Assembly (NCBI GenBank): GCA_018711265.1 | Contig: DVIM01000026.1 | Span: 13,592 to 77,591, forward strand | Direction: 5' to 3' | Source: Candidatus Spyradocola merdavium | Lineage (GTDB): Bacteria > Bacillota > Clostridia > Christensenellales > UBA1750 | Length of the DNA: 64,000 nucleotides | Shown here: positions 1 to 64,000 of the stretch, piece after piece | How the letters are laid out: each line of letters begins with the position of its first letter | Numbering within the stretch: position 1 is the first letter of the stretch | Notes under the pieces: generated by a model | Seen by the model: the letters and a program-made list of their open reading frames with translations, nothing else | Database searches by the model: none | What the model was told of the DNA's origin: nothing | Program-made: the position numbers and the translations under genes

Positions 1-1778
1 GCACGCTGCGCCTCTGGACGGAAAAGGGCGAGGAAAAGCTGCCCATGCGCCTTCGCGGGTACATGGACGACGCCTTCCTCTATGAGATCACCCTCACCCT
101 TCCCGAGGAGCCCGTGATCCTGTGGTACACGTTCCTCGTGGACGCGGACGGGGAGATGCTCTGGTACGGCAACAACCCGGAGGGCCTGGGCGGCGAGGGG
201 CAGGTTTCCCCGCACCTGCCGCCCTCCTTCCAGATCACGGTGTACGACCGCGCCTACACCGTCCCCTCCTGGATGCACGACGGCGTCATGTACCAAATCT
301 TTGTGGACCGCTTCTGCGACGGCGGCGCGCCCCTGCTGGACAAAAAGCCCGGCCTGGTCACGCACGCCTCCTGGGACGAAAAGCCCAACGAGTACTCCAA
401 CGCGCCCCTGGGCAGCAACCTTGGGCACGACTTCTTCGGCGGAAACCTCGCGGGCGTCATCCAGAAGCTGCCCTATCTGCGCAAGCTCGGCGTCACCGTG
501 CTCTACCTGAACCCGATCTTTGACGCCCAGTCCAACCACAAGTACGACACGGGCGACTACACGCACGTGGACCCGACCTTCGGCACGAACGAGGACTTCG
601 TCCGCCTGTGCCGCGCGGCGCGCGCAAACGGCATCCGCGTGATGCTGGACGGCGTCTTCTCCCACACGGGGGACAACAGCGTCTACTTCAACCGCTACGG
701 CCTCTACGACTCCGTGGGCGCCTACCAGTCCAAGGACTCGCCTTACGCCTCCTGGTACCGCTTCCACGACTATCCGGAGGAGTACGACTGCTGGTGGGGC
801 GTCAAGACCCTGCCCGAGGTGGACGAAAACTGCCGCAGCTACCGCGACTTCATCATCTACAACGAGGACAGCGTGGTGGCGCAGTGGATCGCGCGCGGGG
901 CCTCCGGCTGGCGGCTGGACGTCGCGGACGAACTGCCGGACGACTTCATCTGCGAGCTGCGCGCCCGCGTCAAGCTCGAAAACCCGGAGGCGGCGGTCCT
1001 GGGCGAGGTCTGGGAGGACGCCTCCAACAAGGTGGCCTATGGCCAGCTGCGCTCCTACGCGCTCGGCCGCTCGCTGGACAGCGTGATGAACTATCCGCTG
1101 CGCACGGCGCTGCTCAACTTCTTCACCGGCAGGGGCACGGCGCGGGACTTTGCGCGCACGGTCAACTCCCTGCACGAGAACTACCCGCCGCAGATGTTCT
1201 ACGCGCTGATGAACCTCATCGGCAGCCACGACCGCGCCCGCGCGCTCAACGCGCTCTCCGGCCTCTCCGGCGAGGACGCCCCGAAGGAGACCTGGCGCGA
1301 CCTCGAGCTGGACGGCCCGCACTACCGCATGGCGCGCCAGCGGCTGATGGCGCTCTTCGCGCTGGTCTGCGCGCTGCCGGGCATGCCCACCATCTACTAC
1401 GGCGACGAGGCCGGGATGCAGGGCGCGGGCGACCCCTACAACCGCGGCACCTACCCTTGGGGCCACGAGGACCAGGAGCTGATCGCCTTCTACGCCCGGA
1501 CCATCGCCCGGCGGCGCGCGGAACCCCTCTGGCGCCGGGGCGCGCTTGCGCTGCTCGCGCCGCACCCGGACGTGCTGCTCGTGGTGCGCCGGGTGGAGAA
1601 CGGCCGCGACGCCCTGGGCGAGCGGGCGCACAACGGCTGCGTGCTCTTTGCGATCAACCGGAGCCAGACGCCGCTGACGCTCCTTCTCGATCCGAACGAC
1701 CCCCGGCTGGCGCCCTTTGCGCGCCGCCTGGGCGAGATCGCCCTGCCGCCGCTGACTCCCATATATTTTAAGGCGTAA
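1..1778 (+). CDS. GH13 alpha-amylase family enzyme (neopullulanase/cyclomaltodextrinase-like); 5' end probably outside the window
   Basis: ORF 45..1778. The frame stays open back to nt 3 (TLRLWTEKGEEKLP precedes Met45). GH13 conserved regions are present: DGVFSH, GWRLDVADE, LGEVWE, IGSHD. Confidence 0.85.
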   Translation, partial: TLRLWTEKGEEKLPMRLRGYMDDAFLYEITLTLPEEPVILWYTFLVDADGEMLWYGNNPEGLGGEGQVSPHLPPSFQITVYDRAYTVPSWMHDGVMYQIFVDRFCDGGAPLLDKKPGLVTHASWDEKPNEYSNAPLGSNLGHDFFGGNLAGVIQKLPYLRKLGVTVLYLNPIFDAQSNHKYDTGDYTHVDPTFGTNEDFVRLCRAARANGIRVMLDGVFSHTGDNSVYFNRYGLYDSVGAYQSKDSPYASWYRFHDYPEEYDCWWGVKTLPEVDENCRSYRDFIIYNEDSVVAQWIARGASGWRLDVADELPDDFICELRARVKLENPEAAVLGEVWEDASNKVAYGQLRSYALGRSLDSVMNYPLRTALLNFFTGRGTARDFARTVNSLHENYPPQMFYALMNLIGSHDRARALNALSGLSGEDAPKETWRDLELDGPHYRMARQRLMALFALVCALPGMPTIYYGDEAGMQGAGDPYNRGTYPWGHEDQELIAFYARTIARRRAEPLWRRGALALLAPHPDVLLVVRRVENGRDALGERAHNGCVLFAINRSQTPLTLLLDPNDPRLAPFARRLGEIALPPLTPIYFKA

Positions 1779-1782
1779 TCCC

Positions 1783-1811
1783 TTGCGCAATGCGTTTGCG
1801 TGCGCTATGAT
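1783..1811 (+). promoter_or_regulatory. sigmaA-type promoter, TTGCGC-17 nt-TATGAT
   Basis: Hexamers read directly at 1783-1788 and 1806-1811, about 40 nt upstream of the DUF1858 start. Confidence 0.5.
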
Positions 1812-1853
1812 ATGGGTATACTGTCTACAGAAGACAAAGGAGGTCGAAAACCC

Positions 1854-2060
1854 ATGTTCGTTGTCAACAAGGAAATGACCATCGGCGAAGTGATCCGCAA
1901 GGACCCCGAGACCGCAAAGCTCCTCAACCAGTACGGCATGCACTGCACCAGCTGCCCCTTCTCCCAGATGGAGTCCCTGGAGCAGGCCGGCATGGTCCAT
2001 GGCTGCGATGTGGACGCCCTGGTCAAGGCGCTGAACGAATACTTTGCCGCTAAGGCCTAA
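1854..2060 (+). CDS. DUF1858 / hybrid-cluster-protein-associated redox disulfide domain protein
   Basis: MFVVNKEMTIGEVIRKDPETAKLLNQYGMHCTSCPF...VHGCDVDALVKALN matches the family pattern. AAAGGAGG RBS lies 8 nt upstream of ATG 1854. The track ORF starts earlier, at 1800. Confidence 0.8.
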   Translation: MFVVNKEMTIGEVIRKDPETAKLLNQYGMHCTSCPFSQMESLEQAGMVHGCDVDALVKALNEYFAAKA

Positions 2061-2068
2061 CGAAATTA

Positions 2069-2112
2069 CAGAAAGGAACCGGAAACGCGAACGCGTTTCC
2101 GGTTCCTTTCTG
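2069..2112 (+). terminator. 21-bp perfect-stem hairpin after the DUF1858 gene; no clear U tract
   Basis: cagaaaggaaccggaaacgcg / cgcgtttccggttcctttctg, 9 nt after the stop codon. Confidence 0.55.
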
Positions 2113-2307
2113 CACAGCTCGTTGGCCGGTTCCGCTTGACATCCCCCTTCGCTTCTGCTACCCTGGAAGAGGGTAGCGAGGCAGCATGCGTTTCGGACGT
2201 AACGTGGGGGTCTGTATTGCGGACATGATCGCGGCCTGCGTACTGCCCTTTTTGTTTGCATTCGAATCGTTCGGGTGTTTTCTGCGCACAACGGAATGGA
2301 CGCCTAT

Positions 2308-2359
2308 GAGCAGGGGATCGGAAACGCGTTCCGCGTTTCCGGTCCCCTGCTCGTTTTGG
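2308..2359. terminator. 21-bp perfect-stem hairpin followed by GTTTTGG on the plus strand; abuts the stop of the minus-strand lipoprotein gene
   Basis: gagcaggggatcggaaacgcg-ttc-cgcgtttccggtcccctgctc. The core CGGAAACGCG..CGCGTTTCCG is shared with the hairpin at 2069-2112. Confidence 0.55.
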
Positions 2360-2363
2360 CGCG

Positions 2364-2819
2364 TCAGTCCGCCGCGGCGTCGAGCGCCCCCTCGCCAAAC
2401 ATGGCGGTCAGGCAGTCCGCGCCCTGGTAGAGCGTCCCGTCCAGCCAGGCGCTCTCGCACACATGGTCCGGGGCGGGGCCGTTCCCGTGGCTGCAGCGGA
2501 CGAGGCGCTCCTCCTCGCCCTCCAGGACGAGGGAAACGTCCGCGCCGTTGGCATCGCCCTCCCGTGTAAAGAAATACGTCCTCTCGACCGCAGGGGCTTC
2601 ATAGCCCTGCGGCGAATCCGAGACGTCGCTCTCCTCGGCGTGGACGGCGTATCCCGCCGCCTGCGCGATCTCCAGGGTGGGATACAGGTCCGCGCCCGCC
2701 TCCGCAACCCTGGGAGACGGCGCCGGGGAGGGCTGCGCCCTTGCCGCCTCGCCCGCCTGCGCCGAGCATCCCGCGAGCAGCGCGGCGCTCAGCGCCAGCC
2801 CGATGACTCCTCTCCACAT
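2364..2819 (-). CDS. hypothetical lipoprotein
   Basis: N-terminus MWRGVIGLALSAALLAGCSA has a signal peptide plus an LAGC lipobox. AAGGAGGGAGG RBS upstream. No family recognised. Confidence 0.6.
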   Translation of the reverse strand: MWRGVIGLALSAALLAGCSAQAGEAARAQPSPAPSPRVAEAGADLYPTLEIAQAAGYAVHAEESDVSDSPQGYEAPAVERTYFFTREGDANGADVSLVLEGEEERLVRCSHGNGPAPDHVCESAWLDGTLYQGADCLTAMFGEGALDAAAD

Positions 2820-2839
2820 GGTCCTCCCTCCTTTTTTAC

Positions 2840-2875
2840 AAAAATCCGGCGGTCGGATTGGTTCCGGCCGCCGGA
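2840..2875 (-). terminator. intrinsic terminator of the glg operon
   Basis: Minus strand: TCCGGCGGCCGG..CCGACCGCCGGA hairpin followed by TTTTTGTAAAAAA, 15 nt after the glgA stop. Confidence 0.7.
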
Positions 2876-2889
2876 CTGCGTTGCGGGGA

Positions 2890-4389
2890 TTATTCCTCCT
2901 CGTCCTTCTTGGGCTCGGCCTTTGCCTCCTCCTTGAGGGGGACGGCCTGCTCCGGGGCGAGCTTGTTGTAGAGCTCCATGTACTTCTTGGCGCTGTGCTG
3001 CCAGCTGTAGTCGCCGCGCATCCCGTTGCCGATGATCTTGCGCCAGGACTTCTTGTCCTCGCGGTAGGTGGTGGTGGCGCGGGTGATGGCGTCGAGCATG
3101 TCGTGCGCGTTGTAGGAGTAGAAGGTGAAGCCCACGCCCTCGCCCGTGACGGGGTTGAAGGGCTGCACCGTGTCCTTGAGGCCGCCGGTCTCGCGGACGA
3201 TGGGCACCGTGCCGTAGCGCATGGCGATCATCTGCGACAGGCCGCAGGGCTCAAAGGCCGAGGGCATGAGGAAGAGGTCTGCGCCGGCATAGATGCGGTG
3301 CGCGAGCTCGGGGTTCATCTGGTTCCAGGAGGCGACCTTGCCCTGGTAGCGGTGCGCCGCCCAGTTGAAGAGGTTGACGAACTTCTCCTCGCCCATGCCC
3401 AGCACCACGAGCTGCACGTCCAGGCTCATGATCTCGGGCAGCACGCGCTCGACCAGGTCCAGGCCCTTCTGCGAGGAAAGGCGCGTGACCATGCCGATGA
3501 GCGGCACGTCCGGGCGGATCTCCAGGCCGAGCTGCTCCTGCAGGGCGGCCTTGTTGACGGCCTTGCGCTTGCTCTGGGTGACGACGTTGTAGGTCTGCAC
3601 GATCTGGGGGTCCTTGTTCGGGTTGTACTCGTCCACGTCGATGCCGTTGAGGATGCCGGTCAGGCTCTCGTGCCGCGCGCGGAGCAGGCCGTCGAGCCGC
3701 TCGCCGTAGTAGGCGGTCTGGATCTCGTTGGCATAGGTGGGGCTGACGGTGGTGATCTCGTCCGTGTAGACCAAGCCGCCCTTCATGAAGGAGGCCGCGC
3801 CGAAGAACTCGAGCTTGTCGCTGGTGTAGGCGTCCCAGCCCAGGCCCATGAGGTCCTCGATGTAGTCCATGCCGAACACGCCCTGGTACTGCAGGTTGTG
3901 GATGGTGAACACCGTGTGAATGCCCTGGTAGAAGGGCAGGGCCGCGTACTGGCGCTTGAGCAGCACGGGGATCAGGCCCGTCTGCCAGTCGTGGCAGTGC
4001 AGGATGTCGGGCTTGTAGTCGATCAGGGGCAGGGCCTCGAGCACCGCCCGGTCGAAGAAGGCGAAGCGCTCGCCCTCGTCGCCGCCCCAGCCGTAGACCG
4101 AGGGCCGGTTGTAGTAGAACTCGTTATCGATGAAGTAGAAGGTCACGCCGTCGAGCTTGAGCGTTTCGATGCCGCAGTACTGCCGCCTCCAGCCGAGGTT
4201 GACGTAAAAGTACGTCAAGTGCTCCATCTGCTCCCGCCACTTGGGCGCGACGTCGCGGTACAGGGGAAGGATGACGCGCACTTCCGCGCCCAGCTTCTTG
4301 AGCTGCTTAGGAAGGGCGCCGGCCACGTCCGCCAGACCGCCGGTCTTGACAAAGGGTACGCACTCCGAGGTTGCAAACAGGATCTTCAC
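2890..4389 (-). CDS. glgA: glycogen synthase (ADP-glucose type, GT5)
   Basis: MKILFATSECVPFVKTGGLADV contains the KTGGL motif. Full-length similarity pattern. GTG start with a GGGAG RBS. Last gene of the glgBCDA order. Confidence 0.95.
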   Translation of the reverse strand: MKILFATSECVPFVKTGGLADVAGALPKQLKKLGAEVRVILPLYRDVAPKWREQMEHLTYFYVNLGWRRQYCGIETLKLDGVTFYFIDNEFYYNRPSVYGWGGDEGERFAFFDRAVLEALPLIDYKPDILHCHDWQTGLIPVLLKRQYAALPFYQGIHTVFTIHNLQYQGVFGMDYIEDLMGLGWDAYTSDKLEFFGAASFMKGGLVYTDEITTVSPTYANEIQTAYYGERLDGLLRARHESLTGILNGIDVDEYNPNKDPQIVQTYNVVTQSKRKAVNKAALQEQLGLEIRPDVPLIGMVTRLSSQKGLDLVERVLPEIMSLDVQLVVLGMGEEKFVNLFNWAAHRYQGKVASWNQMNPELAHRIYAGADLFLMPSAFEPCGLSQMIAMRYGTVPIVRETGGLKDTVQPFNPVTGEGVGFTFYSYNAHDMLDAITRATTTYREDKKSWRKIIGNGMRGDYSWQHSAKKYMELYNKLAPEQAVPLKEEAKAEPKKDEEE

Positions 4390-4502
4390 GCATCTCCCGC
4401 CTTTCTAGTCGATTGCACTGTGCCTTCCCGCAAGCGAGAAGGCGGCAAGGGGACAAGGACCCCCTTGCCCGCACTGTCCTTCTCTCTTCTCCTTTGCGCT
4501 TC

Positions 4503-5627
4503 TTAGATGACTGCGTTCTTCTCGATGACGACCGGGTAGCTCTCCTGGCCGACGATGCGGCGGTCGCGCTTGATGAACGCGTTCTTGTCCGAGATGACGT
4601 GGCTGAGCTGCGCACCGTCCTGCACCTCCACGCTCTGCATGAGGATGCAGTCCTTGACCACCGCGCCCTTGCCCACGCGCACGCCGCGGAAGAGCACGGA
4701 GTTCTCCACCGTGCCCTCGATGATGCAGCCGTCCGCCACGAGGGAATTGACCGCCTTGGCCCCCGCCTCATAGCGGGCGGGAACCTCATCCTTGACCTTA
4801 GTATACACCGGATTGGGCCGGTAAAGCAAGGGGGTGCGGATCTCCTCGTTGAGCAGGTCCATGTTGAGCCGGTAGTAGGAGTAGATGGACTCGATGCGCG
4901 AGACATAGCCCTCGTACTTGTAGGCGTAGACCTTGAGCTCGGAGAGCTGGTTGATGAGCACGTCGCGCACAAAGTCCGTGCGGTAGTGCGCGGCGGAGAT
5001 CTCCACAAGGTAGGTCAGCAGGGCCTTGTCCATCAGGTAGACGTCCATGGAGACATTGGGGTAGCTGTGCAGGTGCGGCGAGACCTCGATGTCGACCACG
5101 CGGTTGTTCTCGTCGAGCTTGAGGTAGGTGCGGTCCGCGTCGCTGAACAGCTCGCCCTCCCCGGGCACGTTGTAGAGGATGGTGATGTCCGCGCCGGACT
5201 CCATGTGCTTCTTCATCATGTCATCAAACGTGGTGTTGAAGACCGTGGAGGAGCCGGAGATCAGCGCATAGCGCTGGGAGGCGCGGCGCACGTAGCCCAG
5301 GTTGGAGCGGATGGCGTCGAGCATGCCGGCATAGCCGCCGGTGTTGCTGCGGGTGACGTAGGGCGGCAGGATGAACAGGCCGTCGCGCTTGCGGTTGAGG
5401 TCCCAGGCCTTGCCGCTTTCCAGGTGGTCCATCAGGGAGTGGTAGTTGCGCTGCGTGATCAGGCCCACGTTCGTGATGTCGGAGTGGACCATGTTGCTCA
5501 AGAGCACGTCGATGACGCGGTATCTGCCGCCGATGGGCATGGCGGCAATGGAGCGCGAGCGCGTCAGATCGCGCAGGCGGACGTCGCTTTCATCGCTGGT
5601 ATAGATCAAGCCGAATACGTCTTTCAT
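4503..5627 (-). CDS. glgD: glucose-1-phosphate adenylyltransferase, GlgD (regulatory) subunit
   Basis: 374-aa GlgC paralogue (..[24 protein letters not shown]..) lying between glgC and glgA. Its start overlaps the glgC stop by 4 nt. Confidence 0.9.
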
Positions 5628-6832
5628 TTTGCATCCTCCTCAGCCTTGGCCTCGCGCTTGGCCAGCACTTCCATGTCGATCTGCTCCCCGGGCTTGACCA
5701 CGGAATACTCCGGGAGCACGGTTTCCTGCCCGACGACCGCGATGCGGCCATTGCCGCCCACGACGCTGTCCGGGCCGACGACCGCGTTTTCCGAGACGAT
5801 CGCGCGGCGGATGCGCGCGCCCTTGCAGATGCGCGCGCCGTTCATGATGACGGAGTTCTCCACGATTGCGCCCTCCTCCACGGTCGCGCCGGAGAAGAGG
5901 ATGGAGTGGTCGACCTTGCCCGCGACGGTGCAGCCCTCGGTCACCATGGAATCGGAGACCTCCGCGGTCTTGGCGATGTAGTGCGGGGGCAGCGTGGGGT
6001 TGCGCGCGTAGATGCGCCAGGCGCTGTCGTAGAGGTTAAAGGCCGGCGGGGACTGCAGCAGGTCCATGTTGGCCTCCCACAGGCTCTCGATGGTTCCCAC
6101 GTCCTTCCAGTAGCCCTCGAAGGGATAGGCCACCATGTGCTTGCCCTCGGCCAGCATGCGCGGGATGATGTTCTTGCCGAAGTCGTTGGAGGATTCCGGG
6201 TTCTCCTCGTCCTCGATGAGGTACTGCTTGAGGTCCTTCCAGTTGAAGACGTAGATGCCCATGGACGCGTTGTTGGACTTGGGGTTGGCGGGCTTCTCCT
6301 CGAACTCGACGATGTCGCCCTCCTCGTTGGTGTTCATGATGCCAAAGCGGGAGGCCTCGTTCCACGGCACGGAGTAGACGGCGATGGTGCAGTCCGCGTG
6401 CTTCTTCTCGTGCATGGCGATCATGGCGGAGTAGTCCATCTTGTAAATGTGGTCGCCCGACAGGACCAGGACGTAGTCCGGGTCGTACTGCTGGATGAAG
6501 GTCATGTTCGGGTAGATGGCGTTGGCGGTTCCCTTGTACCAGGTGCCGCTCTTGCCCTTCATGTAGGGCGGCAGGACGAACACGCCGCCGGTCAGGCGGT
6601 CCAGATCCCAGGGCATGCCGTTGCCGATGTAGGAGTTCAGTTCCAGCGGCTGGTACTGGGTCAAAACGCCCACGACGTCGATGCCGGAGTTCGAGCAGTT
6701 GGACAGGGGGAAGTCGATGATCCGGTACTTTCCGCCGAAGGCCACGGCGGGCTTGGCCATATTCTTGGTCAAAACGCCCAGGCGGCTTCCCTGCCCGCCC
6801 GCCAGCAGCATGGCGACACACTTTTTACCCAT
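5624..6832 (-). CDS. glgC: glucose-1-phosphate adenylyltransferase, catalytic subunit
   Basis: [43 protein letters not shown] is the canonical GlgC N-terminus. Confidence 0.95.
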
Positions 6833-6882
6833 TATTACACCCTCTTCTAGTTATTTTGTATGAAGAAACAAGGCCTGCGCGT

Positions 6883-8784
<1,902 letters not shown>

Positions 8785-9044
8785 CGCCCTTCACCTCCTC
8801 AAATTCACACGCCCGGGCCCCCGCCCAAACATGTAAATTGTATGTTAATACTATCATAGCATAGAATCCTAAAGTTGACTACTCTTTTTTTGGTGAAAAA
8901 ATTAAATATGCAAAATTTGTTTGGATTATGCATTTCGCGCCCTTTTCTTTCACAATATTTCATGCTACAATACCCCGGTAGGGGGCGTGCGCACCGGCCG
9001 CCCCGCCTTTTCCACAGGACAAAAGACAGAAGGGGGATCACGCG

Positions 9045-10058
9045 ATGGAAACCATCATCCTCGGCTCCACGGGCATCGCCGCGACGCGTTCGGGCTTTGG
9101 CGCCCTGCCCATCCAGCGCCTGAGCAAGGAGGAGGCCGCGCGCCTGCTCGTGCTCGCCTACGAAGGGGGCATCAACTTCTTTGACACCGCCAACGCCTAT
9201 ACCGACAGCGAGGAAAAGATCGGCCTGGCGCTGTCCTCCGTGCGCAAGAACATCTTCCTGGCCACAAAGACCGGGTCTTCGACGCCGGACCAGTTCTGGA
9301 AGCACCTGGAGCTGTCGCTCACGCGCATGAAGACGGACTACATCGACATCTACCAGTTCCACAACCCGGCCTCCATGCCCTCGGACGAGATGCTCTCCTG
9401 CATGGTCAAGGCCAAGGCGCAGGGCATGATCCGCCACATCGGCGTCACGGCCCACCGCCTGGACACCGCCCTTGCCGAGATCGAGTCCGGCGCGTTTGAG
9501 ACCATGCAGTTCCCGCTCTCGGCCCTGTCCAGCGAAAAGGACCTGGACCTTGTGCGCCTGTGCAAGGAAAAGAACATGGGCGTCATCGGCATGAAGGGCC
9601 TGGCCGGCGGGCTTCTGACCAGCGCCGCGCCCTCGATGGCGTACCTGCGCCGGTTCGACAACCTCGTGCCCATCTGGGGCATCCAGCGGGAGTCCGAGCT
9701 GCAGGAGGTGCTGGAGCTGGAGAAGAACCCGCCCGCCCTGGACGAGGCCATGATGGCGCGCATCGAAAAGGACCGCAGGGAGCTGGCCGGGGACTTCTGC
9801 CGCGGCTGCGGCTACTGCCTGCCCTGCCCGGCGGGCATCCCGATCAACAACGCGGCGCGCATGCCGCAGCTCCTGCGCCGCTCGCCCTACGCCGGATACC
9901 TGACCGACGAGTGGGCCGAGCAGATGGAGCGCATCAACAACTGCATCAACTGCCGCGCCTGCGCCAAGCGCTGTCCCTATGAGCTAGACACGCCCAAGCT
10001 CCTGCGCGCCGCGCTTGCAGACTACCGCCAGTTCCGCGCCGAACATCTCCAGAAGTAA
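9045..10058 (+). CDS. aldo/keto reductase fused to a C-terminal 2x[4Fe-4S]-type ferredoxin motif
   Basis: AKR N-terminal pattern (GINFFDTANAYTDSEEKIG). C-terminal CRGCGYCLPCP and CINCRACAKRCP cysteine clusters. Confidence 0.85.
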   Translation: METIILGSTGIAATRSGFGALPIQRLSKEEAARLLVLAYEGGINFFDTANAYTDSEEKIGLALSSVRKNIFLATKTGSSTPDQFWKHLELSLTRMKTDYIDIYQFHNPASMPSDEMLSCMVKAKAQGMIRHIGVTAHRLDTALAEIESGAFETMQFPLSALSSEKDLDLVRLCKEKNMGVIGMKGLAGGLLTSAAPSMAYLRRFDNLVPIWGIQRESELQEVLELEKNPPALDEAMMARIEKDRRELAGDFCRGCGYCLPCPAGIPINNAARMPQLLRRSPYAGYLTDEWAEQMERINNCINCRACAKRCPYELDTPKLLRAALADYRQFRAEHLQK

Positions 10059-10109
10059 TTCTACCAGACTTTTTTCAGAATTTCATCAAGAAAGTAAGGA
10101 GCTGTTTTC

Positions 10110-11909
10110 ATGCCGCACTACAAAAATTTCCGCGCCGTGGTCTACTGCACGGCGCAGTCCATGGTCCGCATCTCCCCCGAAGGCCTGCAGCGCCAGATCG
10201 ACTTCTTCCAGAAGTACGTGGGCGTGGACAAGGTCTACCTCGAGCCCTACCGCGACGACTGCCTGATCCCGCGCGAGCAGCTCCACATGTGCAAGGAGCT
10301 CTTCCGCAAGAACGGCATCGAGGTCGCCGGCGGCATCACCACGACCATCTCCGGCCAGGGCGAGGCGGACGCCGGGCGCCAGCGCCTGTTCAACACCTAC
10401 TGCTTCTGCAACGAGCGGATGCGCAACCACCTGAAGGAGACCGTCGAGTACATCGCCAGCGAGTTCGACGAGTTCATCATCGACGACTTCTTCTTCACCA
10501 ACTGCACCTGCGACGACTGCCGCCGCGCAAAGGGCGACCGCTCCTGGGAGGCGTTCCGCCTGGACCTGATGAAGGAGGTCTCGGAAAACCTCGTCATCGG
10601 CCCGGCGCGCGCCATCAACCCGGAGATCCGCATCACCGTCAAGTTCCCGAACTGGATGGAGAGCTACCAGGAGGCCGGCTACAACCCCGGCGCGCAGAAG
10701 GACCTCTTTGACAAGATCTACACGGGCACCGAGACCCGCCACCAGCGGCACACGGACCAGCACCTGCCCCGCTACGAGAGCTATTCCATCATGCGCTACA
10801 TGGAGAACCTGGCCCCCGGCCGCAACGGCGGCGGCTGGTTCGACCCCTACCAGTGCTATCCCATGGACTGCTACCTGGAGCAGGCGTACCTGACGGTCCT
10901 CTCCCGCCCGCGCGAGGTCATGATGTTCTGCTGGGGCAGCCTGTACAACAACAAGCTGGCCACGCCCATGGGCCTGCAGCTCGCCCGCCTGGACAAGCTG
11001 CTCTCCAAGGTCGGCGCGTGCGCCGGGCTCCCCTGCTACCTGCCGCTCAACGCCCAGGGCGAGGACCACGTCGAGGACTACCTCGGCATGGCGGGCATTC
11101 CCTTTGAGGGCGTGCCGGAGTTCCCGAAGGACGCGCCGGCCGTGTTCCTGACCGTGCAGGCCCTGCGCGACGAGCAGATCGTCGACAAGCTCGAGCAGTA
11201 CGTCGCCGCCGGCGGCAAGGCCATCGTCACCTCCGGCTTTGTCAAGGAGGCGCTGGGCAAGGGCCTGGACCGCATGACCTCCATCCGCTACCGCGACCGC
11301 ACCTTCGACGCGACGGAGTACATGTCGGAGCCGGTGTTCGGCTTTGGCAACGACCTGAGCCGCGGCGGCGCGCCGGTGCGCTTCCCGGTCCTGGAGCACC
11401 GCAACAACACGACCTGGGCGCTGGCCAAGGCCTTCGGCGGCGACGAGAGCTACGGCATCCTGCTGCGGGACACCTATGGCCGCGGTCAGCTGCTGACGCT
11501 GGCCGTGCCGGACGCCATTTCGGACATCCGCAAGCTGCCGCAGACGGTGCTCACCCGCATCCGCGCGGAGCTCTGCTGCGGCCCCGTCTACCTGGACGCG
11601 CCCGCGCAGATCTCCCTGTTCCCGTACGACAACGACGCCTTCTGTATCTACCCCTACGCCTGCGACGGCTGCGCGGCGCAGCGCATCCGCGTGCGCGTGC
11701 GCGGCGTTGCCGAGGCGCTCTGCCCCCTGGAGGCGCCGGGCCGCGAGGTCAAGCCGCTCTACGTCGCGCCGAACAACGAGACGGTCTTTGAGCTGATGAC
11801 CGAGCCGGGCGAGTTCGCCTTCTACGCCATCCGCTGGGCGGAAAACCGCAAGGGAGACGCGCTCCAGGCGGACTGGGGCTCCGCTCCCCACGAGTTTGCG
11901 GAGGCGTAA
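10110..11909 (+). CDS. uncharacterised 599-aa protein; possibly a glycoside-hydrolase-like TIM barrel plus a GATase1-like middle domain (weak)
   Basis: Clean ORF with an AAGGAG RBS, 51 nt after the AKR gene. Contains the Cys motif FFFTNCTCDDCRRAKG. I cannot assign a family from memory. Confidence 0.6.
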   Translation: MPHYKNFRAVVYCTAQSMVRISPEGLQRQIDFFQKYVGVDKVYLEPYRDDCLIPREQLHMCKELFRKNGIEVAGGITTTISGQGEADAGRQRLFNTYCFCNERMRNHLKETVEYIASEFDEFIIDDFFFTNCTCDDCRRAKGDRSWEAFRLDLMKEVSENLVIGPARAINPEIRITVKFPNWMESYQEAGYNPGAQKDLFDKIYTGTETRHQRHTDQHLPRYESYSIMRYMENLAPGRNGGGWFDPYQCYPMDCYLEQAYLTVLSRPREVMMFCWGSLYNNKLATPMGLQLARLDKLLSKVGACAGLPCYLPLNAQGEDHVEDYLGMAGIPFEGVPEFPKDAPAVFLTVQALRDEQIVDKLEQYVAAGGKAIVTSGFVKEALGKGLDRMTSIRYRDRTFDATEYMSEPVFGFGNDLSRGGAPVRFPVLEHRNNTTWALAKAFGGDESYGILLRDTYGRGQLLTLAVPDAISDIRKLPQTVLTRIRAELCCGPVYLDAPAQISLFPYDNDAFCIYPYACDGCAAQRIRVRVRGVAEALCPLEAPGREVKPLYVAPNNETVFELMTEPGEFAFYAIRWAENRKGDALQADWGSAPHEFAEA

Positions 11910-12468
11910 TCCCCCCTTTCTCCCCAAAATCCAACGCGCCCCCGCGCTTCCAAAGGATCGGAAGCGCAGGGGCGCGTTTTTTTACCAAAGCTGTCCTCTC
12001 CCCAACTCCAAAACGATGTCCGCGTGCGCAAAATCCGCCGCGCGTTCCCCCCACGAGGCAGGCGCCCGGGATTGGCTCCCAGCCCGCCCTGCCGTAGAGG
12101 GCGGCGCGCTCCGGCGCGCAGGTGAAGAGGCTCAGATCCGCGCCCTGCGCGCGGATCCACTCCGCCGCGCGCAGGCACAGCGCGGTGGCCAGGCCCTGTC
12201 CGCGCCGCAGGGGATGCGTCACGACCTCGCTCAGGCCGCAGACCGCGTAGCTCTGCCCGCGGTGGAGCAGGCGCGCCCGCCGGATGCCCACGTGGCAGAC
12301 AGCCCTCTCCCCCTCCAGCAGCACGAAAGAGGCCGCGTGTGTTTCGGGCGCCGAGGGAAAGGTTTCGCCGGGCGTCCTGTCCCAGGCTGTGGCCTCCAGG
12401 TCGAGGATCGCCCGCTCGATCGCCGCGCCGCACACCTCCTGCGGGTAGAGCGCCAGCCGATCAGGCAT
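11749..12468 (-). CDS. GNAT family N-acetyltransferase; the 3' end is suspect (possible frameshift at a homopolymer)
   Basis: MPDRLALYPQEV..HPLRRGQGLATAL.. carries the GNAT motif A pattern R-x-x-G-x-G/A. The ATG overlaps the stop of the upstream glycosyltransferase. As written, the ORF runs through the terminator at 11933-11983 and 160 nt into the convergent gene. Confidence 0.6.
   Translation of the reverse strand: MPDRLALYPQEVCGAAIERAILDLEATAWDRTPGETFPSAPETHAASFVLLEGERAVCHVGIRRARLLHRGQSYAVCGLSEVVTHPLRRGQGLATALCLRAAEWIRAQGADLSLFTCAPERAALYGRAGWEPIPGACLVGGTRGGFCARGHRFGVGERTALVKKRAPALPILWKRGGALDFGEKGGITPPQTRGERSPSPPGARLPCGFPPSGWRRRRTRPARSSAQRPSRCSARRRAA
11933..11983 (+). terminator. intrinsic terminator of the 10110-11909 gene
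   Basis: aacgcgcccccgcgcttcc-aaaggatc-ggaagcgcaggggcgcgtt followed by T7. Confidence 0.8.
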
Positions 12469-13567
12469 AGCTCTCGATGAGCGCTTGCAGGTCGTCCGTG
12501 GCGTTGGGCTTGCCAAAGGCGATCTGGCACTCGCGCATGAGCTCGAGGCGGCGCTCGTTGGTCAGCAGCTGCCAGACCACCACGTCCACGGGCAGGTGCT
12601 TATTCGTGCGCATGGCCATGCCGTGGTTGGTGAGGAAGTCCATGTTGCGGTCCTCCTGGCCGGGGATCGGGTCGATGAGCACCATGGGCAGCTGCTTTGC
12701 GATGGCCTCGGAGACCGAGAGCCCGCCGGGCTTGGTCACGATCAGGTCCGCCGCGCTCATGAGCACGTCGATCTCGTTGGAGAAGCCCAGCACCGTCAGG
12801 CGCTTGACCGTGGAGAGCGATTCCACGCGCGCCTTCAGCTTCTCGTTGCTGCCGCAGACGACCATCATCTGGAAGTCGATGGGCAGGCGGTCCAGGCGCT
12901 CGATGGCGCTGAGCACGTCGCCGTGCCCCATGGAGCCGCCCATCATCAGGACGGTCGGCATGTCCGGGATGCCGGCGCGGGCGCGCGCCTCCGCCTTGTC
13001 GATCGCCTTGTTGAACTTGGGGTGGATCGGGATGCCGATGGGGCGGATGATGCGCTCGGGCATGCCGGCCTGCACGATGTAGTAGGTCAGCTGCTCCGAG
13101 GGCGTCACCAGCGCGTCCAGGTTCGCGCCCTTCCAGTAGGGGTGGAGCGTGTAGTCCGTGACGATGCCGATGCGCGGGGCCGCGCACACACCCAGGGAGT
13201 AGACCGAGGCGGAGATCTGCGCCGCGCAGGAGTGCGTGCTGACCACGACATTGGGCTGAAAGCTCTCGTAGACGTCGAAGAGCTCCTTGCTCAGGTAGTC
13301 CGAGAGCTTTTGGTTCACCTTGACGGCAAAGGGGATGTTCTGCTCCGCCTTCTCCATCATGCTGAAGGCCTTGCCGAACACCTTGGGCGTGTGCGCCACC
13401 GTCATGCGGTATCCCTTGTCGACCACCTCGCCGAAGGTCGGCTCGATGTAGTCAAACGTATCCAGGAGCTTGCAGACGTGGCCGCGCTCCATCATCCTCT
13501 GCATGATGCCCTTGGCGGTCTGGTTGTGGCCCTGCCCCGCCGTTACGGACAAGAACAAAATGTGCAT
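12461..13567 (-). CDS. MGDG-synthase-like / UgtP-like diacylglycerol glycosyltransferase (GT28 family)
   Basis: MHILFLSVTAGQGHNQTAKGI.. and the C-terminal ..DLIVTKPGGLSVSEAIAKQLPMVLIDPIPGQE.. match the family. GGGAGGTGG RBS upstream of ATG 13567. The 582-aa track ORF is an upstream run-on. Confidence 0.85.
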   Translation of the reverse strand: MHILFLSVTAGQGHNQTAKGIMQRMMERGHVCKLLDTFDYIEPTFGEVVDKGYRMTVAHTPKVFGKAFSMMEKAEQNIPFAVKVNQKLSDYLSKELFDVYESFQPNVVVSTHSCAAQISASVYSLGVCAAPRIGIVTDYTLHPYWKGANLDALVTPSEQLTYYIVQAGMPERIIRPIGIPIHPKFNKAIDKAEARARAGIPDMPTVLMMGGSMGHGDVLSAIERLDRLPIDFQMMVVCGSNEKLKARVESLSTVKRLTVLGFSNEIDVLMSAADLIVTKPGGLSVSEAIAKQLPMVLIDPIPGQEDRNMDFLTNHGMAMRTNKHLPVDVVVWQLLTNERRLELMRECQIAFGKPNATDDLQALIESYA

Positions 13568-14877
13568 TCCGTTTCCACCTCCCGAAGGTTCGATTCTGAG
13601 GATTCCAGCATTCTTCTGACCTCGCCCACCAGGTACAGCGACCCGCAGACGAGGACCACGCCCGCCTCCCCGGCCAGGGTCTGCGCCTGCCGCAGGCCCT
13701 GCGCCGTATCCTCCGCCGCAAGGACGGGCTTGTCCATCCGCCCGCGGTAGAGGCCGCACAGCTCCGGCGCGGGGACCGCGCGGGCCATGTGCTCCGGGGA
13801 TACGCAGACCACCGCGTCCGCAATCGCTGCGATCCCCTCCGCGATGGCGGCGACGTCCTTGTCCGCCATGGACCCGGTCAGCACCGCGACGCGCCGGTCC
13901 CGCAGGAAGCTCTGCGCGTATTCCCGCAGCGCGCGCACGCCCTGGGGATTGTGCGCGCCGTCCAGCAGCAGGTTGCCGCGCCACTCCAGCCGGCCGGGCC
14001 AGACCGCCTCCCTTAGGCCCGCGCGCGCGGCCTCCGGGGAGACGCGCAGGTCCTCCGGCAGCAGCGAGAGCGCGGCGAGCGCCGTCACGGCGTTGTCCAC
14101 CTGGTGCGCGCCGGGCAGGCGGATTTCGTATTCCTGCGCGGGCAGACCGGGGAAGCCCGCGGTAAACCGCGCGCCGCGCGCGGAGAGGGCGACCGCGCTC
14201 GGCGGCCAATCCGCGCAGTGGAGAAAGGGGGCCTGCTTCTCCTGGGCAATCCCCCGGATGACGGCGGCGACGGCCTCGCCCTGGGCCTGGAGCACGGCCG
14301 GCCGGCCGGGTTTCACGATGCCGCCCTTGACCGCGGCGATCTCCTCCAGGGTCGAGCCCAGGGTCTTTGTGTGGTCCAGGCCGATGCGCGCAATGACGCT
14401 GACCTCGGGGTGGATCACGTTGGTCGGGTCGTGCGTCCCGCCAAGGCCCACCTCGATCACGGCCGCATCCACCTTCTCGCGCGCAAACCAGGTCAGCGCA
14501 ATCGCGGTGCCGATCTCAAAGACCGTGGGGAATCCTTCCCCGCTCTCCTCCATGGCCTGCACGTGCGCCGCGACCTCGGTTGTCAGCGCCGCGAGGGTTT
14601 CGTCCGGGATCTCGCCGCCGTTGATGCGCATTCTCTCATTATAGCGCATGAGGAAGGGCGAGGTGTACAGCCCGACGCGGTAGCCCTGCGCGCGCAGCGC
14701 CGCGTCCAGGAACGCGCAGGTGGAACCCTTGCCGTTCGTGCCCGCGACGTGGATGCACCGCAGCCCCTCGTGCGGATTGCCCAGGCGCCGCAGCAGCGCG
14801 TACATGTTGTCCAGCCCGCGCTTGACGCCCTTGCCATACTTTCCGTGGATGTATGCGACAGCTTGCTCGTAGTTCAC
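13543..14877 (-). CDS. folC: folylpolyglutamate synthase / dihydrofolate synthase
   Basis: ..IHVAGTNGKGSTCAF.. P-loop and Mur-ligase-like pattern. GTG 14877 is preferred: it has a GAGAGGGGAG RBS, and ATG 14898 lies only 2-4 nt from the predicted transcription start. Confidence 0.9.
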   Translation of the reverse strand: MNYEQAVAYIHGKYGKGVKRGLDNMYALLRRLGNPHEGLRCIHVAGTNGKGSTCAFLDAALRAQGYRVGLYTSPFLMRYNERMRINGGEIPDETLAALTTEVAAHVQAMEESGEGFPTVFEIGTAIALTWFAREKVDAAVIEVGLGGTHDPTNVIHPEVSVIARIGLDHTKTLGSTLEEIAAVKGGIVKPGRPAVLQAQGEAVAAVIRGIAQEKQAPFLHCADWPPSAVALSARGARFTAGFPGLPAQEYEIRLPGAHQVDNAVTALAALSLLPEDLRVSPEAARAGLREAVWPGRLEWRGNLLLDGAHNPQGVRALREYAQSFLRDRRVAVLTGSMADKDVAAIAEGIAAIADAVVCVSPEHMARAVPAPELCGLYRGRMDKPVLAAEDTAQGLRQAQTLAGEAGVVLVCGSLYLVGEVRRMLESSESNLREVETECTFCSCP

Positions 14878-14907
14878 GCTCTGCTCCCCTCTCTCCATCC
14901 CTGTACA

Positions 14908-14936
14908 AGTTTACCGAATCCCTGCCGCTTTTTCAA
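14908..14936 (-). promoter_or_regulatory. sigmaA-type promoter for folC, TTGAAA-17 nt-TAAACT
   Basis: Read on the minus strand, directly after the valS terminator. Confidence 0.55.
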
Positions 14937-14948
14937 GCATTCCCATGC

Positions 14949-14985
14949 AAAAAGGGGCGCGGCGGCTTTTTTCCGCCGGCCCCCC
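14949..14985 (-). terminator. intrinsic terminator of valS
   Basis: Minus strand: GGGGGGCCGGCGG-aaaaaa-GCCGCCGCGCCCC followed by TTTTTG. Confidence 0.8.
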
Positions 14986-15010
14986 GAAAAACTCGCCTTC
15001 TTCCGGCGTT

Positions 15011-17656
<2,646 letters not shown>

Positions 17657-17702
17657 ACGATTCAATCCTCCATCGCATCCGGGGATGCAGATCTTTAACG
17701 CC

Positions 17703-17867
17703 TTACAGAAAACAGAGCGTCGCGCCGGCGACCGCCAGCGCCAGGGAGACGAGCTTTGCCGGGATCTTCCAGCGCTCGGGGATGGCCTTGCCCAGCAGCA
17801 TGAGCACTGCGCCGAGCACGAGCAGGACGATCCCCACGGGGTTCAAGCTCAGGAGCCTGCTGAGCAA
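17703..17867 (-). CDS. candidate 54-aa two-helix membrane peptide between the T-box terminator and valS
   Basis: GGAGAGGAGG, then 7 nt, then TTG 17867. Product LSRLLSLNPVGIVLLVLGAVLMLLGKAIPERWKIPAKLVSLALAVAGATLCFL. No family recognised. Confidence 0.4.
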   Translation of the reverse strand: MLSRLLSLNPVGIVLLVLGAVLMLLGKAIPERWKIPAKLVSLALAVAGATLCFL

Positions 17868-17884
17868 GCGCGCACCTCCTCTCC

Positions 17885-18149
17885 ATGCAAAGGCGCGCCC
17901 GTCCTCACCAAAAGGACGGGCGCGCCGTGGTACCACCTTTTTTCGCAGGGGCGAGCCTTCCGCTCCTCCTGCCTCTTTGCGCAATATCGGGCGCACCCGC
18001 GCGCGCTAAAGACCCAAGGCCCTTCACGCGCACCCTGCCGCAGGCGACCTTCCGAAACCGGGGGAACCCTGGCGGCCTTTCAGCCGGCGAACCGCCTCTC
18101 TTTCTGGGTCCAGCTTCGTACTCCTCCTGCCTCAACGGGGGAAGATTCA
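17885..18149 (-). promoter_or_regulatory. T-box riboswitch leader (valine specifier GUC) controlling valS
   Basis: Read on the minus strand. Stem I base GCAGG..CCUGC with AGUA and GAAG-GUC-G in the specifier loop. AGAGAGG box. T-box core AAGGUGGUACCACGG (17927-17941) overlaps the terminator GGCGCGCCCGUCC-loop-GGACGGGCGCGCC + UUUGCAU. UGGU fits an A73 discriminator. Confidence 0.8.
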
Positions 18150-18155
18150 GGGAGT

Positions 18156-18184
18156 ATTATACCATTTCTTTTTCCGCCCGTCAA
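18156..18184 (-). promoter_or_regulatory. sigmaA promoter of the valS T-box leader, TTGACG-17 nt-TATAAT
   Basis: Hexamers read directly on the minus strand. A TG lies 1 nt upstream of the -10 hexamer (TGgTATAAT). Confidence 0.75.
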
Positions 18185-18212
18185 CGCCGGGCTGCGGCGC
18201 TTAACGCAAAGC

Positions 18213-19655
18213 TTACGGCTTCCAGAGCGTGTAGCGCGAGGGGGTGAAGTTTCCGGCGCGCAGCATGGCGGCGGTATCCCGGACGACCGTCTGCAGGCGC
18301 GCGACGATGGTGTCGAACGTCTCCTCGTAGATGATCTGGATCGTGCCGTCCGCGACGAGCTGGTGCGCCAGCGGCACGAGCAGCCACTGCTTAAAGTTCT
18401 CGATCTGCTCCTCCGACCAGAACTCGCGCAGGGGCTCGTAGATCTCCTCCATGCAGAAGCGGTCGCGCATCATGTAGAGCAGGTTGGAGAAGTCCTCCAG
18501 GTTGCTGCCCGGCTCCAGGGTGAAGAGCATCCGGAAGAAGAGGTTCCAGTCGTAGTCCGCGTTCATCTGCATCATGAGGTGGTCCGCCAGGATGTTGAGG
18601 AAGGGTTCCTCTCCGCGGAAGGGCGCCTCCAGCGCGAGCGGCGCCTCAAAGTCGATGTCCGCCATGGCGATGCGGTTGATGCGCTGGAAGATGTCCATCA
18701 GGCTCTGCGCGGGCTGGTGGGTGATGGGGTTCTGCCGCGCGAGGATGTAGCGGCTCAGGATGTCGCAGGAGCGCTTGAAGTTCAGGGTAAAGCCCAGGGA
18801 GTCGCGCATCTTGCGGAAGAACAGGTCGGAGATGGCCTTTGCGAACAGCGACCGCACGGAGGCCTCGCGCAGATAGCTGTCCTCCGGCTCGCTCTGGTTC
18901 TGGATCTGGTTGTAGATGAGGTAGAGCTGGCGGTCCACGGAGCGCAGGTTGTCATACGCGGAGGAGAGCATCTGCTTCATGAAGCTGTCCATGAGGATAT
19001 AGCTGTTGTTTTTATAGATGATCTCGTGCTCGACCTCGGCCCAGAACACGTGGACCAGGGCCTTGATCTGCAGCTCAAACCGCACGGCGTGGCCCACGGG
19101 CCCGCACATGCCGTCGATGCGGTAGATGGCGTAGCCGTTGTTCTGCTGCTGGGGCTGCACGCCGCGCATCTCCAGGCGGATGTTGGGCTGTTCGGGCTCG
19201 CAGTACAGGCCGTCGGCGCAGCTCTGGGTGAAGCGGTCGCGCAGCGCGTCGTAGAGCAGCCGCTCCTCCTCCAGAAAGCGGCACTGGATGCGCACGCCGA
19301 TCAAATCCGAGAGGTTCTGGATGATGCCCTCGGGGTAGGCGTAGCGCTTGTAGAGGTTCTTGCGCAGGATCTTTTCCCGCAGGCTGCTGTCGCCCTTGAC
19401 GCGGGTGGAGATGTTGACCAGGCTCTCCTCGTGGTCCCGCAGCGCGCTGTGGAAGTAGGCCTGCAGGACGTCCGCGTAGGTTTCCAGGGTCTTGCGGTTG
19501 TCGTTCAGGATCTTGACGGTCTTATCGATCAGGTCAAACACCGGCAGGCGGATCGTCTCGGGGTTCTGGCCGTCCGGCCCCCAATGCTTGTGCTCCGTCC
19601 GTTCCAGATCGTCCAGTCTTTCCGTTCTTTCCATTCTATCCAACTCCGTATTCAT
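18213..19655 (-). CDS. RelA/SpoT-domain (small-alarmone-synthetase-like nucleotidyltransferase) protein with an unassigned ~220-aa C-terminal region
   Basis: Motifs occur in order: [51 protein letters not shown]. The start is either ATG 19655 or Met8 (19634, GGAG RBS). The track ORF start at 19892 runs into the icd gene. Confidence 0.8.
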
Positions 19656-19713
19656 TCTCTCTCTATTGTACCATAGAAACGGCGGCCTGTGCCGCCCTGC
19701 TTTGAAAAAATCC

Positions 19714-19742
19714 TTGCCCCTGCGCGCGCAATGGAGTATGAT
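19714..19742 (+). promoter_or_regulatory. sigmaA-type promoter for icd, TTGCCC-17 nt-TATGAT
   Basis: Hexamers read directly, 47 nt upstream of ATG 19789. Confidence 0.55.
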
Positions 19743-19788
19743 ACTCGTAAAGTACCGGCGCGCTTTGCGCCGCTTGGAGGGGTTGACG

Positions 19789-20982
19789 ATGCAGAAAATC
19801 GCCATGAAGACGCCGCTGGTCGAGATGGACGGCGACGAAATGACCCGCGTGCTCTGGAAGTGGATCAAGGAGATGCTCCTGGAGCCGTACATTGACCTGA
19901 AGACCGAATACTACGACCTGGGCCTTCCCCACCGGGACGAGACGAACGACCAGGTGACCCTGGACGCCGCAGCCGCCACGGAGAAGTATGGCGTGGCCGT
20001 CAAGTGCGCGACCATCACGCCCAACCAGCAGCGCGTGGAGGAATACCACCTCAAGCAGATGTGGAAGTCCCCGAACGCGACCATCCGCGCGATCCTGGAC
20101 GGCACGGTCTTCCGCGCGCCGATCCTGGTCAAGGGCGTGTCCCCGACGGTGCGCACCTGGCAGGCGCCCATCACCATCGCGCGCCACGCCTACGGCGACG
20201 TCTACAAGAACGCGGAGATGAAGATCCCCGGCGCGGGCAAGGTGGAGCTGGTCTACACCGCCGAGGACGGCAGCGAAACGCGCGCCCTCGTGCACGAGTT
20301 CCGCGGTCCGGGCATCGTGCAGGGCCAGCACAATCTGGACGGCTCCATCGCCTCGTTCGCGCGCGCCTGCTTTGCCTACGCGCTCGACACGCATCAGGAC
20401 CTGTGGTTCTCCACCAAGGACACCATCTCCAAGGTCTACGACCACAACTTCAAGGACATCTTTGCGGAAATCTATGAGGCGGAATACCGGGAAGCGTTTG
20501 AGAAAGCGGGCATCGAATACTTCTACACCCTCATCGACGACGCGGTGGCGCGCGTCATCCGCTCCAAGGGTGGGTTCATCTGGGCGTGCAAGAACTACGA
20601 TGGCGACGTCATGAGCGACATGATCGCCACCGCCTTCGGGTCCCTGTCCATGATGACCTCGGTCCTCGTCTCGCCCAAGGGCTACTATGAATACGAGGCA
20701 GCCCACGGCACTGTGACACGCCACTACTACCGCTACCTCAAGGGCGAGGAGACGGGCACCAACCCGGTGGCGACCATCTACGCCTGGACGGGCGCGCTGC
20801 GCAAGCGCGGCCAGCTCGACGAAATCCCGGAGCTGTGCGCCTTTGCGGACAAGCTGGAAAAGGCCGTCATCGACACGATCGAGTCCGGCGTCATGACCGG
20901 GGACCTGGCCGCCATGTACGAGGGCGAGGCCAAGTCCGTCCCCTCCCGCGCCTTCCTGCAGGCCATCGCCGACCGCCTGTAA
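19789..20982 (+). CDS. icd: NADP-dependent isocitrate dehydrogenase (IDH1/2-like, ~400-aa type)
   Basis: [50 protein letters not shown] is typical of the family. GGAGGGG RBS. Confidence 0.93.
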
Positions 20983-21000
20983 GCGCCCTCTCTGCCGAAA

Positions 21001-21048
21001 AGACCCCCGCGCTCCCCGTATTGGGGGGAAGCGCGGGGGTCTGTTTTG
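21001..21048. terminator. bidirectional terminator between convergent icd and the PBP2 gene
   Basis: agacccccgcgct..agcgcgggggtct, with GTTTTGT on the plus side and TTTTCGG on the minus side. Confidence 0.75.
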
Positions 21049-21058
21049 TCTGCGTTTC

Positions 21059-23545
21059 TTAGGGCATGAAGCTGTCCTGCGCCGGGATCTCGTCGATGTC
21101 GGGGTTTTCGCGCTGCTCCATGTAGTGGGCGATGACGTCCTTGGAGGTCAGCGACGCCACGGCGCCCTTGTAGCCGTTGGCGATGAAGACCACAACCGCG
21201 ATCTCCGGCTCGTCAAAGGGCGCGAAGGCGACGAACCAGGCGTTGTCCTCGACGTCGATGAGGTTGACCTGGGCCGTGCCGGTCTTTGCGCCGATCTGGT
21301 CCGTGTACGGGTACCCGACGAAGTATTCCCGCGCGGTACCGCCGTCCTCGACGGAGATAACGCCGTGCATGCCCTGGCGGATGGCCTCCAGGTAGCTGTC
21401 CTCGACGTCGAGCTGGGTGACGGCGTTGGGCTCCTTGTCGGTGACGACCGAGCCGTCCGCGGAGAGGATCTTGTCCACGAGCTGGACCTCCATCACCTCC
21501 CCGCCGTTGGCGATGGCGGCGATGTAGCGCGCGACGCCGATGGGCGTAACCTCCGTGATGGACTGGCCGATGCCGGTCATGATGGTCTCCGTCGGCGTCC
21601 AGCGGACCTCGCGCAGGTAGGAGTTGAGGGTGTTGAGCAGGTACCGGCTGGAGATCTCCTCGCTGGACAGGCCCAGCTCGTCCATGAGCACCTCGCGGAT
21701 CTGCGCGATCATCTCCGTGCTCTCGTACTCGAGCACCAGGTTCATCAGCTCCTGCGTCACGCGCTCCAGGCGCTCCTCCTCAAAGTTGCGGCCCAGGGCC
21801 TCGCCGGTATCGCGCAGGGTCTTCAGGATCGTGCGCGCGACGTAGTTGGACTTGGAGGACCGCTGCTCCGTGATGCCAAGGCTCGGGTCGTAGAGCACGT
21901 TCTGGTTGCCGACAACGCCCGTGGTCTCCCCCGCAAGCTCGATGCCCGTCTTGGACGTCAGGCCCAGGAGCGAGGCCCACTTGTTGAGGTTGTCGATGCC
22001 CAGGCGGTCGGCCACGGTGTAGAAGTAGTAGTTGCAGGAGTTGGTCAGGGCGAGCGTGACGTTCTGGTCCTGGTGGTTCTGGGGGTAGCGCGTCCAGCAT
22101 CCGGGCGCGTAGGCGGTCTGGTCGTACTTGGTGAAGTCGCCCAGGTCGTCGATCTCCTCCTCCAGGGTCACGGCGCCCTCCTCCAGGCCGGCCAGGGCCG
22201 TGACCATCTTGAAGATGGAACCGGGCGTCGCCTTGGAGGAGATGGCGCGGTTGAACAGGGGCGAGGTGTCGATGTTGTACTTTTCGTTGTATTCGGCGGT
22301 GCTCATGCCCTCGATGAAGTCGTTGGGGTCAAAGTCCGGGTAGCTGGCCATGGCCAGGACCTCGCCCGTGTGCACGTCCAGCACCACGGCCGCGCCCGTC
22401 TCCGCCAGGCGCAGGGGCTCGCCGTCGCGGTTGGCGATCTGCTCCTGGTAGTTCTCCAGTTCGGAGGCGGAGGCGTTTGCGAGCTCCTCCATCTGGATCT
22501 TCTGCGCCTCCTCGATGTTGTACTGCAGGGACTCCTCGAGGATCTGCTGCATCTCGATGTCGATGGTCAGCTGCACGCTGTTCCCGTTGACGGGCGCCTC
22601 GTAGGAGAGCTCGCGCATGACGGCGCCGTTGGCGTCGACCTCGACCTCCTGGCTGCCCTGCCGGTAGGCGACGTTCGCCGAGAGCTGCTCCTCCATGGAG
22701 GCCTCGATGCCGGATACGCCCACGCGGTCGTCCGCGTCATAGCCCAGCGCGCTGTACTGCTCCAGGGTGGATTCCGTGATGGAGCCCATGTAGCCGAGGA
22801 TGTGCGAGGCCAGCGTGCCGCGGGGATAGACGCGCTTTGTCGTCTGCTCGATGGAGGCGCCCGTCAGCTCAATGCTCGCCGCCTCGATCTGCGCCACGGT
22901 GTTCATGTCCACGTCGTAGGCGATGGTCACGGGCTTGGAAAGGTAGGCGTACATCTGCAGCTCCTGCCAGATGGAGAGGATCTTGTACTGCGTTTCGTAG
23001 TCCTGGTCCTCGATGCCGTAGCGCTTGCAGAGGGTGTCGAAGATCTCCTCCTCCGGAACGCTGGTGATGTAGAGATTGCTCCGCCAGGTCTGCTCGCGCT
23101 TGGCAAACGTCTCCTCGTTCTCGGTCAGGAAATCGAGGTAGAAGTTGCCCGCTTCGTCGCGGTGCAGGTAGAAATTCTGCACCGTCTCGCCGCCGTTTTC
23201 CTCCACGATCTCCAGAACCCGCAGGAGGATCTGCGTGTACTCCTGCACGTCCTCGGTGCTGTTGCGCGAGGGATCGCGGTAGAAGGTCACGTTATAGCTC
23301 TCCACGTCGTAGGCCAGCGGGATGCCGTTCCGGTCCAGGATCATGCCGCGCTCGCCCGTGAGCGAATAGGTCTTCATCGTGCGGCTCTCGGCCGTGTCGG
23401 CATAGGTCTGGCCGTCCCGCAGCTGCAAATTCGCCAACTGCAGCGAAAGCGCCCCAAACAGGAGCGCCACCACCACCACGATCGTGACAAATCGGAGGCC
23501 GAAGCCTTTTTTTCCATTGTTTCGATTGTTGAAGCCGCTTTGCAC
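21059..23545 (-). CDS. mrdA: class B penicillin-binding protein 2 (elongation-specific transpeptidase)
   Basis: N-terminal TM segment, PBP dimerisation region, and a transpeptidase domain with SxxK = PGSIFK and KTGTAQ. Directly downstream of mreBCD. Confidence 0.9.
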   Translation of the reverse strand: MQSGFNNRNNGKKGFGLRFVTIVVVVALLFGALSLQLANLQLRDGQTYADTAESRTMKTYSLTGERGMILDRNGIPLAYDVESYNVTFYRDPSRNSTEDVQEYTQILLRVLEIVEENGGETVQNFYLHRDEAGNFYLDFLTENEETFAKREQTWRSNLYITSVPEEEIFDTLCKRYGIEDQDYETQYKILSIWQELQMYAYLSKPVTIAYDVDMNTVAQIEAASIELTGASIEQTTKRVYPRGTLASHILGYMGSITESTLEQYSALGYDADDRVGVSGIEASMEEQLSANVAYRQGSQEVEVDANGAVMRELSYEAPVNGNSVQLTIDIEMQQILEESLQYNIEEAQKIQMEELANASASELENYQEQIANRDGEPLRLAETGAAVVLDVHTGEVLAMASYPDFDPNDFIEGMSTAEYNEKYNIDTSPLFNRAISSKATPGSIFKMVTALAGLEEGAVTLEEEIDDLGDFTKYDQTAYAPGCWTRYPQNHQDQNVTLALTNSCNYYFYTVADRLGIDNLNKWASLLGLTSKTGIELAGETTGVVGNQNVLYDPSLGITEQRSSKSNYVARTILKTLRDTGEALGRNFEEERLERVTQELMNLVLEYESTEMIAQIREVLMDELGLSSEEISSRYLLNTLNSYLREVRWTPTETIMTGIGQSITEVTPIGVARYIAAIANGGEVMEVQLVDKILSADGSVVTDKEPNAVTQLDVEDSYLEAIRQGMHGVISVEDGGTAREYFVGYPYTDQIGAKTGTAQVNLIDVEDNAWFVAFAPFDEPEIAVVVFIANGYKGAVASLTSKDVIAHYMEQRENPDIDEIPAQDSFMP

Positions 23546-23566
23546 TCGCTTCCCCTCCTCGTCGCG

Positions 23567-24082
23567 TTACCACTTCTTGCCGTGGAATCGGAAGATGGGC
23601 GCGCTGATGACGTCCCACCTGTGCAGCCTGCGGATCAGCGCATAGACCGGCACGAGCACCACCGCATTGAGCAGGCCGCAGGCCAGGATCTTCAGGAACG
23701 CATATCCCCAGCCCACCTGCGCCCGCGAAAAGTACAGATAGACGACGGGCACCATTTCCTTGACCACGTAGGCCGCAAGGAGCGCAAGCGCCGGGAGCAC
23801 ATAGCGGTCCAGCCGGAAGCGGAATCCCGCAAGGCCCACCAGCATCCCCAGGGCCATGTATTGCAGGGCATAAAAGCCCATCTGTCCAAAGACGCAGTCC
23901 AGGATCAGCCCCACCGCAAGGCCGCCCACCGCGCCGTAGAGCCACCCTTGCGTCAGCGCCAGGCTCGCCAGCACCACCGCGATCAGGTCCACCCCGACGC
24001 CGCGGACCTCCAGGTTCGCCGCGAGCGTCGTCTGGTAGAGCAGGGCGGGAAGCAGAAGGAGCACGTCCACCACGATGCGCAT
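23567..24082 (-). CDS. mreD: rod shape-determining protein MreD
   Basis: 171-aa polytopic membrane protein immediately after mreC. Confidence 0.85.
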   Translation of the reverse strand: MRIVVDVLLLLPALLYQTTLAANLEVRGVGVDLIAVVLASLALTQGWLYGAVGGLAVGLILDCVFGQMGFYALQYMALGMLVGLAGFRFRLDRYVLPALALLAAYVVKEMVPVVYLYFSRAQVGWGYAFLKILACGLLNAVVLVPVYALIRRLHRWDVISAPIFRFHGKKW

Positions 24083-24940
24083 CTATTCCGCCTCCTCCGT
24101 GCTCATGATGAGCACATCCTCGATGTGGGCAAAGTCCACCGCCGGGGTCAGGACCACGTAGCGGTCGTCCTCGCCCGTTGTGCGGGAGATGGAGCGCACC
24201 GTGCCGATCAAAAGGCCCTTGGGGTAGACGCCGTCGAGCCCGGAGGTGATCACGCGATCGCCGGTGTTGATCTCGCTGCCGTCGGGCAGGTAGTTCATGC
24301 GCAGCATTTCGTCGTTATCATAGACGTAGAGCGAGCCGTGGCAGATGCCGTTGTCGCGCGTGCGCTCCACCATGCCCGCGACGGCCGAGCGCGAGTCGAT
24401 GAGGGTGATGACCGTTGCGGTGGAATCGGTCACGCTCATCACGCGGCCGATGAGCCCGGAGTCGTTGAGCACGGGGTCGTCCTTTTTCACGCCGTCGCGC
24501 TCGCCCTTGTCCACCGTGAAGGTGGAGAACCAGCCGCCCGCCTCCTTGGCCACGACCGAGGCCGCGATGTAGTCCGTCTCCGGCGTGGTCTCGGTGACGT
24601 TCAGCAGGCCGAGGAGCCGGTCGTTTTCCTTCTGCAGTTCGCTCATCTGGGCGACCTGGGCCTCCAGCTGCCGGTTGCGCTCGGTGAGCACGACGATCTC
24701 CTCGTTGAGCTCAGCGATGGTGCTGCGCTCCTCCATCCCGGAGCGGACGGCGTTGTAGGCGTCGGTCACAAAGCCCTGCACGGGGGTGACCACGGCGCTC
24801 ACCGCATTCTCCAGGAAGGGAATCTTGACAATTCCCGTCACCGAAAGCCCGAACAGCGCAACCAGCAGGCACAGGACCGCCCCGCAGACGATCAGGGCGA
24901 TCTTGTGCCTGCCAAGGCCCTGGGTAAATCGCATTTTCAT
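24083..24940 (-). CDS. mreC: rod shape-determining protein MreC
   Basis: N-terminal TM, a coiled coil (NEEIVVLTERNRQLEAQVAQMSELQKEN), and C-terminal beta domains. Follows mreB. Confidence 0.9.
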   Translation of the reverse strand: MKMRFTQGLGRHKIALIVCGAVLCLLVALFGLSVTGIVKIPFLENAVSAVVTPVQGFVTDAYNAVRSGMEERSTIAELNEEIVVLTERNRQLEAQVAQMSELQKENDRLLGLLNVTETTPETDYIAASVVAKEAGGWFSTFTVDKGERDGVKKDDPVLNDSGLIGRVMSVTDSTATVITLIDSRSAVAGMVERTRDNGICHGSLYVYDNDEMLRMNYLPDGSEINTGDRVITSGLDGVYPKGLLIGTVRSISRTTGEDDRYVVLTPAVDFAHIEDVLIMSTEEAE

Positions 24941-24971
24941 CTTCCCTTTCGTGTGCCGAGGGGGAAAGCGC

Positions 24972-26009
24972 CTACGCTTCCTCCGCCACGCGCGTGATGT
25001 GCTTCAGGCGCTCCAGGTCCCCGGAGAGGATGCCCGTGCCGATGGCCACGCAGTCCATGGGGTTGTCCGCCAGGACCACGGGCATGCCCGTCTGCTGGGA
25101 AATGAGCAGATCCAGGCCCGAGAGCTGTGCGCCGCCGCCGGTCAGGTAGATGCCGCGCTCCATGATGTCGCTGGCCAGCTCCGGCGGCGTGTTCTCCAGG
25201 CAGGTGCGCAGGTTGTTCATGATGACGCCCAGGGGGTCCTTGAGCGCCTCGGTGATCTCGTCGTTGCTGATCTCGATCATGTGCGGCAGGCCCGTGATGA
25301 GGTCGCGGCCGCGCACCATGACGGTCTCGCGCCGCTTGAGCGGGATGGCCGAGCCGATGCCGATCTTGACCTCCTCGGCCGTGCGCTCGCCGATGAGCAG
25401 GTTGTACTCGTTCTTGATGAAGTTGATGATGGCCTCGTCCATCTTCTGGCCGGCCGTGCGCACGGAGCAGGAGGTGACCACGCCGTTCATGGAGAGCACC
25501 GCCATCTCCGACGTGCCGCCGCCGATGTCCACGACCATGGAGCCGCTCGCCTCCTCCACGGGGAGCCCCGCGCCGATGGCGGCCGCCATGGGCTCGTCCA
25601 CCAGGTGCACCGAGCGCGCGCCGGCGTTGCGCACCACCTGCTCCACGGCCTGGCGCTCCACGGGCGTGATGCCGCAGGGCACGCAGACCACAACGCGCGG
25701 GCGCACGATGGGCACGGAGAAGTCGTTCGCCTTGTGGATCAGGTATTTGATCATCACCTGCGTCGAGTCCAGATCCGCGATGACGCCCTCGGTCACGGGA
25801 TGGATGGCCGTGATGTTGGAGGGCGTGCGGCCCATCATCTTCTTGGCCTCCTCGCCCACGGCCAGCACCTGCCGCCGCGCGTCCGAGCGCACAGCCACCA
25901 TCGTCGGCTCCCGCAGCACGATGCCCTTGCCGTCCACGTAGACGACGATGTTGGCCGTGCCCAGGTCGAACCCCATGTTGCGGCTCATGAATTTAACGCC
26001 TAATGCCAT
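24972..26009 (-). CDS. mreB: rod shape-determining actin homologue MreB
   Basis: GFDLGTANIVVYV.., DIGGGTSEMAVLS and related blocks. ATG 26009 has a GGAGGGGG RBS. The track start is 30 nt further upstream. Confidence 0.95.
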   Translation of the reverse strand: MALGVKFMSRNMGFDLGTANIVVYVDGKGIVLREPTMVAVRSDARRQVLAVGEEAKKMMGRTPSNITAIHPVTEGVIADLDSTQVMIKYLIHKANDFSVPIVRPRVVVCVPCGITPVERQAVEQVVRNAGARSVHLVDEPMAAAIGAGLPVEEASGSMVVDIGGGTSEMAVLSMNGVVTSCSVRTAGQKMDEAIINFIKNEYNLLIGERTAEEVKIGIGSAIPLKRRETVMVRGRDLITGLPHMIEISNDEITEALKDPLGVIMNNLRTCLENTPPELASDIMERGIYLTGGGAQLSGLDLLISQQTGMPVVLADNPMDCVAIGTGILSGDLERLKHITRVAEEA

Positions 26010-26063
26010 CTTTGGGTTTCCCCCTCCTGTAAAATTCAAAAAAACATCGCGCCGGCCGCCCCG

Positions 26064-26627
26064 CTAGCGGAGGCCCGCCTCGCGCAGGAGCGCGCGCAGT
26101 CCATACAGCGAAAGGCCGACCGTCGCATAATAATCGCCCTCAATCCTTCGCACCAGCGCCCCGCCCAGGCCCTGAATGCCGTAGGCGCCCGCCTTGTCCA
26201 GGGGCTCGCCCGTCGCGACATATTCTTCGATCTCTTCTTTCGTCAGGTCGCCGAAGTGGATCACGGCCCGGTCGCAGCGCTCCCAGCGCGCGCCGGTTTC
26301 GGCGTCCAGCAGGCACATGCCGGTGAGCACCTCGTGCGCCCGGCCCGAGAGCGCGGCGAGCATCTGCGCCGCCTCCCGCTCGTCGCGCGGCTTGCCCAGC
26401 GCCTTTCCGTCGAGAAAAACGAGCGTATCCGCCGCGAGCACCCGGCCGCGGCCCGCGCGCGCGGCGACGTCCTCCGCCTTCCTGCGGGCCAGCGCCCGGA
26501 CGCAGGCCTCCGGCTCGCCCGAAACCTCCTCGTCCACCTGCGCGGGGCGCACCGAAAACGGCACGCCCATGCGCCGGAGCAGCTCCGCCCGCCGCGGCGA
26601 CGCGGAGGCCAATAGGATTTCTTCCAT
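26064..26627 (-). CDS. maf: Maf-like nucleoside triphosphate pyrophosphatase
   Basis: ILLASASPRRAELL..DKAGAYGIQG is typical Maf. Confidence 0.92.
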   Translation of the reverse strand: MEEILLASASPRRAELLRRMGVPFSVRPAQVDEEVSGEPEACVRALARRKAEDVAARAGRGRVLAADTLVFLDGKALGKPRDEREAAQMLAALSGRAHEVLTGMCLLDAETGARWERCDRAVIHFGDLTKEEIEEYVATGEPLDKAGAYGIQGLGGALVRRIEGDYYATVGLSLYGLRALLREAGLR

Positions 26628-26630
26628 CTC

Positions 26631-26885
26631 TTACATCCTTCTGTAGATCACAAAGGCGATCACCATGCCCAGCATGGAGCCGATGTTGACGTGGAGCACA
26701 AGCCCCAGGGTAAAGGTCACAACGCCCAGGTCCAGCGTCAGCGGCGCGCCCGTGGTCCCCACCGTGATCGACCGGGAGAAGATCTCCGGGAGATACGGCG
26801 TCACCAGCGACCACAGAAGGCTGCCGATGATCGCGCCGACCAGGATCATCAGCAGGAGCATCCAGGGCTCGGTTCTGGCTTTCAT
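26631..26885 (-). CDS. small membrane protein, DUF4321-like
   Basis: 84 aa with two hydrophobic segments, positioned directly upstream of maf. The family call is from memory of the pattern and position. Confidence 0.6.
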   Translation of the reverse strand: MKARTEPWMLLLMILVGAIIGSLLWSLVTPYLPEIFSRSITVGTTGAPLTLDLGVVTFTLGLVLHVNIGSMLGMVIAFVIYRRM

Positions 26886-26888
26886 GGC

Positions 26889-28988
26889 TTACTCCTCTCC
26901 CTCCTGCGGCTCCGTGCTCTCCGTGGAGGTTTCCGTCGACGTCTCCGCCGATCCGGACTCGCGCGGGGTCACGCCCTGGTAAATCTCGCCCTGCACTTCC
27001 TTGTAGTAGTCGTCGCGCAGCAGCTCGCGGGAGACCTCCTCGCCGTCCTTTTTGATCACGCGGTAGGAGCGCACCTTGATGCCGTCGCGCGCCTTCTTCT
27101 TGACCTTTGTCTCGTCCGTATAGGTCACGTGCTCGCCCTCGGTGTCCAGGATGATCTTGGGCTCCTCCGGCTCAATGGTCTCGTAGACGTCGGTCACGAT
27201 CTCGATCTCCGTCCCCTCCTCCAGCGGATAGCCGTAGATGGAGAAGACGACGGAATTGCCCGATACGCGCCCCTCCAGGAAGATGGGGTAGTCCGTGTTG
27301 TTCTTGAAGATCAGGTCCTTGTAATCATAGGCCACGGCCGCATCCGTTCCCACGTCCACGTAGGAGACGGGCATGCTGTGCTTGTTGGAGCGAACGATCT
27401 CGATATTGGCCTTGACCAGGGCCTGGTAGAGGGTCGTGGAAACCTGGCAGACGCCGCCGCCCGGGCCGTCGACGATCTCGTCGTCCTCGATGACGCCCGC
27501 GTTCTGGTAGCCCTGCTCTAGGCCGCGCGGCCCGGTCGTGGCGTTGAAGGAGACCTCCTGTCCAGGCTGCACGACCATGCCGTTGAAGTAGGACAGCGCG
27601 GTCTTGATGTTGTGGATTCTCGCATCCGAGGAGTCGCCCAGGTCCGTCGACGTGCGCACGATGCGCGTCGTGGCCTGCTCCAGGTCCGCCGCAAAGACCG
27701 TGGGCGAGACGATGTCGGGCTTGACCTCGATGACGGTGGTAAAGCCGTTGTCCAGCTGCGTCTTCACCTGTCCAATCAGGGTCGAAAGGTCCACGCTGCG
27801 GCCGTTGCTCTCGGGCGTAATGGTGAACTTCTCCTCCGCCGAAGGGTCAAAGGAGATGCTCGCGTTCGTCGCGGCCAGGTCCACGGCGTCCTTGACCTCG
27901 GTCAGCTTCTGCTCGAGCAGCTCCTCGTCGTAGGACAGCGCCGTCGAGAGGTTCTGCCCCTCCGTCTTCAGGCGCGAGATCTCCTGCTGGCGCGCAAAGA
28001 TGTTCCCCGTGCGCCCGAGGTTCCAGGCCTCCTCCAGCTTCTCGTCGATGTCCAGGGACACGCCCATCTGCTCGGGCGCGATGGACCACTCCCGATCGTT
28101 GTAGGCCAGGCGCACGGTCATGGCCTCAATGCGGTCGGCGTTGAGCGTCACGAGCTTTTCGCGCGCCTCCTCCATGGTGTAGCCGTTGAGCTTGAGCCCG
28201 TCGACCGACACGCCCGGATAGAACGTGTCCGCCCCGCTGCCCAGGTCCACCGCCAGCTTCACGCCAAAGATCCCCAGGACCACCACAACCACCGCCGCAA
28301 GCAGCGCGATGCGCTGCATCCGGCGCCTGCGCTGGCGCTGCTGCTGCTTGACCTGGAAGGCGTACTCCTGGTCCGCGGTGCGCATGGAGGGGTCGATCCG
28401 CTCCCCGCCGCGCGCGGACGCCTGGCGCGCCCCACGGCGTCCCTCCGGCGCGCCCTCTCCGGGGCGCGGCCTTCCCTCGCGCATCGGGCGCTCGCCCGCG
28501 GCGCGCGCCTCCTGCGCCCGCTGCGCCGGCGCAGGCCGGGACCCTGGCACGGGGCGGCTGCCCGACACGGGCCGGGACCCCGACGCGGGCCGGCTCCCCG
28601 ACGCGGGCCGGCTCTCCGACGCGGGCCGGCTGCCCGACACGGGCCGGCTCCCCGACGCGGGGCGGCTGCCCGGCGCGGGATGGCTGCCCGGCACGGGATG
28701 GCTGCCCGGCACGGGATGGCTGCCCGGCACGGGCCGGACCCCCGGCGCGCGAGGCTCCGACGCCGGGCGCCGCCGCGCCTGTCCTGCCCCCGCGGCGGGA
28801 TTCCCCTCCGCGGGCCTTCTCCCCTCTGCGTTCGACCGCGCTTCCGCCTGCGCCCGGTCCGGGGCATGGCGCGGCGCCCCGGCCTGCGCGCCCGCAGGCC
28901 GGGGCCCGCCGAGCGGCTGATCCTGAAGCTCGCGGCGCTCCGCCTCCCCGGCGCGGTCCGCGCCCTCCGTTTTTCTCTTGTCTGTCAT
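26889..28988 (-). CDS. VanW family protein with a repeat-rich disordered N-terminus, one TM segment, a PG_binding_4-like region, a VanW domain and a G5-like C-terminus
   Basis: GGGVCQVSTTLYQALVKANIEIV..HSMPVSYV is the VanW core. ATG 28988 is preferred (MTDKRKTEG). The track start is at 29024. Confidence 0.85.
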   Translation of the reverse strand: MTDKRKTEGADRAGEAERRELQDQPLGGPRPAGAQAGAPRHAPDRAQAEARSNAEGRRPAEGNPAAGAGQARRRPASEPRAPGVRPVPGSHPVPGSHPVPGSHPAPGSRPASGSRPVSGSRPASESRPASGSRPASGSRPVSGSRPVPGSRPAPAQRAQEARAAGERPMREGRPRPGEGAPEGRRGARQASARGGERIDPSMRTADQEYAFQVKQQQRQRRRRMQRIALLAAVVVVVLGIFGVKLAVDLGSGADTFYPGVSVDGLKLNGYTMEEAREKLVTLNADRIEAMTVRLAYNDREWSIAPEQMGVSLDIDEKLEEAWNLGRTGNIFARQQEISRLKTEGQNLSTALSYDEELLEQKLTEVKDAVDLAATNASISFDPSAEEKFTITPESNGRSVDLSTLIGQVKTQLDNGFTTVIEVKPDIVSPTVFAADLEQATTRIVRTSTDLGDSSDARIHNIKTALSYFNGMVVQPGQEVSFNATTGPRGLEQGYQNAGVIEDDEIVDGPGGGVCQVSTTLYQALVKANIEIVRSNKHSMPVSYVDVGTDAAVAYDYKDLIFKNNTDYPIFLEGRVSGNSVVFSIYGYPLEEGTEIEIVTDVYETIEPEEPKIILDTEGEHVTYTDETKVKKKARDGIKVRSYRVIKKDGEEVSRELLRDDYYKEVQGEIYQGVTPRESGSAETSTETSTESTEPQEGEE
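28535..28750. repeat. about 12 tandem copies of an 18-bp unit inside the VanW-like gene
   Basis: Units such as ccggctccccgacgcggg / atggctgcccggcacggg encode P(V/A)(P/S)GS(H/R) hexapeptides. Three consecutive copies at 28679-28732 are identical. Confidence 0.9.
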
Positions 28989-29049
28989 AGGCTTCCTACG
29001 CTCCCGTATCGTGATCGCGGGCAAAGGGCCCGTATGTTAACAACGCCAC

Positions 29050-29079
29050 ATTATACCATGATTGCCTGCCTTTGCGCAA
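29050..29079 (-). promoter_or_regulatory. sigmaA promoter, TTGCGC-18 nt-TGgTATAAT, upstream of the VanW-like gene
   Basis: Read directly on the minus strand. Confidence 0.6.
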
Positions 29080-29089
29080 ATCCCGTTCC

Positions 29090-29950
29090 TCATGGAGAAA
29101 CGGCCTGCGCCTTCTGCGCCGCTTCCACGGCCTCGCACAGGCGCGCCGCGCAGTCCTGCGCGTCCTCCCAGCGGGCAAGGCCCGTGCCCAGGTCCACGTC
29201 CGGCCGCGTCGCGCCGTGGAAGTCGCTGCCGCCGGTGACGAGCAGCCCGTATCTGCGCGCCATGCGCCGCAGGAAGGCCTCTGTCGCGGGCGTGTGCGCG
29301 TTGTGGTAGCACTCCAGGCCCATCAGCCCTGCGCCGCACATGGCGTGGATCCACTGCTCCAGCTCCGTCTCGCTGAGCTTGAGCAGGCCGCCGTGCGCCA
29401 ATACAGGAACGCCGCCAGCCGCGCGAATGTTCCGGATCACCGCCTCGGAGGTCATCTTTCGGCGCTCGGCATAGGCGCGCGCGCCCAGGCCGATGTACTC
29501 GCGAAAGGCCGTGCGCACGTCCGGCACCACGCCGTGCTGCACGAGCACGCGGGCGATGTGCGGCCGGCCGATCGCGCCGCCCGCCAGCGCCTCCACCTCC
29601 TCGACCTCGATGGGGATGCCCATGCCCTGCAGGTTTTCGATGATGCGGACCATCCGCTCCACGCGCGCCCTGCGCATGTCCTCCAGCATCTCCCGCATGA
29701 CGGGGTGGTCCGGCGACATGCCGTAGCCCAGCAGGTGGACCTCCAGCGCCACGCCCGAGCTGATCTCCACGCCCGGCAGGACCCGCACCCCGGCGCGCGC
29801 GCCCGCGGCCAGGGCCTCCGGCACGCCGTCCATGGTGTCGTGATCCGTCACGGCCAGCAGGGAGAAGCCCCTCTCCGCGCCCAGGCGCACCACCTGCTCG
29901 GGCGCCAGCGTCCCATCTGAGGCCGTGGTGTGAATGTGCAAATCCAGCAT
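29090..29950 (-). CDS. PHP-domain metal-dependent phosphoesterase (TrpH/YciV-like)
   Basis: MLDLHIHTTASDGTLAPEQVV..AVTDHDTMDG..GGSDFHG match the PHP motifs. Confidence 0.88.
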   Translation of the reverse strand: MLDLHIHTTASDGTLAPEQVVRLGAERGFSLLAVTDHDTMDGVPEALAAGARAGVRVLPGVEISSGVALEVHLLGYGMSPDHPVMREMLEDMRRARVERMVRIIENLQGMGIPIEVEEVEALAGGAIGRPHIARVLVQHGVVPDVRTAFREYIGLGARAYAERRKMTSEAVIRNIRAAGGVPVLAHGGLLKLSETELEQWIHAMCGAGLMGLECYHNAHTPATEAFLRRMARRYGLLVTGGSDFHGATRPDVDLGTGLARWEDAQDCAARLCEAVEAAQKAQAVSP

Positions 29951-30049
29951 GGTTTCCCCCCCTTTACTTCATAACCTATAGGTATTTGCCGGCTATCCCC
30001 GCTTTTCCTGCCAATCGGCCAAAGTTTAACCTATCGTTCGTTTTTTTGC

Positions 30050-30086
30050 AAAAACAGGCAGCGTCCGCTTGCGGAACGTCTGCCTG
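30050..30086 (-). terminator. intrinsic terminator of ftsH
   Basis: Minus strand: CAGGCAGACGTTCCGC-aa-GCGGACGCTGCCTG followed by TTTTTGCAAAAAAA. Confidence 0.8.
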
Positions 30087-30099
30087 TCTGCAACAAATC

Positions 30100-32031
<1,932 letters not shown>

Positions 32032-32071
32032 TTTGACAAAACGCCTCCCTTCAAAGGGCTATCCCTTGGGT

Positions 32072-32617
32072 TTACGCATACATTTTCGGGCTGAGGATGC
32101 AGACGTCCGGCAGGTTGCGGTAGTGTTCCGCATAGTCCAGGCCGTAGCCGACCACGAACTCGTCCGGAATGGTGAAGCCGATGTAGTCCGCCTGGAGCTC
32201 CACGCGGCGGCGCTCCGGCTTATCCAGGAGCGTGAGCAGCTTCAGGGACGCGGGCCCGCGCGTGCGCAGGTTGTCCTTGAGGTAGCTCATGGACATGCCG
32301 CTGTCCACGATGTCCTCGACGATGAGCACGTCCTTGCCCTCGATGCCGTGGTCCAGGTCCTTGAGGATCCGCACAACGCCCGAGGACTTCGTCGAGGAGC
32401 CGTAGCTCGAGATGGCCATAAAGTCGATGGAACAGGGAATGGTCAAGCGCCGGAGCAGGTCCGCAAAGACCGCGACCGCGCCCTTGAGGATGCAGACGAC
32501 CAGCAGGTCGTGCCCCGCGTAGTCCGCATTGACGCGCGCGGCCAGTTCGTCCAGCCGCTTTTGAATCTCTTCATTGGAAATGAGTACGCGCTCGATCTCG
32601 TCCTTCGAATACTCCAT
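32072..32617 (-). CDS. hpt: hypoxanthine phosphoribosyltransferase
   Basis: VLIVEDIVDSGMSMSYL PRPP-binding motif. Conserved tilS-hpt-ftsH order. Confidence 0.93.
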   Translation of the reverse strand: MEYSKDEIERVLISNEEIQKRLDELAARVNADYAGHDLLVVCILKGAVAVFADLLRRLTIPCSIDFMAISSYGSSTKSSGVVRILKDLDHGIEGKDVLIVEDIVDSGMSMSYLKDNLRTRGPASLKLLTLLDKPERRRVELQADYIGFTIPDEFVVGYGLDYAEHYRNLPDVCILSPKMYA

Positions 32618-32621
32618 ACGT

Positions 32622-33917
32622 CTACTCCTTCGGTTTTCTATATTGAATGGTCAGGGCCCGCGCGCTGTTGGGACCGATGGCGCAGGCGGCGCTCGGCGCG
32701 ACGCCCGCCACCCAGACGATCTCCTCTCCGCATGTCAGGACCGGCACGCGGCCGCGCAGCGCGCGCGGCACCTTTTGATCGGTAAAAATGTCGCTGAGCT
32801 TCTTGGTTCCGCCGCCCAGCAGGCGCACCCGGTCGCCCGCGCGCCGCGCGCGCACGGCGAGGCCGGCCGACGCCGCGTCCGCGTCCAGGACCTGCGCATC
32901 GCGCCCCAGGTCCAGGCACGGGGGCACCGCCCCGACGCGCAGGGAAAAGCAGCCGAACGGCGTCTCGTTTTCCCCCAGGTGCAGCGGGATGGATTCCATG
33001 GGCGCTTCGCCTGGAACGGGCCGCACACCCTGCGCATCCCGCTCCAGCAGCGCCCCGCAGAGGCTGGCACGCTTGCCGGCCCCGAGGGAAAAGAGCCCCT
33101 CCAGCCGGTCCACGTCCGCCTGCCCCGCCTCCCGCAGGCCCAGGCGCACGAGGTATTCGTGCAGCACCGCGCCGCGCAGGCCGGGATGCAGGTCGCGCAC
33201 GTCGGAAAGCGCGTCCCCGCGCATCCGCTCCCGCAGGACGGAGTCCGCCTGCTGCGCGATGTAGTCGCTCTGGTCGCGGCTCAGGGCCGCGAGGCGGGCG
33301 ATGGCCTCCACCGCGCGGGGGTTGAGGGTCTCCAGGCGCGGGATCACCTCGTGCCGCACGTAGTTTCGCGCAAAAGCGGTGTCCGCATTCGTCTCGTCCT
33401 GCACAAAGGGCAGTCCCTTTTCCTGTGCATAGCGCAGGATCTCCGCGCGCGAAAAGGGCAGCAGCGGCCGCAGGAGGTCCCCCTCCTCTTCGCGCATCCC
33501 GGAAAGCCCCCGCGGCGAGGACCCGCGCACCAGGTGCAGGAGCACGGTCTCGGCCTGGTCGTTGCGGTGGTGGGCCGTGAGGATGCAGTCCAGGCCGCGC
33601 CTGCGCTTCTCCTCCCGGAGGAAGGCGTAGCGCAGGTCCCTGGCGGTTTCCTCCAGCCCGCGGCCGCTCGCGCGCGCCCTGGCGGGAACGTCTACATGCG
33701 CAACCGCCAACGGCACGCCGAGCCGGGCGCAGAGCGCCTCGACAAAGGCGCAGTCCCGTTGGGAGTTCTCCCCCCGCATGCCGTGCTCGACGTGCGCGGC
33801 GACGACCTGCGCCCGCAGCGCCAGCAGGAGATGCAGCAGCACCACGGAGTCCACGCCGCCCGAGAGCGCCACCAGGGCGCTGCGCCCCTTCAGGCATTCC
33901 GCAACGTGTTCCCGCAC
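32622..33917 (-). CDS. tilS: tRNA(Ile)-lysidine synthase
   Basis: LVALSGGVDSVVLLHLL PP-loop. Followed by hpt and ftsH. Confidence 0.9.
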   Translation of the reverse strand: MREHVAECLKGRSALVALSGGVDSVVLLHLLLALRAQVVAAHVEHGMRGENSQRDCAFVEALCARLGVPLAVAHVDVPARARASGRGLEETARDLRYAFLREEKRRRGLDCILTAHHRNDQAETVLLHLVRGSSPRGLSGMREEEGDLLRPLLPFSRAEILRYAQEKGLPFVQDETNADTAFARNYVRHEVIPRLETLNPRAVEAIARLAALSRDQSDYIAQQADSVLRERMRGDALSDVRDLHPGLRGAVLHEYLVRLGLREAGQADVDRLEGLFSLGAGKRASLCGALLERDAQGVRPVPGEAPMESIPLHLGENETPFGCFSLRVGAVPPCLDLGRDAQVLDADAASAGLAVRARRAGDRVRLLGGGTKKLSDIFTDQKVPRALRGRVPVLTCGEEIVWVAGVAPSAACAIGPNSARALTIQYRKPKE

Positions 33918-33951
33918 CGCCTTGCCCTCCTATGGAATCAATCAGTTTCTA

Positions 33952-33980
33952 ATTTTATATGGACTGCAAAGATATTTCAA
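33952..33980 (-). promoter_or_regulatory. sigmaA promoter for tilS-hpt-ftsH, TTGAAA-17 nt-TAAAAT
   Basis: Read directly on the minus strand, in an AT-rich spacer. Confidence 0.6.
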
Positions 33981-34007
33981 GCCCTGAATCAAATTGTTTG
34001 GTTTTTT

Positions 34008-34475
34008 TTAACCGCCGGCCTCCCGCGCGGCCTCTTCCTCGCGCAGGGCGCGCTCCATGTTCCGGGCGACGCGGCGCATGTACTCCTCAAACTGCGCGCG
34101 CTCCTCGGCGGAAAACCCGTCCAGCAGCTCCGCGGCGACGCGGCCGACCTGCCGCTCGCCCATCTCGCACATGCGCTTCCCCTCCTCGGAGAGGTGCACG
34201 CGCAGGATGCGCTGGTCCCGTCCGTCCATCTCGCGCTCGATGAGCCCGGCGCGCTCCATGCGCTTTAAGGTGACCGTCATCGTCGCCGGCGAGAGGTTCA
34301 GCGCGCGCGCCATCTCCTTTTGGCTCATGCCGTCGCGCTTGTGCAGCAGGGCCATGATCGGCGGCTGCCCGCGGTAGAGTCCCACCTCTGCAAGCTGGGC
34401 CTGCATGCGGCTGTAGTACAGGCGCACCACGCGCGCAAACTCCACCTCAAACTGCATCATCAAGTCTTCTTCCAT
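34008..34475 (-). CDS. MarR family transcriptional regulator
   Basis: ..MSQKEMARALNLSPATMTVTLKRMERAGLIERE.DGRDQR is the MarR winged HTH. ATG 34475 has a GAGGAGGAGGAG RBS. The track ORF is an upstream run-on. Confidence 0.88.
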   Translation of the reverse strand: MEEDLMMQFEVEFARVVRLYYSRMQAQLAEVGLYRGQPPIMALLHKRDGMSQKEMARALNLSPATMTVTLKRMERAGLIEREMDGRDQRILRVHLSEEGKRMCEMGERQVGRVAAELLDGFSAEERAQFEEYMRRVARNMERALREEEAAREAGG

Positions 34476-34593
34476 CGCTCCTCCTCCTCGCATCGGGAGT
34501 TTATTTTCGCGTCTAACAATTCGTAGTCTAATCTTTCGGGGGGATTTTGTCAACCAAAATCTTTTGGGAAGCGGGGTTTTCCCGCCCGAGGGG

Positions 34594-34638
34594 AAAAAAA
34601 GGGACCCCCGACGCAAAGCAAACGCGGCGGAGGTCCCT
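34594..34638 (-). terminator. intrinsic terminator after phoU
   Basis: Minus strand: AGGGACCUCCGCCGCG..UGCGUCGGGGGUCCCU followed by U7. Confidence 0.65.
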
Positions 34639-34665
34639 CCTGTTTCCAAATCGCGGCCCGTGGCC

Positions 34666-35316
34666 TCAGACGATGATGTCGCTGTCCTGCTCCCCAACGA
34701 AGTAGAGCCACCAGCGCGCCCAGTTGACGATGTGGTCGCCCACGTGCTCGATGTACTGGGCGACGTTCACAGCGGTCATGACGTCGCTGTCCTGCGAGCG
34801 CAGGCCGCTCTGGCGCGTGATGCACTCGCGGTAGATCTGCTCGTAGAGCACGTCGACCTCGTCGTCCATGGTGAGGACGTTGCGCACGGCGTCGGTGCTC
34901 TCGTTGAGGGAGCTGGCGAGCATCCGCTCAAACATGGTGGCGGTGCGCTCACTCATGCGGTAGATGTCCTCGAGCAGCAGCACCTTTCCATACTGCGTGC
35001 GCAGGATGCAGCGGCCGATGGCCGCGGCCTGGTACCCGATGCGCTCCATCTCGTCCGCCAAGTGGATGATGTAAAACAGCCTGCGCAGGTCCACCGCGAC
35101 CGGGTGCTGGGTGGCGATCATGCGCATCACGCGCTCGTTGAGCGCCATGCGCATGGACCGGATGCGCTGGTCCTGTTCCAGAACGCGCTCCACAACCGTA
35201 AAGTCCCGGCGGCGCACGGCGTCCATGACATCCTGCAGCGTTTCGGACGCAAGGTTGCACATGTGGATGCTGTCGCGCTGAATGTCGCGCATTTCCTGAT
35301 CATAGATGCTACGCAT
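34666..35316 (-). CDS. phoU: phosphate signalling complex protein PhoU
   Basis: 216 aa with two PhoU repeats (..VVERVLEQDQRI.. and ..MDDEVDVLYEQI..). Follows pstB. Confidence 0.9.
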   Translation of the reverse strand: MRSIYDQEMRDIQRDSIHMCNLASETLQDVMDAVRRRDFTVVERVLEQDQRIRSMRMALNERVMRMIATQHPVAVDLRRLFYIIHLADEMERIGYQAAAIGRCILRTQYGKVLLLEDIYRMSERTATMFERMLASSLNESTDAVRNVLTMDDEVDVLYEQIYRECITRQSGLRSQDSDVMTAVNVAQYIEHVGDHIVNWARWWLYFVGEQDSDIIV

Positions 35317-35369
35317 AAGAACCGTACTCCTATTGCCAATTCAAAACTCTTCCAGCCCGCCGCATGCGC

Positions 35370-36116
35370 TCATGCAAACCGGGAACTGATGAACTGCTCC
35401 GTGTGCAGGTGCTGCGGGTGGTAGAACAGGTCGCTCGTGCGGCCCCACTCGAGCACCGTGCCGTCCTCCATCATGGCCGTCTCCTCCGCGATGCGGCCCG
35501 CCATCTGGGGCGAGTGCACGGCCACGACCATCGTGCACTCCTTGCGCAGGGAGAAGAGCATGTCCTCCACCTTGATGCTGGTCATGGCGTCCAGCAGGCG
35601 CGTGGGCTCGTCCAGCAGCAGCAGGCCCGGCCGCAGCGCGAGCGCCCGCGCGATGCACGTCAGCTGCGCCTGGCCGCGCGTCAGGCGCGAGGAGTCCGTG
35701 TAGAGCATGTCGCGGAACTCCTTGTAGATCTCCATGCGGCGCAGCGTCTCCTCCGCGCGCTCCTCGAGGGCCTGCTTTTTGCGGATGCCCTGCAGGCGCA
35801 GCCCGGCGGTGATGTTGTGCAGCACCGTGCCCGCAAAGAGGACGGGCTCGGTGAAGACCATGCCCACGCGCCTGCGCAGGTCGTTGGGCTCCTGCATGAA
35901 GATGGAGCTGTTGTCCAGCATGATGCGGCCGCTGACCACGCAGCCGCGCTGCTCGGCCATGCGGTTGATCACGCGCAGGAAGGTGGACTTTCCGCTCCCG
36001 GTCTTGCCCATCAGGGCGAGCACGTGCCCGGCCTGCGCCGTCACCGCCACGTCGTGCAGGACGACCTTGTCCTCCAGCGTCGCGTTGAGATCCTCTACCA
36101 CCAGTTGTATCGGCAA
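35370..36116 (-). CDS. pstB: PstB-like ABC ATPase with atypical Q-loop and signature motifs
   Basis: TTG 36116 has a GGGGAGGAAG RBS and overlaps the pstA stop. Walker A GKTGSGKST, Walker B LLLLDEP, PstB-type tail FISSRFA. The Q-loop reads VGMVFTEP and the signature reads LTRGQ. Confidence 0.8.
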   Translation of the reverse strand: MPIQLVVEDLNATLEDKVVLHDVAVTAQAGHVLALMGKTGSGKSTFLRVINRMAEQRGCVVSGRIMLDNSSIFMQEPNDLRRRVGMVFTEPVLFAGTVLHNITAGLRLQGIRKKQALEERAEETLRRMEIYKEFRDMLYTDSSRLTRGQAQLTCIARALALRPGLLLLDEPTRLLDAMTSIKVEDMLFSLRKECTMVVAVHSPQMAGRIAEETAMMEDGTVLEWGRTSDLFYHPQHLHTEQFISSRFA

Positions 36117-36889
36117 TTGGCTTCCTCCCCTTCGCTTCTCCACCGGCGCGTGGTCGTCAGGCGCAGCAGGATCATCAGCGCCGCAAGGCCGAAGGCCAGC
36201 ACCGCCGCGTCCTCCCGGCCGAGCCAGGCCAGGCGGAACAGTTCCGTGGCCAGCACCTGGTCCGGCATCACCGCGCCCATGAGCGTGAGCAGCGCCGTCG
36301 CCTCGCACAGGATGCGCTCCACCAGGCGCAGGCTCGCCCGAACGATCTGCGGCAGGGCCTGCGGCAGCACCACGAGGCCCAGCACCGCCATGCGCCGCCC
36401 GCCCAGGGCCTCCCCGGCCATGCGGTACTTTTCCGGCACGGCGCGCAGCGCCGCGTCCACGCGCGAAATCATAAAGGGCAAACACATCACCGTCAGCAGG
36501 GCCGCCATGGACCAGATGCTGCCGTGCGCCTGCGCATTGCCGCTGATGAGCCAGTTCCCCAGCAACCCCACCAGCACCGCGGGCACGCGCGACAGGCCCT
36601 TGAGGAAGCGCTGCACCCTGCCCAGCGCCAATCCGTGCAGGTATTCGTACATCCACAGCGTGATCAGCAGGGAGATGGGCAGCACCAGCGCCAGCACCAG
36701 CAGCAGCACCTGCAGGGTCTTGGCGATCACCGCCTCGATCCCCGGCAGAACGCCCCAGGACCGCAGCAGCGCCGTGACCGCGTCAAACGCCAAGCGCAGG
36801 AGCGGCAGCGCCAGCATGGCCACCGCGCCCAGCGCAAGGAGAATGGTCACGGCAAGAAAAATGTTATTGCGCAGCTTTCTTTTTTCCAT
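36095..36889 (-). CDS. pstA: phosphate ABC transporter permease, PstA-like
   Basis: 264-aa polytopic protein with an EAA-type loop (MAGEALGGRRMAVLGLVVLPQALP). Confidence 0.8.
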   Translation of the reverse strand: MEKRKLRNNIFLAVTILLALGAVAMLALPLLRLAFDAVTALLRSWGVLPGIEAVIAKTLQVLLLVLALVLPISLLITLWMYEYLHGLALGRVQRFLKGLSRVPAVLVGLLGNWLISGNAQAHGSIWSMAALLTVMCLPFMISRVDAALRAVPEKYRMAGEALGGRRMAVLGLVVLPQALPQIVRASLRLVERILCEATALLTLMGAVMPDQVLATELFRLAWLGREDAAVLAFGLAALMILLRLTTTRRWRSEGEEANCRYNWW

Positions 36890-37676
36890 GCCTGCCTCCC
36901 TCCAAGCTGAACGAGATCACCGCATTGACGAGCACGATCAGCGCCGTCAGGAGCGCGGCCAGCAGGATCGCGTAGCGCGCGCTTCCGGGCACGCCCGTAA
37001 CGCCCGCGGTCTGCATCAGCGCCGTGACCAGCGTATCCTCTCCCCCGCCGTAGGCGGACAGGACCAACAAAATGGCAACGCCCTCGCCCATGCACCGGGA
37101 CATCATCCGCAGCGCGACGCTCAGGTAGCTGCGCCGGGCCAGGGGAAAGACCGTATGCAGAATCGTCTCATAGATATACGCGCCCATGGCCTGCGCAGCC
37201 TCCACAGCCGGGTAGTGCTGCTCGTTGATCTGGGTCAGCTCCAGCGTGTGGCGCATCAGGCTCATGAGGATGAGCGTGACCGTAACCCCCCACCACGCCG
37301 AGGGAATCACCGGCACAAAGTACCGCAGCGAGAGATAGCCAAAGACCACCGCCGGGATCGCCGAAACGCCCGAAACCGCGCTGCGCGCCGCGTGCAGCCA
37401 CCGGGGCTTGAGCAGAAAGGCGATCCCCGCCGCCAGCGCCCAGGCCAGCGGAAACGAAAGGGCCACCGCCGCCGCGGCCGTGGACACCGTAAAACCCGTC
37501 AGCCGCAGCCCCTGCGGCACAAGGGACCACACGCTCTGCAGGACGTCGCCCGCCGAAGCCCGTTCCATCAGGAGAATCCCCAGCAGAAAGACCAGCGCGC
37601 ATCCCGTCAGCAAAAAGGCGAACGTCCCGCCCAACCACGCGCCAAAGCGCATCAAGTTTTCCCATGCTCTCTTCAT
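36864..37676 (-). CDS. pstC: phosphate ABC transporter permease, PstC-like
   Basis: Polytopic protein with the EAA loop EAAQAMGAYIYETILHTVFPLARR. ATG 37676 has a GGAGGG RBS. Confidence 0.8.
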   Translation of the reverse strand: MKRAWENLMRFGAWLGGTFAFLLTGCALVFLLGILLMERASAGDVLQSVWSLVPQGLRLTGFTVSTAAAAVALSFPLAWALAAGIAFLLKPRWLHAARSAVSGVSAIPAVVFGYLSLRYFVPVIPSAWWGVTVTLILMSLMRHTLELTQINEQHYPAVEAAQAMGAYIYETILHTVFPLARRSYLSVALRMMSRCMGEGVAILLVLSAYGGGEDTLVTALMQTAGVTGVPGSARYAILLAALLTALIVLVNAVISFSLEGGRHGKKKAAQ

Positions 37677-37723
37677 GCGCCCTCCGACCTCGCGGCCCAA
37701 GTCGGCCGCATTGTTTACATTTT

Positions 37724-37752
37724 ATTGTATAAAAAATTGGTCGTTTTCACAA
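37724..37752 (-). promoter_or_regulatory. sigmaA-type promoter for pstCAB-phoU, TTGTGA-17 nt-TACAAT
   Basis: Read directly on the minus strand. No convincing PhoP-box repeats were found. Confidence 0.5.
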
Positions 37753-37800
37753 CCGGCCAAAGGTTAAATATGGGCTAAATCGTTCCAGTCCATGTGACAG

Positions 37801-37836
37801 ACAGCAAAGGAGCGGTCCACATTGTGGAACCGCTCC
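37801..37836 (-). terminator. hairpin after phoR with a weak U tract
   Basis: GGAGCGGTTCCACA-atg-TGGACCGCTCC followed by TTTGCTGTC. Confidence 0.5.
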
Positions 37837-37845
37837 CAACATTCG

Positions 37846-39561
37846 TCACGAAGAGGCATCTTCCCTGGCGTAGGGCAAAGTCACGGTGAACTCCGTGCCC
37901 ACGTTCAGCTCCGACTGCACGGTGATCTCGCCGTTCATGTCCATGACGATGTGCTTGACGATGGCCAGGCCCAGGCCCGTTCCGCCCATGTTGCGGCTAC
38001 GGCCCTTGTCCACCCGGTAGAAGCGCTCAAACAGGCGCGGGATGTGCTCCTGCGCGATGCCGATGCCCGTATCCTTGACGTGCAGGAGCACGTCTCTGCC
38101 CCTGCGCTCCACGCGCACGCGCACCTTGCCCCCGTCGAGCGTGTACTTGATGGCGTTGTCGATGAGGTTGATGAGCAGCTGCTTGACGTGGTCGTCGTTG
38201 GCCTGGATGAAGGTGTCGTCCCCGGCGTCCACGGTGAGCTCGATGTTCTTCTGCTTGGCGCTGTTCTCCAGCATAAGGCAGACGTCCTCGGCGCGCTGGC
38301 CCAGGCTCAGGCGCTCGGTCGGCACGCGCACGCGCCCGTTCTCCATGGAGGAGAGGGAGAGCACGTCGTTGATCAGGCGGGAGAGGCGGTCCGTCTCCAT
38401 GGAGATGATGTCCAGGAAGCGCTTGGCCATCTCGGGGTTTTCGATGGCGCCGGCCTGCAGCGTCTCGACAAAGCCCTTGATCGAGGTCAGCGGCGTCTTG
38501 AGCTCGTGGGTGACGTTTGCGGCAAAGTCCGTGCGGATCTGCTCGAGGTTGCGGATCTCGGTGATGTCCTCCAGCAGGGCCACGGCGCCGATGGATTCGT
38601 TTTCATGCTCCAGGGGCGAGATGTAGAGGCGGATGAGGCGGTGCCGGGGCGCCGCGCGCACGGGTAGCTCGAGCGTGATGAGCTCCTCGTGCTCCATGGC
38701 CTCCTGCAGGATCGTCTCCAGGCGGGAGTTGCCGGTGGCCTCGAGCACGTGCTTGCCCTCGACGCTGCCGGTGACGCCCAGCATGTGCTTGGCGGCGTTG
38801 TTCATCTGGACCACGTGCAGCTGGCCGTCCACGGCGATGAGGCCGTTGAGCATGTGGTCGATGATGGATTCCAGCTCTGCGCTCTTGTGCTGCAGCTTTT
38901 CCACGGTCTCCTGCAGGCGCGTGTTCATGGACTGCAGGGTGCGCAGGAGCTGGTTGAGCTCCGCATAGCCGTCGATGCGGAGGTTGACGTTGTAGTTTCC
39001 GTCGATGATGGCCTGTGCCGCCTTGGAGATCTGGTTGATCGGGGTGACGATGCGCCTGGCCAGCGCAAAGGAGAGGTAGATGCACACCACGAGCACCAGC
39101 ATCATCAGCGCGGCGAACAGCCCCCAGTTCCCGTGGCGGAAGACCACCTGGCTGCGCGTGATGCGCAGGATCGTCCCGTCATCGTCCAGGACGGATACGG
39201 CGATCTGCATCTGCGCCAGCCGCCCCTGGAAGGAGATCTCCGTGCCCGTCCCATTGGCAAGAGCGGTCACGACATCGGGCTGGTCCAGGTAATAGCCCAC
39301 CTGGCCGCTGGTGTCGTAGAGGATCTCCCCGCTGCGGTCCATGCGGGTCACCCGCGCGTTCATGAGCGCCGCAACGCGGTTCAGCGCGGCCTCGTCCTGT
39401 GCGGAGGCCGCGGCATAGCGCGCCGCGTTGAGCAGCTGCTCCTGAAGGATGCCCTGCTCCTCCTGCATGGTAATGCGCATCGAGAAAAAGGAGGCAAGCG
39501 CCACCACCAACAAAACCAGCGCGGACGCCGTCAGGACGATCCGCTGGTGCATGGATTTCAC
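37846..39561 (-). CDS. phoR: PhoR-like sensor histidine kinase (two TM segments, HAMP, PAS, HisKA, HATPase_c)
   Basis: H-box FAANVTHELKTPLTSI. N and G boxes (LINLIDNAIKYT, DTGIGI, GGTGLGLAIV). Confidence 0.88.
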   Translation of the reverse strand: MKSMHQRIVLTASALVLLVVALASFFSMRITMQEEQGILQEQLLNAARYAAASAQDEAALNRVAALMNARVTRMDRSGEILYDTSGQVGYYLDQPDVVTALANGTGTEISFQGRLAQMQIAVSVLDDDGTILRITRSQVVFRHGNWGLFAALMMLVLVVCIYLSFALARRIVTPINQISKAAQAIIDGNYNVNLRIDGYAELNQLLRTLQSMNTRLQETVEKLQHKSAELESIIDHMLNGLIAVDGQLHVVQMNNAAKHMLGVTGSVEGKHVLEATGNSRLETILQEAMEHEELITLELPVRAAPRHRLIRLYISPLEHENESIGAVALLEDITEIRNLEQIRTDFAANVTHELKTPLTSIKGFVETLQAGAIENPEMAKRFLDIISMETDRLSRLINDVLSLSSMENGRVRVPTERLSLGQRAEDVCLMLENSAKQKNIELTVDAGDDTFIQANDDHVKQLLINLIDNAIKYTLDGGKVRVRVERRGRDVLLHVKDTGIGIAQEHIPRLFERFYRVDKGRSRNMGGTGLGLAIVKHIVMDMNGEITVQSELNVGTEFTVTLPYAREDASS

Positions 39562-40256
39562 GCTTCCTGCTCTCTGTCAACGAAGCGGTAGCCCACGCCT
39601 CTGACGGTTTCGATATAGGGCTCCTCGCCCAGCTTCTGGCGCAGGTGGCGGATGTGGACGTCGACCGTGCGCGTTTCGCCGTAGTACTCATAGCCCCAGA
39701 TGCGGTCCAGCAGGAAGTCGCGGGTGAGCACCTTGCCGCGGCTGAGGACCAGCACCTTGAGGAGCTCGAACTCCTTGAGGGTGAGGGAGAGCTTTTCGCC
39801 GCCCTTGAACGCCTCGTAGTTCGTGATGTCGATCATGATGTCGCCGGAGCGCAGGGTCTGCGGCTCGCTCTCCTGCTGGGGCGCGACGCGGCGCAAGAGG
39901 GACTTGACGCGCGCGGCAAGCTCGCGCACGGAGAAGGGCTTGGTGATGTAGTCGTCCGCGCCGAGCTCCAGGCCGAGGATCTTGTCCACCTCGTCTCCCC
40001 TTGCGGTGAGCATGATGATCGGGATGTTGCTGGTCATGCGGTCGCCCTTGAGGCGCCGGCAGACCTCCAGGCCGTCGATGCCGGGCAGCATGATGTCCAG
40101 CAGCACAAGGGACGGGCGCTCCACCTCGCAGCGCTTGAGCGCCTCTTCCCCGGTCAGGGCCGTGACCACGTGGTATCCGGCCGCCTTCAGGTTAAAAGAG
40201 ATCAATTCCAGAATATGGACCTCATCATCCACTGCCAAGATGGTATCACTGGGCAT
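39558..40256 (-). CDS. phoP: OmpR/PhoB-family response regulator
   Basis: Receiver domain (ILAVDDE..LLDIMLPGIDG) plus a winged helix (..TVRGVGYRF). 4-nt overlap with phoR. Confidence 0.9.
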   Translation of the reverse strand: MPSDTILAVDDEVHILELISFNLKAAGYHVVTALTGEEALKRCEVERPSLVLLDIMLPGIDGLEVCRRLKGDRMTSNIPIIMLTARGDEVDKILGLELGADDYITKPFSVRELAARVKSLLRRVAPQQESEPQTLRSGDIMIDITNYEAFKGGEKLSLTLKEFELLKVLVLSRGKVLTRDFLLDRIWGYEYYGETRTVDVHIRHLRQKLGEEPYIETVRGVGYRFVDREQEA

Positions 40257-40323
40257 GTGTAAAATACCTCCTTTACGTCATTCGTGCAAATCCAAGCGGA
40301 AGGGGATGGGGGGGGAAGGGCCG

Positions 40324-40785
40324 TCACTCCTTGGGCGTGCTCAGCAGGGACTTCAGTTCCTCCATGAAGGTGTTGATGTCGCAGAAGGAGCGGTAGACCG
40401 ACGCAAAGCGGACATAGGCCACTTCGTCCAGGTTCCGCAGGCGTTCCATGACCATCTCCCCAATGCGGGACGAGGAAACCTCCCTCTCCAAGGAGTTGTA
40501 GATCTGCTGTTCGACGTCGCGCACGAGCGCGTCGACGTCGCCCATGGCCACCGGCCGCTTTTCGCAGGCCTTGATGAGGCCGCGGCGGATCTTGTCCGCG
40601 TCAAAGGCCTCCCGGGAACCGTCTTTTTTGATCACCATGATCTGCACGTTCTCGATTTTCTCATACGTTGTGAACCTGCGCCCGCAGTTGACGCACTCGC
40701 GCCGCCGGCGGATGGCCAGGCCCTCGTCGGTGGGGCGGGAATCGATCACGCGGCTCTCGGTGGAATTGCAGTACATGCACTTCAT
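40324..40785 (-). CDS. nrdR: transcriptional repressor NrdR
   Basis: MKCMYCNSTESRVIDSRP..CVNCGRRFTTYE zinc ribbon plus an ATP-cone. ATG 40785 has a GAGGTG RBS. Confidence 0.93.
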   Translation of the reverse strand: MKCMYCNSTESRVIDSRPTDEGLAIRRRRECVNCGRRFTTYEKIENVQIMVIKKDGSREAFDADKIRRGLIKACEKRPVAMGDVDALVRDVEQQIYNSLEREVSSSRIGEMVMERLRNLDEVAYVRFASVYRSFCDINTFMEELKSLLSTPKE

Positions 40786-40869
40786 TGAACCCTTCACCTC
40801 GCTGGCGGCCCTCTGCCCGCTTCAAAAAACGGGCGCAACCAAACGAACGGTCATTCGCCGCCGTCTACT

Positions 40870-40898
40870 ATTATATCTCTTTTTTCATCCACCGTAAA
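40870..40898 (-). promoter_or_regulatory. sigmaA promoter for nrdR, TTTACG-17 nt-TATAAT
   Basis: Read directly on the minus strand. Confidence 0.55.
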
Positions 40899-40989
40899 CC
40901 CTTTTGCGCTAAGTTCGTTAATTTTTTTAAGTTGGCGTGAAGAATCCCCATCATATCCGCGCGCAGTGCCCAAATTTGTAAGATCGTAT

Positions 40990-41244
40990 TTACATTTTAG
41001 GATCGCTCTCGCGCGGCCCGCCCGGCAGGTTGACCAGGATCACGTCCTCGCCCATCATGACCACCGCGCCCCAGGGGATGACCACGCCTTCGCCCTTGAA
41101 CATGCCTGCAAAGGAAAAGGGCGCGGGCGTGATCAGGGCCAGGATCCGCCCGTCGGGCGAGAGGTCCAGGTCGCAGACGTTCCCCAGGCGCGCGCCGTCG
41201 CAGGTGTTGATGATCTCCTTCTGTTTGAGCTGTGCATAGGTCAT
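40990..41244 (-). CDS. ylmC: YlmC/YmxH family sporulation protein (PRC-barrel)
   Basis: MTYAQLKQKEIINTCDGARLGNVCDLDL..GRILALI is the family pattern. GGAGGAG RBS upstream of ATG 41244. Confidence 0.85.
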   Translation of the reverse strand: MTYAQLKQKEIINTCDGARLGNVCDLDLSPDGRILALITPAPFSFAGMFKGEGVVIPWGAVVMMGEDVILVNLPGGPRESDPKM

Positions 41245-41309
41245 TGTGCGCTCCTCCTTCTTCGCCGAATCCGAAAAAACGCTCGCACCCCATCCGTATG
41301 CCGCGCCCG

Positions 41310-41353
41310 AAAAAAACATGCGCCCCCTGCGCAGGAACCTTGCGCAAGGGGCG
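41310..41353 (-). terminator. intrinsic terminator of sigG
   Basis: Minus strand: CGCCCCTTGCGCA..TGCGCAGGGGGCG followed by catgTTTTTTT. Confidence 0.8.
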
Positions 41354-41362
41354 TGACGATCT

Positions 41363-42136
41363 TCAAACGTATTTCTTCATGTGCGCCAGGGCCGTCTTTT
41401 CCAATCGGGAGACCTGCGCCTGGGAGATGCCGATCTCCTCGGCGACCTCCATCTGCGTTCTGCCCCCGAAGAAGCGCATCTGCACGATCTTGCGCTCGCG
41501 CTCGTTCAGGTGGTCCATGGCGTTCTTCAGGGCGATGTTCCGCGTCCACTCCTCCTCGCCGCCGCGCTCGTCGCGGATCTGGTCCATGACGTAGAGCGCG
41601 TCGCCGTTGTCGTGGTAGATCGGTTCGTTGAGGGACATGGGCTCCTGGATGGCGTCCAGGGCGAGGACCACGTCCTCCTCCTTGGCGTCCAGGGCCTTGG
41701 CGATCTCGGCGACCGTCGGGTCGCGCCCCAGGTCCACGCTGAGCTTCTCCCGCGCCTGCATGGCCTTGTAGGCGATGTCCCGCAGCGAACGGCTGACGCG
41801 GATGGCGTTGTTGTCGCGCAGATAGCGGCGGATCTCGCCGATGATCATGGGCACGGCATAGGTCGAAAAGCGCACGCCCAGCGTCGTGTCGAAGTTGTCG
41901 ATGGATTTCATCAGGCCGATGCACCCCACCTGGAATAGGTCGTCCATCATCTCGCCCCGGCCGGCAAAGCGCTGCACCACCGACAGCACGAGCCGGAGGT
42001 TTCCGCCCACGAACTCGTCGCGCGCGCTCTTGTCGCCCGCGGCAATGCGCGCAAAGAGCGCCTGCATCTGCGCATTCGTCAGGACCGGCAGCTTCGAGGT
42101 GTCCACGCCGCAAAGATCCACTTTGTTCAGTGCCAT
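41363..42136 (-). CDS. sigG: sporulation sigma factor SigG
   Basis: MALNKVDLCGVDTSKLPVLTNAQM..GNLRLVLSVVQRF closely parallels the SigG N-terminus. GGAGGGAAAG RBS. Confidence 0.93.
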   Translation of the reverse strand: MALNKVDLCGVDTSKLPVLTNAQMQALFARIAAGDKSARDEFVGGNLRLVLSVVQRFAGRGEMMDDLFQVGCIGLMKSIDNFDTTLGVRFSTYAVPMIIGEIRRYLRDNNAIRVSRSLRDIAYKAMQAREKLSVDLGRDPTVAEIAKALDAKEEDVVLALDAIQEPMSLNEPIYHDNGDALYVMDQIRDERGGEEEWTRNIALKNAMDHLNERERKIVQMRFFGGRTQMEVAEEIGISQAQVSRLEKTALAHMKKYV

Positions 42137-42204
42137 TCGCTTTCCCTCCGCCTTCTGGATTCCGCGGTCGGCGGCCTGCGCAGCGCCGCCTCCATCGGCA
42201 CTGT

Positions 42205-42233
42205 TATCTTGACCAATCGCCGGATTCTTATGC
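42205..42233 (-). promoter_or_regulatory. forespore-type (sigmaF/sigmaG) promoter candidate for sigG
   Basis: Minus strand: GCATA-14 nt-GGTCAAGATA, resembling the GCATA / GGnnAnAnTA consensus. Confidence 0.5.
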
Positions 42234-42305
42234 GGATTACACAACACATTTTGCGTTTACGGAGGCAAAAATTCCATTTGTATAGAGGAATTTTTTCGAC
42301 GTTTC

Positions 42306-43007
42306 TCACATCTTTGCGCTGATCTCCCCGCGCAGGCGCTTGATGATGCGCTTTTCCAGACGGGAAATGTAGGACTGGGAAATGCCGAGCTCGTCGGCCA
42401 CCTCGCGCTGCGTCCGCTCCTTGCAGCCGTCCAGGCCAAAGCGCATCTGCATGATCTTCTGCTCGCGCGCCGTCAGGCGGGAGATGGCCTCGCGCAGCAG
42501 GGCGCGGTCCGTCTCCCGCTCGAGCTCCCGGCCCACAAGGTCCGGGTCCGTGCCCATCACGTCCGAGAGCAGCAGCTCGTTTCCGTCCCAGTCCACGTTG
42601 AGCGGTTCGTCCAGCGAGACCTCCATGCGCGTGCGGCTGTGGCGCCTTAGGTACATCAGGATCTCGTTCTCGATGCAGCGGGAGGCGTATGTCGCCAGCT
42701 TGATCTTCTTCCCCGCGTCAAACGTGCCCACGGCCTTGATGAGCCCGATCGTCCCGATGGAGATCAGGTCCTCCACGCCCACGCCCGTGTTCTCAAACTT
42801 GCGCGCAATGTACACCACCAGCCGGAGGTTGTGCTCGATGAGCCCCTCCCGCACGCTCTCGTCCCCGTCCCGCAATGCCTGCATGACCTTCTCCTCCTCT
42901 TCCTTGGTAAAGGGCGGCGGCAGGGTCTGGCCGCCGCCGATGTAGTCCACCCGGCCGGAAAGCAGACGCAGCACCTTCCGCCACAGACGTCTCATCGCCT
43001 CTCTCAT
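42306..43007 (-). CDS. sigE: pro-sigma-E (sporulation sigma factor SigE)
   Basis: Pro-sequence [33 protein letters not shown], then sigma70 regions 2-4. The ATG overlaps the spoIIGA stop (ATGA). Confidence 0.93.
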
Positions 43008-43762
43008 CGCACACACCTCCCCGGAATCAGCGCCTGTCCCTCCTCGGACAGCGCGCCGTCGTACACCGCGATGTAGGCCTCGACCTCGCGGCCGTCCACC
43101 CGCACCGCGTCCGCCGCAAAGGCCGGCAGAATCCCGCTCCCCCCGACGGAGGTAAACGGCACCGGCCGGGGCCTTCGCCCCGCCTCCAGGCCCTGCAGCG
43201 CGCGCCGCTCCACAACGATCACCGGCAGGTTGCTCACCGGCTCCACGAGCACGTTGCCCGTGTCCACCACCGCCGGCAGGCTCACGCGCCGGCCGCCCGC
43301 GCGCACGGTCAGCAGCGCCGTCGGGCTCCCCGGCCCGCGCTCCTTCCGGCGCGAGAGCACGAGGAGCGCCGCCCCGCCCAGGACCGCCGTGACCGCGGCC
43401 GCGCCCGGGCCGTAGCCCGAGGCCCCGAGCAGGTAGAGCACCCCCGCGCCCGTCCCGCCCAGCAGCAGCGTCGCCACCCACACGAACGCAAAGACGCGCA
43501 GCGTCCGCTTCCAGCAGGAGACGCGCGGCCCCGCGCAGAGCAGCAGCGTCATCCCCGCGCAGACCGCGGTCCGCGGGAGCAGCCCGAGCAGGAACCGCCC
43601 CCAGGGCAGGTACGCGGCCACCGCATAGGCGCAGCCCAGCGCGGCCGCGGCGAGCACGCGCCCCTTGCCCGTGCGGATGCCCGCAAGGCGCGCCGCCAGG
43701 AGCAGCGTCAGCGCGTTCATGCCCAGGTTCTGCGCCACAAACCACTCGATGCTCACCGTCAT
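43004..43762 (-). CDS. spoIIGA: sigma-E processing peptidase SpoIIGA
   Basis: Five hydrophobic segments, then [12 protein letters not shown] (aspartic protease DTGN motif). The start at 43762 is chosen after the upstream terminator. Confidence 0.88.
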
Positions 43763-43869
43763 TCCCACGCCGCCCCCCTCCCGCGCTCCCGTCGGATCTC
43801 CTTCACTATACCGTTCCCGCCCCGCGCTTTTTGTTGTTCCCGCGTGCGGATGCTTGTCGTGCGGCCTCC

Positions 43870-43913
43870 AAAAAGGCGCAAAAAACCGCCCGCGCAGAAC
43901 CCTGCGCAGGCGG
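43870..43913 (-). terminator. intrinsic terminator between the BlaR1-like gene and spoIIGA
   Basis: Minus strand: CCGCCTGCGCAG-ggtt-CTGCGCGGGCGG followed by TTTTTTGCGCCTTTTT. Confidence 0.8.
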
Positions 43914-44082
43914 TCAGGCGGTCGAAAAATTGTCCTGCCGCTTTCGGGGATGTGAAAGGGGGTTGCAATCCGCAGCGGTGGTGTGTACGCCTTCAAAGGG
44001 AGCGCGCCCCTTTCGGCCGAGCGTTTGGTCCACAGGCCCATAGGCCGGCCGGAACCCCGAGCCGCCGCTGGCGGTTCGGGGT

Positions 44083-44121
44083 GAATAGGGAAGGCGGGCC
44101 GAATGCCCGCCTTCCCTATTC
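44083..44121. other. perfect 17-bp-stem palindromic hairpin with no U tract on either strand
   Basis: gaatagggaaggcgggc-cgaat-gcccgccttccctattc, 50 nt after the BlaR1-like stop. Confidence 0.7.
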
Positions 44122-44170
44122 GACGCATTGTGCGCGCGGCGTGCCGGCTTTGTCAACGCGCCGCCGGCCT

Positions 44171-46477
44171 CTATTCTCCCCGGCACGCGGGGAAGAGGTC
44201 GAGCAGCGCCTCCTGGCTTCCGTAGTCAAAGTGCCTGCCGCCGTCCGCCGTGAGGACCGCGCAGGAGTCCGACGCCACGTAGAGGACCATCTCCTGTCCA
44301 TCCTCGCGCGCGAGCGTCAGCTTCCCGCCAAAGGGGCAGGCCGAAGCGATGGTCTCCTCCGACGCGCGGAGCAGGGATTGCAGCTCCGCGAGCGCCGCCG
44401 CGTCCTCGATCGTCTGGGCGCGCATCTCGTAGGCCTCCGTTCCGTCGCCCGATACGAGGACCGGGAACTCCAGCGCCGCGCGCACAAGGCGCGTCCCCTC
44501 GAGCCAGTCGAGCGAGACGGCCAGCGGGTCCGCGCCGCGCTTCTGCGCAAAGGCCTCCCGCACCGCCTGCGCGAGCTCCGCGTCCAGAATCCAGCCTCTC
44601 CCGCCGTCCTGCGCGCGCACGCGCAGCCGGTCCGCGCAGAGCGAATACGTCGCGCGCTCCGTCACGATGCAGTCGTCCACGCCGGGAACGCTCCCCGGGG
44701 CGTCCGCCGCGACCTCCGCCGCCTCCAGCCGGGCAAGGAGCTCCGCCCACGGCGCACCCTCGAGCGGGAAGCGAAACTCGAGCCGCTCCGCGATCCCGGT
44801 GGCGCTGCGCGTCTGCTCGTCCATGAGGTACACCACGCCGTAGGGCGCGTCCAGTTCCCGGCCATACGTCATGCCCCGCGCCTCCGCCGCCCGGAGGATG
44901 GCCAGCGTCGTGGGGCTTGTCGCGTCGTGCAGGATCGGGTCCGTGGCCGTGATGAGCACGAGGAACAGGTCCTCCGCGAGCTGGTCCACGCTCTGCGCGC
45001 CCGCCAGGAGGTATTCCCGCAGGAGGATCGCCTCCCCGTCCTCCGCGCGCACGCCGTACTGCTGCAGCTGGCAGTATTCCTCCATCGTGTCCCCGGGCGA
45101 GACGGTGCCGATGCCCCAGACCATCCTCTCGACCGGCTCCGGCGCGATCTCCATGCCCGCCTTGGCCAGGGCGAGGACGTAGGTGTCGCCGTTCGCGTTC
45201 CGCCGCCCGTAGAGGTGGAAGTCCAGCGCCATCTCCGGCAGCAGATCCGCCGTCTCCTCCTGGGAGAGGGAGGAGAACGCCGGAACGCGGCCCGCGAGCG
45301 CCGTTTCGTACTCCTCCATCGCCTGGGCGACGCGCTCCGGCCGGTCGTCCGGAAGCGCGGTGGGCGTCGCGCTGTCGGCTTCCGCTCTGGGCGTCGGCGC
45401 CGGGGACGCCGCCGGGGCGCTGGGCGCCGGGGTGGGAACGGCCTGCGCGGGCGGCGCATCGCCCGGCCCCGTCATGGTCACCGCGCAGCCCGTCAGCGCG
45501 GCCAGCACCGCCACCGCCGAGAGCGCGGCCGCGAAGCGCCGCCTCCCGCGCGCGAGCCTGGCGATCCTCCGCTTCATGCTGCCGCGGCTCTGCGCCATGG
45601 CGGTTGTGGCGTTGACGAGGCCAGCTGCCGTGGGGGACGGATTCACAAAGGCCAGGAGCGTCTTTCCGTAGGCCTCGCGCGCCTCCTCCCCGAGCGCGCG
45701 GATGGCCAGGGCGTCGCAGGCGCTCTCGCAGTCCTCGCGGCTGCGCGCCGCCGCCAGCCAGACGATCGGGTTGAACCAGTGCAGCACGAGCGCGGCGCTG
45801 CGCAGCAGGCCGAAGACCGCGTCGCCCTGCCGCCTGTGGCTGAGCTCGTGCACGAGGACGTGCGTCAGGCGCTCCTCGCTCTCCAGTGCCGCGGGCGTGA
45901 GCACGATGCACGGCCGGAACACCCCCATCAGGCACGGCGAAGAGACCGCGCGCGAGCAGTAGACGCGCACGCCGCGCAGCCTGCGCGCAAGGCCGCGGCC
46001 CACGCGGCGTTCCAGCCCTTCCACGGGCTTGCGTGAGCGCCGCACCCGCGCGGCAAAGCGCAGGTTGACGTGGGCGATGCCCGCGGCCGTCCCCACCGCG
46101 CCGGTTGCCCACAGGCACGCCAGCAGCATGCCGACGTCCAGGCCCGCATCGCGCGGCAGCGCGGCCGGGGCCTCCTGCGCGGCGGCATCCTCCGCCGGCG
46201 CGGCGGTCGCCTGCGGCTGCGCCGCCTCCCAACCGGCGAGGACCAGCGGCCGGGAGGCGATCTGCGCCACGGCGCGGTCCACGCGCTGCACGGGCGCGGC
46301 GTTGCGGATGCTCACCGCGCTCGGCAGGCGCAGGGGCACGAGCAGGCAGAGCAGCACCGGCAGCCACAGCGCATAGCTCAGCCGCGGGGGCAGGCGGCGG
46401 CCGAGCAGGGCGCGCAGCAGGAGCACCAGCAGCGCCATCAGGGAGCCCGTGAGCGTCAGGGTCCAAATCGCTTCCAT
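44171..46477 (-). CDS. BlaR1/MecR1-family M56 peptidase signal transducer with a non-PBP extracellular C-terminal domain
   Basis: N-terminal TM segments, HELSHRRQGD (HExxH), a second TM/lipobox-like segment AVLAALTGCAV, then ~430 aa unassigned. GGGGAGGG RBS upstream of ATG 46477, 2 nt after the blaI-like stop codon. Confidence 0.85.
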   Translation of the reverse strand: MEAIWTLTLTGSLMALLVLLLRALLGRRLPPRLSYALWLPVLLCLLVPLRLPSAVSIRNAAPVQRVDRAVAQIASRPLVLAGWEAAQPQATAAPAEDAAAQEAPAALPRDAGLDVGMLLACLWATGAVGTAAGIAHVNLRFAARVRRSRKPVEGLERRVGRGLARRLRGVRVYCSRAVSSPCLMGVFRPCIVLTPAALESEERLTHVLVHELSHRRQGDAVFGLLRSAALVLHWFNPIVWLAAARSREDCESACDALAIRALGEEAREAYGKTLLAFVNPSPTAAGLVNATTAMAQSRGSMKRRIARLARGRRRFAAALSAVAVLAALTGCAVTMTGPGDAPPAQAVPTPAPSAPAASPAPTPRAEADSATPTALPDDRPERVAQAMEEYETALAGRVPAFSSLSQEETADLLPEMALDFHLYGRRNANGDTYVLALAKAGMEIAPEPVERMVWGIGTVSPGDTMEEYCQLQQYGVRAEDGEAILLREYLLAGAQSVDQLAEDLFLVLITATDPILHDATSPTTLAILRAAEARGMTYGRELDAPYGVVYLMDEQTRSATGIAERLEFRFPLEGAPWAELLARLEAAEVAADAPGSVPGVDDCIVTERATYSLCADRLRVRAQDGGRGWILDAELAQAVREAFAQKRGADPLAVSLDWLEGTRLVRAALEFPVLVSGDGTEAYEMRAQTIEDAAALAELQSLLRASEETIASACPFGGKLTLAREDGQEMVLYVASDSCAVLTADGGRHFDYGSQEALLDLFPACRGE

Positions 46478-46481
46478 CCGC

Positions 46482-46865
46482 TCACCCTCCCCGCTTCCTG
46501 TGGTTCTCCAGCTCCCGCACGAGGTCGTCGATCTCCTCCGGCGTGAGCGTCTCCTGCTCCACGAGCGAGTGGATGAGCAGCGCGCTCCTGCCGCCAAAGA
46601 CCTTGCGCAGCACGGACTGCGTCTCCTGGCGCACGGCCTCCTCGCGGGGCAGGCGCGCGCGGTACTGCATGGGGCTCGTCCCCGCGACGACCTCCGCGCT
46701 GCCCTTCCGGCACATGCGCTTGAGCAGGGAGATCACGGTGTGCTTGCTCCACCCGGTTTCCTCCGCGAGCGCGCGCGTGATCTCCGGCATGGTCCAGGTT
46801 CCCCCTTGCCAGAGCAGCTCCATGATCTTCCACTCGCTGTCGGTGACGGTCTTCCTCTCCTCCAC
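46482..46865 (-). CDS. BlaI/MecI/CopY family transcriptional repressor
   Basis: (M)EERKTVTDSEWKIMELLWQGGTWTMPEITRALAEETGWSKHTVISLLKRM is the family winged helix. GTG 46865 with an AAAGGGGGA RBS. Confidence 0.85.
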   Translation of the reverse strand: MEERKTVTDSEWKIMELLWQGGTWTMPEITRALAEETGWSKHTVISLLKRMCRKGSAEVVAGTSPMQYRARLPREEAVRQETQSVLRKVFGGRSALLIHSLVEQETLTPEEIDDLVRELENHRKRGG

Positions 46866-46887
46866 GGCAAAATCCCCCTTTTTATGA

Positions 46888-46932
46888 ACAACTTGTCTAC
46901 CACAGGATACCACGCGGTAACAAGCTTGTCAA
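46888..46932 (-). promoter_or_regulatory. promoter TTGACA-17 nt-TATCCT with two ACAAG..TTGT palindromes (candidate BlaI-type operators)
   Basis: ACAAGCTTGT (46920-46929) overlaps the -35 hexamer. ACAACTTGT (46888-46896) lies at about +1. Confidence 0.55.
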
Positions 46933-46935
46933 CGT

Positions 46936-46983
46936 CAAAACGCAAAACTGCCCGCTCCGCGAATTTCGCCGCGGAGCGGGCAG
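46936..46983 (-). terminator. intrinsic terminator of ftsZ
   Basis: Minus strand: CTGCCCGCTCCGCG-gcgaaatt-CGCGGAGCGGGCAG followed by TTTTGCGTTTTG. Confidence 0.85.
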
Positions 46984-46995
46984 GAAAAGGGGACT

Positions 46996-48342
46996 TTACT
47001 TCTTGTTGCGGCGCAGGAAGGCCGGCACGTCATTGTTGTAGCTGCGGCGCGCAGCGGGCTGCGCGGGCGCGTCGGGGATGTCGTCCTCGTCGCCGAAGAC
47101 GCGCTGGTTGCGCATGGGGCGGACGGGCTGCTGCGCCTGGTAGTCGTCAAAGGCGGAGGGCTGGGCCTGCGTTTCCGGCTCCTCGGCGGCGGGCTCCTGC
47201 GCGGGCTCCTCGTAGGCGGTGTTCAGGTCGCGCAGGCGGCTCTGACGCGGGGCCTGGGCGCTGCGCTCGTCGCGGACCCAGACGGGGATGCGCTCGGTGA
47301 CGCCGTCGTTCTGCTGGGCCGCGGGGGCGGTGCGCTGCGGCTGGGCGGCGGGCTGGGCCGCCGCGCCGGACTTGGGCAGGTTGTACTCCGCGCCCTCAAA
47401 GCCGGTGGCGATGACGGTGATGCGGACCTCGTCGTCGAAGGTCTCGTCGATGCCCGCGCCGAAGATGATGTTCGCGTCGGCGTCGGCGGCCTGGGCGATG
47501 AGGGAGGCGGCCTCGTTGACCTCCAGGATGCCGATGGTGTTGCCGCCGGTGATGTTGATGAGCACGGCCTTGGCGCCGTCGATGCTGGTCTCAAGCAAGG
47601 GGCTGGAGATGGCCTGCTTCGCGGCCTCGACCATGCGGTTCTCGCCCTTGCCCAGGCCGATGCCCATGTGGGCCATGCCGCGGGACTGCATGATGGTGCG
47701 CACGTCGGCAAAGTCCAGGTTGATCAGCGCCGGCACGGCGATCAGGTCCGAGATGCCCTGGATGCCCTGGCGGAGCACGTCGTCCGCCATGCGGAAGGCG
47801 TCGGGCAGAGAGGTGTTCTTGCCAACGATCTGCAGGAGCTTGTCGTTGGGGATGACAACGAGGGTATCGACCTGGGCCTTGAGCTCCATGATGCCCTTTT
47901 CGGCGTTGAGCATGCGCTGACGGCCCTCAAACAGGAAGGGCTTGGTCACAACGCCGATGGTGAGGATGCCCAGCTCGCGCGCGAGCTGCGCGACGACGGG
48001 CGCCGCGCCCGTGCCCGTGCCGCCGCCCATGCCGGCGGTGATGAAGACCAGGTCGCTGCCCTTGAGCATCTTGGAGATCTCGTCCTTGCTCTCGTCGGCC
48101 GCGGCCTTGCCGATCTCGGGCTTTGCGCCCGCGCCCAGGCCCTTGGTCAGCTTTTCGCCGATCTGGATCTTGTTTTCCGCCTTGGACTGCGAGAGCGCCT
48201 GGCGGTCGGTGTTGATGGCGACAAATTCCACGCCGCGCAGGCCGTACTCCACCATGCGGTTGACGGCGTTATTGCCTGCGCCGCCGCAGCCGACGACCTT
48301 GATGCACGCGCCGGCCACAACTTCCTGTTCAAATTCCAGCAC
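46996..48342 (-). CDS. ftsZ: cell division GTPase FtsZ
   Basis: [13 protein letters not shown] tubulin signature. Long disordered linker and the C-terminal peptide [11 protein letters not shown]. Confidence 0.97.
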
Positions 48343-48399
48343 TGAAAATCCCCCTATCCGTTCAACTAAATCAAATGGGAATAAACGCTTGTCCAGGCG

Positions 48400-49572
48400 T
48401 CACTTTGTGAAGAACGCCTTGAAGAATCCGCCGATCTTGCCGCCGCTTTCCTGGGGCTTGATCTCCATCTGGCTCACGGACTCATAAACGAGCTCGAGCA
48501 GGCCGATCGCCGAGGAATACGCGGGTGAATTGAGCTTGACGGCCGGCGGCGTGGGCGCGCGGAACGTGCGCTCCACGACGGAGGAGATGGTCTCCCGCCC
48601 GCCGCGCATGAGGATGAGGCCGCCGCCGGTGATGTAGAAGGTCGACCGCGGCGAGAGGAGGGAGGCGTCCTCCTCGATGGCGTCGTGCACCATGTCCGAC
48701 AGCTCCGCAACGCGCGGCTCGATGACGGCCAGCACATTTTCCCGGTGGAAGGAGACGGTCTGCCCCTCCGGGTCCTTGACGGAGAGCTGGTCCTGGCCGA
48801 TGCCGAAGGTGTACTTGCGCTTGAGCTCCTCGGCCATGTCCATCGTGATGCCCAGCTCCATCGCCAGGTCCGCCGCAAGGTGGCCGCCGCCCATGGGCAG
48901 AACCTTGTAGCGGATGAGCGCGTCGCCCTGGATGAAGAGGACCTCCGTCGTCAGGTACCCGACGTCCACCAGGACCGCGACCTTGTCCCTCTCCTCCGGG
49001 GGAACGAGCAAAAGCGCCTCGCCCAGGGCCGGCGAAAGGTAGCCGCTGATGTGGATGTCCTGCTGCTCCATGCGGGCCTGCATGTCCTCCAGGAACGTCG
49101 GGTCCGCAACGACAAAGGAGGCCATGCAGCGGATGACCTGCCCCTTGAGCCCGGCCGGCTCCATAGTGCGGCGGTCGTCCACCGTGAACCACGCCGGGCT
49201 CCTGTGGATGATGACCCCCTCGCGCTGGTTCTTGTAGTCCAGCGCAAGGTTCATGACGTCGTCCACGTCCTCGGGCGTGATGCGCCGCTCGCTCTCCAGG
49301 TCCAGCACGACCTCGTTTTGCTCCAAATGAATGAAATCGCCGGGCACGCCGACATAGATTTCCTTTATTTCTCTTCCGGACGACAGCTCCGCTTCGCGCA
49401 CGGACTTCATAATGGCCTGCTCCACCTCTTCATCCGAGGCGTTCCAGTGGCCGTCGCTGTATCCGTCATAGGGCACGACGCCGAAGCCCAGCAGCTGCGC
49501 CGGACCGGAGCCGTTCCCTTCACCCACCAAAGTCACGATCTTGGAGGTTCCAAATTCAATGGCTGCTGCCAT
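48400..49572 (-). CDS. ftsA: cell division protein FtsA (actin-like)
   Basis: AAAIEFGTSKIV.., DVGYLTTEV.., GGGHLAADLA.. Directly upstream of ftsZ. ATG 49572 is preferred. Confidence 0.88.
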   Translation of the reverse strand: MAAAIEFGTSKIVTLVGEGNGSGPAQLLGFGVVPYDGYSDGHWNASDEEVEQAIMKSVREAELSSGREIKEIYVGVPGDFIHLEQNEVVLDLESERRITPEDVDDVMNLALDYKNQREGVIIHRSPAWFTVDDRRTMEPAGLKGQVIRCMASFVVADPTFLEDMQARMEQQDIHISGYLSPALGEALLLVPPEERDKVAVLVDVGYLTTEVLFIQGDALIRYKVLPMGGGHLAADLAMELGITMDMAEELKRKYTFGIGQDQLSVKDPEGQTVSFHRENVLAVIEPRVAELSDMVHDAIEEDASLLSPRSTFYITGGGLILMRGGRETISSVVERTFRAPTPPAVKLNSPAYSSAIGLLELVYESVSQMEIKPQESGGKIGGFFKAFFTK

Positions 49573-49751
49573 GCTCTTCACCTGTGTACTACCTCCCAAC
49601 CCGTGCAGGATTCTTGTCTGCACAACTTACCCATTCTATTTCTTATTATACTTCAAACTTTCCGCCTTGAAAAGGTCTGCTTTCTCTCCCGCAGGTAAAA
49701 TCCCCTGACATTTTCTGACTCTTTACAAGTTGGAAACATATGGAAGCGCGC

Positions 49752-50663
49752 TCAGCCGGCCTCCTCCGGCGCATCCGGCTCCTCAGAAGGCGGCGGCGTC
49801 TGCTGGGGCTCGTCCGACGGCGCGGCGCTGGATTCCGGCTCGCTGCCGGCATCCGGTTCACTGCTGCCGGCATCCGGCTCGCTGCCGGCGTCCGGCGTGG
49901 CGCCGGCGTCCGGCTCCGTGCCGCCGTCCGGGGCGGGCGTCTCCTCCGGCGCAAGGTAGGAGGCGTTTTCCCCGGTGGAGACGGTGATCACGCCGCCGGA
50001 ATACCCCTCGGAGACGAGGATCGGCTCCACCGCGCGCAGCCAGCGGATCTTTTCCGCCATGTCTTCAAAATTTCCCAGGCGCACCTCAAAGCCGCTGACC
50101 GTCGTCATCCACAGGTCGGATACGGCCTCCAGGTTGATCTCGGAGACGAGCTGGATGACGTCTTGGCTGTGCAGCTCGGTCAGGATCGCGCGCATGGCGT
50201 CCATCTGGCTCTCCTGGCTGGCGGCGACGGTCTCGCCCACGGCGGCGCCGCCGACCACGTTCAGGCTGCTGACCACGGGCAGGTCGAGGTCGCCCAGGCC
50301 CGGCTGCACCTCCAGGACAAAGCCCGTCTCGTCCACGACGAGGAAGCTGTCCTGGTAGCGGATGGCTGCGCTGGCGCGGCGCTCAAAGACCTGGATGCGC
50401 AGCGTATCCGGAAACAGGTAGTCGATGGACTCGACCTCGAAATAGGGGTCTGCGTCGATCTTTGCGCGGATCTCGTCAAAGTTCAGCTTGAAGATGCTCT
50501 CCTCGTTGGCGATGGCGGCCAGGTCCACCACGTCCGCCGGATCGCGCGCCTCGCATCCCAGGACCACGACCTCGCGCACGCGCATCGCCTCGCTGCAGGC
50601 GTAGGCGCTGCCCGCGACAACCACGAGCAGCAGGAACAGCACAAGATAGATCCGCGCGCGCAA
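49752..50663 (-). CDS. ftsQ: FtsQ/DivIB-type division protein (TM + POTRA) with an acidic Pro/Asp/Gly repeat tail
   Basis: TTG 50663 with an AGGAGGGGA RBS. TM LVLFLLLVVVAGSAY. The POTRA-like block VREVVVLGCE.. Its position is between murA and ftsA. Confidence 0.8.
   Translation of the reverse strand: MRARIYLVLFLLLVVVAGSAYACSEAMRVREVVVLGCEARDPADVVDLAAIANEESIFKLNFDEIRAKIDADPYFEVESIDYLFPDTLRIQVFERRASAAIRYQDSFLVVDETGFVLEVQPGLGDLDLPVVSSLNVVGGAAVGETVAASQESQMDAMRAILTELHSQDVIQLVSEINLEAVSDLWMTTVSGFEVRLGNFEDMAEKIRWLRAVEPILVSEGYSGGVITVSTGENASYLAPEETPAPDGGTEPDAGATPDAGSEPDAGSSEPDAGSEPESSAAPSDEPQQTPPPSEEPDAPEEAG
49831..49935. repeat. degenerate 18-21-bp tandem repeats encoding (S/T)EPDAG units in the FtsQ tail
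   Basis: ggcatccggctcgctgcc-like units, about 5 copies. Confidence 0.7.
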
Positions 50664-50675
50664 TGGGGTCCCCTC

Positions 50676-51944
50676 CTAACGTCTTTCGTCTGTGATCTCC
50701 ATTCTTTGGGCCGCGCCGCCCAGCGCGGCGAGCTTTTCCTCCAGCCGGTCGTACCCCCGGTCGATCAGGGCCACGTTCTCCACGACGGACTCCCCCTCCG
50801 CCGCGAGCGCCGCGATGCAGAGCGCCGCGCCCGCGCGCAGGTCCCGCGTGTGCACCCGCGCGCCCGTCAGGGCCTCCACCCCGCGCACGACCGCCACGCG
50901 CCCGCTGACCTGGATGTCCGCGCCCATGCGGTTCAGCTCCGCCGCGTGGGACATCCGGTTCTCAAACACGTTCTCCACCACGACCGAGGTCCCCCGCGCG
51001 AGGGTGAGCAGCGCCATCATCTGGGCCTGCATGTCTGTGGCAAACCCGGGAAAGGGCGCCGTCTCGATCCGGCGCACGGGCCGGGGCCTGTCGCGCATGC
51101 GCACGCGCACGCCCTCGCGCAGGGTCTGCACCGTGCAGCCCGCCTCCTTGAGCTTGGCCAGCAGCGCCTGCATATCCTGCGGCCGCGCGTCGCGGACGTA
51201 GACGTCCCCGCGCGTCGCCGCGCCGGCCAGCAGCAGCGTGCCCGCGCAGATGCGGTCGGGCAGGGGCTCGTACTCGCACCCGTGCAGGTGCGCGCCGCCG
51301 CGGATGTGCACCGCGCCCGATCCCGCGCCGCGCACACGCGCCCCGCAGGCGTTGAGGAAGCGCGCAAGGTCCTGGATCTCCGGCTCGCGCGCCGCGTTGT
51401 GGATCACGGTCTCCCCCGGCGCGCAGACCGCGGCCATCATCGCGTTCTCCGTCGCGCCGACGGACGGGTAGTCCAGATGGATCGGCCCGCCGCGCAGGCT
51501 CCCCGAGCAGAGGATGTGCCCGTGCCGCTCCTCGATCTGCGCGCCCAGGGCCCGCAGCCCCTGCAGGTGCAGGTCGATGGGCCTCAGGCCTATCTCGCAC
51601 CCGCCGGGATATGTAAACACCGCGCGGCCGAACCGCGCCAGCACGGGCCCCAGCATGAAGATGGACGAGCGCATCTGCTTGGAGAGCGCCTCGGGCATGA
51701 CGTGCTCGCTCGCGCCGTCCGTGTCCACGATCAGGTCCATCCCCTCGCGCGCCGTGCGGCAGCCCAGGCTCTCGAGCAGCCGCAGCATGTTGGCAATGTC
51801 CGCAAGGTGCGGGCAGCCGCTCAGCCGCACCGGCCCCTTTACGAGCATGCACGCCGCAAGCAGCGGCAGCACCGCGTTCTTGGCCCCATAGGCCCGAATC
51901 TCGCCGGAAAGCGGCCTTCCTCCGCAAATGGAAAACGCCTCCAT
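50676..51944 (-). CDS. murA: UDP-N-acetylglucosamine 1-carboxyvinyltransferase
   Basis: GAKNAVLPLLAA.., active-site YPGGCEIGLRPIDLH. AGGAGGGGG RBS upstream of ATG 51944. The track ORF is an upstream run-on. Confidence 0.93.
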   Translation of the reverse strand: MEAFSICGGRPLSGEIRAYGAKNAVLPLLAACMLVKGPVRLSGCPHLADIANMLRLLESLGCRTAREGMDLIVDTDGASEHVMPEALSKQMRSSIFMLGPVLARFGRAVFTYPGGCEIGLRPIDLHLQGLRALGAQIEERHGHILCSGSLRGGPIHLDYPSVGATENAMMAAVCAPGETVIHNAAREPEIQDLARFLNACGARVRGAGSGAVHIRGGAHLHGCEYEPLPDRICAGTLLLAGAATRGDVYVRDARPQDMQALLAKLKEAGCTVQTLREGVRVRMRDRPRPVRRIETAPFPGFATDMQAQMMALLTLARGTSVVVENVFENRMSHAAELNRMGADIQVSGRVAVVRGVEALTGARVHTRDLRAGAALCIAALAAEGESVVENVALIDRGYDRLEEKLAALGGAAQRMEITDERR

Positions 51945-52014
51945 CAAAACCCCCTCCTGTCCCTGGCAGGATATGTGGCGGGGCGCGCGATGGTGCAGAT
52001 TTCCCCGGAAAAAA

Positions 52015-53361
52015 TCAGCCCTCGGCGCGCGCCCAGCGCTCCTTGAGGCGGACGAGCGCCGGCGGCGCGACCCGTTCCCGGATGGCGGCCGGCCGCCGCG
52101 AGACGGAGACGAGCAGGCCAATGGTCGTAAGGAAGATGGCCATCGTCGTGCCGCCGGAGGTGAAGAAGGGCAGCGGGATGCCCGTGGTCGGCGCAAACCC
52201 CGTCACGACCAGGACGTTGATGACGACCTGCAGGGCGATGACCGAGGTCAGCCCCAGCGCAAGATAGGTCCCGAAGCGGTCAATGGCGTTGACCGCGATG
52301 CGGTAGCCGAAGTAGATCAGCGCGAGGAACACCCCGAGCACCCCGCACGCGCCCACGAACCCCAGCTCCTCGCCCACGATGGCAAAGATGAAGTCCGAAT
52401 AGGCGTAGGGCAGGAAGTTGTGCTTCTGCTTGGACAGGCCGAGCCCCGTGCCGAACCAGCCGCCGTTGCCCAGGGCGTAATAGCTCTGCACGAGCTGATA
52501 GCCCTCGCCGCGGACGTCCTGCCACGGGTCCAGGAAGAAGACGATGCGCTCCCACCGGCTTGGAATGATGAACCGCGCCAGGATGAAGAAGCCCACGATG
52601 GCAATGCTCAGCAGCACGATCAGCGTGCGCTTGCGCATCCCACCCGCCATGAGCAGGAACAGCGTGACGAACACCAGCAGGCACGAGGTGGAAAGGTTCG
52701 GCTGCGCCAGGACCTCCAGAATCAGCAGGCCCACCGTAAACAGCGCGGCGAAGTTGTTGCGCCAGAACAGGTGCATGGTCTTCTGCTTCTTGTCCATGTA
52801 ATAGGCCAGGTAGAGCACCACCGCGACCTTGAGGATCTCCGCCGGCTGGATGGAGAGCCAGGTGTGCCTCGGCGGGCCGAAGTACAGCCAGCGGTAGGCG
52901 TTGTTGACAAAGGGCGAGCGGATCAGGAAGAAGTGGCCGTCGTTGAAGAACGAGGCGACCGATCCCAGCTTTGGCAGCAGCACCACCAGCCCCAGCATCA
53001 CCGCGCACGCGCCGCACAGCGCCATGACCACCCAGCGCTGCTTGAGCCAGCGGTAGTCCAGGTGCATGGCGAAGAAGAAGCCGACGCCGCCGACCGCCAT
53101 GCCGAAGAGCTGCGTCTTGAATTCGCCGAGCGCGTCCTCGCCCTTGACGCTCATCGTGTAGGAAGAGGCGGAGAGCACCATCAGCGAACCCAGCAGCGTC
53201 AGGATGATCGTGCAGACCACCACGCCCCAGTCGATGGGCAGGTGCTGCCCGATGACCCACATGTTGCGCAGCGTCCACTTCTGCGGCGCGGGGTCGTTGA
53301 TGTGGGATCGCCGTCGCTCCGCCTTTTTTCGCTGCTGCGCCGCCTTGTCGGCCGTCTTCAT
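52015..53361 (-). CDS. ftsW: SEDS family peptidoglycan polymerase FtsW/SpoVE
   Basis: 10-TM SEDS pattern (..PSEILKVAVVLYLAYY.., ..TTGIPLPFFTSGGT..). Its position is after murD. Confidence 0.9.
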   Translation of the reverse strand: MKTADKAAQQRKKAERRRSHINDPAPQKWTLRNMWVIGQHLPIDWGVVVCTIILTLLGSLMVLSASSYTMSVKGEDALGEFKTQLFGMAVGGVGFFFAMHLDYRWLKQRWVVMALCGACAVMLGLVVLLPKLGSVASFFNDGHFFLIRSPFVNNAYRWLYFGPPRHTWLSIQPAEILKVAVVLYLAYYMDKKQKTMHLFWRNNFAALFTVGLLILEVLAQPNLSTSCLLVFVTLFLLMAGGMRKRTLIVLLSIAIVGFFILARFIIPSRWERIVFFLDPWQDVRGEGYQLVQSYYALGNGGWFGTGLGLSKQKHNFLPYAYSDFIFAIVGEELGFVGACGVLGVFLALIYFGYRIAVNAIDRFGTYLALGLTSVIALQVVINVLVVTGFAPTTGIPLPFFTSGGTTMAIFLTTIGLLVSVSRRPAAIRERVAPPALVRLKERWARAEG

Positions 53362-53397
53362 CGCGGTTTTTCCCTCCCTTCCGGGCAATGCGCGCGC

Positions 53398-54756
53398 CTA
53401 CAGGCGCGAGACGATCTCCTTGAACACGCGGCCGCGCTCCTCATAGTCCTGGAACATGTCGAACGAGGCGCACGCGGGCGAGAGGAGCACGTTCTCCCCC
53501 TCCCTGGCGCAGGACCGCGCAAGGAGCACGGCCTCCTCAAAGGTCTTTGCGTGCAGGATGCTCTCAAAGCCGACCGCGCGCAGCGCCCGCTCGATCTGCT
53601 CGGCCGTATCCCCCAGGACCACGACCGTGTGGATCTTGCTGGCCAGGATCTCGCGCGCCAGCGGCAGGAAGTCCGTGTGCTTGTCGTACCCGCCGGCGAG
53701 CAGGACCGTCGGGGCCTTCATCGCGCGCACCGCGCGGATGGAGGCGTCCACGTTTGTGCCCTTGGAGTCGTTGATGTAGGTCACGCCCTCCACGGTGCGC
53801 ACCGTCTCGATCCGGTGCTCGACGCCGGGGAAGGTCTTGAGCGTGTGGCGCACCACCGGCGCGGGAACCCCCGCCAGCATGGCGAGCGCCGTGGCGGCCA
53901 GGGCGTTTTCCAGGTTGTGCTCGCCGGGGATGCGGATCTCGTCCGCGCGCAGGACGCGCTTCTTGTGCCCATTCAGGGAAAAAACGACCTCCTCGCCCTC
54001 GAGGTATGCGCCCGTCTCCACCTCCTGCCGCCGGGAAAAGAACGCCGGCGCGCAGGGGATGCGCTCGGCCATGCCCCGCACGATGGGATCGTCCAGGTTG
54101 AGGACCGCGTAGTCGCCCTGCCCCATGTTTTCAAAGATACGCTCCTTGACGCGGATGTATTCCTCCATGGTGCCGTGGCGGTTCAAATGGTCCTCCGTGA
54201 TGTTGCACATCACCGCGATGTGCGGGTGGAAGGTTGTGATCGTCTCCAGCTGGAAGGAGGAGACCTCCGCCACCGCGACGTCCTCCTCGCCGCACTGCAG
54301 CGCGCAGGCCGTAAACGGGTAGCCGATGTTGCCAACCACGTAGGTGGTCTTGCCCAGGTTGCGGAAGATTTCCCCGATGAGGGTGGTGGTGGTGGTCTTG
54401 CCGTTTGTGCCCGTCACCGCGTAGAGCGGCGCGCGGGAGACCTGCGCGCCCAGCTCCAGCTCGCCGATGAGCGGGACGCCCGCGGCCTGCACCGCGCGCA
54501 GGATCGGCGCCTGCATGGGGATGCCGGGGCTCGTCACGGCAAGGTCGTAGGACTCCAGGTCCGCGGGCTGGGCCTGGTCCCCCAGGCAGCGGCGGATGTC
54601 CATGCCCTCCAGGGGCTGGAGCGCCTCTGCGAGCTTCTCCTCCGCCTTGCTGTCGGAGATGGTCACGCGCGCGCCCAGCTCGTAGAGGCACTGCGCCGCG
54701 CTCACGCCGGAGCGCGCCATGCCGCACACCAGGACTTTTTTTCCTTCAAAATTCAC
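53398..54756 (-). CDS. murD: UDP-N-acetylmuramoylalanine--D-glutamate ligase
   Basis: VTGTNGKTTTTTLIGEI P-loop. N-terminal Rossmann motif GMARSG. Confidence 0.94.
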   Translation of the reverse strand: MNFEGKKVLVCGMARSGVSAAQCLYELGARVTISDSKAEEKLAEALQPLEGMDIRRCLGDQAQPADLESYDLAVTSPGIPMQAPILRAVQAAGVPLIGELELGAQVSRAPLYAVTGTNGKTTTTTLIGEIFRNLGKTTYVVGNIGYPFTACALQCGEEDVAVAEVSSFQLETITTFHPHIAVMCNITEDHLNRHGTMEEYIRVKERIFENMGQGDYAVLNLDDPIVRGMAERIPCAPAFFSRRQEVETGAYLEGEEVVFSLNGHKKRVLRADEIRIPGEHNLENALAATALAMLAGVPAPVVRHTLKTFPGVEHRIETVRTVEGVTYINDSKGTNVDASIRAVRAMKAPTVLLAGGYDKHTDFLPLAREILASKIHTVVVLGDTAEQIERALRAVGFESILHAKTFEEAVLLARSCAREGENVLLSPACASFDMFQDYEERGRVFKEIVSRL

Positions 54757-54790
54757 GTCTGTTCACCGCCTGTTCTTTGTTTTTTCCGTC

Positions 54791-55780
54791 TTAGAGCGTC
54801 GTGGAGAGCAGGCCCACGGCGCAGGCTGCGATCGTGATGAGCGCAAACACCAGAACGATCTTCCGCTCGGAGACGCCGCTCATCTCAAAGTGATGGTGCA
54901 GCGGGGCCATGCGCAGGAGCCGCCGGTGCCGGTACTTGATGGAGAGGATCTGCAGGATGTCCGAAAGGCTCTCCGCCACGTACATCACGCCCATCACGAG
55001 GATGAGCAGCGGCTGCCGGAGCAGGAGCGAGGCCATCACATACGCCCCGCCCAGACCGAAGGACCCCGTATCCCCCATGAACACGCGCGCCGGGTAGGCG
55101 TTGAACCGCAAAAAGCCCAGGCACGCGCCCGCCGTCGCCGCGCAGAGGACGGACATGGCGCCCGCGGCCTGCGCGTCCACGCCGGCGCTCTGCGCAAAGA
55201 GCGCGACAAGGCCCAGGGCCACCATCACGATCATCGTAACGGTCGAGAGCAGTCCGTCCACGCCGTCCATGAGGTTGACGGAGTTGGTCGTGGCCACGAT
55301 GGTAAACACCGCAAAGGGGATGTACCAAATGCCAAGGTCCCACTGGATGTCCGTAAAGGGGATGTAGATCTTGCTGCCCACGTAGGGGCTAAAGTAGCAG
55401 AACAGCGCCGCCGCCAGGGCGAGGAGCACCTGCAGGGCGATCTTCTGCTTGGCGGAGAGCCCCTCCGGCCGCTTGCGCACGGCCTTGATAAAGTCGTCCA
55501 GGAACCCGATGCCCCCGAACCCCAGCGCGAAGAGCACCGCGGGCAGCATCAGGCTCCAGCGCGTCTGCGCCGGGGAAAAGACCAGCGCGGCCAGGGCCAG
55601 GGCGGCAAGGATCATGATGCCGCCCATGATCGGGGTTCCGGTCTTCTTGTTGTGCGTTTCCAGGCCATAGTTGCGCTCCGTCGCGCCAAAGTTCAGGCGC
55701 CTGAGCTTCTCGATGACGAACGGCCCCATCGCCAGCACCGCCAGAAAGGCGACCAGCAGGGCAAAGACCATGCTTTGCAT
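54791..55780 (-). CDS. mraY: phospho-N-acetylmuramoyl-pentapeptide transferase
   Basis: Polytopic protein with KKTGTPIMGG, NSVNLMDGVDGL and PLHHHFE. Confidence 0.95.
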   Translation of the reverse strand: MQSMVFALLVAFLAVLAMGPFVIEKLRRLNFGATERNYGLETHNKKTGTPIMGGIMILAALALAALVFSPAQTRWSLMLPAVLFALGFGGIGFLDDFIKAVRKRPEGLSAKQKIALQVLLALAAALFCYFSPYVGSKIYIPFTDIQWDLGIWYIPFAVFTIVATTNSVNLMDGVDGLLSTVTMIVMVALGLVALFAQSAGVDAQAAGAMSVLCAATAGACLGFLRFNAYPARVFMGDTGSFGLGGAYVMASLLLRQPLLILVMGVMYVAESLSDILQILSIKYRHRRLLRMAPLHHHFEMSGVSERKIVLVFALITIAACAVGLLSTTL

Positions 55781-55806
55781 ACGGCTTCATCCTTTATGTT
55801 GTATTC

Positions 55807-57255
55807 TCACTCCACAAGCTCCATCTCGCTGAGCAGTTCGCGCACGACGACCTTCTCGTCAAAGGGCAGCTTCCTGCCGCCGATGTCCTGATAGGTCTCG
55901 TGCCCCTTTCCGGCCAGGACGATCACGTCCCCGGGCTTGCCCATCTGCATGGCGAAGCGGATGGCCTCGCGCCGGTTTTCGATCACCGTGTAGGGCGCGC
56001 CCGTGGGCTGGATGCCCGCCTCGATCTCCCGCAGGATCTCCATCGGGTCCTCCAGGCGCGGGTTGTCGCTGGTCAGGATGGAATAGTCCGCAAGGCGCCC
56101 GCTGATCTCGCCCATGATGGGGCGCTTTTCCTTGTCGCGGCCGCCGCCGCAGCCGAACACGCAGATGAGCCGGCCCTTTGTGAACTCGCGGATGGTCTTC
56201 AGGATGCTCTCCAGCGAAGCCGGACTGTGGGCATAGTCCAGGATCACCCGGTAGGGCGTGTGCGTGGGCAGGGGCTCGATGCGGCCCGGCACGACCGTCA
56301 CGCTCTCCAGGCCCGCCTTGACGTCCGTGGGGCGCATGCCCATCTCCAGGCACGCCACCGCCGCGGCCATGCTGTTGTAGACGTTGAAGATGCCGGAGAT
56401 GTGCAGGTGCAGCGGGATGCGCACGTCGCGCCAGCTCAGGACGTAGCTGACGCCGCTTTCGTGGATCTCGATGTCGTTGGCATAGGCGTCCGCCGGCATG
56501 GAGACGCCGAACGTCGTCGCGGGCACGCGGCCCAGCATGTGCTTTCCGGCCTCGTCGTCGGCATTGACGACCGCGTGGCCGATGTAGAAGGGGTCAAAGA
56601 ACTTCTCCTTGGCCTTTCGATAGGTTTCCATGGTGCCAAAGTAGTCCAGGTGGTCCTGGGAGAAGTTCGTGAACACGCCCTGTTCAAACTTCATGCCGAC
56701 GAGCTTGCGCAGGTCCAGCGCGTGGGCCGAAACCTCCATCACGAAGAAGTCGCACCCCGCGTCGCGCATGCGGGCGAGCAGGGCCTGCTCGTCGATGGGG
56801 TCCGGGGTGGTCAGGTTGGAGGGCTCCTCCTCTTCGTCGATGTAGGTGCACACCGTGCCCATCAGACCCACCTTGTGCCCCGCCTGCCGCGCGATGGCCC
56901 GCACGAGGAAGGAGGTCGTCGTCTTCCCCTTTGTCCCGGTGATGCCCACGCCCCGCATGCCGCGGGAGGGATAGCCGTAGAAGCACTGCGCCATGTAGCT
57001 CATGGCCGCGCGCGCGTCCGCCACCCGCACCTGGGGCAGGTCCACCGGCAGGCGGCGCTCCACGACCAGGGCTGCGGCGCCCTTTTCCGCCACCTGCTGG
57101 GCAAAGCTGTGGCCGTCCACGCGCAGGCCCGGTAGGCAGAAGTACAGGTCCCCCGCCTTCACCTTTCTCGAGTCGCAGGCAAGGCCCGCGATTTCGGCCT
57201 CCCCAAATACCTCCGGGCTGTCCGGCAGGCTGCTTGCAAGCTGAGTCAGTTTCAA
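55807..57255 (-). CDS. murE: UDP-MurNAc-L-Ala-D-Glu--2,6-diaminopimelate ligase
   Basis: GITGTKGKTTTSFL P-loop. The DNPR motif (TSDNPRLEDP) is the meso-DAP-type hallmark. Confidence 0.93.
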   Translation of the reverse strand: MKLTQLASSLPDSPEVFGEAEIAGLACDSRKVKAGDLYFCLPGLRVDGHSFAQQVAEKGAAALVVERRLPVDLPQVRVADARAAMSYMAQCFYGYPSRGMRGVGITGTKGKTTTSFLVRAIARQAGHKVGLMGTVCTYIDEEEEPSNLTTPDPIDEQALLARMRDAGCDFFVMEVSAHALDLRKLVGMKFEQGVFTNFSQDHLDYFGTMETYRKAKEKFFDPFYIGHAVVNADDEAGKHMLGRVPATTFGVSMPADAYANDIEIHESGVSYVLSWRDVRIPLHLHISGIFNVYNSMAAAVACLEMGMRPTDVKAGLESVTVVPGRIEPLPTHTPYRVILDYAHSPASLESILKTIREFTKGRLICVFGCGGGRDKEKRPIMGEISGRLADYSILTSDNPRLEDPMEILREIEAGIQPTGAPYTVIENRREAIRFAMQMGKPGDVIVLAGKGHETYQDIGGRKLPFDEKVVVRELLSEMELVE

Positions 57256-57323
57256 GTGTGTTCCTCTCCTTTATGCTCTGGTCCTCTCATCGGGTTTTCT
57301 CTTCTCTTTTTCTGCGCCGATTC

Positions 57324-59468
57324 CTACTCAAAGGTGACCACGACCTCGGTTCCGGCCGCGACGCGCTCGCCGGGCTCCGGGTCCTGGGACACGCAGATGC
57401 CGCTGCCGTCGATCTTCATCGTCAGGCCGACCTCGCGCAGTTCGCGGTTGGCCGGCACCAGGGACAGGCCCGTCAGGTCCGGCACATCCACAAGGCCGTC
57501 GTCCTGGGGCTCCACGTACTCGGTGTAGAGCACGACGAGCGAGCCCTCCGGCACCTCGGCGCCCGCGGCGGGGAGCTGTCCTTCGATCGTCTGCCCCAGG
57601 CCGGAGACCATGACGCGCAGGCCCGCGTTGTTCATGGCGGCGCTGGCGGACTCGACCGTGCTGCCCGTGACGCCCGGCACCTCGACGGTGCTGCCGGCCA
57701 GCTCCTCCTCGCCCTCCTCGTACTCGGGCTCGACCCCCAGGTACTTGAGCGTCTCCTCCAGGATCATGCGCGCGTAGGGCGCGGCCACGGTGGAGCCGTA
57801 GTCCGGGCGGACGCTCGGCTCATCCACGATGAACAGCAGGCCGATCTCCGGGTCGTCCATGGGCGCAAAGCCCAGGAAGGAGCAGACGTGCAGGTCGTTG
57901 GAGACCTTGCCGTTGACGTACTTCTGCGCGGTGCCGGTCTTGCCGCCGACGCGGTATCCGGGGATGTAGGCGTTGCGGCCGCCGCCGTTTTCCACGGCGT
58001 TCTCCAGCAGGTCGCGCATGATGGCGGAGGTCTGCTCGGAGATGGGGGTGCCCAGGACCTCCTTGCCGTAGCTCTCGACCACTTCGCCCTCGTCCGTCAG
58101 GATCTCCTTGACGATGTGGGGCTTGAGCAGCTCGCCGCCGTTGACCGCGGCGCTGCACGCGGTCAAAAGCTGCACGGGCGAGACGGAGACGCTCTGGCCG
58201 AAGGCCACGCGGGCGATGTCCACGTCCTTTACATATTTATAGGCGATCATCTGCCCGCTCGTGGCGCCGGGGAGGTCGATGGGGACCTCCATGCCGATGC
58301 CGAAGTCGTGCAGCCCGTCGTAGAAGGTGTCGATGCCCATGCGCAGCGCCAGCTCCACGAACACGGGGTTGCAGGAGTTGGCCACCGCGTCCACCAGCGT
58401 CTCGGACCCATGGGGGTTGCCCGTGCGCCAGCAGGAGATCTTGTCGCCGTCGACGATGGTGTATCCCTTGCAGTAGAAGGTGTCGTCCATGCTGGTGACG
58501 CCGTTCTCCAGCGCAAGGGCCGTCGTCAGGATCTTGAAGGTGGAGCCGGGTTCATAGGCGTCCTGCACGCAGGAGTTGCGCATCAGGGCGGACAGCTCCG
58601 TCAGGTCGTCGCGCGGCGGGTCGTTCAGGTCGAAGTCCGGCTTGTTGACCATGCCCAGGATCTCGCCGGTCTTGACGTTCATCATCACGACCTGCACGCC
58701 CTGGGCGCCCGTCTCCTCCAGCGCCTGCTCGGCCACGCTCTCCATGACGGATTGGATGACGTAGTCCACCGTCAGGCGAACGGTGTACCCGTTTTCGGGC
58801 GGGATGTACTCCTCCTCGCCCGTCTCCATCCGGCGCGCGCCCGCGTCGATCTCGGTCACGACGCGCCCGTCCGTTCCGCGCAGGTACTCGTCCAGGCTCT
58901 TTTCCAGCCCTTCCTGCCCTTCGCCCGAGACCGTGCAGAACCCCAGCACCTGCGTCAGGAACGCGCCCATCGGGTAGACGCGGACCGTGTCCTCGCTCAC
59001 GGAGATGCCCTGCAGGTTTGCGGCCTCCACCTGGTCGCCCAGCTCGATCTTGACCTGGCGCGCCAGGCGCACGCTGTTCTGCTCGGTGTCGGTGATCTTG
59101 TCGTAGACCTCCTGCGCGTCCAGGTCGAGGATGTTGGCCAGCGTCTGCGCGGTGCTGCGGATGCGCAGCTCCTTGTCCGCAGCGTCCTCGCTGTCTTCGC
59201 CCAAGACGTCCTTGGGCGATGCGGTGATGGTCACTGAGCTTGCCGACTGCGCCAGCACCTTGCCGTTGACGTCCACGATCTCCCCGCGCTTGGCGGTAAC
59301 CGTAAACGACCGCGTCCACTGCGAGAGCGCGCGGCTCTGCAGGTTCGCGCCGTCGATGATCTGGATGTAGAAGAGGCGCGAAACCATGACCACAAAACAA
59401 AGAACAACAAGACAAAAGAGCCAGCCAATCCGGTTCTTCGTCTTGTCGGTAGGGGACGTATTCGGCAT
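57324..59468 (-). CDS. spoVD: class B PBP of the SpoVD/FtsI type with two C-terminal PASTA domains
   Basis: TM segment, EPGSTFK (SxxK), KTGTAQ, then two PASTA-like repeats. Its position is between ftsL and murE. Confidence 0.9.
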   Translation of the reverse strand: MPNTSPTDKTKNRIGWLFCLVVLCFVVMVSRLFYIQIIDGANLQSRALSQWTRSFTVTAKRGEIVDVNGKVLAQSASSVTITASPKDVLGEDSEDAADKELRIRSTAQTLANILDLDAQEVYDKITDTEQNSVRLARQVKIELGDQVEAANLQGISVSEDTVRVYPMGAFLTQVLGFCTVSGEGQEGLEKSLDEYLRGTDGRVVTEIDAGARRMETGEEEYIPPENGYTVRLTVDYVIQSVMESVAEQALEETGAQGVQVVMMNVKTGEILGMVNKPDFDLNDPPRDDLTELSALMRNSCVQDAYEPGSTFKILTTALALENGVTSMDDTFYCKGYTIVDGDKISCWRTGNPHGSETLVDAVANSCNPVFVELALRMGIDTFYDGLHDFGIGMEVPIDLPGATSGQMIAYKYVKDVDIARVAFGQSVSVSPVQLLTACSAAVNGGELLKPHIVKEILTDEGEVVESYGKEVLGTPISEQTSAIMRDLLENAVENGGGRNAYIPGYRVGGKTGTAQKYVNGKVSNDLHVCSFLGFAPMDDPEIGLLFIVDEPSVRPDYGSTVAAPYARMILEETLKYLGVEPEYEEGEEELAGSTVEVPGVTGSTVESASAAMNNAGLRVMVSGLGQTIEGQLPAAGAEVPEGSLVVLYTEYVEPQDDGLVDVPDLTGLSLVPANRELREVGLTMKIDGSGICVSQDPEPGERVAAGTEVVVTFE

Positions 59469-59567
59469 GCAGGGGTTTCTCCTTTCCGCAGGACTGCTCG
59501 CACCTCTTTCTCTTTTTCTATCGATCGGGCGAAACGGGGGTCTTTTTTCTGCGATGCGCCGCCGCCG

Positions 59568-60227
59568 TCAGGGCAGGGCGACGACGCGCGTGTCTTCCTT
59601 TTTTGCGTAATCCATATGCAGGTTTTCCCGGGCGTAGTCCTGAATCTTGCTGATGTCGCCCTGCATGTTGATCTCCACCTGCAGCTCTTCCAGGCGCCTC
59701 TGCTGATCCTCGATCTGCGCGGTGAGGGCGCGCTGCTCGACGACCATGTTCTCCAGCTGCACGTAGCGCAGCAGCAGCGTGTAGATGCCGCCGGCCACGG
59801 CCAGCACCGCCACGATGCCCACCGCGGCAAACAGCGCCTGCACGCGGTGCTGACGGCGGCGAGCCTCCTCCACCTCGGCCTCCGCCCGCTCGCGCGCCTC
59901 CTGCTCGCGGCGCTGGCGCTCGGCCTCTGCGCGCTGCCAGGCGTGGCGCTGCACGGTGCGGTGGTTGACCTCGGCGTGGGTGAGCCGCTGGGTCGCGGGC
60001 TCGGGGTCGTAATAGGCGCGCGTGGGCTCGGCGCGGCGGCGGTCCTGGCGGGACCGCGTGTCCTGCGTCGGCTCCTCCCGGCGGGGACGGCGCTGCCGCT
60101 CCTCGCGCCGGTCGGGCGCGCGGCGGGTGGCCGGCTCCTCCGCCGCGCGAGCGCTGCGGCGCACGGTGCTCCCGGCTACGTAGTAGTCATCGGCATCCAG
60201 GCCCGGGGTTCTCTTGTGCACCGGCAT
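59568..60227 (-). CDS. ftsL: FtsL-type septum formation initiator with a ~130-aa Arg/Glu-rich N-terminal extension
   Basis: Single TM ALFAAVGIVAVLAVAGGIYTLLL followed by the coiled coil LENMVVEQRALTAQIEDQQRRLEELQ. Its position is between rsmH and the PBP gene. Confidence 0.8.
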   Translation of the reverse strand: MPVHKRTPGLDADDYYVAGSTVRRSARAAEEPATRRAPDRREERQRRPRREEPTQDTRSRQDRRRAEPTRAYYDPEPATQRLTHAEVNHRTVQRHAWQRAEAERQRREQEARERAEAEVEEARRRQHRVQALFAAVGIVAVLAVAGGIYTLLLRYVQLENMVVEQRALTAQIEDQQRRLEELQVEINMQGDISKIQDYARENLHMDYAKKEDTRVVALP

Positions 60228-60270
60228 GGCAACGTCCTCCTTACTTTAACGATAGCGGGTATCGATTGTT

Positions 60271-61215
60271 TCAAATTTCCAGCGGTCCCTCGCCCCGCTC
60301 AAAGGCGCGGACCTTGGCGCTGTGGGCGCGCCGGTTCTGCTCGCACTCCTCCGCGCTCGGCAAAACGGGCTTGCGCGTGACGATGCGCCCGGCGCTCTTC
60401 TTGCCGCAGACGCACACCGGGCTCTTCGGCGGGCAGGTGCAGGGGTTCTGCATCGTCTGGAACGCGCGCTTGACGGCCCGGTCCTCCAGGGAGTGGAAGG
60501 TGATGACCACGAGCCGCCCGCCGGGCTTCAGGCACGCGAGCGCGTCGCGCAGCGCGCCGGGCAGGAGCGACAATTCGGAATTGACCTCGATGCGGATGGC
60601 CTGGAACGTGCGCCGCGCGGGGTGGGAAACCTCCCGCCGCGCCGCGGCCGGCACCGCCGCGTCGATGACGCGCACCAGGTCCATCGTCGTGCGCAGGGGC
60701 CGCGCCTCCACGATGAACTTGGCGATGCGCGCGGCCCACTTCTCCTCCCCGTACTCCCACAGGATTCTCGCGATCTCCTTTTCCGGGTAGGTGTTGAGCA
60801 CGACCTCCGCCGTGAGGGGCGCGCTCTGGTCCATGCGCATGTCCAGCGGCGCGTCGTGGTGGAAGGAGAATCCCCGCTCCGGGTTGTCCAGCTGGTAGGA
60901 GGACACGCCCAGGTCCATCAGCACGCCGTCGACCTTGTCCACCCCGACGGACTGCAAAAGCGAAATGATGTTCGCATAGTTTCCGTGGAGGGAGCAGAAC
61001 CGGTCGCCAAAGGCGGCCAGCCGCTCGCCGGCTGCCCGCAGCGCATCTGTGTCCCGATCGATCCCGATGACCCTGCCGCGCGTGCGGGCGAGGATCTCCG
61101 CCGTGTGCCCCCCGCCGCCGAGCGTCGCGTCGACGAACACGCCCTCCGGCCGCTGCGCGAGGTTGAGCAGCTCCATGCACGGCTCCAGCAGGACGGGAAT
61201 ATGTGCAAAATCCAT
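60271..61215 (-). CDS. rsmH: 16S rRNA (cytosine1402-N4)-methyltransferase
   Basis: HIPVLLEP..DATLGGGGHT..DLGVSSYQLD is typical RsmH/MraW. Confidence 0.95.
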   Translation of the reverse strand: MDFAHIPVLLEPCMELLNLAQRPEGVFVDATLGGGGHTAEILARTRGRVIGIDRDTDALRAAGERLAAFGDRFCSLHGNYANIISLLQSVGVDKVDGVLMDLGVSSYQLDNPERGFSFHHDAPLDMRMDQSAPLTAEVVLNTYPEKEIARILWEYGEEKWAARIAKFIVEARPLRTTMDLVRVIDAAVPAAARREVSHPARRTFQAIRIEVNSELSLLPGALRDALACLKPGGRLVVITFHSLEDRAVKRAFQTMQNPCTCPPKSPVCVCGKKSAGRIVTRKPVLPSAEECEQNRRAHSAKVRAFERGEGPLEI

Positions 61216-61611
61216 TTAGGTCTCCTCAATGAAGCGGAAGAACGCGTCCCGGTTCCAGACCTCCACGTGGCGGCCCGCGCCGGAGACGACGACGTCCTTT
61301 TCCAAGCCGGCGTACTGCCGCATGGTGGTGGGGATGAGCAGCCGCCCCTGGCGGTCCATCTCGTTGTCGTCCACGGAGGTGGCCAGCAGCTTTCGCATCT
61401 GGTCGTAGGCCTCCCCGTCGCTCTCCTCGATCTTCTCGAACTTTTCATAGACGGCGTTCCACTCCGAGAGGGAGTAGAGGCAGATGCAGTTGTTCCGGCC
61501 GCGCATCATGGCGATGGTCTTGCCCAACTGCTCGCGGAACTTGGAGGGGATGGTGATGCGTCCCTTGGGGTCGAGGCTGTGCTCGTAATACCCGGAATAC
61601 CGGTCTGCCAC
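61216..61611 (-). CDS. mraZ: division/cell wall cluster transcriptional regulator MraZ
   Basis: GTG 61611 with an AGGAGGGGGA RBS. YEHSLDPKGRITIP and MDRQGRLLIP are the two SpoVT-AbrB repeats. Confidence 0.9.
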   Translation of the reverse strand: MADRYSGYYEHSLDPKGRITIPSKFREQLGKTIAMMRGRNNCICLYSLSEWNAVYEKFEKIEESDGEAYDQMRKLLATSVDDNEMDRQGRLLIPTTMRQYAGLEKDVVVSGAGRHVEVWNRDAFFRFIEET

Positions 61612-61674
61612 GGGACTCCCCCTCCTTTCTCTGGGCGCTTCGCCCACATTCGCTGCCATTTCAGGGAGCGTCCT

Positions 61675-61719
61675 CCACGTTCTGCCACGACGCTCCACTT
61701 GGATGTATATATTCTCCAC
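61675..61719 (-). promoter_or_regulatory. candidate MraZ operator: GTGG direct repeats with 10-bp periodicity
   Basis: Minus strand: GTGGAGCGTC GTGGCAGAAC GTGGAGG (exact 10-nt register) plus a fourth GGTGGAG 21 nt upstream. An AT-rich TATATA element lies between them. The repeats sit 64 nt upstream of the mraZ start. Confidence 0.55.
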
Positions 61720-61962
61720 CCCGCCGCGTTTTCCTTCCCGAATTTCTGGAAGGGCGCAAAAAAACAGATGGAAAATTTCGACAAAAAGCTGCCTTAGGCG
61801 TTTTTCCCCCCTTCCGCCGTGCATTTCGCGCTCCATTTAGGGAAAACACGTTCGTTTTTCCTGCTTTTTCTCCTGGTGGACCGCGCGCCCGGAATCCCCT
61901 GTCCGCCATTCAAGATCTTGCCGCTCCATGAAACCCCGGTGAATCAAAACCGCTCCGCGGGC

Positions 61963-62011
61963 AAAAAAACGGGGACTGTCCGCGGCTTTTCGCGAACAGT
62001 CCCCGTTTTTC
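61963..62011. terminator. bidirectional terminator after the metallophosphoesterase gene
   Basis: A7-ACGGGGACTGT..ACAGTCCCCGT-T5. Confidence 0.8.
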
Positions 62012-62040
62012 TTTGCTTGTATCCTGCGGCGCTGGAAGAT

Positions 62041-62754
62041 TCACGCGCCGGCGAGCGCCTCGCCCCGCGCGATCTCCCGCAGCCGGAAGCCCAGCCCGTC
62101 GCAGGAGACCTGGTGGTAGACCACGCCGTTCCGCTCCCCCGAAAACGCGCCGCGGAGCCCCTCGGCGTGGAGGTGGCCGTAGACGCAGTGGCGGACGCCG
62201 TAGCGCTCCAGCAGCTGCGTAAACTCGCTGTCCTCCTGCCGCTCGTTGAAGGGCGGGTAGTGCAGCATCGCCACGATGGGGAGCCCCGGACCCTTGCGCG
62301 CGGCGTCCTGCAGGGAGAGCTCCAGGCGCAGCACCTCGCGGCGGTAGATCTTGAGATCCTGCGCGCTGGAGGCAGGCGTGGCGATGGTCCAGCCGCGCGT
62401 TCCGGCAAAGGCGATGCCCTGCAGAACCCGGGCGTCGTTCTGCAGGGCGTAGTTTCCCTCCGGCAGCAGGGCGCGCACGCGCGTGAGGGAGGACCACCAG
62501 TAGTCGTGGTTTCCGCGCAGGAGGAGCTTCTGTCCCGGCAGCGCGCAGATGGCGGCGATGTCCTGCGCCGCCTCCTCCAGCGTCATGGCCCAGGAAAGGT
62601 CTCCGGGCAGCAGCACCACGTCCTCCGGCAGGACGCGCGCGCGCCAGTCCTCGCAGATCTTCTCAAAGTGCCTCTCCCAATGCGCGCCGAAGACATCCAT
62701 GGGTTTTCCCTGGCTTCCGGGCAGGTGGAGGTCTCCGATCGCAAACACGCGCAT
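62041..62754 (-). CDS. calcineurin-like metallophosphoesterase
   Basis: MRVFAIGDLHLP.., LLPGDLS.., LRGNHDYWW and GHLH motifs. Confidence 0.85.
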   Translation of the reverse strand: MRVFAIGDLHLPGSQGKPMDVFGAHWERHFEKICEDWRARVLPEDVVLLPGDLSWAMTLEEAAQDIAAICALPGQKLLLRGNHDYWWSSLTRVRALLPEGNYALQNDARVLQGIAFAGTRGWTIATPASSAQDLKIYRREVLRLELSLQDAARKGPGLPIVAMLHYPPFNERQEDSEFTQLLERYGVRHCVYGHLHAEGLRGAFSGERNGVVYHQVSCDGLGFRLREIARGEALAGA

Positions 62755-62779
62755 GGGCCCTACGCTCCTTTCCCCGTCC

Positions 62780-63199
62780 TCACTTTCTGCGGACGTCCTC
62801 GGGCTTGTCGTCCTCGGCCTCTTCCTCGTCCTCCAGGTCGTCGTCCATGCCGAGCTCCTTGTGGATCTCGCTGTACTCGTTGGAGGGGATGTCCTCGTCG
62901 ACGTCGATGTCGATCTCCTCCAGCTCGCTCGTGGCCTCCAGGGCGGTCACGTCGCTCTCCTCGGGGACGGTCTCCTCTTCGCCGACGTCCGTGACGACGC
63001 CCTCCTGCAGCTTGAGCTCCTTCAGGCACGCCGCGCACAGCTCCTCGCCGGGCACAACGGGGTGCTCGCCGCAGGCAGAGCACAGCTCCAACTCCTCGTG
63101 CTCGTCTTCTCCCCGCATCTCGCGCTTGCAGACCGAGCAGTAGCGCTCCGTGTCGGGAATGTAGTTCAACTCGCAGCGCGGGCACTTGATGTAACCCAT
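62780..63199 (-). CDS. 139-aa double zinc-ribbon protein with a strongly acidic C-terminal half
   Basis: MGYIKCPRCEL..CSVC..CSACGEH..CAAC, then a tail rich in E and D. GGAGGG RBS upstream of ATG 63199. Confidence 0.65.
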   Translation of the reverse strand: MGYIKCPRCELNYIPDTERYCSVCKREMRGEDEHEELELCSACGEHPVVPGEELCAACLKELKLQEGVVTDVGEEETVPEESDVTALEATSELEEIDIDVDEDIPSNEYSEIHKELGMDDDLEDEEEAEDDKPEDVRRK

Positions 63200-63345
63200 A
63201 ACGATCCCTCCAGATCCTTTTTCCAATGGTTTGGCAGCAGCGTATGCCGGACGCAGCAGCAGCGTGCATGGAAACCGCCGAAAAAATCGGATTCCCACGC
63301 CAAATTCCGCCTGTGCCGCCGCTTCGTCCTTTTTTATCGGAGATC

Positions 63346-63374
63346 ATTATATAACGAACGGCAGCCGTATGCAA
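63346..63374 (-). promoter_or_regulatory. sigmaA promoter, TTGCAT-17 nt-TATAAT, giving a ~140-nt 5' UTR for the zinc-ribbon gene
   Basis: Hexamers read directly on the minus strand. Confidence 0.65.
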
Positions 63375-63536
63375 GCAGAACTCTCTGCGTTTTCGGAAAA
63401 ACTCCATTCTTAACATTCGTTTGATTTTGCGCATTTGAAAGATGTTTATGGGATCATAATTTTTGCAAACCTCGGTTTGTCCAGGATTTCGGCATTTGTG
63501 TTCAAAATTTCTTCGTTTTATTTTACAAAAACTTTA

Positions 63537-63565
63537 TTGACGAAATAGATCCCCCGTGCTATATT
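63537..63565 (+). promoter_or_regulatory. sigmaA promoter, TTGACG-17 nt-TATATT, preceded by an A/T-rich UP-like tract
   Basis: Hexamers read directly. The upstream tract is ttcgttttattttacaaaaactttat. Confidence 0.7.
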
Positions 63566-63570
63566 AATTC

Positions 63571-63720
63571 ATGACAGGTTACCTTCTTTCGAATCATATC
63601 CTTTTTAAGGCATATCTGCATCCTATTTGCTGATTCGTCAGCTCACTTCTATCGGCCTATCAAGAGGTACCTGCGCTGAACGCCGCGGTCAATTGCTAGA
63701 ATTGACCGCCTTTTCTTTGT
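63571..63720 (+). ncRNA. candidate ~150-nt structured RNA (cis leader or sRNA) ending in an intrinsic terminator
   Basis: Long-range helix 63575-63588 / 63662-63673. Internal hairpins at 63596-63615 and 63629-63642 (the latter with a UUCG loop). Terminator GCGGTCAATT-gctag-AATTGACCGC + CTTTTCTTTGT (63685-63720). No known riboswitch motif recognised. Confidence 0.4.
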
Positions 63721-63768
63721 CTATACGGGGGCGCGGAAAATCCGGCCCCTTTTGCGGAGGAATGGAAC

Positions 63769-64000
63769 ATGTACGAGGCGGAACTCTTTTCCCAGCGCGT
63801 CTGCATCGAGGCGGCGCCGGAGCTCTTCTCCCCGTCCGCTGCGGACCGGGGCACGCTGGCCATGGCCTCGCAGGTGGAGCTCTTGCCCGGCCAGACGCTC
63901 CTGGACCTGGGGTGCGGCGCGGGCCTTGTGGGCATTGCGGCGGCAAAGGTCCTGGGCGAGGGCGCCGTGGTCCTGACGGATGTAGACCCCGCAGCCGTGG
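63769..64000 (+). CDS. class I SAM-dependent methyltransferase (MTS / RsmC-YbxB-like small domain); 3' end outside the window
   Basis: Not in the ORF track because it has no stop within the window. ATG 63769 follows a GGAGGA RBS. Product MYEAELFSQRVCIEAAPELFSPSAADRGTLAMASQVELLPGQTLLDLGCGAGLVGIAAAKVLGEGAVVLTDVDPAAV, with SAM motif I LDLGCGAG. Confidence 0.8.
   Translation, partial: MYEAELFSQRVCIEAAPELFSPSAADRGTLAMASQVELLPGQTLLDLGCGAGLVGIAAAKVLGEGAVVLTDVDPAAV

Follow-up and report, generated by a model that had tools for sequence, protein, structure and literature searches.

A probable cloRel-type two-domain small alarmone synthetase homologue with a remodelled acceptor loop and a family-specific helical C-terminal domain in Candidatus Spyradocola merdavium

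Introduction

The closest described relatives of the protein analysed here are RelP and RelQ, stand-alone small alarmone synthetases (SAS) that, like the present gene, are encoded on the chromosomes of Firmicutes. In SaRelP the residues R78, K80, S84, K88, D107, E174 and H190 bind ATP and Mg2+, and every (p)ppGpp synthetase was said to depend critically on the acceptor-loop Tyr (PMC5794853). Exchange of this Tyr for Phe is a deliberate means of crippling RSH enzymes (PMC11782079). The long RSH enzymes (Rel, RelA, SpoT) resemble the present protein in their synthetase (SYNTH) chemistry and in the notion that the synthetase is regulated by a C-terminal part which is itself non-catalytic. In CapRel(SJ46), too, a SYNTH-type fold is followed by a C-terminal non-catalytic domain.

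A further subgroup of small alarmone synthetases, cloRel, was named by Atkinson, Tenson and Hauryliuk in 2011, who listed C. tetani, C. perfringens and C. difficile as carriers (PMC3153485). The cluster holds NP_781118 from C. tetani, NP_562345 from C. perfringens and YP_001088212 from C. difficile, and for C. tetani E88 the catalogue lists just Rel, RelP and cloRel (PMC3153485). The catalogue describes no C-terminal domain, motif differences or function for cloRel (PMC3153485). No functional work on cloRel was found in our literature search, nor did the name turn up there in any RSH paper besides the 2011 catalogue. Alarmone signalling in clostridia, C. difficile foremost, is at present attributed to two synthetases, RSH and RelQ (PMC11317968); the C. 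difficile alarmone literature examined, including that paper, makes no mention of a third.

The window analysed here is a stretch of 64,000 nucleotides from Candidatus Spyradocola merdavium (contig DVIM01000026.1, positions 13,592 to 77,591). A first-pass annotation of this window, made from the sequence alone, had described a stand-alone SYNTH protein with a diverged acceptor motif and a C-terminal half that could not be assigned. This anatomy is borne out by the analysis below.

The gene and its boundaries

The reading frame lies on the minus strand and, as originally claimed, translates to 480 aa from its first ATG. The features at its 5' end are:

18213..19655, minus strand: full ORF from the first ATG (480 aa and stop codon), a cloRel-type two-domain small alarmone synthetase homologue
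18213..19634, minus strand: the same ORF from Met8 (473 aa), the form more likely translated
19665..19673, minus strand: putative extended -10 promoter element TGgTACAAT; the pattern TGnTAnAAT is kept in four relatives
19551..19655, minus strand: acidic, lineage-specific N-terminal extension (aa 1-35), delimited by alignment, pLDDT 46-61

The -10 element (19673-19665) lies 9 nt upstream of the first ATG, at the position given before, where it had led to the proposal of either a nearly leaderless mRNA or a start at Met8. Judged from the sequence context, Met8 is the more likely start, since a GGAG (19647-19644) is located 9 nt upstream of its ATG (19634) and the deposited HIS19746.1 (hypothetical protein, Candidatus Spyradocola merdavium), whose annotated start is Met8, is identical to the 473-aa form. 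The MNTELD prefix is also kept in one relative (L012). Most family members start with MRLPxF and are devoid of the extension of aa 1-35, the length of which varies in L012 and P0001.

On the 3' side the gene is bounded by the leader region of valS:

18156..18184, minus strand: predicted valS promoter (TTGACG, 17 nt, TG-TATAAT), marking the 3' boundary of the gene
17909..18144, minus strand: T-box leader of the neighbouring valS, outside the enzyme gene (RF00230, model positions 1-219 of 219)
15011-17665: valS, downstream of the T-box leader

The stop codon (18215-18213) is separated by 28 nt from the -35 element TTGACG (18184-18179), and both this distance and the T-box agree with the earlier description. 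The promoter prediction is strong (score 11/12, with TG extension). The T-box reaches 61.9 bits (E 5e-13), which is under the Rfam gathering score of 93; it was recovered by an E-value scan and is missed by a scan at the gathering threshold. No terminator was predicted in the gap that separates the stop codon from the valS promoter, and the monocistronic layout described earlier is at most putative.

Catalytic domain

18894..19550, minus strand: RelP/RelQ-like catalytic (SYNTH) core (aa 36-254), from Pfam, PDB sequence matches and Foldseek

RelA_SpoT (PF04607) is the only Pfam domain found in the protein at E<=1 (E 5.7e-13, aa 84-217; 49.6 bits against a cut-off of 27; profile positions 1-111 of 113). 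No HD, TGS or ACT domain was detected by the Pfam search, in agreement with the reported absence of hydrolase, TGS and ACT domains. By this domain content, SYNTH without HD, TGS and ACT, the predicted protein falls into the SAS class. The synthetase motifs, including DxxGxR and ELQIKA (ExQ), are all present in the correct order as the first reading had it: a 17-residue motif at aa 83-99, ten residues at aa 116-125, ELQIKA at aa 194-199 and twelve residues at aa 204-215. Membership among the long RSH enzymes was ruled out, since no HD domain precedes SYNTH and the core is preceded by no more than about 36 aa; the protein also differs from them in having no RIS domain and a C-terminal fold unlike any of theirs.

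PDB sequence matches to RelQ and RelP span aa 55-253. With the family profile the only PDB matches were RelP and RelQ chains (E 1.7e-10 to 1.3e-7), and no toxSAS chain matched at E<=1. In the predicted structure the N-terminal pair of helices and the long helix behind the beta-sheet belong to the SYNTH core, whose pLDDT is mostly above 90. A Foldseek search with the model retrieved RelP and RelQ at E 1e-8 and a target TM of 0.63-0.76, followed by CapRel (9e-5) and FaRel2 (1e-3); the CapRel structure 7ztb aligns at a target TM of 0.41 only, more weakly than RelP and RelQ. By sequence and in the model, the catalytic half is hence nearest to the housekeeping enzymes RelP and RelQ, the best matches in both respects, with which it shares the catalytic fold, RxKxxxSxxxKxxR, DxxG, ExQ and the ribose-binding His. 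It is nevertheless neither a RelQ/YjbM nor a RelP: the score for NCBIfam NF053588 (RelQ/YjbM equivalog) is 40.9 bits against a cut-off of 320, the length is 473-480 aa against about 210-260 aa, and the loop is not KxxGYRSxH. An extra helical domain of 215 aa makes the protein about twice as long as RelP and RelQ.

Without exception, the 258 distinct family members carry R85, K87, S91, K95, D117, G120, E194, Q196 and H210, and R98 of RxKxxxSxxxKxxR is kept in 97% of them. R122, the Arg of DxxGxR, is present in the query; only 63% of the 258 members have Arg here. The donor-site residues of the family map onto the ATP and Mg2+ ligands of SaRelP (PMC5794853). Conservation and the model together show aa 36-254 to be a predicted nucleotide 3'-pyrophosphokinase core of the RelP/RelQ type, with a complete and strictly conserved donor/Mg2+ site.

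C-terminal domain

18216..18893, minus strand: family-specific all-alpha C-terminal domain (aa 255-480) of about ten helices, from predicted structure and profile search
18492..18563, minus strand: best-conserved motif of this domain (24 residues, aa 365-388), from alignment and residue counts

The AF2 model of the C-terminal domain has a pLDDT of 88.6 and a pTM of 0.84. The pTM of the full-length model is 0.54, and the packing between the domains, hence also autoinhibition, is not fixed by it. The motif at aa 365-388 is marked by N365 (97%), W370 (96%) and F373, F374 and F378 (92-95%).

This half of the protein had been called unplaceable in any family, and profile and Foldseek searches of the kind suggested at that time were carried out. 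No known housekeeping or other domain was matched: aa 255-480 gave no match in Pfam (E<=10) and no significant one in PHROGs, PADLOC, the PDB and viral folds. The single PHROGs match for the C-terminal half (E 0.12) is noise. Nothing in the PDB sequence profile search was significant, and the matches to L18 (E 0.65) and APS kinase (E 1.1) were rejected. With Foldseek, the best E-values were 1.3 against the PDB (TM <0.27) and 1.6 against the BFVD viral folds. A displaced HD hydrolase was also considered and rejected, because Foldseek against the PDB shows no Rel, Mesh1 or other HD structure.

When the profile of the domain was compared with 1.84 billion representative proteins, 182 matches were obtained, all of the same architecture or short apparent fragments. 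As far as these sequence matches go, the domain is confined to the cloRel-type two-domain architecture and is no mobile module. Its divergence tracks that of the N-terminal domain (r = 0.88).

Acceptor loop

19110..19157, minus strand: remodelled acceptor loop (G-loop) of 16 residues (aa 167-182), from residue counts and alignment to RelP NGYRSLH

At aa 173-179 the protein reads NGYAIYR in place of the canonical NGYxSxH, so the replacement of GYxSxH by GYAIYR noticed at first is real. In the alignment this divergence is family-wide and reaches beyond GYAIYR. The consensus of 258 sequences is QPQxQ(K)NG(F/L/Y)xI(Y/F)(R/K)IDG, with Q167, P168, N173 and R/K179 at 100%, D181 at 99.6% and Q171 at 98%. 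Where RelP and RelQ have KxxGYRSxH, the present family thus has QPQxQxNG(F/L/Y)xIYR; relative to KxxGYxSxH, Lys is replaced by Gln171, Ser by Ile and His by Arg or Lys. The Tyr position (Y175 in the query) is occupied by Phe in 64%, Leu in 16% and Tyr in 12% of these sequences, while Y178 is Tyr in 83% and Phe in 16% across the family. The beta-hairpin that follows the loop is 4 residues shorter than in RelP and RelQ. No characterised (p)ppGpp synthetase has a loop of this aligned sequence.

Distribution and gene neighbourhood

The search yielded 423 full-length homologues. Family members have about 445-520 aa and come from Firmicutes; they occur in at least 578 GTDB species genomes from Christensenellales, Peptostreptococcales, Clostridium sensu stricto, Erysipelotrichales and a few Bacilli. 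The family is present in many strains of C. tetani and C. difficile, both of which have full-length members, as well as in Paraclostridium, Romboutsia, Clostridium butyricum and numerous Christensenellales and Erysipelotrichales of the gut. The C. tetani member AAO35055.1 (519/535 aa) is neither Rel nor RelP, and only cloRel is left for C. tetani E88. By this elimination we infer that the gene belongs to the cloRel subgroup, which, like the present family, is restricted to Firmicutes and has SYNTH as its only domain from the RSH set. The gene would then be a new orthologue of a family catalogued in 2011 and uncharacterised since.

Clustering of the flanking ORFs up to 3 kb away at 82 loci brought out no conserved partner or antitoxin, and no cluster extended beyond a single clade. 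Where neighbours are shared within a clade, they have housekeeping functions, as truB, ribF and icd do. Whether orthologues keep the valS/icd neighbourhood had been raised by the first-pass annotation; synteny at the 82 loci is stable inside each taxonomic clade, i.e. it follows taxonomy, but no neighbour is shared family-wide. Full-length members were absent from 50,697 phage genomes, and the plasmid records contain members solely on replicons of at least 0.7 Mb. PADLOC defence annotation gave no match, with a 2023 library that may lack CapRel models. The family proteins are acidic (median pI 5.1) and have no transmembrane segment.

Discussion

We put a probability of roughly 60% on the reading that the gene encodes a cytoplasmic, chromosomal two-domain alarmone synthetase of the cloRel type, which is regulated by its C-terminal domain and serves the cell's own stress signalling rather than a toxin-antitoxin or phage-defence module. 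In this reading a purine nucleotide would receive the beta,gamma-pyrophosphate of ATP at its 3'-OH. Most probably a guanosine nucleotide serves as acceptor, which would lead to an alarmone of the (pp)pGpp type, and the remodelled loop would imply an acceptor preference or a binding mode unlike that of RelP and RelQ. Activity is most likely controlled by the C-terminal domain, be it by autoinhibition, by binding of a ligand or partner, or through the oligomeric state. In the last case the domain would take the place of the helical apparatus that serves tetramerisation and allostery in RelQ.

A bolder proposal, possible though doubtful, is a new clostridial class of RSH enzymes, in which the non-canonical pocket selects an acceptor other than GDP or GTP and is gated by the helical orphan-fold domain as a sensor. 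The related idea that the same chemistry is directed to a non-guanosine acceptor, with pyrophosphorylation of adenosine nucleotides to (pp)pApp or of another small molecule with a 3'-OH and thus a distinct clostridial signalling nucleotide, appears unlikely. It would fit a loop that is strictly conserved yet non-canonical (Q167, P168, N173, Q171, R/K179, D181), with the guanine-stacking Tyr exchanged for Phe or Leu in about 80% of the members and the loop Lys for Gln; moreover, A-nucleotides or tRNA are acceptors of some SAS enzymes (PMC11782079). However, the closest enzymes by sequence and fold, RelP and RelQ, are guanosine-specific, and the nearby aromatic Y178 could stack on any purine. 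In addition, Tas1 and FaRel, the known (pp)pApp synthetases, are toxins that come with an immunity or antitoxin partner (PMC11782079), and the neighbourhoods examined here show none.

The favoured reading, a cloRel-type stress-signalling synthetase, departs from the first-pass annotation, which had not recognised the large and probably cloRel-type family of the gene. There, a toxSAS/CapRel-like enzyme and a housekeeping synthetase had been regarded as equally likely, whereas the evidence now favours the RelP/RelQ-like housekeeping side. A role in a toxin-antitoxin system or in defence is unlikely, because no conserved partner exists, full-length members are missing from phages and small plasmids, and synteny follows taxonomy. 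The toxSAS (FaRel, FaRel2, PhRel, PhRel2 and bicistronic CapRel) have a conserved antitoxin gene next to them, often overlapping, in an operon of two or three genes, and no such conserved neighbour emerged at the 82 loci. A fused module of the CapRel type, in which the N-terminal domain pyrophosphorylates tRNA 3'-CCA ends and the C-terminal domain senses a phage protein and then lifts its autoinhibition, is in our opinion highly improbable. One polypeptide with SYNTH followed by a C-terminal domain of no assigned function, the diverged acceptor loop and the Foldseek hits to CapRel (7ztb) and FaRel2 would be in keeping with it. Against it stand the housekeeping-type, clade-stable synteny, the many C. 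tetani and C. difficile strains with the gene, the phage, plasmid and PADLOC results, and the better profile and fold matches to RelP and RelQ than to any toxSAS chain. An accessory, prophage or defence-island location would be expected of such a fused defence protein, and the gene has no mobile or defence context. Furthermore, the all-helical domain of about 215 aa is unrelated to the pseudo-zinc-finger antitoxin fold of CapRel(SJ46) and conserved across orders rather than hypervariable, and a median pI of 5.1 is poorly suited to RNA binding.

Least probable of all is an attenuated or inactive homologue acting as a nucleotide-binding sensor or scaffold rather than as a synthetase. Phe or Leu at the very position where Tyr-to-Phe is used for impairing RSH enzymes and the loss of the adenine-stacking R122 in 37% of the members would fit it. 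Pseudoenzymes normally lose catalytic residues, however, and here not one of 258 sequences deviates at the Mg2+ ligands D117 and E194 or at any triphosphate ligand; the query itself keeps both Y175 and R122.

For the window itself the result is modest, namely one more orthologue, from an uncultured chicken-gut bacterium. Its meaning lies with the family, which adds a conserved third RSH-domain protein to the RSH and RelQ of C. difficile and is likewise a third such protein in C. tetani, Paraclostridium, Romboutsia, Clostridium butyricum and the gut lineages named above. Should the proposal of a new class be true, the enzyme would make another nucleotide signal or modify a macromolecule, with gating by a ligand or partner. 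If the enzyme is active, it could explain residual or condition-specific alarmone pools or yield a different nucleotide, and its C-terminal domain would count as a novel type of regulatory module among RSH enzymes.

Open reading frame, translation start and flanking signals

The gene under study encodes a stand-alone RelA/SpoT-domain protein, as the first-pass annotation proposed. RelA_SpoT (PF04607, E 5.7e-13, aa 84-217) is the only domain that Pfam recognises, and all synthetase motifs named in that annotation are present in the correct order. The sole NCBIfam match, to the RelQ/YjbM equivalog, reaches 40.9 bits and so stays far below the threshold of 320. The acceptor-side motif is indeed diverged, reading NGYAIYR as opposed to NGYRSLH or SGYRSYH in RelP and RelQ.

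Features of the gene and its downstream flank
18213..19655, minus strand: query ORF, 480 aa from the first ATG
19551-19655, minus strand: N-terminal extension, 35 aa in the query
17909-18144, minus strand: T-box leader of valS (model positions 1-219, clear T-box sequence, 61.9 bits, E 5e-13)

The extended -10 element TGgTACAAT was confirmed 9 nt ahead of the first ATG and is kept in four related genomes. The mRNA had been proposed to be either nearly leaderless or translated from Met8. The second alternative is more likely, because GGAG precedes Met8 by 9 nt and the resulting 473-aa form is identical to GenBank HIS19746.1 (hypothetical protein, Candidatus Spyradocola merdavium); the first ATG is the less likely start. 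Residues 1-35 form an acidic, low-complexity extension of variable length, which is missing in most homologues. It comprises about 59 aa in the related locus L012 (positions 5001-5180) and contains an ASGGEP insertion in the homologue P0001.

Directly upstream of the extended -10, in the divergent intergenic region shared with the isocitrate dehydrogenase gene (icd), lies a perfect all-GC hairpin of 6 bp (GGCGGC-ACAG-GCCGCC, 19681-19696, minus strand). It is mostly kept in L012 (one base changed in the 3' arm) and missing in the related loci L013 and L014. This hairpin could be an operator or merely a structural element.

The stop codon lies 28 nt from the -35 of the valS promoter, as described before. 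This near-consensus promoter drives a full-length T-box leader with a G+C content of 66%, which is followed by valS. Since the leader scores below the Rfam gathering score for T-box (93), it is overlooked by default Rfam annotation. The gap from the T-box terminator to the start of valS holds a 54-aa ORF (17703-17867, minus strand). It begins with TTG, has GGAGG ahead of it, and its predicted product is a small protein with two hydrophobic helices (MLSRLLSLNPVGIVLLVLGAVLMLLGKAIPERWKIPAKLVSLALAVAGATLCFL). Five related Christensenellales loci contain the ORF at 65-80% identity, in varying positions relative to the synthetase gene and valS. It has the look of a genuine small gene and, in the window, seems to be controlled by the T-box.

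Catalytic half

The catalytic half belongs to the RSH SYNTH fold. Among PDB chains, the family profile matched RelP and RelQ only (E 1.7e-10 to 1.3e-7). The full-length AlphaFold model (mean pLDDT 85.7, core mostly >90) likewise superposes best on RelP/RelQ (E ~1e-8, target TM 0.63-0.76), with weaker matches to CapRel (9e-5) and FaRel2 (1e-3). Family residues were mapped on the ligands of SaRelP (Steinchen et al., PMC5794853).

Donor-site residues of the query, their SaRelP equivalents and ligand contacts (PMC5794853)
R85, SaRelP R78: adenine stacking (donor ATP)
K87, SaRelP K80: triphosphate
S91, SaRelP S84: alpha-phosphate
K95, SaRelP K88: triphosphate
R98, SaRelP R91: triphosphate
D117, SaRelP D107: Mg2+
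E194, SaRelP E174: Mg2+
H210, SaRelP H190: ribose

Because these residues are 100% invariant in 258 distinct family sequences, except for R98 (97%), the query is predicted to be almost certainly an active ATP-dependent pyrophosphokinase. R122 of the DxxGxR motif, corresponding to the second adenine-stacking arginine of SaRelP (R112), is Arg in just 63% of the members.

RelP/RelQ and the family share the SYNTH fold and an intact donor site, whereas the acceptor loop of the family is remodelled. It is rebuilt as a family-specific QPQxQ(K)NG(F/L/Y)xI(Y/F)(R/K)IDG, in which Q167, P168 and N173 are invariant, Q171 takes the place of the loop lysine, and the Ser and His of GYxSxH are replaced by Ile and Arg. 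At the acceptor-tyrosine position the query belongs to the Tyr minority (12% of the 258 sequences; Phe 64%, Leu 16%). Since exchanging this tyrosine for Phe is the usual means of crippling RSH enzymes (PMC11782079), the sequences suggest that acceptor binding in the family must work in another way, perhaps via the conserved Y178.

The main rival explanation is that the altered loop reflects a different acceptor, which is unlikely. The product would rather be a (pp)pGpp-type alarmone, because RelP and RelQ are the nearest neighbours and, in the genomes catalogued by Atkinson et al. (2011), the family occurs alongside a Rel hydrolase.

C-terminal domain

The C-terminal half had been described as unplaceable, and it remained so. 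Residues 255-480 have no match in Pfam, PHROG, PADLOC or PDB sequences. A model of this part by itself, built on the family alignment, is a confident all-alpha domain of about 10 helices (pLDDT 88.6, pTM 0.84). Structure searches with it gave no significant match to the PDB (best E 1.3) or the viral BFVD (best E 1.6). A profile of this domain matched 182 proteins among 1.84 billion representative proteins. In every near-full-length match (~445-512 aa) the domain is located at ~222-455 behind the same synthetase, and the shorter matches look like fragments. Hence, it is an orphan domain exclusive to the family. Its mean pairwise identity is 29% compared to 44% for the catalytic half, the divergence of both parts runs in parallel (r = 0.88), and it contains one strongly conserved motif. 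Presumably, the domain regulates or oligomerises the enzyme. The full-length model has a pTM of 0.54, so its packing of the two domains is tentative.

Family extent and identity

Among 5.8 billion proteins searched, 423 homologues cover 85-93% of the query, typically with a length of 445-511 aa. Scanning one genome per GTDB species placed the family in at least 578 species, among them Christensenellales (Spyradocola, Christensenella, Catabacter, Fimadaptatus), Peptostreptococcales (Proteocatella, Filifactoraceae), Clostridium sensu stricto (C. tetani, C. cadaveris, C. fallax and others), Erysipelotrichales and a few Bacilli. Additional searches also found the family in Peptacetobacter, Romboutsia, Paraclostridium, Paeniclostridium sordellii and Clostridioides difficile. 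C. difficile encodes the 455-aa protein P0370, which stands for a cluster of 422 member sequences and matches the query at 38% identity over a 373-residue stretch that takes in the C-domain motif. Members from Clostridium sensu stricto (loci L004, L041 and others) are longer (~510-520 aa) owing to an extra C-terminal tail of ~50 aa (e.g. ...ISKSILKYIDKLDEMDKIKAEEAVRLFKIKL) that the query lacks.

Atkinson et al. (2011, PMC3153485) described cloRel as a Firmicutes SAS subgroup, naming C. tetani, C. perfringens and C. difficile as carriers, and listed exactly Rel, RelP and cloRel for C. tetani E88. The C. tetani family member AAO35055.1, which its annotation calls "conserved protein" or "GTP pyrophosphokinase", corresponds to neither Rel nor RelP; by elimination, we infer that the family is cloRel. 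In the literature searched, this name appears in no further paper on RSH enzymes. As far as can be seen, the family was catalogued in 2011 and never characterised since.

Gene neighbourhood and function

In the window and close relatives the gene lies between valS and the divergently transcribed icd. Downstream of icd (21059-24082, minus strand) follow an 828-aa PBP2-type penicillin-binding protein and, in the mreD position, a multi-pass membrane protein of 171 aa, an ordinary cell-shape context.

In 16 Erysipelotrichales loci the orthologue is co-oriented with truB and ribF and lies downstream of them, starting 10 nt after ribF in both loci inspected (L010, L011; 3218-7285), which points to co-transcription with translation-related genes. 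SpoIIIAH-like and Asp23-like genes come next in these two loci, and the Asp23-like gene is again found downstream in 12 of the 16. The gene adjoins dCMP deaminase and cell-wall genes in Filifactoraceae and Proteocatella, abuts sigF/spoIIAB in Bianquea and is flanked by cardiolipin synthase and LtaS genes in C. aciditolerans. In C. difficile (L092, 96-5948) a mobA-like nucleotidyltransferase gene follows after 15 nt, and beyond it lie moaA, moaC and a MOSC-domain gene of molybdenum-cofactor biosynthesis. This pathway begins from GTP; the arrangement may be a coincidence.

After clustering all flanking ORFs within 3 kb at 82 loci, no neighbour was common to more than one clade. No full-length member was found in 50,697 phage genomes, and the only members in 72,556 plasmid records are on the C. 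butyricum replicon of 0.7-0.9 Mb and a 2.6 Mb Acetoanaerobium replicon. With a median pI of 5.1 the family proteins are acidic, and they contain no hydrophobic segment.

A toxSAS/CapRel-type role had been considered as probable as a housekeeping one, but the neighbour and phage data disfavour the defence side. A CapRel-like fused toxin is improbable: the C-terminal fusion is of that general layout, but the family has neither a partner gene nor a mobile context, and the fit to CapRel is weaker than that to RelP/RelQ. A pseudoenzyme, to which the altered acceptor loop might point, is slightly more improbable still. Overall, the evidence favours a signalling enzyme that resides on the chromosome and is vertically maintained over a toxin-antitoxin or defence module.

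This is no categorical surprise, and the window itself contributes only one more orthologue of a family catalogued in 2011. New beyond that catalogue are the family-specific helical domain, whose fold has no significant PDB or BFVD match, the lack of conservation of the "universal" acceptor tyrosine, and the full-length member encoded by C. difficile, a species for which alarmone work at present considers two synthetases only, RSH and RelQ (PMC11317968). These three additions make the family a reasonable experimental target.

What the first reader, a model, noticed from the sequence alone, without database searches (positions are those of the whole stretch)
44171..46932. Terminator-insulated BlaI / M56-peptidase module splits ftsA-ftsZ from spoIIGA-sigE-sigG
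In endospore formers, ftsA-ftsZ is normally followed directly by spoIIGA-sigE-sigG (B. subtilis order).

Here a two-gene unit sits between them: a BlaI/MecI/CopY-type repressor and a 768-aa BlaR1-family M56 peptidase with HELSH. The unit has its own TTGACA/TATCCT promoter. The ftsZ terminator lies upstream. Downstream are a 17-bp palindrome and a canonical terminator.

The ~430-aa extracytoplasmic C-terminal domain of the peptidase shows no obvious SxxK / KTG penicillin-sensor triad, and I cannot assign it. The signal it senses is therefore unknown.

Its base composition looks like that of the host, so this is not an obvious recent insertion.
Basis: partly seen in the sequence, partly recalled or inferred. 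Interest (0 to 1): 0.55.

Follow-up and report, generated by a model that had tools for sequence, protein, structure and literature searches.

The report
BlaI/M56 sensor pair beside spoIIGA
This is a self-repressing repressor and membrane-protease signalling pair of the well-known BlaI/BlaR1 kind. Its outward-facing sensor is not a penicillin sensor but an undescribed, fast-evolving domain, and a group of gut Christensenellales has inherited the pair next to the sporulation gene spoIIGA.

Summary
On the minus strand, between ftsZ and spoIIGA, lie a 128-aa BlaI/MecI-type repressor (46868-46482) and a 768-aa M56 peptidase (46477-44171; HELSH at residue 210). They have their own sigma-70-type promoter and strong terminators on both sides.

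The promoter carries two operator dyads, TTGACAA-N1-2-TTGTTAA. Eight diverged orthologous loci keep both dyads. Nowhere else in the 64 kb is there a convincing copy. This indicates autorepression.

The roughly 390-aa outer domain has no SxxK, SxN or KTG motif. It matches nothing in Pfam, NCBIfam or the PDB, by sequence or by fold. It has only 69 relatives among 1.84 billion cluster representatives. Its last ~130 residues form a Cys-pair module that also occurs in uncharacterised lipoproteins.

The pair is not a one-off insertion. Every ortholog with readable flanks sits directly upstream of spoIIGA, even where ftsZ is no longer adjacent. More distant relatives lie elsewhere.

The literature (PMC13492132) already shows that about 94% of BlaR-like proteins lack a beta-lactam domain. 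I therefore call this a new variant of a known kind.

Two extras are worth noting: the fourth transmembrane helix (TM4) is a conserved lipoprotein-signal-peptide look-alike, and the sensor domain shows raised dN/dS within the species. Interest is modest.

The parts
46948..46983 (-). Intrinsic terminator of ftsZ. It forms the upstream boundary of the unit.
   Evidence: 15-bp stem plus T-run. -33.3 kcal/mol, z = -5.75.
46904..46932 (-). Sigma-70-type promoter: TTGACA, 17 nt, TATCCT, with an extended -10 TG.
   Evidence: 10 of 12 consensus matches. The same layout is conserved in 8 orthologous loci.
46917..46932 (-). Operator 1, the dyad TTGACAAGCTTGTTAC, overlapping the -35 hexamer.
   Evidence: Conserved as TTGACAAGnTTGTTAA in most of L002, L003, L004, L006, L019, L021, L022 and L016 while the flanking DNA diverges. 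The core GACAANNTTGT is unique in the window.
46885..46899 (-). Operator 2, the dyad TAGACAAGTTGTTCA, between the -10 hexamer and the ribosome-binding site.
   Evidence: Conserved as TAGACAAnTTGTTAA in the orthologs. The core GACAANTTGT is unique in the window.
46482..46868 (-). BlaI/MecI/CopY-family winged-helix repressor, 128 aa, with a GTG start.
   Evidence: PF03965, 1e-25. Aligns end to end with MecI 1okr/1sd6 and BlaI 1sd4. No C-terminal Cys motif, and scores below the CopY and BlaI equivalog cut-offs.
44171..46477 (-). M56 (BlaR1-family) membrane zinc metalloprotease with an orphan sensor domain, 768 aa. Its ATG lies 4 nt after the repressor's stop codon.
   Evidence: PF05569, 6.6e-53, residues 4-307. 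HELSH aligns with HEYAH of S. aureus BlaR1 8exs, and a downstream E..CD motif is present. Four hydrophobic segments.
45485..45553 (-). Fourth transmembrane helix (TM4; residues 309-331). It looks like a lipoprotein signal peptide: RGRRR, a hydrophobic stretch, then the lipobox LTGC (C331).
   Evidence: A lipobox sits at this position in 16 of 16 M56 proteins that carry the full C-domain, and in 0 of 10 M56 proteins with other C-termini. Stand-alone homologs are lipoproteins.
45350..45460 (-). Ala/Pro-rich tether (residues 340-376).
   Evidence: Seen directly in the sequence. GC is 0.84. 3 of 40 residues differ within the species.
44174..45349 (-). Extracytoplasmic sensor domain of an undescribed family (residues 377-768).
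   Evidence: No hit in Pfam, NCBIfam, PHROGs or PDB sequences. 69 relatives among 1.84e9 representatives. AlphaFold2 model pLDDT 88.4, with no Foldseek hit below E = 0.01 in PDB or BFVD. Within-species dN/dS 0.52.
44174..44587 (-). C-terminal Cys-pair module (residues 631-768). Motif: GCPF..L.LTR.DG...A.DSC...G...YG...L..IF.
   Evidence: C714, C739 and F762 are invariant in 66 sequences. Also found at the C-terminus of secreted proteins and lipoproteins. AlphaFold2 pLDDT 94.5, pTM 0.85. Best PDB match E = 0.04, TM about 0.2.
44083..44121 (-). Perfect 17-bp-stem hairpin in the 3' untranslated region, with no T-run. It belongs to a roughly 250-nt stretch that is absent from the closest other species.
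   Evidence: -36.2 kcal/mol, z = -7.0. Single copy in the window. The stretch is present in the conspecific L016 (same ~410-nt spacing) but absent from L001.
43878..43915 (-). Intrinsic terminator that closes the unit, ahead of the spoIIGA promoter.
   Evidence: 14-bp stem plus T-run, -31.9 kcal/mol, z = -3.86. A terminator lies at the equivalent place in L001, L003, L004 and L006.
43004..43762 (-). spoIIGA, the constant downstream neighbour. It has its own conserved promoter (-10 TATAGT at 43805-43810, with CGACA boxes upstream). It is context, not part of the unit.
   Evidence: PF03419, 2e-36. The conserved upstream block appears in all orthologs.

Best explanation
This is a free-standing, autorepressed BlaI/BlaR1-type signalling operon.

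The repressor dimer is inferred to bind two dyad operators. One covers the -35 hexamer and one lies just downstream of the -10 hexamer. Together they would keep blaI-M56 transcription low.

The M56 protein is a four-helix membrane zinc protease. Its roughly 390-aa C-terminal domain faces outward. [quoted passage not shown] It belongs to a rare, undescribed family that probably contains disulfide bonds.

By analogy with BlaR1 and MecR1, an unknown envelope or external cue acting on this domain would switch on the cytoplasmic protease. The protease would inactivate the repressor. That would derepress the operon itself and whatever unlinked genes carry the same operator.

The unit is transcriptionally separate from ftsAZ and from spoIIGA-sigE-sigG. 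Its position directly upstream of spoIIGA is an old arrangement inherited vertically within one Christensenellales clade (Candidatus Spyradocola and relatives).

Shown here: gene identities, catalytic motifs, promoter, conserved operators, terminators, absence of beta-lactam motifs, rarity of the domain, and synteny. Inferred: membrane topology, the proteolytic relay, and the existence of an inducing cue. Unknown: the nature of the cue and the regulon.
For: - Domain hits are far above the curated cut-offs for both proteins.
- HELSH and the downstream E..CD motif align with S. aureus BlaR1. The repressor aligns along its full length with MecI and BlaI.
- The two genes are 4 nt apart and overlap in the orthologs.
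- Both operators are conserved in position and sequence across eight loci whose M56 N-terminal halves are only 44-54% identical. They are unique in the window.
- Paralogous pairs have their own double dyads, the standard BlaI-family layout.
- Strong terminators lie on both sides, and one is present at the equivalent downstream site in the orthologs.
- There is no SxxK, SxN or KTG. There is no PF00905 hit, and the score is below the blaR1 equivalog cut-off.
- GC3 is host-like.
- Synteny holds in 12 loci.
- Published work shows that non-beta-lactam BlaIR pairs act as repressor/protease regulators and are the majority of the family (PMC13492132).
Against: - No experiment links this protease to this repressor.
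- The S. aureus scissile pair N101|F102 is H|S here and varies among the orthologs. Cleavage at that site therefore cannot be assumed.
- No second operator-bearing promoter was found in the window or in 10-20 kb of any orthologous locus. The regulon could be only the operon itself.
- Only hydropathy supports the topology.
Confidence: 0.8

Rival explanations
1. The pair is functionally tied to sporulation. It senses a septal or forespore cue, or it tunes expression of spoIIGA-sigE-sigG. Selection for co-location or occasional read-through would then keep it next to spoIIGA.
For: Every ortholog of this M56 type with readable flanks lies directly upstream of spoIIGA. This includes L003, L006, L019 and L020, where the upstream neighbours are PlsY and MGDG synthase rather than ftsZ. 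Insertions have occurred on either side without separating them by more than one gene: an SH3_3 gene in L021 and L022 and a GNAT gene in L002.
Against: A strong terminator and an independent, conserved spoIIGA promoter lie between them in all loci. No operator copy lies in front of spoIIGA. The pair's own promoter is a plain vegetative type. L007, with 80% SpoIIGA identity, has sortase, LPXTG and amidase genes upstream of spoIIGA instead. More distant pairs with the same sensor domain sit next to rpoB or NAD synthase. Shared ancestry alone explains the linkage.
Confidence: 0.1
2. [quoted passage not shown]
For: The family names of both proteins.
Against: There is no SxxK, SxN or KTG anywhere in the protein. 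There is no transpeptidase domain hit. It scores 103.8 bits against the 400-bit blaR1 equivalog cut-off, and the match covers only the protease half. The predicted fold has no PBP or class D beta-lactamase match. No beta-lactamase gene is adjacent in any ortholog.
Confidence: 0.02
3. It is a recently acquired mobile or horizontally transferred cassette that landed in the ftsZ-spoIIGA spacer.
For: The junction does accept insertions. A low-GC GNAT gene sits in L002, an SH3_3 gene in L021 and L022, and bpr in B. subtilis. Distant Clostridia lack anything there.
Against: GC3 matches the host. The pair is present at the same place across a clade whose SpoIIGA proteins are only 65-91% identical, and the pair has diverged in step with it (BlaI 65-74%, M56 N-terminal half 44-54%, C-domain 27-70%). 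There are no integrase, transposase or repeat boundaries.
Confidence: 0.03
4. It is a CopY-type copper-responsive repressor that happens to be paired with a protease.
For: The best NCBIfam hit of the repressor is TIGR02698 CopY_TcrY at 73 bits. The operators resemble the TACAnnTGTA cop box in outline.
Against: The score is below the 121.95-bit cut-off. The C-terminus ...ELENHRKRGG has no CxCxxxxCxC metal site. No copper ATPase or chaperone gene is nearby. The operator half-site is GACAA, not TACA.
Confidence: 0.03

Closest known systems
CenIR of Clostridioides difficile and the other 'atypical' BlaIR pairs (PMC13492132)
   Same: A BlaI-family repressor gene sits immediately upstream of an M56 membrane protease. 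The C-terminal extracellular part is not a transpeptidase domain and matches no known domain. The system is chromosomal and not linked to a beta-lactamase. The inducing signal is unknown.
   Different: The CenR tail is about 125 aa and mostly predicted to be disordered. Here the tail is a confidently folded ~390-aa multi-subdomain ectodomain with conserved cysteines, preceded by a lipobox. No homology between the two tails was seen. The CenIR regulon is known; this one is not. Autoregulation could not be assessed for CenIR. Here it is strongly implied by two conserved operators.
BlaR1/BlaI and MecR1/MecI of Staphylococcus aureus and Bacillus licheniformis (structures 8exp-8ext, 1okr, 1sd4)
   Same: M56 gluzincin core with HExxH. 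A four-helix membrane topology is inferred. The repressor is a winged-helix dimer, and two dyad operators overlap the promoter. The relay mechanism is probably the same.
   Different: There is no class D beta-lactamase-like sensor, no acylation motifs and no regulated resistance gene nearby. The scissile N|F pair is not conserved. The gene order is repressor first. The operator half-site is GACAA rather than TACA.
Mycobacterial BlaI/BlaR (Rv1846c/Rv1845c). I did not examine this system here; PMC13492132 cites it as a published non-canonical example.
   Same: A BlaR homolog without a beta-lactam-binding domain, controlling non-resistance genes.
   Different: The mycobacterial protease has essentially no ectodomain. 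Here the ectodomain makes up half of the protein.

Membership tests
Peptidase M56 (BlaR1-family membrane metalloproteases) | PF05569 match above the gathering score | tested here: met
   180.2 bits against a cut-off of 31; residues 4-307 cover profile positions 3-295 of 296.
Peptidase M56 (BlaR1-family membrane metalloproteases) | Zinc site: HExxH plus a downstream glutamate (gluzincin) | tested here: met
   HELSH 210-214 aligns with HEYAH of S. aureus BlaR1. The E251..C254-D255 motif is invariant in 13 family members.
Peptidase M56 (BlaR1-family membrane metalloproteases) | Polytopic membrane topology with the protease loop inside and the C-terminal domain outside | tested here: inconclusive
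   Hydropathy gives four segments: about 1-28, 29-59, 115-136 and 314-338. Orientation is inferred from BlaR1, from the conserved cysteine pairs and from the lipoprotein homologs. No topology predictor or experiment was available.
BlaI/BlaR1-type two-gene regulatory system | Adjacent cognate PF03965 repressor gene | tested here: met
   90.8 bits against a cut-off of 22.6. The repressor's stop codon lies 4 nt before the M56 start codon.
BlaI/BlaR1-type two-gene regulatory system | Dyad operators overlapping the regulated promoter | tested here: met
   Two dyads, at the -35 hexamer and downstream of the -10 hexamer, conserved in eight orthologs. Binding itself was not tested.
BlaI/BlaR1-type two-gene regulatory system | Signal-dependent proteolysis of the repressor by the M56 protein | not testable with these tools
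   Needs biochemistry. The N|F site of BlaI and MecI is H|S here.
Bona fide beta-lactam sensor BlaR1/MecR1 (NCBIfam NF000326 / NF033109) | C-terminal penicillin-binding (transpeptidase / class D-like) domain with SxxK, SxN and KTG | tested here: not met
   The motifs are absent. There is no PF00905 hit. It scores 103.8 bits against a cut-off of 400, over the N-terminal half only. No structural match was found.
CopY/TcrY copper repressors (TIGR02698) | Score above the equivalog cut-off and a C-terminal CxCx4CxC metal site | tested here: not met
   73 bits against a cut-off of 121.95. The C-terminal 40 residues contain no cysteine.
Any described extracytoplasmic sensor domain family (Pfam, NCBIfam, PHROGs, PDB) | Significant sequence or fold match of residues 377-768 | tested here: not met
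   No family at E <= 5 is shared by more than one of 12 members. No PDB sequence match at E <= 10, even with a profile. The best Foldseek E-values are 0.012 (PDB, whole domain), 0.039 (PDB, module) and 0.011 (BFVD), with TM <= 0.22. The AlphaFold DB was not available.
Bacterial lipoproteins (type II signal peptide) | Basic n-region, hydrophobic h-region and lipobox [LVI][ASTVI][GAS]C | tested here: met
   RGRRR-FAAALSAVAVLAA-LTGC331. Conserved in 16 of 16 relatives that carry the domain. The motif is internal, not N-terminal, and processing by Lgt and LspA was not tested.

The most novel reading that the evidence does not exclude
The M56 protein is a fusion of a BlaR-type protease with a complete prolipoprotein, and the lipobox is still used. 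Lgt lipidates C331 and signal peptidase II cuts TM4. The fast-evolving ectodomain then becomes a separate, lipid-anchored lipoprotein that signals to the protease core in trans. A weaker version is that it stays uncut but is lipid-anchored.

That would be a previously undescribed two-piece architecture for BlaR-type sensors, made from one polypeptide. It would also define a new extracytoplasmic ligand-binding fold shared with orphan clostridial lipoproteins.
Probability: 0.15. Interest if true: 0.6.

Novelty: new variant of a known kind. Interest (0 to 1): 0.33.

Why it matters
BlaIR-like pairs are now recognised as a large class of envelope signalling systems that remains mostly uncharacterised. 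For almost all of them the signal is unknown.

This locus offers a cleanly delimited example. It has a confidently modelled, cysteine-stabilised sensor domain of a new family. It has well-defined operators that would allow the regulon to be read from any complete genome of the clade. It also has a conserved lipobox that suggests a testable processing step.

Its fixed position next to the sigma-E activation operon in a poorly studied gut lineage whose genomes carry sporulation genes gives a concrete, inexpensive hypothesis to test. The evidence currently favours simple inheritance over a functional link.

Tried and rejected
- **Rfam.** A scan of 40-50 kb at E <= 1 gave nothing credible in the long M56-spoIIGA spacer.
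- **PHROGs and PADLOC.** No match to the sensor domain or to the whole protease.
- **Word-indexed homolog searches with the C-domain or its profile.** These returned only near-identical sequences. The exhaustive HMMER search was needed.
- **Metagenome scan.** Two alignments were too diverse to seed it. A tighter alignment found only conspecific loci.
- **Internal duplication of the ectodomain.** hhalign of the N-terminal part against the C-terminal module gave probability 1.3%, so I rejected this.
- **A third operator-like site upstream of ftsA (49722-49736, 3 mismatches).** About 0.5 such matches are expected by chance. The orthologs keep the block but not the TTGT half-site, so I rejected it as a repressor target.
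- **Internal translation start at the conserved M294, which would make a separate lipoprotein.** No Shine-Dalgarno sequence precedes M294 or M300.
- **Genomic context of stand-alone lipoprotein homologs (P0011, P0012, P0013, P0027).** No M56 or BlaI neighbours and no consistent partner. Two contexts include Liv-type ABC transporter genes, which is too few to interpret (compare).
- **Source annotations.** Homologs are named only 'hypothetical' or 'uncharacterised'.
- **Small ORFs in the 3' spacer.** None has coding support.
Full report
**What is there**

All genes in 39-52 kb lie on the minus strand in this order: murA, ftsQ, ftsA (49623-48400), ftsZ (48342-46996), a BlaI-like gene, an M56 peptidase gene, spoIIGA (43762-43004), sigE, sigG, ymxH, nrdR, phoP/phoR.

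- The repressor is 128 aa with a GTG start at 46868. It matches PF03965 at 90.8 bits against a cut-off of 22.6. It aligns over its whole length with MecI and BlaI structures.
- The peptidase is 768 aa, with its ATG at 46477, 4 nt after the repressor's stop codon. It matches PF05569 at 180 bits over residues 4-307.
- Its HELSH (210-214) aligns with HEYAH of S. aureus BlaR1 8exs. H210, E211, H214, E251, C254 and D255 are invariant in 13 family members.
- Hydropathy gives four membrane segments, the last at 314-338. An Ala/Pro-rich tether (340-376) and a 392-aa C-terminal domain follow.

**Transcription signals**

- A strong ftsZ terminator lies at 46983-46948.
- It is followed by TTGACA-17-TGgTATCCT at 46932-46904.
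- Downstream of the peptidase stop codon there is a perfect 17-bp hairpin without a T-run (44121-44083, -36 kcal/mol).
- About 170 nt further on there is a 14-bp-stem terminator with a T-run (43915-43878, -32 kcal/mol).
- Then comes the spoIIGA promoter region.
- The promoter and terminator scan found four promoter-like sites where 0.1 were expected.

GC3 of both genes (0.93-0.95) is that of the host.

**Operators**

I aligned the region upstream of the repressor gene from eight orthologous loci. The result is a fixed layout:
- a dyad TTGACAAGnTTGTTAA over the -35 hexamer;
- an extended -10 hexamer;
- a second dyad TAGACAAnTTGTTAA just before the ribosome-binding site.

The rest of the spacer is not conserved. 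In the window the two cores are unique. A search allowing three mismatches adds only one site, upstream of ftsA. Its TTGT half is not kept in the orthologs, so I discount it. In 10-20 kb of each orthologous locus, the only other match within two mismatches is a 2-mismatch site beyond sigG in L002.

This is the classic BlaI-family double-operator arrangement and argues for autorepression. Any further targets must lie outside the sequence available.

**The sensor domain**

- The protein has no SxxK, K[TS]G or [SY]xN.
- Residues 337-768 and 377-768 match nothing in Pfam, NCBIfam, PHROGs or PDB sequences. This holds even with a 12-sequence profile and at E-values of 5-10.
- An exhaustive HMMER search of 1.84 billion cluster representatives found only 69 proteins at E <= 1e-3.
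- About a dozen of these align over the whole domain. Most of those are M56 proteases. P0012 and P0013 are stand-alone lipoproteins, and P0019 is an N-terminally incomplete stand-alone protein.
- The others share only the last ~130 residues. This module has C714, C739 and F762 invariant and P715 and D737 nearly so.
- The module sits at the C-terminus of proteins that mostly begin with signal peptides or lipoboxes.
- Pfam recognises nothing in any of the 66 members except M56 in 18 of them. Source annotations say only 'hypothetical'.
- AlphaFold2 models are confident: whole domain pLDDT 88.4, pTM 0.74; module pLDDT 94.5, pTM 0.85.
- Foldseek finds no match below E = 0.01 in the PDB or BFVD, with TM-scores of 0.1-0.2. 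The top module hits (LolB, GerS, MucB-like half-barrels) are not significant. I treat them only as a hint.
- A second cysteine pair covaries. Six of the seven sequences with Y.LC.D (C614) also have FPxC (C765), and none of the five sequences lacking C614 has C765. This fits an extracytoplasmic, disulfide-stabilised domain.

**Synteny**

I anchored a genome scan on SpoIIGA, scanned metagenomes with the C-domain and looked up individual orthologs.

- *Orthologs next to spoIIGA.* The pair lies directly upstream of spoIIGA in the window and in L001, L002, L003, L004, L006, L016, L017 and L019-L022. Across these loci SpoIIGA is 65-100% identical, BlaI 65-99%, the M56 N-terminal half 44-99% and the C-domain 27-96%.
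- *Where ftsZ is.* ftsZ lies upstream in the window and in L002, L004, L016, L021 and L022. It is absent upstream in L003, L006, L019 and L020, where PlsY and an MGDG-synthase gene sit upstream of the pair in L019/L020.
- *Other insertions.* An SH3_3 gene sits between ftsZ and blaI in L021 and L022. A low-GC GNAT gene sits between the protease and spoIIGA in L002.
- *A relative without the pair.* L007, a close relative by SpoIIGA, has amidase, LPXTG-protein and sortase genes upstream of spoIIGA instead.
- *Distant spore-formers.* In six distant loci, including Clostridium tetani, ftsZ is followed directly by spoIIGA.
- *B. subtilis.* The bpr gene lies in that gap (PMC3762067).
- *Distant pairs with the same sensor.* P0009 and P0015 lie next to rpoB or NAD synthase.
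- *Paralogs with other sensor domains.* P0076 and P0078 also lie elsewhere.

The linkage to spoIIGA is therefore specific to this clade and old. It is not a property of the domain family. Every ortholog also has a terminator and the same conserved spoIIGA promoter block between the pair and spoIIGA.

**How it most likely works**

The best-supported reading is a self-contained BlaIR-type relay. The repressor sits on the two dyads. A cue received by the ectodomain activates the cytoplasmic zinc protease. The repressor is inactivated, and the operon plus any unlinked operator-bearing genes are derepressed.

The genes, motifs, operators and insulation are shown here. The relay is inferred from BlaR1/MecR1 and from CenIR (PMC13492132). 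The scissile N|F pair of BlaI and MecI is H|S here and varies among the orthologs. The cleavage site therefore cannot be transferred. The signal is unknown.

A functional tie to sporulation is possible, but the terminators, the lack of operators at spoIIGA, the vegetative-type promoter, L007 and the distant relatives all weigh against it.

**Two further observations**

1. *TM4 looks like a complete lipoprotein signal peptide.* It reads RGRRR, FAAALSAVAVLAA, then the lipobox LTGC331, followed by a Pro/Ala tether. All 16 M56 proteins that carry the full domain keep a lipobox there, in varied spellings (LTGC, LSGC, LAGC, LSAC, LLAC, LCAC). None of 10 M56 proteins with other C-termini has one. Stand-alone homologs are lipoproteins. 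This points to an ancestral fusion of a protease gene with a lipoprotein gene. It also raises the untested possibility that the ectodomain is lipidated or even cleaved off.
2. *The ectodomain evolves fast.* Against a conspecific contig (L016), the ectodomain has 19 amino-acid changes in 392 residues and dN/dS of 0.52. The flanking genes and the protease half have 0-2 changes each and dN/dS of 0.00-0.16, at similar dS. Across three conspecific sequences, almost all variable sites lie in the predicted outside loop, the tether and the ectodomain. This rests on very few sequences. It shows relaxed or diversifying selection on the exposed part, but it does not prove positive selection.

**Comparison with what is known, and verdict**

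The locus passes the membership tests for the M56 family and for the BlaI/BlaR1-type system architecture. It fails those for a true beta-lactam sensor and for CopY.

Kurtz et al. 2026 (PMC13492132) reported that about 94% of roughly 15,000 M56 proteins lack a transpeptidase domain. The commonest architecture is 'M56 plus an unassignable C-terminus', and 96% have a BlaI gene within five genes. The headline feature of the finding is therefore ordinary for the family.

What is new is the particular sensor domain, which is a rare, foldable, cysteine-bearing family without any database model. The conserved internal lipobox and the clade-wide position beside spoIIGA are also new.

I classify it as a new variant of a known kind, of modest interest.

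Noticed in passing
window 45485-45553 (residues 309-331 of the M56 protein): TM4 is a full lipoprotein signal-peptide look-alike ending in the lipobox LTGC. The lipobox is kept in 16 of 16 M56 proteins with this sensor domain and in 0 of 10 with other C-termini. Stand-alone homologs are lipoproteins.
   Followed up: partly
window 44174-45349 compared with L016 6001-7176: Within the species, dN/dS is 0.52 for the sensor domain (19 amino-acid changes) and 0.00-0.16 for ftsA, ftsZ, blaI, the protease half, spoIIGA and sigE. Variable sites are confined almost entirely to the predicted extracytoplasmic parts.
   Followed up: partly
window 43916-44170: A roughly 250-nt stretch lies between the M56 stop codon and its terminator. 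It contains a promoter-like TTGACA-18-CACAAT (44156-44127) and a perfect 17-bp hairpin (44121-44083). It appears to be present in the conspecific L016 (same ~410-nt spacing) but is absent from the next species, L001. No Rfam match and no credible ORF. Function unknown.
   Followed up: partly
window 43800-43935; L001, L002, L003, L006 upstream of spoIIGA: A conserved spoIIGA promoter block: a -10 GGTATAgTG and upstream CGACA / TTCGAC elements that resemble Spo0A boxes. This suggests Spo0A-dependent control as in Bacillus.
   Followed up: no
L007 1-3400: In a close relative (SpoIIGA 80% identical), the genes upstream of spoIIGA encode an O-antigen-ligase-like protein, an amidase, an LPXTG surface protein and a sortase, instead of the BlaI/M56 pair.
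   Followed up: partly
L002 9031-9762: A low-GC GNAT acetyltransferase gene on the opposite strand is inserted between the M56 gene and spoIIGA. The junction accepts insertions.
   Followed up: no
window 49715-49745; L002 and L004 upstream of ftsA: A conserved block GTTTCCAAnTnGTAAAGA lies about 100 nt upstream of ftsA, just after ftsQ. It is not the BlaI operator. It may be a promoter or regulator site for ftsAZ.
   Followed up: partly
L003, L006, L019, L020 (M56 proteins of about 1050 aa, e.g. P0007, P0074): In one sub-clade the M56 protein carries an extra ~200-aa segment between the tether and the shared sensor domain, plus a ~100-aa C-terminal extension. A 60-aa ORF follows the gene.
   Followed up: no
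P0003 (312 aa, ENA): A predicted protein joins a PF13350 tyrosine-phosphatase-like N-terminus to residues ~409-533 of this sensor domain at 92-93% identity. It is on a 1.1-kb contig, so it is probably an assembly chimera.
   Followed up: no
L029/L030 1-3400 and L032 2201-5645: Liv-type branched-chain amino-acid ABC transporter genes lie next to one distant BlaI/M56 pair with this sensor domain, and next to one stand-alone module lipoprotein. Two cases only, so this may be chance.
   Followed up: no
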